A stretch of 15,468 nucleotides of DNA from Bdellovibrionales bacterium (GTDB taxonomy: Bacteria > Bdellovibrionota > Bdellovibrionia > Bdellovibrionales > UBA1609), in assembly GCA_050246815.1 (NCBI GenBank), contig JBFWVI010000064.1, forward strand, positions 1 through 15,468. Reading direction: 5' to 3'. Under the pieces are notes generated by a model that did no database searches, was not told the origin of the DNA, and saw only the letters and a list, made by a program, of their open reading frames with translations. The position numbers and the translations under genes were made by a program. Below are positions 1 through 15,468 of the stretch, piece by piece (the first letter of the stretch is position 1; every line of letters begins with the position of its first letter).

Positions 1-526
1 AGGCGCCGTGGCATTTTTTAAATTTTTTGCCGCTGCCGCAGTGACAAGGATCGTTGCGGCCGATTTTTGGAGTTTCTCGCTGAATCGTTTGTTGCTTTTC
101 ATGATGGTGGTGATGCCCTTCGCCCCCCTTATGTGTGTGCGCGTCACCCGAGACAAACAACCATTGACCGTGTTGCGTTTTACGAAACTCTGAAACTTCA
201 TGGTGCTCGATCGCTTCGCCGTCTTGTTCGTAAGTCGCGACGAATTCCACTGTGCCTTTTTTGTCGCCGACGCCGCCTTTTTTTGTGGAGAGGATTTGCA
301 ATCCCATCCATTTGGATTTTTCAGCCCATACTTGAGTGCTTTTCGAGTCAAAGTCCTGGCGCGATTCAGGCGCCAAGGTCTTTTTGACGTACTCAATGTC
401 ATGGCGTGTGTAAGCCGTATAGCGTGAACGCATTAACTTTTCAGCTGTGTCGGGCTGCCGCACCCCGCTCAAAAATGGGCCACAGCAATTTTCAAAGCTT
501 TCTAAAGATCCGCAGGGGCAGCTCAT
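1..526 (-). CDS. ychJ: YchJ family protein (N-terminal CPCGS motif, NTF2-like middle domain, C-terminal SEC-C motif); stop codon falls off the window edge
   Basis: Manual translation from ATG at 526 (SD GGAGA upstream): [21 protein letters not shown]...[13 protein letters not shown]...GTVEFVATY...HHEVSEFRK...WLFVSG...[22 protein letters not shown], 175 codons. The next codon starts with T at position 1. Not in the ORF track. Confidence 0.93.
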
Positions 527-659
527 GGTCTTTCTCCACTTGAGTTTTATTTCTCGAGTTACAATTAAATCATATGACCCGGCTGGGCAAGTGAGTTAAG
601 CCCTATTTCTATGAATCCGCTCACGCAAAATAACGGCCCGAGCAAAGCTTGCCTCTTCA

Positions 660-764
660 ATTCGGGACTCAAGACCAATTCGCTCGATTCCAACCTGCAT
701 GGCGGAATCGACTTTTCAACTGCAGATAAAGTCGACCAAAAGGGTAGAAAATGGAGTCCCAATT
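660..764. other. Candidate structured RNA element (outer stem enclosing two hairpins) between crcB and ychJ
   Basis: Inverted repeats GGGACTC 664-670/GAGTCCC 754-760, TCGATTCC 684-691/GGAATCGA 704-711 and TCGACTTT 708-715/AAAGTCGA 728-735. No known family recognised. Confidence 0.3.
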
Positions 765-771
765 TGGAGTT

Positions 772-1152
772 TTAGGTCGGAAATAAAGATCGCGACACAA
801 TCAAACCCGAATACGCCGCAAGCAAGCCCAGCACGATCATCGACGAAACATAAAGTGCTGCCGCCCACCAACGACCTTCCTGCAAAAATAAAATCGTCTC
901 CAAGCTAAAGGCTGAAAAGGTCGTGTAGCCACCCAAGAAGCCTGTCGTTAAAATCAGAATGATTTGCGGGTCCATGCGTCCAGCCCCATAGCCATGCAAA
1001 AAACCGATTAAAGTGGAACCCAAGACATTAACCGTCAATGTGGCGAGCCCTGGAGCGGCAAAAGACGAGCTCACCCAGACCCCACTGGCATAGCGCGCCA
1101 AAGTTCCGGCAAAGCCGGCCGCTCCGATCATCAGGGCAAACGGTAAGTTCAT
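772..1152 (-). CDS. crcB: Fluoride efflux channel CrcB/FluC
   Basis: 126 aa with four hydrophobic segments. Motifs GTLARY, TLTVNVLGS and TTGFLGGYTTFSAF. Confidence 0.96.
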   Translation of the reverse strand: MNLPFALMIGAAGFAGTLARYASGVWVSSSFAAPGLATLTVNVLGSTLIGFLHGYGAGRMDPQIILILTTGFLGGYTTFSAFSLETILFLQEGRWWAAALYVSSMIVLGLLAAYSGLIVSRSLFPT

Positions 1153-1158
1153 GAGCTT

Positions 1159-1187
1159 AGACTAACCCTGGCGTGGCAAAAGCGCAA
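1159..1187 (-). promoter_or_regulatory. Putative sigma70 promoter for crcB (probably leaderless transcript)
   Basis: Minus strand TTGCGC-17 nt-TAGTCT-6 nt-ATG, with no SD. Confidence 0.45.
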
Positions 1188-1271
1188 ACCCGACGTTTGT
1201 CCAGCTTGTCTGACCTTGCGTTTAAACAAACTTTATAAAGTCTGAGGCATTTTTTGTCGATGGAGGGATAG

Positions 1272-2345
1272 ATGAGCTCCGCAAAAACAAATACTATTTG
1301 TGTGATAGACGACAATGAAGAGTTCAACGCCCTGCTTTGCGCCACTTTGATGGAAATGGGCTATGAAATTCTCTCTTACCCCTCGGCCGTTCACTTTTTG
1401 GATTCTGGCCAATGCGCCTCAAAGAACTATGACTTGATCATCACTGATGTGAATATGCCTGGCATGACCGGCCACGAACTTTGTCGCCGCATACGAGCCG
1501 AACATGGTGAGGAGCATATTCCCATCATTATGCTCACGGGCAATGATGTCGTGAGTGAAAAGGCTTTAGGACTGAATGTCGGTGCGGATGATTTTATCCA
1601 AAAGCCATTTCGCAGCCAAGATTTGTTGGCCAAAATTCAGTCCTTACTGAAAATCCACGCCCAATCGCAGGCAAAGGTCGGCCGCTTAAGTCGCTTTATC
1701 TCACCCAATATCGCCGACCTGGTGCTTTCTGATCCCAAACAAAAGGCGCTCGCCCCCCACCGCGCTGAAGTCACAGTGATGTTCATCGACCTTCGCGCCT
1801 TCACTGCATTTTCTGAGCGGGCCGAACCTGAAGAAGTTATGCAGGTTCTTAACCGCTACTACACGGCCGTGGGTAACGCCGCCGTCAAACACCACGCAAC
1901 ATTGGGGCATCTGGCCGGCGACGGCATCATGTTGTTTTTAAATGATCCCACTCCGATCCCCAACCATCAAATGGTGGGGGTTCACCTTGCTCTTGAAATA
2001 CGTGAGGCCTTGGCCCCGCAAGTGGAGCTCTGGGAAAAAAGAAATTACCAAATCGATTTTGGCATTGGTTTAGCCGAGGGCTATGCCACCATGGGCGGAA
2101 TCGGCTTTGAACAATTTTGGCAGTATTCAGTGATCGGACCTGTCGCCAACTTTGCTTCGCGCCTGTGCTCCACCGCGGACCACGGACAAATCTTGGTTTC
2201 GCGCCGCTTTCTTGAACGAATGGACCCCAGCCAGATTGAAACCGAAGTGATCGGCGCCATTTCGCTAAAGGGAATTCCGACCCCGGTTGACGTCCACAAC
2301 GTACTCTCCTTGGATGAAACGAAACAAGCCGCCAAAATCTCTTGA
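1272..2345 (+). CDS. Response regulator receiver domain fused to a class III adenylate/guanylate cyclase
   Basis: REC motifs IDDN, ITDVNMPG, LTG, KPF. Cyclase motifs FIDLRAFT, AGDGIM, GIGLAEG, YSVIGPVANFASR. SD GGAGG at 1262-1266. Confidence 0.93.
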   Translation: MSSAKTNTICVIDDNEEFNALLCATLMEMGYEILSYPSAVHFLDSGQCASKNYDLIITDVNMPGMTGHELCRRIRAEHGEEHIPIIMLTGNDVVSEKALGLNVGADDFIQKPFRSQDLLAKIQSLLKIHAQSQAKVGRLSRFISPNIADLVLSDPKQKALAPHRAEVTVMFIDLRAFTAFSERAEPEEVMQVLNRYYTAVGNAAVKHHATLGHLAGDGIMLFLNDPTPIPNHQMVGVHLALEIREALAPQVELWEKRNYQIDFGIGLAEGYATMGGIGFEQFWQYSVIGPVANFASRLCSTADHGQILVSRRFLERMDPSQIETEVIGAISLKGIPTPVDVHNVLSLDETKQAAKIS

Positions 2346-2350
2346 CCCGA

Positions 2351-2379
2351 TTGACTCCCGCCTTGGCCTCGCGCATCTT
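2351..2379 (+). promoter_or_regulatory. Putative sigma70 promoter upstream of the Kef antiporter gene
   Basis: TTGACT-17 nt-CATCTT. Confidence 0.35.
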
Positions 2380-2477
2380 GGCATCACGGCACAAAAAAAT
2401 TAATCCCACGGAGATTGTCATGGCGACCACTGGCCAACGAGTACTCGCATTCGGCGATCAAAAAATGGAGTTTCGCT

Positions 2478-4295
2478 ATGAGCGCTGATGTGGCAGGTCA
2501 TGACCTGTTGAAAGTGGTCACCTTGCTCGGATCTGCCGTTGTGATGGTCCCGCTCTTTAGGCGCCTGGGTCTGGGCTCGGTTTTAGGCTACTTGATCGCA
2601 GGGCTTTTGATTGGTCCCTTTGGCCTAAAATGGTTCACTGACTCTCAAGCGATTTTGCATGTGGCAGAGCTCGGCGTGGTGATGTTCCTTTTTGTGATCG
2701 GTCTTGAAATGCGCCCCTCGCACCTGTGGAGCATGCGACAAGATATTTTTGGCCTCGGTTCACTGCAGATTTTAGTTTGCGCCACACTGTTGACCCTGCT
2801 GGGCCTGGGCTTTGGTTATCCCCTGACCGTGTCATTCATCGGCAGCATGGGCTTTGTACTGACGTCCACCGCGATCGTGATGCAACTTTTAAACGAGAGG
2901 GGTGACATCGCTCTTCCACACGGTCAGAAAATTGTTTCTATTTTGCTATTTGAAGATTTACTGATTGTTCCTCTGCTTGCTTTGGTGGCACTGATGTCGA
3001 CAGGAGCTGAAAATGCACATGCCGGGTCACGCTGGATGGACATCGGTATAGCCGTGGCCTCTATCTCCGTTTTGACTGCAGCGGGCCTTTGGCTGCTTAA
3101 TCCTTTGTTCCGAATTTTAGCTTTTGCCCGCGCACGCGAGGTCATGACAGCCGCCGCGCTTTTGGTGGTACTTGGATCCGCACTGCTTATGCAAATCAGC
3201 GGTTTGTCAATGGCGATGGGTGCTTTTTTAGCTGGTGTGCTGCTGGCTGAGTCTTCTTTCCGCCACCAGATTGAGGCTGATATAGAACCCTTTCGCGGCA
3301 TTTTGCTTGGATTGTTTTTTATCGGTGTCGGCATGACTCTCAACTTGGATCTGGTGGCAGCCAATTGGCTGCTAATCGTGGTTGGCGTGGTGGCGATGAT
3401 GCTGACGAAGGGATTTTGCATTTACGTCGTCGCCCGCTTCACCGGCGCGACGAATCTGCAGGCCTGGGACCGCACCTCGATGATGGCTCAAGGCGGCGAG
3501 TTTGCTTTTGTTCTGTACACCGCGGCCGCCAGCGCGGGGATTATTGACGGCATCGTCAATGCCAACCTGACCGCGATTGTCGTCTTGTCGATGGCTCTTA
3601 CGCCTTTGGTGGTCTTGCTTTATCGGCGTTTGGCCCCTAAACCCGCGCTCTCTAAAGATGGCGTCGAAGATGCCAACGGCTTAACTGGCAGTGTGCTGAT
3701 GATCGGTTTTGGGCGCTTCGGCCAAGTGCTCAGCCAATTGTTACTGGCGCGAAACGTCGACGTGACCATTATCGATTCCGACGCAGACATGATACGCAGT
3801 GCCAGTAAATTCGGTTTTAAAATTTATTTCGGCGATGGCTCGCGCCTGGATGTGCTTCGTGCCTCAGGTGCTCACAACGCCCGTGCCATCGCGGTCTGCG
3901 TCGACAACAAGGCCGCGGCCACCCGTATCGCAGAATTGATTAAAAGCGAATTTCCACAGGCCAAGCTGTTGGTGCGCGCCTATGATCGAATACACTCTCG
4001 CGAGCTGATTAAATCCGGTGTCGACTTTCAAATCCGCGAAACTTTTGAATCTGCAATTTTGTTTGGCGAAGCCACCTTACGTGAAATCGGCGTGTCCGAA
4101 GAAGAGATCTCGACAATTGCAGCCGACATTCGTCGCCGTGACAACGAACGATTGCAGTTGGAAATCGCCGGCGGAACCGGCGCGGGTCGCACTTTGATGC
4201 ACGGAAATATGCCACAAAAACCCACGCCCTTGGTCGAGCCCAAGCGTGAACCACAACCATTGAGCAGTGGCACTGCAGATGCCGTGAAAATTTAG
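2478..4295 (+). CDS. kefB: KefB/KefC-type potassium efflux antiporter (CPA2 family with KTN/RCK domain)
   Basis: Multi-TM N-terminal domain (LGLGSVLGYLIAG, AELGVVMFLFVIGLE), regulatory loop RHQIEADIEPFRG, QGGEFAFV, and KTN motifs GFGRFGQ and RETFESA. Start moved to ATG 2478 because of SD GGAG at 2467-2470. kefB versus kefC cannot be distinguished by eye. Confidence 0.92.
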   Translation: MSADVAGHDLLKVVTLLGSAVVMVPLFRRLGLGSVLGYLIAGLLIGPFGLKWFTDSQAILHVAELGVVMFLFVIGLEMRPSHLWSMRQDIFGLGSLQILVCATLLTLLGLGFGYPLTVSFIGSMGFVLTSTAIVMQLLNERGDIALPHGQKIVSILLFEDLLIVPLLALVALMSTGAENAHAGSRWMDIGIAVASISVLTAAGLWLLNPLFRILAFARAREVMTAAALLVVLGSALLMQISGLSMAMGAFLAGVLLAESSFRHQIEADIEPFRGILLGLFFIGVGMTLNLDLVAANWLLIVVGVVAMMLTKGFCIYVVARFTGATNLQAWDRTSMMAQGGEFAFVLYTAAASAGIIDGIVNANLTAIVVLSMALTPLVVLLYRRLAPKPALSKDGVEDANGLTGSVLMIGFGRFGQVLSQLLLARNVDVTIIDSDADMIRSASKFGFKIYFGDGSRLDVLRASGAHNARAIAVCVDNKAAATRIAELIKSEFPQAKLLVRAYDRIHSRELIKSGVDFQIRETFESAILFGEATLREIGVSEEEISTIAADIRRRDNERLQLEIAGGTGAGRTLMHGNMPQKPTPLVEPKREPQPLSSGTADAVKI

Positions 4296-4371
4296 AACAC
4301 TCGATGCTGAGCGCAACTGTTGATCTTCGCGACGGTTTGATTCACTCTTTCTATCTTTAAGGGGGTTCACG

Positions 4372-4953
4372 ATGAAAAAATTAATTCTTGGTACTGCGGT
4401 TTTGTTTACGGCAGTCGCCTTCGCTGCAGATCCAACGACGACGACAGCCAATACTCCACCTCAGTGGATGAAATACACCACTCCCGCAGAAGGTCACAAA
4501 GCCGTGAAAGACTTAACCGGCAAATTCAACTACACCATGAAATGGTGGGCCTCGGCCACAGCGACCCCCGAACTATCCAAAGGAACCAGTCGAAACAAAT
4601 GGGTTTTGGGCGATCGCTATTTGCAACAAGAAGTCAAAGGCACCGCCATGGGACAGCCCTTTAATGGCATTGGCTTTTTAGCTTTCGACAACTTCCGCGG
4701 CGAGTACCAATCGATTTGGATGGATGACATGAGCACTTCGATCCTGAACACCTCAGGCAAAATGGACCCCGCCACTAAAGCTATTACTCAAACCGGTACA
4801 GCTTCAGATCCGATGAAGGGCGACAAAAATGCTTGGTTTCGTACCGAACTGAAATTGATCGGCAAAAACGAACATATTTATGAAATGTACTCCAAGGGCA
4901 CGGACGGCAAAGAGTTCAAGTCCATGGAGATCAATTACAAGCGCGCTCAATAG
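4372..4953 (+). CDS. Secreted DUF1579-domain protein
   Basis: Signal peptide ending AVAFA. Motifs PAEGHK, LGDRYLQQE, GQPFNGIG, YQSIWMDDMST, KSMEINYKR. SD AAGGGGG. Confidence 0.85.
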   Translation: MKKLILGTAVLFTAVAFAADPTTTTANTPPQWMKYTTPAEGHKAVKDLTGKFNYTMKWWASATATPELSKGTSRNKWVLGDRYLQQEVKGTAMGQPFNGIGFLAFDNFRGEYQSIWMDDMSTSILNTSGKMDPATKAITQTGTASDPMKGDKNAWFRTELKLIGKNEHIYEMYSKGTDGKEFKSMEINYKRAQ

Positions 4954-4959
4954 AACAAA

Positions 4960-5820
4960 ATGAGTGTCCGCTTTGCACCCTCGCCCACCGGAGCTTTTCA
5001 TGTTGGCAACTTCCGCACCGCCTGGATTTCATTTCAGTGGGCGCGGCTGCTGCGCCAACCCTGGGTCGTGCGATTTGAAGACATCGACACGCCCCGGGTG
5101 GTGGCGGGCAGTCAACAGCAACAATTGGATGAGATGTTGCAACTGGGTCTAAAACCAGACCGTGTCTTAAAACAAAGTGAGCGACGCCAACGGCACTGGC
5201 AGCTCTTTCAAACCGCTTTGCAGCAGAAGATGATCTACCCCTGCCATTGCTCACGCAAAGAAGTATTGGCCAGCCTGGCGTCAGCCCCTCATGGCAAAGA
5301 GGCCGTTTATTCAGGGCGCTGTCGGCATGGCACTCTTGACACCCCTTCTGGCCCCAGCATCGCCTGGCGATTTTGCACACCTGAAGTCGATGGGCGCGGC
5401 GACTTTATCATCGCACGCACCTCACCTGACGGCAGTGAAGCCTCGTTTGTGCCCGCTTATCATTGGGCATGCGCCGTTGATGACTGGGAAGAGGGCCATA
5501 AGCTGCTCGTACGGGCTTGGGATTTGGCGGACGCGACCACCGTGCAAAGACATTTGCAAAAATGGCTGCGCGGCAACGAAGATAAGCCGCTTCCAGCGGT
5601 TTATCACACCGCTTTAGTGACTCTCAACAACGGCCAACGCCTTGAAAAGCGCACGGCCAATGTCACTTGGCAAGAGCTCAATGGCTTGGGATTTGGCCCG
5701 TCAAAATTACAGAAAATTTTCAGTGAGAGCTTTTCTGCCCACTTCGAAGAATTTGAATACGCGAAGGTTTGGGGCGAGATTCGGCGCAGTGTTTCGCTGG
5801 ACGAACTAGGCTTCACCTGA
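4960..5820 (+). CDS. gluQ: Glutamyl-queuosine tRNA(Asp) synthetase-like protein (GluRS catalytic domain only)
   Basis: RFAPSPTG, HVGN (HIGH), RFEDID, Zn motif CHCSR...YSGRC, AYHWACAVDD, RLEKR (KMSKS equivalent). 286 aa with no anticodon-binding domain. Confidence 0.85.
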   Translation: MSVRFAPSPTGAFHVGNFRTAWISFQWARLLRQPWVVRFEDIDTPRVVAGSQQQQLDEMLQLGLKPDRVLKQSERRQRHWQLFQTALQQKMIYPCHCSRKEVLASLASAPHGKEAVYSGRCRHGTLDTPSGPSIAWRFCTPEVDGRGDFIIARTSPDGSEASFVPAYHWACAVDDWEEGHKLLVRAWDLADATTVQRHLQKWLRGNEDKPLPAVYHTALVTLNNGQRLEKRTANVTWQELNGLGFGPSKLQKIFSESFSAHFEEFEYAKVWGEIRRSVSLDELGFT

Positions 5821-5838
5821 ACTCCAAATCCGCGAGCC

Positions 5839-5868
5839 AGGCCCAGCAATCCTTAAGGCTGGGTTTTA
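5839..5868 (+). terminator. Putative intrinsic terminator after gluQ
   Basis: Stem GCCCAGC 5841-5847/GCTGGGT 5858-5864 followed by a short T run. Confidence 0.45.
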
Positions 5869-5881
5869 TGCGCCGCTCTTA

Positions 5882-5911
5882 TTGTCTTTCACATTTGCTT
5901 TAAGATAGAAT
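5882..5911 (+). promoter_or_regulatory. Putative sigma70 promoter for the FHA-phosphatase gene (probably leaderless)
   Basis: TTGTCT-18 nt-TAGAAT-6 nt-ATG 5918, with no SD. Confidence 0.45.
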
Positions 5912-5917
5912 CAGCCA

Positions 5918-7102
5918 ATGTCCAACACCGCTGACGATGACAACAACACCGGCGACAAGACCAACGTCGTACGCGGCGACAATCTGAGGGCCGTGGACCC
6001 AAATCAAAAGCTACCCCCTTGCCTGGTTTTGTTGGTGGGGCCGCCCGACTATTTGGGACGCCAATGGCTCATCGACAAACCCAGCGTGACCATTGGACGC
6101 AATGTGAACGCGGGCATTCATGTCAGTGAAAACAGCTTAAGTAAAATTCACGCTCGAGTTGAGCTGAATAACAACCATGTCACCATTGTCGATTTAGGCT
6201 CCACCAACAAAACCCAAATCAACAGCGAACAGCTGACGCCCCACCAAGCGTACCAATTGAAAAACAACGATCAGATTCGCACAGGCGACTTGGTGTTTAA
6301 ATTTTTAGAACGCGGCATTTTATCTGAAACTAAAGAAAAAGCGCGCATGCAGTCCGAGCTTGAAACCGCACGCTCTGTGCAAGCCTCACTACTGCCTCAA
6401 AATCCCAATGCTCGCTATCAATGGGTCGAAATCGGAGGCCGCTACTTACCCGCAAGCGAATTGGGCGGCGATTGGTGGTGGCACTGGTCCACCAACCGAA
6501 AAGCTTTTGCAATTTTGGGTGATGCCACTGGGCACGGAGCTGCCGCGGGGCTGATCACCAGCGCTGCACGATCGGCCATGGCCACGCTGGAAGATGATGA
6601 CTCTATCGGTATCGAAAAAGTTTACACGACATTGTCACGAGCCATTCACAAGTGTGCGGCCGGCAAGCTTGCGATGAGTGCTTTTATCATTGAAGTGGAT
6701 TTGTTCACTAAAAATTTGCGCTACATCAACGCCAGCCATTTGCCGGCGGTCTCTTTGCCCCCCGAGACTTCGGGCCTCAGTTGGAATAAGCTCGATTTTA
6801 TTTCAGACCCGCGCTCTCCTCTTTTGGGCGCACCCGAACAAGATTTTGCCGTTGGCGAGGGCGATATCAACCCACCAACCCGCCTTCTGCTTTTAACGGA
6901 CGGCTTGACGGAACGTTTGGACTTACAAAAGAACGCGCTCAATGAACGCGCTTTTTACACTATGTTGGTTGAAGCCCATAGCGCGCACCCCACCGATCAA
7001 AACGCGTTTTTAACTTTGCTGTTGAACATGTCCAATGAGAAGGCGCAGTCCGCGCCTTTGGCCGATGACATCACCTTGGTCGCCTTAGACTTTACAGAAT
7101 GA
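5918..7102 (+). CDS. FHA domain plus SpoIIE/PP2C-family Ser/Thr phosphatase
   Basis: FHA motifs IGR, SLSKIHA, DLGSTN. Linker ELETARSVQASLLP. PP2C motifs GGDWW, GDATGHG, NASH, TDGLTE, DDITLV. Confidence 0.93.
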   Translation: MSNTADDDNNTGDKTNVVRGDNLRAVDPNQKLPPCLVLLVGPPDYLGRQWLIDKPSVTIGRNVNAGIHVSENSLSKIHARVELNNNHVTIVDLGSTNKTQINSEQLTPHQAYQLKNNDQIRTGDLVFKFLERGILSETKEKARMQSELETARSVQASLLPQNPNARYQWVEIGGRYLPASELGGDWWWHWSTNRKAFAILGDATGHGAAAGLITSAARSAMATLEDDDSIGIEKVYTTLSRAIHKCAAGKLAMSAFIIEVDLFTKNLRYINASHLPAVSLPPETSGLSWNKLDFISDPRSPLLGAPEQDFAVGEGDINPPTRLLLLTDGLTERLDLQKNALNERAFYTMLVEAHSAHPTDQNAFLTLLLNMSNEKAQSAPLADDITLVALDFTE

Positions 7103-7279
7103 CTTCAAAGTCTTTCGTTCACACACAACAAAGGATCACACATGAATCAGAAGTTAAAATGTTTCCTTATCATGGCTGCGGCAAAATGCAGAACCCCTTT
7201 GGCTGGATGCCGGTGGCCATGTCTTTGCTCGCCAAAATGGGGCGACCGCAGAAATCTGATAAATTAGATGGCTTGCTGG

Positions 7280-8119
7280 TTAACGTACATCCATGTGCAC
7301 GGAATCACAGACAAACTGATAGCCAATATTCTGATAAATTTTATTCGAAGTCGGATTATTCATGTCGGTGTAGAGATTTGTTTCTATTTTGCCTTGATCT
7401 AAAAAATGCTTTGTCAGCAGAGCAGTAATAACACTGCCATAGCCATTTTTTCGCCAGGGCTTGGGCGTGAACACCAAGTTAATCGAGCAAGACGACTCAA
7501 TATCACGGCCCCAGCCAGCCATGGCCACAAGCCTTCCTTTTTTCTCCAGCACATAGATCATACCCTTTTTAATCTTCGCCTCGGCCAGCTCTTGCCCACT
7601 CACTGGGGGGTCGTGGGGTAGGGCCTCGCGATGAAAATCCTCGATCCACGTTCCAATCTTGTCGACATCGCGTAAACCTGCAGGCCGAAACTTGATATCC
7701 TGAGGCACGCCAGGCACCCACACTCTCGAACAGCGATAAATGCCCTGGGCCACGTTGATTTTTATTTTGTGCCCGGCCGCTTCAAACAAACCTTTATAAA
7801 GAGTGGCGGTCTTAAGCTCGCCTACGATACCCGTGATTGGAAGGTTGGCCTTTTGAAACCCCGCGAACAGTTCTTGGGCGTGAGCAGGATCTTGCACTTG
7901 CGTCGGCAAAAAATTGCGATTGGTGCGATAGCGACTGCACACCAAAGCGCCCAACAACTGTTCTTTTTGAAACAGTGCACTTTGATAGACCCAGTCCGTC
8001 GCATCCGCACAAAAGTGAAGTGATAAGCCCAAACATAAACTGTGCTTGGCCTCTTCGCGCTTCAGCCATGGCGCCACCTCAGCCCAGAAACGTTTAGGAT
8101 CTTTGTAAATTTTCAGCAT
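7280..8119 (-). CDS. GNAT family N-acetyltransferase (two-domain)
   Basis: Acetyl-CoA motif VFTPKPWRKNGYGS and LYTDMNNPTSNKIYQNIGY. Start at ATG 8119 preferred because AGGTG lies 6 nt upstream; GTG 8128 is the alternative. Confidence 0.9.
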   Translation of the reverse strand: MLKIYKDPKRFWAEVAPWLKREEAKHSLCLGLSLHFCADATDWVYQSALFQKEQLLGALVCSRYRTNRNFLPTQVQDPAHAQELFAGFQKANLPITGIVGELKTATLYKGLFEAAGHKIKINVAQGIYRCSRVWVPGVPQDIKFRPAGLRDVDKIGTWIEDFHREALPHDPPVSGQELAEAKIKKGMIYVLEKKGRLVAMAGWGRDIESSCSINLVFTPKPWRKNGYGSVITALLTKHFLDQGKIETNLYTDMNNPTSNKIYQNIGYQFVCDSVHMDVR

Positions 8120-8187
8120 ATCGCACACCTAGCCTTCTATTTAATTTGAGACTAGGAATTCAAGCAAGAACCGCGTAAGATGGGCCC

Positions 8188-8547
8188 GTGAAAAATGAAA
8201 CAAATTGCCCCCAATGCCAATCAGAAAATATCTACCAAGATGGCAACCTTTGGATTTGCCCCGAATGTGCCCATGAGTGGAGCCCCTTTTCGCCCGCAAA
8301 AACCGAAACCGTTGAACCCGCGGACGATGGCGTGATTCGCGACGCCAACGGCACGCCTTTAGCCAATGGCGATTCGGTGACCGTGATTAAAGAGCTGAAA
8401 ATAAAAGGCGCCTCATCCGTCGTCAAAGTTGGCACCAAGGTCAAAAATATCCGTCTTGTGGATGGCGGTGATGGCCACGATATCGCCTGCAAAATCGACG
8501 GCCTGGGTGCAATCAACTTAAAGTCCGAATTTGTTCGTAAGGCCTGA
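8188..8547 (+). CDS. yjdM: Zinc-ribbon protein YjdM (PhnA family)
   Basis: CPQC...[55 protein letters not shown]. Confidence 0.95.
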
Positions 8548-8567
8548 GCACCACCCATGGCCAGGGG

Positions 8568-10166
8568 CTACTTGGCGCGAAATCCAACAATCTGCACAGC
8601 CCAATTGGTAGAAACCGGCAGCCCTGCGTTCATTTGATAAGTCCCTGTTTGGCTCACCAGCTTATCGGCCATTGGCGTCAAACCGAAGAAAGGTCGGACC
8701 GTGTAGTCCGATTCAAAAGCTCCCCAACCATACTCGCTTAAAACCCCAGCATAGATCAAAACGTTGGGGGCGCGAGTGGCAAAGCTGCCACTGCGGGCCG
8801 TTATGCCAGAACCCGAGACTCCCACAAACACATCAACAGGTTCGACCGTATCCGCGCCCGAATACTCGTTCACATACAAGTTATTCAGACGACTGCTGTT
8901 GGTAAATACGGCGGTGACTTTGTTTATGCTGGCTTTGATATCTTTGGCATACCAGATTTGCAAATGATAACCGGAGGCCGTCGTCACGCGAGGCCCCGCC
9001 GCCTGGTAAGTGTTGCCTGCGGAATCCCGCACGGCTTGCAGCTGCGCACTGCCCTGCCAATCTATTTGCGCCACGATTAAGTTGCCCGCTGTATTGGGCG
9101 AGGCAAAGCTGGCCGAAGACTGGTTGGTGCTGCGATCAAAAAGCGCATACTGAGATTGGATCTGAGCGATCACGGGTGGCGTCGACGGGGGCTGGTACAC
9201 GATATCATCTAAACCGACGCCTGCATTTCGGTAAGGATCGGGCAGAGTGGTGGTTCGGTGCAGGTAAATTGAATTTGAAGGCTTGGTGAAATTGGTGCGG
9301 ACCAAATGCATCTTGCGATCAGCCGGAATACGCTGGGTTACACTTTGTCCTTGGTCATCGTAAATTCTCAGCTCCACATCGCCCTTCGAGGCAAAAGCCT
9401 TCAAACTGAGCAAAATTTTAGGACCACCCGAAAAGTTAAAACCGGTGTCGCCCGTGGTGCTTGAGCTATTCACGGCAAAGTTACTCGTGCTGGCATCAAA
9501 GGGCAAACTCCAGCCCCAAATCCCGGGCGTAAACTCGATCCCCTTATAAAGACCTTCTAGTAAATTGGCAGTGCTTGGCACCCCGACTGCGGGATTGTCA
9601 AAATCCACCAAAACCGCGCCCGGTGGTGGCTCGTCCACCTTTGGCGCCTCAAATCGATTCTCGCGGAAAACTTGGCCACACTGCTCAGGCAACGAAGGAA
9701 TCATCCCTTTCACACCCGAGAAGGCATCAAAACTATTTTTGTCGTAGGCGGCTTTCACCGCTGCCGAATCGGGACTCAAACCTTGAATCGCACCTAGGCA
9801 GGCTTGTAAGTACCCCTCATTCGCCCTGACAGCCGTGGCTTCTTCGGCATCACAAAGATTGTAATAGGGGTTGAGCACCTTTTCAGGCACGCCCAGATTA
9901 TTGATTAGGCTGGTGATGGAGACCCCGCCACGACAGGCTTCCAACGACAAGTCCGGGTGGGCCCGCGTTAAAACATCACAAGTGGCATCTAAAATCTTTT
10001 TGCAGCCTTCGGACGGCTTGGGATTACCGGTGTTGGTGCCCTGCAAAACCGTGCTCGTCTGCGTTTTTTTCGCATCACCCGAATTTCCTAAAATTCCGCA
10101 GGCATTGTAGGCCGCTAGCAAAACCAGAACTACACTCAGCATGGTGATATGCCATATCTGTCTCAT
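8568..10166 (-). CDS. Multi-domain hypothetical lipoprotein (Cys-rich N domain plus two beta-rich domains)
   Basis: Signal peptide ending LAAYNA-C23, then GTNTGNP and six further Cys. Two beta-rich regions follow (VLVDFDN...GLDDIVY; NTAGNLIVA...RDSAGNTY...IWYAK...EYSG). ATGA overlap with the upstream gene. Confidence 0.8.
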   Translation of the reverse strand: MRQIWHITMLSVVLVLLAAYNACGILGNSGDAKKTQTSTVLQGTNTGNPKPSEGCKKILDATCDVLTRAHPDLSLEACRGGVSITSLINNLGVPEKVLNPYYNLCDAEEATAVRANEGYLQACLGAIQGLSPDSAAVKAAYDKNSFDAFSGVKGMIPSLPEQCGQVFRENRFEAPKVDEPPPGAVLVDFDNPAVGVPSTANLLEGLYKGIEFTPGIWGWSLPFDASTSNFAVNSSSTTGDTGFNFSGGPKILLSLKAFASKGDVELRIYDDQGQSVTQRIPADRKMHLVRTNFTKPSNSIYLHRTTTLPDPYRNAGVGLDDIVYQPPSTPPVIAQIQSQYALFDRSTNQSSASFASPNTAGNLIVAQIDWQGSAQLQAVRDSAGNTYQAAGPRVTTASGYHLQIWYAKDIKASINKVTAVFTNSSRLNNLYVNEYSGADTVEPVDVFVGVSGSGITARSGSFATRAPNVLIYAGVLSEYGWGAFESDYTVRPFFGLTPMADKLVSQTGTYQMNAGLPVSTNWAVQIVGFRAK

Positions 10167-11026
10167 GCGCTTTCCCCTGTTTTCTTCTTAATTTCTTCGG
10201 TGAGCGGAAAAAACTGAAAACCCAACTGGTAAACCTGGGCCGCTCCCGCCTCCTGCGATGACATTTCAATAATTTCTTTGCGCAGCTGCTGAATCAGCTC
10301 TTTGATCTTTTTGATCCCACCCTCCGTGACGGTGATAGTCACGGCTGAAATATCGCGCTTTTCACGCGGAAAACGATCAATAGAGTCTCCCGCCTTATTT
10401 AACATCTCTTTGTGATACAAACGAATCAGCGGCGAAATCACTTCGTTGGGGGTTTCGACATTGCGGTCCGTTTGCTGAAGCCGCCCGCTTGCATCCCTGC
10501 GGATCAAACCCAACTTTTCCAATTCGACCAAGGCCTTTTTTGCCTCGACGGCCGTGATAGCGGGGTTGAGCTGTTTGGCGATCCATTCGGGGTCCTCTTG
10601 AAAACCTTCGAAACTCACCAGCTCTCGAATGGGCACAAAGTACCACTGCGCGTAGTAATTGTATTCGGACTCTTTTAAAGGATAGATCTTTTTAAAAACT
10701 TTCGAACGCAACAACTGTTCAGTATGGATTTTTTTCTCTTCGCTCGAGGTTGCCTGGTTTAGAAGAACAAGATGATGAAAGAACAAAGCTTCATCTTTTT
10801 TAAGCTTGAGAGCCTTGGCGATCTTTTCGATACTTTCTGACGCCAAGTTGCGCTGACCATCAATCACCAGCTTCAAAAAATTGGGTGATTGAAACCCTGC
10901 AATCCTTGAAAAGTATCGATACGAGAACTTCGCGTCATTTTGCTTTGACGAAAGGTACACGTCGCGCAAAAAATCGCGATAATTGTCGTATTCAAAAACA
11001 CTTTTTAAAGTGGGTGTGTTCAGCAA
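10163..11026 (-). CDS. TIGR02147 family protein (N-terminal HTH plus DUF4423)
   Basis: VFEYDNYRDFLRD, FSYRYFSRIAGFQSPNFLKLVIDGQRNL, YYAQWYFVPIREL, WIAKQL, REKRDIS, VYQLGFQFFPLT. TTG start with GGGGAG upstream. Confidence 0.92.
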   Translation of the reverse strand: MLNTPTLKSVFEYDNYRDFLRDVYLSSKQNDAKFSYRYFSRIAGFQSPNFLKLVIDGQRNLASESIEKIAKALKLKKDEALFFHHLVLLNQATSSEEKKIHTEQLLRSKVFKKIYPLKESEYNYYAQWYFVPIRELVSFEGFQEDPEWIAKQLNPAITAVEAKKALVELEKLGLIRRDASGRLQQTDRNVETPNEVISPLIRLYHKEMLNKAGDSIDRFPREKRDISAVTITVTEGGIKKIKELIQQLRKEIIEMSSQEAGAAQVYQLGFQFFPLTEEIKKKTGESA

Positions 11027-11043
11027 AATTTTGCCCGCTCCCC

Positions 11044-11238
11044 GTTCTCAAATTGAGAACCAAAATTGCCATCCGCGTATCTCTTTGAAGTTTATCACAA
11101 AGCCGATGAAAATGGGCCCCATGTATACTTTTAGAATACGCTTTTTATTTTTGAATACGAAGTTTATCCAAACAATTTAGTTAGTTAAGGTTATAGTTAA
11201 AGGGCGACAAGATAATAAAACTTATCTTTTAGTATACG
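11044..11238. promoter_or_regulatory. Divergent control region with a palindrome and repeated operator-like motifs
   Basis: Palindrome GTTCTCAA-A-TTGAGAAC 11044-11060. Repeats TTTTAGAATACG 11129-11140, TTTTTGAATACG 11148-11159 and TTTTAGTATACG 11227-11238. GAAGTTTATC at 11087 and 11159. Confidence 0.5.
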
Positions 11239-11298
11239 GTCGCCCGGCACGTTGTCTCAGAATAAAACAAGACATTGGACTTGGGGTTAGGGGGAAGT

Positions 11299-11673
11299 AT
11301 GGCCGCACGTCAATTGCGTCTGATGGGCAGTCTTTTGGCGCTCATGGGCGTTATGTTGTTCTTTAATAATTGTAGTCAAAGTGGCTTTGACGGTGTTCAA
11401 AGCCTTAACCAGGGATCCTCTCAATCTCCACCTCCACCCGCGACAAATGAGTGGAACGTCGGCACCCTGACCTTTATTGAGGGTGGCGGCACAACAATCG
11501 ATTTAGCCAACACCCTCCCACCTGAAATTAAAAGAAATGGAACATTTGCAGTGGACCCTAGCGGAGCCAACCTACCCCCCGGTATGAATTTGTCCGCTAG
11601 CGGTCTACTTTCTGTGAGCACGGCAGCCGCGGGCGACACCATCGGGGTCGTCTTCAACTACACGGAACCCTAA
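11299..11673 (+). CDS. Small lipoprotein with a putative-Ig (He_PIG-like) partial domain
   Basis: ATG 11299 with SD AGGGGGA. Signal ending FFNN-C25, Ser/Pro linker, then LPPGMNLSASGLLSV...GVVFNYTEP. Paralog of 12813..13184. Confidence 0.8.
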   Translation: MAARQLRLMGSLLALMGVMLFFNNCSQSGFDGVQSLNQGSSQSPPPPATNEWNVGTLTFIEGGGTTIDLANTLPPEIKRNGTFAVDPSGANLPPGMNLSASGLLSVSTAAAGDTIGVVFNYTEP

Positions 11674-11683
11674 AGGAGACGCC

Positions 11684-12799
11684 ATGAAATCGATTTACTT
11701 TAAGACCGCCCTCGCCCTAGCCGCAACTTTGAACCTCGGTGATTCCGCTTGGGCAGCAAAAATTCTTTCGAATAAAGTTAACATTTCAGTGCGCTCGACG
11801 CCCGTCGGCGCGCAAGACTTCGCCGCACGCTGCGCAGCTCCCGGAGTGGTGAAGTGCGTGGGCTTTGACCAAGCCTCAGATATTGCCGGAACCTTCGGCG
11901 AAAATTCGGGCATTTTCTCCGGAAGTAACAATGCCCCCCAATTGGATACGGCGGTTCGGGCCTCTGGTAATAGCTCACTTCGCTTTACGGTCACCACCTC
12001 TTCGGCCAGCTCGGGCGGCTCTTATTTTACTAATTTTTCCTCGGACCTGCAGACTCAGTTTGATTCAGGCCAAACCTTTTATGTTCAATGGCGACAACGT
12101 TTTGACACTCAATATGCCACGATGAACCTAGGCAGCTTTGGCAATGGTGGATGGAAGCAGGTGATTGTAGGTTCGGGCGATAAGCCGGGCTGCACAAAGT
12201 CCAATTCACTCACGATCGACAGCGGCGGCTTTTGTACATCTTCTTGCACGCCCCTCGAGACCGTCGTGCAAAACACCTATCACCGCGGCTTTCCCGTGAT
12301 GTACAACTCCTGCTCTGGCTCAAGTTCCACACAAAATGGCAAGTATGCTGGGGGCACGGGCCCGTATGTTCCATTTGAAGAGCCGTTCAATGGCTTTGAT
12401 TTTAAATTGCAAAATGCCATGCCTGCGCCCTATTGCCTGTACAGCCAAGGCGCCACAAACAGCTACTTTCCGCCCAAGGGGAATTGCTTTGGTTACGCCG
12501 CAAATGAATGGATGACCTTCAAGATGCGCATCGTGATTGGCACTCGCACCAACGACTATTTTAAAGGCAGTCACGTCGACTTGTGGGTTTCGCGCCAAGG
12601 GCAGGCTCCGGCCCATGTATTCAACTGGAACTGGGATCTGGCCGCAGGCCCCGCTGCGCAAAATCTGAAGTTCGGAAAAATTTGGCTGCTGACTTACAAC
12701 AGCAACAATGCGGGCAACAACAACGCGCCCGTTCCGACGGCACAAACTTGGTATGATGATTTAATTATTTCTACGCAAGACATCGCGGATCCGAAATAG
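11684..12799 (+). CDS. Secreted Cys-rich hypothetical protein, possibly with a polysaccharide lyase-like/ConA-like jelly-roll fold
   Basis: SD AAGGAG, signal peptide ending AWA, 8 Cys. Motifs SLRFTV, FYVQWRQRF, GGWKQ, NEWMTF, WYDDLIIST. The fold call is inference. Confidence 0.75.
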   Translation: MKSIYFKTALALAATLNLGDSAWAAKILSNKVNISVRSTPVGAQDFAARCAAPGVVKCVGFDQASDIAGTFGENSGIFSGSNNAPQLDTAVRASGNSSLRFTVTTSSASSGGSYFTNFSSDLQTQFDSGQTFYVQWRQRFDTQYATMNLGSFGNGGWKQVIVGSGDKPGCTKSNSLTIDSGGFCTSSCTPLETVVQNTYHRGFPVMYNSCSGSSSTQNGKYAGGTGPYVPFEEPFNGFDFKLQNAMPAPYCLYSQGATNSYFPPKGNCFGYAANEWMTFKMRIVIGTRTNDYFKGSHVDLWVSRQGQAPAHVFNWNWDLAAGPAAQNLKFGKIWLLTYNSNNAGNNNAPVPTAQTWYDDLIISTQDIADPK

Positions 12800-12812
12800 A
12801 GGAGATGACGCC

Positions 12813-13184
12813 ATGAGCAACAAGAACATATCCAATCGACGAATTTTTCTGGCCCGAAGCTTGACCGTGGTGACGGCCCTGGCCACCCACAAACTGCTCG
12901 ATTTGTGGCCTGCACAATTTTCGCCACAACAAACCGACTGGCACATCGACACTGAAACACTGCAAGACATTCTACAAAGAAAAAGTTCAGCGAACCTGGC
13001 CCAGACGTTACCCCCACACATCCAACGCGGTGGACGCTTTAGCGTGGATCCGGCAGGCGCGTCTCTTCCAAATGGAGTTCATCTTTCACCCGAGGGCATC
13101 TTGACCATTCAGACCGCAGCCCCTACCCAGATGGTCGGTGTCGTGTTCAACTATGATGAGCCCGAAGTAAATCAATTAGGATAA
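12813..13184 (+). CDS. Small twin-arginine-signal protein with a putative-Ig partial domain
   Basis: SD AGGAG and Tat-like SNRRIFL. The 57-residue core is 33/57 identical (manual ungapped count) to 11299..11673. Confidence 0.8.
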   Translation: MSNKNISNRRIFLARSLTVVTALATHKLLDLWPAQFSPQQTDWHIDTETLQDILQRKSSANLAQTLPPHIQRGGRFSVDPAGASLPNGVHLSPEGILTIQTAAPTQMVGVVFNYDEPEVNQLG

Positions 13185-13195
13185 GGACGTACACA

Positions 13196-14284
13196 ATGGC
13201 ACAACTCAAGTCAAAGCCGACCACACTGAAAGTTTTTACTCCGGGCAATTCGACTCTGGCGAAGCTTGCAGCTTCAATGCCTGCAGGCTCTTGGGCACAA
13301 CTGACGCCAGCCAACAATCAAAATGCCTTTGTCGGCGCAGGCACCATATCGGGGACGATGATTCACTATTGCAACTCGATGCCGTGGAATCCGAAAGCGC
13401 GAGCCATAGAAATTTTGGCCATGGATCACGCCTACGGCTCTTTGCGCTACGTTCGCTACAACGAACCCACCAATCAATTTGAATTGATGGCAAATGATGT
13501 GGGAATGGGCAGCTTCACTCAACATGGTTATGACCATGTGAATATTGATCCGCTCACGGGCGACCTCTATTACCGCCCGTACAGCGTCAACACCGGCTTG
13601 ATCAGTTGCTATAAAAAACCGCTGGGCAGCATGACCTTCTCTCCCCTGCCCACGCACCCCAGTGACAAAGGCTCGGAGCAAGCCGCCATCGGCACCTGTT
13701 GGTGGTCCGGAACCATTGCCGGCGGAGGCAGCAAGGGCCACCTGATCGTTTTCAACAGCGGCAATGCCGTTAGTTCGGCCAATGATGGACAAATCTGTGG
13801 TTACAATCCCACCACCAACACCTGGTTCTTCAATCAAGTGGCCATGGCACCAAACTATGGCAGCGGCTCCACTTATCACAGTGTCATCGAATACAGTCCC
13901 ATCAAAAATGTGGCGGTCTATGGCGGTGGTAACGTCGCCACCAACAGACTGTGGCGCCTGAATGCGGACCGGACATTTGTCGCTATGCCCAACGTGCCCG
14001 CAGGCAAAGGCGTTGGCATGCAACAAGGCATTATTTGTGCAGACCCCGTCACCGGAAATTTTATTCTGCTGAGTGCAGGACAGTTGTGGGAGCTCAACCC
14101 CGATGGCGCGGGCAGCTGGGCTCAACTCAACGGCGGCCGTCAACCCCCGGCGGGAGTCGGAAGCCCCGGCCCTGGCACTCCCGATGGCCTTATTTGTTGC
14201 CCAATCCCCGATTACGGAGTGATCGCCTACATCAAGCAAACTTCGATGACCGGCGGAACATTTTATCTTTATAAACACGCTTAG
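13196..14284 (+). CDS. Hypothetical protein, probable beta-propeller, no signal peptide (paralog 1)
   Basis: SD AAGGA. Blade-like repeats WNPKARAIEI, YNEPTNQF, IDPLTGDLYY, YNPTTNTW, YSPIKNVAVYGGG, DPVTGNFILL, IPDYGVIAY. Confidence 0.85.
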   Translation: MAQLKSKPTTLKVFTPGNSTLAKLAASMPAGSWAQLTPANNQNAFVGAGTISGTMIHYCNSMPWNPKARAIEILAMDHAYGSLRYVRYNEPTNQFELMANDVGMGSFTQHGYDHVNIDPLTGDLYYRPYSVNTGLISCYKKPLGSMTFSPLPTHPSDKGSEQAAIGTCWWSGTIAGGGSKGHLIVFNSGNAVSSANDGQICGYNPTTNTWFFNQVAMAPNYGSGSTYHSVIEYSPIKNVAVYGGGNVATNRLWRLNADRTFVAMPNVPAGKGVGMQQGIICADPVTGNFILLSAGQLWELNPDGAGSWAQLNGGRQPPAGVGSPGPGTPDGLICCPIPDYGVIAYIKQTSMTGGTFYLYKHA

Positions 14285-14295
14285 ACGGAATGCAA

Positions 14296-15375
14296 ATGGC
14301 CAAATTTAAATCATCGCCAACAAACTTGAAAGTTTATGTACCGGGCAATTCTGCGCTGGCGAAATTGGCCGCCTCGATGCCTGCAGGCTCTTGGGCCAAG
14401 CTGGACGTGTCCAACCAAAACGCCATTCTGGGCGTGGGCTCGGTGTCAGGCTCGATGTTACACTACTGCAACTCGGCCCCATGGAATGCAAAAAACAAAT
14501 CGATTGAAATTTTAGGACAAGATCACAACTACCCCTTCATGCGTCACGTGCGCTACGATGAGGTGACCAACCAGTTTGTGCTGGTTGCCGATAATGCCGG
14601 AATCGGCTCTGGTCATGGCTATGACCACAGCAGCTTGAACCCCACAAACGGGGACTTGTACACGCGGCTTTACAGTGGGTTCTCGGGCAAAATATCTGTA
14701 CGCAAAAAAGCATTTGGAACCGCAAATTATGTCGACATCCCCAGTGTCCCCGCAACCGACCAAGTGGCAATCGGCACTTGTTGGTGGTCGGGCTCTTTTG
14801 TCGGCGGCGGAGCCCAGGGCTCATTCATGGTTTTCAATAGCGGCAATTCAGTCAACGGCGCAAAGGATGGGCACATCGCCGCCTACAACCCGTTGACAAA
14901 CACCTGGTTCTTCAGTCAAGAGGGTTGCGCTCCCAACTATGGCAGCGGCGCCACATACCACAGCGTGATCGAATATAGCTCCATCAAAAATGTCGCCGTC
15001 TACGGCGGCGGCAACGTCGCCTCGAATAGACTTTGGCGCCTCAGCTCCGATGCCAGCATCATCGCCATGCCCAACGTGCCCACTGGTAAGGCTGTGGGCA
15101 TCCAATCCGGCAACTTGGTCAACGATCCCGTGACGGGAAATTTTCTTTTGCTAAGCGGTCGCGAGCTGTGGGAGCTCAATCCAGACGGAGCGGGCAAGTG
15201 GACTCAGCAAACGGGATCTCGCGTGCCACCCGCCGATGCGGCTTTCCCTGGGCCAGGCGCGCTTTCGGACTTAGATGGCGTCGTTTCATGCGCCATTCCT
15301 GAATATGGTGTTGTGGTGTACATCAAGCAAAAACTGCAAACAGGGGGCAATGTTTATCTGTATAAACACGCCTAA
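14296..15375 (+). CDS. Hypothetical protein, probable beta-propeller, no signal peptide (paralog 2)
   Basis: Collinear with 13196..14284 end to end (LAKLAASMPAGSWA, HGYDH, AIGTCWWSG, TYHSVIEYS, YLYKHA). ATG 14296 preferred over 14290 because of GGA spacing and alignment. Confidence 0.85.
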   Translation: MAKFKSSPTNLKVYVPGNSALAKLAASMPAGSWAKLDVSNQNAILGVGSVSGSMLHYCNSAPWNAKNKSIEILGQDHNYPFMRHVRYDEVTNQFVLVADNAGIGSGHGYDHSSLNPTNGDLYTRLYSGFSGKISVRKKAFGTANYVDIPSVPATDQVAIGTCWWSGSFVGGGAQGSFMVFNSGNSVNGAKDGHIAAYNPLTNTWFFSQEGCAPNYGSGATYHSVIEYSSIKNVAVYGGGNVASNRLWRLSSDASIIAMPNVPTGKAVGIQSGNLVNDPVTGNFLLLSGRELWELNPDGAGKWTQQTGSRVPPADAAFPGPGALSDLDGVVSCAIPEYGVVVYIKQKLQTGGNVYLYKHA

Positions 15376-15382
15376 ACGCGGA

Positions 15383-15468
15383 TCACTTTTGCGCTTCGAC
15401 CAAAGTTTTTAGGTTTTGAATACCGGCGCTGAACTGATCACCGACCATCTTTTCGCAATCGATGAAGA
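15383..15468 (-). CDS. 3' end of a probable SRPBCC (polyketide cyclase/START-like) family protein, partial
   Basis: Manual translation FIDCEKMVGDQFSAGIQNLKTLVEAQK-stop, which resembles the SRPBCC C-terminal helix (DKMVGxDFxxGLxNLK). Confidence 0.7.
   Translation of the reverse strand, partial: FIDCEKMVGDQFSAGIQNLKTLVEAQK

Follow-up and report, generated by a model that had tools for sequence, protein, structure and literature searches.

Five genes, S1, C1, S2, C2 and C3, occupy positions 11299-15375 of the analyzed stretch of DNA (15,468 nucleotides in total, here called the window). They share one orientation and are separated by gaps of only 10-13 nt (Table 1). S1 and S2 encode small proteins with a He_PIG/cadherin-like domain of about 75 residues at the C-terminus, termed sockets below, whereas the three larger products, termed cargos, carry a short tag. 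From the beginning it was proposed that the two small proteins are paralogues which end at or just past GVVFNY[T/D]EP, and both points are confirmed. They share 33 identical columns in a core of 56-57 columns that ends with GVVFNYxEP (BLASTP 38/80, E 2e-25); S1 stops at EP and S2 six residues further. The three tags are likewise found where the initial annotation had placed them and all match h-x-S-x4-h-x-V. Since C2 and C3 are 61% identical, the motif counts as only two independent cases within the window.

Table 1. Genes and features of the locus (folds, leader types and cleavage site are predictions; the leader type of S1 was assigned by reading the sequence).
Feature	Position	Strand	Description
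S1 socket protein, lipoprotein type	11299..11673	+	hydrophobic leader containing Cys25; linker rich in Ser/Pro; truncated Ig-like domain at the C-terminus
S1 socket domain	11446..11670	+	He_PIG/cadherin-like; last (G) strand predicted absent
C1 cargo, Sec-type signal peptide	11684..12799	+	predicted polysaccharide-lyase-14-like beta-sandwich
C1 tag	11759..11794	+	directly 3' of predicted signal cleavage site
S2 socket protein, Tat type	12813..13184	+	twin-arginine motif (residues 7-13) and hydrophobic stretch; lipobox Cys absent
S2 socket domain	12933..13163	+	from S1-S2 comparison and socket profile
C2 cargo, signal-less	13196..14284	+	predicted Kelch-like beta-propeller
C2 tag	13202..13237	+	residues 3-14; motif and tag profile
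C3 cargo, signal-less	14296..15375	+	paralogue of C2
C3 tag	14302..14337	+	residues 3-14; motif and tag profile

C2 and C3 lack a signal peptide, and a stop codon lies in frame 12 codons upstream of C2 and 7 upstream of C3. The initial annotation did not notice this, nor the twin-arginine-type leader of S2 or the lipobox-type Cys of S1. For C1 the Atlas features gave 0.96 to a cluster that is 54% PF21294 and the structure a TM of 0.55 to PL14 clusters; a Pfam search yielded nothing above cut-off and PDB sequences no match. C2 reached 21.9 bits for Kelch_3 (cut-off 22), and its profile matched only designed or repeat propellers in the PDB, over short stretches; a locus search using the C2 protein alone gave no match. 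Promoter and terminator scans remained at chance level and no RNA holder is listed.

The truncated socket domain

The end of the socket chain is fixed. Among the best 150 representatives, taken from 355 relatives at E<=1e-3, 140 terminate no more than 2 residues from the profile end and 147 no more than 14. The claim that the small domain lacks its last strand is supported by alignments and model, according to which the chain appears to end directly past the equivalent of strand F in He_PIG/cadherin domains. He_PIG matches of sockets end at profile position 61-77 of 96 and the chains stop a few residues later, 18-19 residues past the common LPxGhxL...G anchor, where complete He_PIG repeats (25 examined) continue into a further strand. 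The full 96-position He_PIG fold including the final strand was not found in sockets. The Pfam cut-off for He_PIG (PF05345, 24 bits) is reached neither by S1 (12.6 bits) nor by S2 (no match); 49 of 71 relatives match the family at E<=1, the best listed with 22.8 bits, and one socket attains 24.8. Judged from these profiles, the sockets are a diverged He_PIG relative.

The structural model could be aligned to residues 1-83 of 104 of E-cadherin EC1, to 4-80 of 99 of cadherin-11 EC1 and to about 79 of 104 residues of Rib Long (Z 4.2-4.5 throughout). Only cadherin, Rib Long, dystroglycan and similar domains appear among its top VIA matches, with Z 5.9 at best and no fold match reaching 6. Atlas TM values of 0.62-0.70 were obtained mostly with He_PIG clusters, and Foldseek returned no match at E<=0.001. 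The socket profile found no match in PDB sequences, no NCBIfam family covers the sockets, and a word-index search with the S1 core recovered only S1 itself.

Distribution of the tag and types of leader

In this genome the 11-residue tag stands at the start of the mature chain in 21 (up to 24) proteins, as compared to five sockets. These proteins fall in 11 BLAST-unrelated groups (13 if three borderline cases are counted), including Kelch-like propellers, lyase-like, beta-helix and apiosidase-like proteins, and are encoded on 11 contigs, in most cases at a distance from any socket gene; 15 of the 21 possess a signal peptide and 6 do not. With a profile from the three window tags alone, N-terminal windows scoring >=14 were found in 16 of 2379 ORFs (3 being the training set), as compared to 3 internal control windows, and 13 of the 15 best held-out matches lie directly past Met or a signal-peptide-like segment. 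An iterated, partly circular profile gave 21 proteins and one control window at >=18. Within the tag Ser4 is nearly invariant and positions 9 and 11 are hydrophobic. The tag exceeds chance across the genome and is no coincidence of three proteins.

Co-occurrence of tag and small domain in homologous loci, which the initial annotation had made a touchstone of its proposal, was strong among non-redundant propeller loci that offer at least 400 nt of upstream sequence. Ten have both tag and socket, one has the tag only, none the socket only and 26 have neither (37 of 41 rows, all kin from one propeller family and not independent). The genome of the single tag-only locus has 4 sockets elsewhere, and none of the five genomes with untagged propellers has a socket. 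With a tag profile trained on this genome only, 17 of the 652 ORFs surrounding sockets proved to be tagged, as compared to none of the 1072 ORFs from loci that lack a socket. No socket match was obtained for G062, a genome whose tagged propeller lies on a 2-kb contig. The distribution of sockets is patchy: they occur in 2 of 61 related genomes, and a search of lower sensitivity (at most 10 candidates scored per genome) detected none in 400 others of the phylum.

The cargo folds do without the tag, which speaks against N-termini that pack into their own domains, an outcome that the initial annotation had named as refuting. Many homologues lack the tag, and on the propeller tree the label needs 14 changes, at least 5 of them forced by well-supported branches, in a quick tree with two tagged rows entered as untagged. 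A set of 120 propeller homologues includes 30 with the tag and no signal peptide, 16 with a lipobox of their own and 13 with a Tat leader. For one tagged lyase-like cargo 8 homologues were examined in genomes without socket match; none of them carries the tag before the catalytic core, 4 show their own lipobox with linker and 3 are stalk fusions. The frequent presence of a lipobox or stalk in the untagged homologues themselves suggests that the tag stands in for an in-cis anchor.

The leaders of the sockets vary together with those of the cargos. Where the N-terminus is visible, the socket upstream of a signal-less cargo has the twin arginine in 10 of 10 cases (9 of them from one propeller family, the motifs read by eye and regex), while the socket upstream of a signal-bearing cargo is of the plain lipoprotein type without twin arginine in 3 of 3. 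This pairing suggests Tat hitchhiking combined with lipid anchoring. TatC was found in 4 of 5 genomes searched, including this one, where S2 adjoins the signal-less C2 and C3 as a twin-arginine partner. The genome G002 (92% complete) combines a Tat-type socket and a signal-less cargo with TatA, and no TatC match was obtained there. A lipobox-like Cys is present in 80 of 121 sockets (regex count), and several sockets are carried by long stalks, either Ig or Pro-rich, among them a 578-residue lipobox form elsewhere in this genome. An adjacent pair of one lipoprotein and one Tat socket recurs in four genomes.

Proposed mechanism and alternatives

Taken together, the small proteins are probably sockets that are one strand short. 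The N-terminal tag of unrelated cargos would fill the predicted groove as missing last strand, and the leader of the socket would anchor the cargo or export it via Tat; we infer both the binding and the identity of the strand. One socket type could thereby serve many enzymes. Lipobox sockets (S1 and the stalked form) would tether cargo to a membrane (its side being putative, as are the glycan substrates), S2 would bind C2 and C3 in the cytoplasm and carry them through Tat as hitchhikers, and in betaproteobacterial loci one Tat-lipoprotein socket may do both jobs. The strand complementation put forward initially is supported by the sequence evidence, with the addition that part of the sockets seem to be carriers for export via Tat and not only anchors. 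A general-purpose sorting pathway is conceivable, if rather doubtful at present. Here the 11-residue strand would be a portable address, and any folded protein would ride the adaptor through Tat and pass by strand exchange to an anchored or stalked socket, with the Tat socket of an adjacent pair as shuttle and the lipoprotein socket as receiver. In this way glycan-active enzymes would form a layer with exchangeable members that needs neither a pilus nor cohesin nor a dedicated secretion signal.

Complementation could serve export or folding only, with the socket as chaperone or carrier that releases its cargo, or with the tag read by a further secretion machine, and no lasting display. S2-type sockets without lipobox are consistent with this, and the excess of cargos over the five sockets fits turnover, but it appears unlikely considering the many sockets with lipobox-like Cys or stalk, the 15 cargos that keep the tag despite their own signal peptide and the frequent lipid anchors of untagged homologues. 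Quite unlikely is also that the tag binds at the sheet edge or elsewhere without completing the fold of what would be a stable six-stranded module or strand-swapped homodimer. A complete stable fold, which the initial annotation had named as evidence against itself, is half realized: the lone domain is modelled confidently (pLDDT 91.7), but residues 1-16 at the N-terminus and 61-67 lack strand pairing in the model. The weak resemblance of the tag to the last He_PIG strand (hhalign P 0.17) also speaks for this alternative. On 25 He_PIG repeats the mean of the tag profile peaks at the last strand yet stays negative, with the best match there in 7 of 25, and first strands of other Ig-like repeats score 11.7 and 13.5. 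Against edge binding stand the first strand, which the socket retains, and the fixed chain end at the point where complete repeats go on to their last strand.

The absence of any interaction, tag and small gene being merely co-inherited in one mobile glycan-degradation island, would agree with the patchy distribution of sockets and with the relatedness of the co-occurrence rows. We regard it as very improbable in view of the unrelated tagged families scattered over contigs, mostly away from sockets, and of the repeated label changes on the propeller tree. Finally, the cargos could be tip proteins of a donor-strand pilus with the small proteins as base or subunits. The protein P0171 could form head-to-tail chains, since its N-terminus resembles the tag and its C-terminal domain is open, and WxL pili carry variable payloads by donor-strand chemistry (bioRxiv 10.64898/2026.10.17.759780). 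In contrast, a convincing tag was found in no other of 150 socket proteins, including none of the five of this genome, and the outer-membrane usher (PF00577) is absent from all 5 socket-bearing genomes including this one (99.1% complete; E. coli control positive), which makes such a pilus extremely improbable. The preferred reading remains docking of tagged cargos to sockets.

Comparison with known systems

If docking of tagged cargos is true, it would represent a natural tag-and-socket system outside pili and account for arrival and retention at the envelope of the dozens of "hypothetical" glycan-active proteins without signal or anchor that Bdellovibrio-like, myxobacterial and betaproteobacterial genomes encode. 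The 11-residue motif would then be a rule for finding such cargos, the 75-residue socket and its tag a candidate non-covalent pair for engineering, and the adaptor a possible route for folded proteins through Tat without fused signal peptide. In cellulosomes many glycan-active enzymes are gathered on anchored scaffolds by shared cohesin-dockerin docking. There the dockerin is a folded calcium-binding domain, whereas the proposed docking would rely on one strand that completes the partner fold, with one socket per anchor. A search for cohesin (PF00963) was negative for this genome and gave a single unrelated match in 1 of 5 genomes; dockerin gave no match among 21 cargos scanned. The SpyTag/SpyCatcher pair, also an Ig-like fold built from discontinuous pieces, is engineered and covalent. 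A published description of the tag-socket arrangement was not found in the openly accessible full texts searched; donor-strand chemistry is known from pili, and these parts and their use are new to the searched literature.

In chaperone-usher pili an Ig-like domain without last strand receives this strand in trans from the N-terminal extension of another chain (PMC2500206). The proposed system would share the acceptor that is one strand short and the N-terminal donor; it differs in the He_PIG/cadherin-like fold, in a donor that consists of nothing but a tag carried by unrelated enzymes and in an acceptor that is a membrane- or Tat-targeted monomer, with almost no subunit combining donor and acceptor. 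Among the scanned sockets only P0171, with weak tag-like segments, approaches such a subunit. In the WxL/Elr pilus of Enterococcus an invariant attachment module brings variable payloads to the envelope (bioRxiv 10.64898/2026.10.17.759780), as would be the case here, but it needs chaperone, pilin polymer and sortase, is described there for Bacillota only and has whole-domain payloads (about 1% catalytic) instead of an 11-residue tag on largely enzymatic-looking cargos. The C-terminal tail of PilC/PilY1 adds a beta-strand to type IV minor pilins (PMC13533445, PMC13711793). This similarly joins a variable adhesin to a core complex by a short terminal strand, with a pilin as partner at the pilus tip in contrast with an Ig socket on a lipoprotein. 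Hitchhiker export of a signal-less protein with a twin-arginine partner is established for HybOC and PaoABC (PMC4273604), which are dedicated subunits of one cofactor enzyme, whereas here one small adaptor would serve unrelated cargos via a portable tag. The RTX adhesin FrhA also builds an Ig-like domain from discontinuous pieces, split within one chain (PMC10865825).

Some sockets occur in longer proteins. P0171, a single sequence, comprises two socket repeats, each preceded by a segment that resembles the tag (scores of only 5.0 and 0.7); the second segment lies directly past the last strand of the first repeat. In its AlphaFold2 model the alignment spans only the second repeat and the first has pLDDT <50, which is uninformative on an in-cis strand; Foldseek with this model found nothing, and the Atlas He_PIG score of 0.94 for residues 17-102 vs 0.92 for S1 alone is a gap too small to use. 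P0234 and P0265 were considered as in-cis completed domains and rejected, since the strand past the socket belongs to the cargo domain; P0265 has no tag between the two parts. In both proteins the part fused to the socket is homologous to two cargos that carry the tag in this genome (E 5e-24 and 2e-20).

Proposed sockets and their shortened domain

The genes S1, C1, S2, C2 and C3 share one orientation with 10–13 nucleotides between neighbours, and the window that holds them is one entire 15,468-base contig of a genome of 3.4 Mb (99.1% complete). Its FxNC-type lipoboxes and a TIGR02147 gene suggest a Bdellovibrio-like organism. S1 and S2 encode small proteins (sockets), the others larger cargo proteins that open with a shared 11-residue motif (tag). 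Leader types were assigned by eye and regular expression with no predictor used. The leader of S1 is hydrophobic with Cys25 at its end, that of S2 is of twin-arginine type without a cysteine, and C1 carries a Sec-type signal. C2 and C3 are without a signal peptide and have in-frame stops 12 and 7 codons before their starts. The initial annotation was right on the paralogous core of S1 and S2 (33 identical columns) and on the positions of the three tags. As C2 and C3 are 61% identical, the window by itself provides two independent sightings of the tag.

Three further copies bring the sockets of the source genome to five, and a profile built from these matched 355 representatives at E ≤ 1e-3. 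Among the best 150 of the 355 the chain end is fixed: 140 lie at most 2 residues, and 147 at most 14, from the profile end. The 121 sockets with enough leader to judge comprise 81 with a twin arginine and 80 with a lipobox-like cysteine (53 with both, 13 with neither). PF05345 is matched by 49 of 71 socket members, nearly all under the cut-off, and the matches end at position 61–77 of 96; by its sequence the domain appears to be a diverged He_PIG relative. The proposal that it stops short of the last strand is supported: sockets end 18–19 residues after the LPxGhxL...G anchor, where 25 complete repeats run on into one further strand. The fold prediction for the lone domain cuts both ways: the AlphaFold2 model is confident (pLDDT 91.7), which speaks against an incomplete domain, but residues 1–16 and 61–67 lie outside any strand. 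In VIA alignments the whole socket model covers roughly the N-terminal 80 residues of cadherin EC1 and Rib Long domains (99–104 residues) with Z of 4.2–5.5, the top Z in the list being a middling 5.9. The uncovered part is presumably strand G of the cadherin topology.

Tagged proteins and their association with sockets

With a first profile trained solely on the three window tags, 13 of the 15 best held-out matches had the motif at the mature N-terminus of further proteins. After iteration 21 of 2379 ORFs scored ≥18 versus one internal control window, a count that is partly circular because the profile was iterated. These proteins (15 with a signal peptide, six beginning Met-x-tag) show the consensus x-[IL]-x-S-x-P-T-x-h-x-[VI] and fall into 11 BLAST-unrelated groups, or 13 with three borderline proteins included. 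Of 21 scanned, twelve match Pfam at E ≤ 0.01, among others as Kelch-type propellers (6), beta-helix, lyase-14-like, apiosidase-like, PcRGLX and heparinase II/III-like, the non-Kelch matches being mostly under the cut-off. One cargo without Pfam match we take to be pectate-lyase-like from a sequence motif. In its predicted structure C1 looks like a lyase-14-type sandwich; nine of its ten structural matches begin at residue 31 or later, the close ones at 32–44.

The proposal predicts that the motif accompanies sockets in homologous loci, and this is what was found. The 83 fetched loci of the C2 propeller family gave 62 rows with intact N-terminus, 41 of them non-redundant and 37 of these with at least 400 nt upstream. 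Tag and socket occur together in 10, the tag alone in one, the socket alone in none and neither in 26 (Fisher 3e-8, overstated since kin rows are not independent). The tag-only locus belongs to a Bdellovibrionales genome with four sockets elsewhere. Sockets were found in four of five genomes with tagged propellers versus none of five with untagged ones; in the exception (G062) the contig with the tagged gene is 2 kb long. Over all ORFs the tag profile from the source genome matched 17 of 652 near sockets versus 0 of 1072 in socket-free loci. Of these 17, 10 or 11 are of the C2 family. A point against the reading is that the statistics rest largely on one cargo family. A quick tree covering 89 of the 120 propeller homologues, with two tagged rows under the threshold labelled untagged, requires the tag label to change 14 times, and well-supported branches force five or more of these changes. 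The named loci belong to Bdellovibrionales, Myxococcaceae, Burkholderiaceae and other betaproteobacteria, and the spread is patchy, the system being present in 2 of 61 related genomes. Taken together, the comparative evidence from sequences supports well that the tag–socket system is probably real.

Features of the proposed tag–socket system and its surroundings (G000, source genome; L, fetched loci; P, homologous proteins)
Feature	Location	Strand	Remark
S1	window 11299-11673	+	socket
C1	window 11684-12799	+	cargo
S2	window 12813-13184	+	socket
C2	window 13196-14284	+	cargo, predicted Kelch-like propeller
C3	window 14296-15375	+	cargo, paralogue of C2
TIGR02147/DUF4423 gene	window 10163-11026	-	divergent, ahead of socket operon
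Lipoprotein-like protein	window 8568-10166	-	532 residues, same orientation as TIGR02147 gene
Similar-looking gene to TIGR02147/DUF4423	L003:1927-2790	-	ahead of tagged-cargo genes on contig C112
Tagged-cargo cluster	G000:C44 1-14000		no socket gene on same contig; seven tagged genes
Tagged-cargo cluster	G000:C89 1796-5538		no socket gene on same contig
Tagged-cargo cluster	G000:C12 48189-51321		no socket gene on same contig
Tagged-cargo cluster	G000:C112 3134-5423		no socket gene on same contig
Socket pair	contig C14		adjacent; lipoprotein-type and Tat-type
Socket in long protein	contig C1 (distinct from cargo C1)		end of 578-residue repeat-stalked lipoprotein
Broken socket	L070:1945-2157		upstream of tagged propeller; frame broken ahead of domain
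Intact socket	L070:4887-5696	opposite	Tat-lipoprotein
Tag-like sequence	L164 (G288:C44), position 650		opens another Ig-like repeat domain within long protein
Tag-like sequence	P0269, position 444		opens another Ig-like repeat domain within long protein
PCPPP-type motif, proteins	P0004, P0007-P0011, P0037, P0055, P0068, P0070, P0094, P0095, P0100, P0109
PCPPP-type motif, loci	L036, L040, L051, L056, L074, L076

Proposed docking and export

We consider it likely that the tag completes the sandwich of the socket in trans. Lipoprotein sockets would then tether the cargo, Tat sockets would export it and Tat-lipoprotein sockets would do both; with five sockets for 21–24 cargos such docking would be shared rather than dedicated. 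The likening of the tag to the last He_PIG strand held in part: the resemblance exists but is weak, and first strands of other Ig-like repeats score with the tag profile as well. That the lone socket domain models well and its fold scores are modest would, as far as predictions go, also argue against strand completion. Pairing was assessed for tagged genes immediately preceded by a socket with visible leader (two loci with no visible leader excluded). In all 10 cases with signal-less cargo, nine of them C2-family members, the socket has a twin arginine; in all three with signal-bearing cargo it has none. Neighbouring lipoprotein and Tat socket pairs recur in G000 and three other genomes (G002, G061, G065). 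TatC is present in the source genome and in three of four others, G002 having TatA only and no TatC match. Hitchhiker export by Tat is established for HybOC and PaoABC (PMC4273604).

Judged from homologous sequences, the tag seems to stand in for an anchor. Among the 120 propeller homologues, untagged members bring a lipobox (16) or a Tat leader (13) of their own, or are fused to stalk domains. In a second, lyase-like cargo family, eight homologues from genomes without socket match show no tag ahead of the catalytic core and have instead a lipobox with linker (4), stalk fusions (3, one with its N-terminus not visible) or a plain signal (1). In P0234 and P0265 a socket is joined to a protein homologous to two tagged cargos of the source genome. 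P0160 and P0182 have a socket fused C-terminally to an enzyme-like domain that resembles P0234 and P0265 by descent, so that a cargo could itself bind further cargo. P0171 (174 aa, no signal peptide, on a single 12-kb contig) consists of tag-like segment plus socket twice, and its second segment follows the first repeat, thus placed as an in-cis last strand would be. Its segments score weakly and it is without relatives; possibly it is a head-to-tail extender or polymer subunit.

The working principle would be similar to donor-strand complementation in chaperone-usher pili (PMC2500206) and to payload attachment in WxL pili (bioRxiv 10.64898/2026.10.17.759780), with Pam pili (PMC13278184) and the split domain of FrhA (PMC10865825) as further analogues. 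Its purpose would be similar to that of cohesin–dockerin pairs. The tag–socket system belongs neither to the chaperone-usher or WxL pili nor to the cohesin–dockerin systems: no usher was found in the five genomes searched, no cohesin in the source genome and no pilin-like subunit except P0171. We found no description of the arrangement in the full-text literature, subscription papers and preprint supplements lying outside its coverage, and rate the system as new and its chemistry as borrowed.

Further motifs and neighbouring genes

Of the 120 propeller homologues, 13 show another N-terminal motif directly behind their Tat leader, PCPPP-x-h-[ST]-h with a subsequent Thr-x-Cys. One socket protein (P0260) has this motif as well; it may represent an orthogonal, disulfide-closed docking tag. 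The 532-residue protein of the window has no match in Pfam or NCBIfam. The TIGR02147/DUF4423-type gene is a possible regulator common to the socket operon and the tagged-cargo genes on contig C112.
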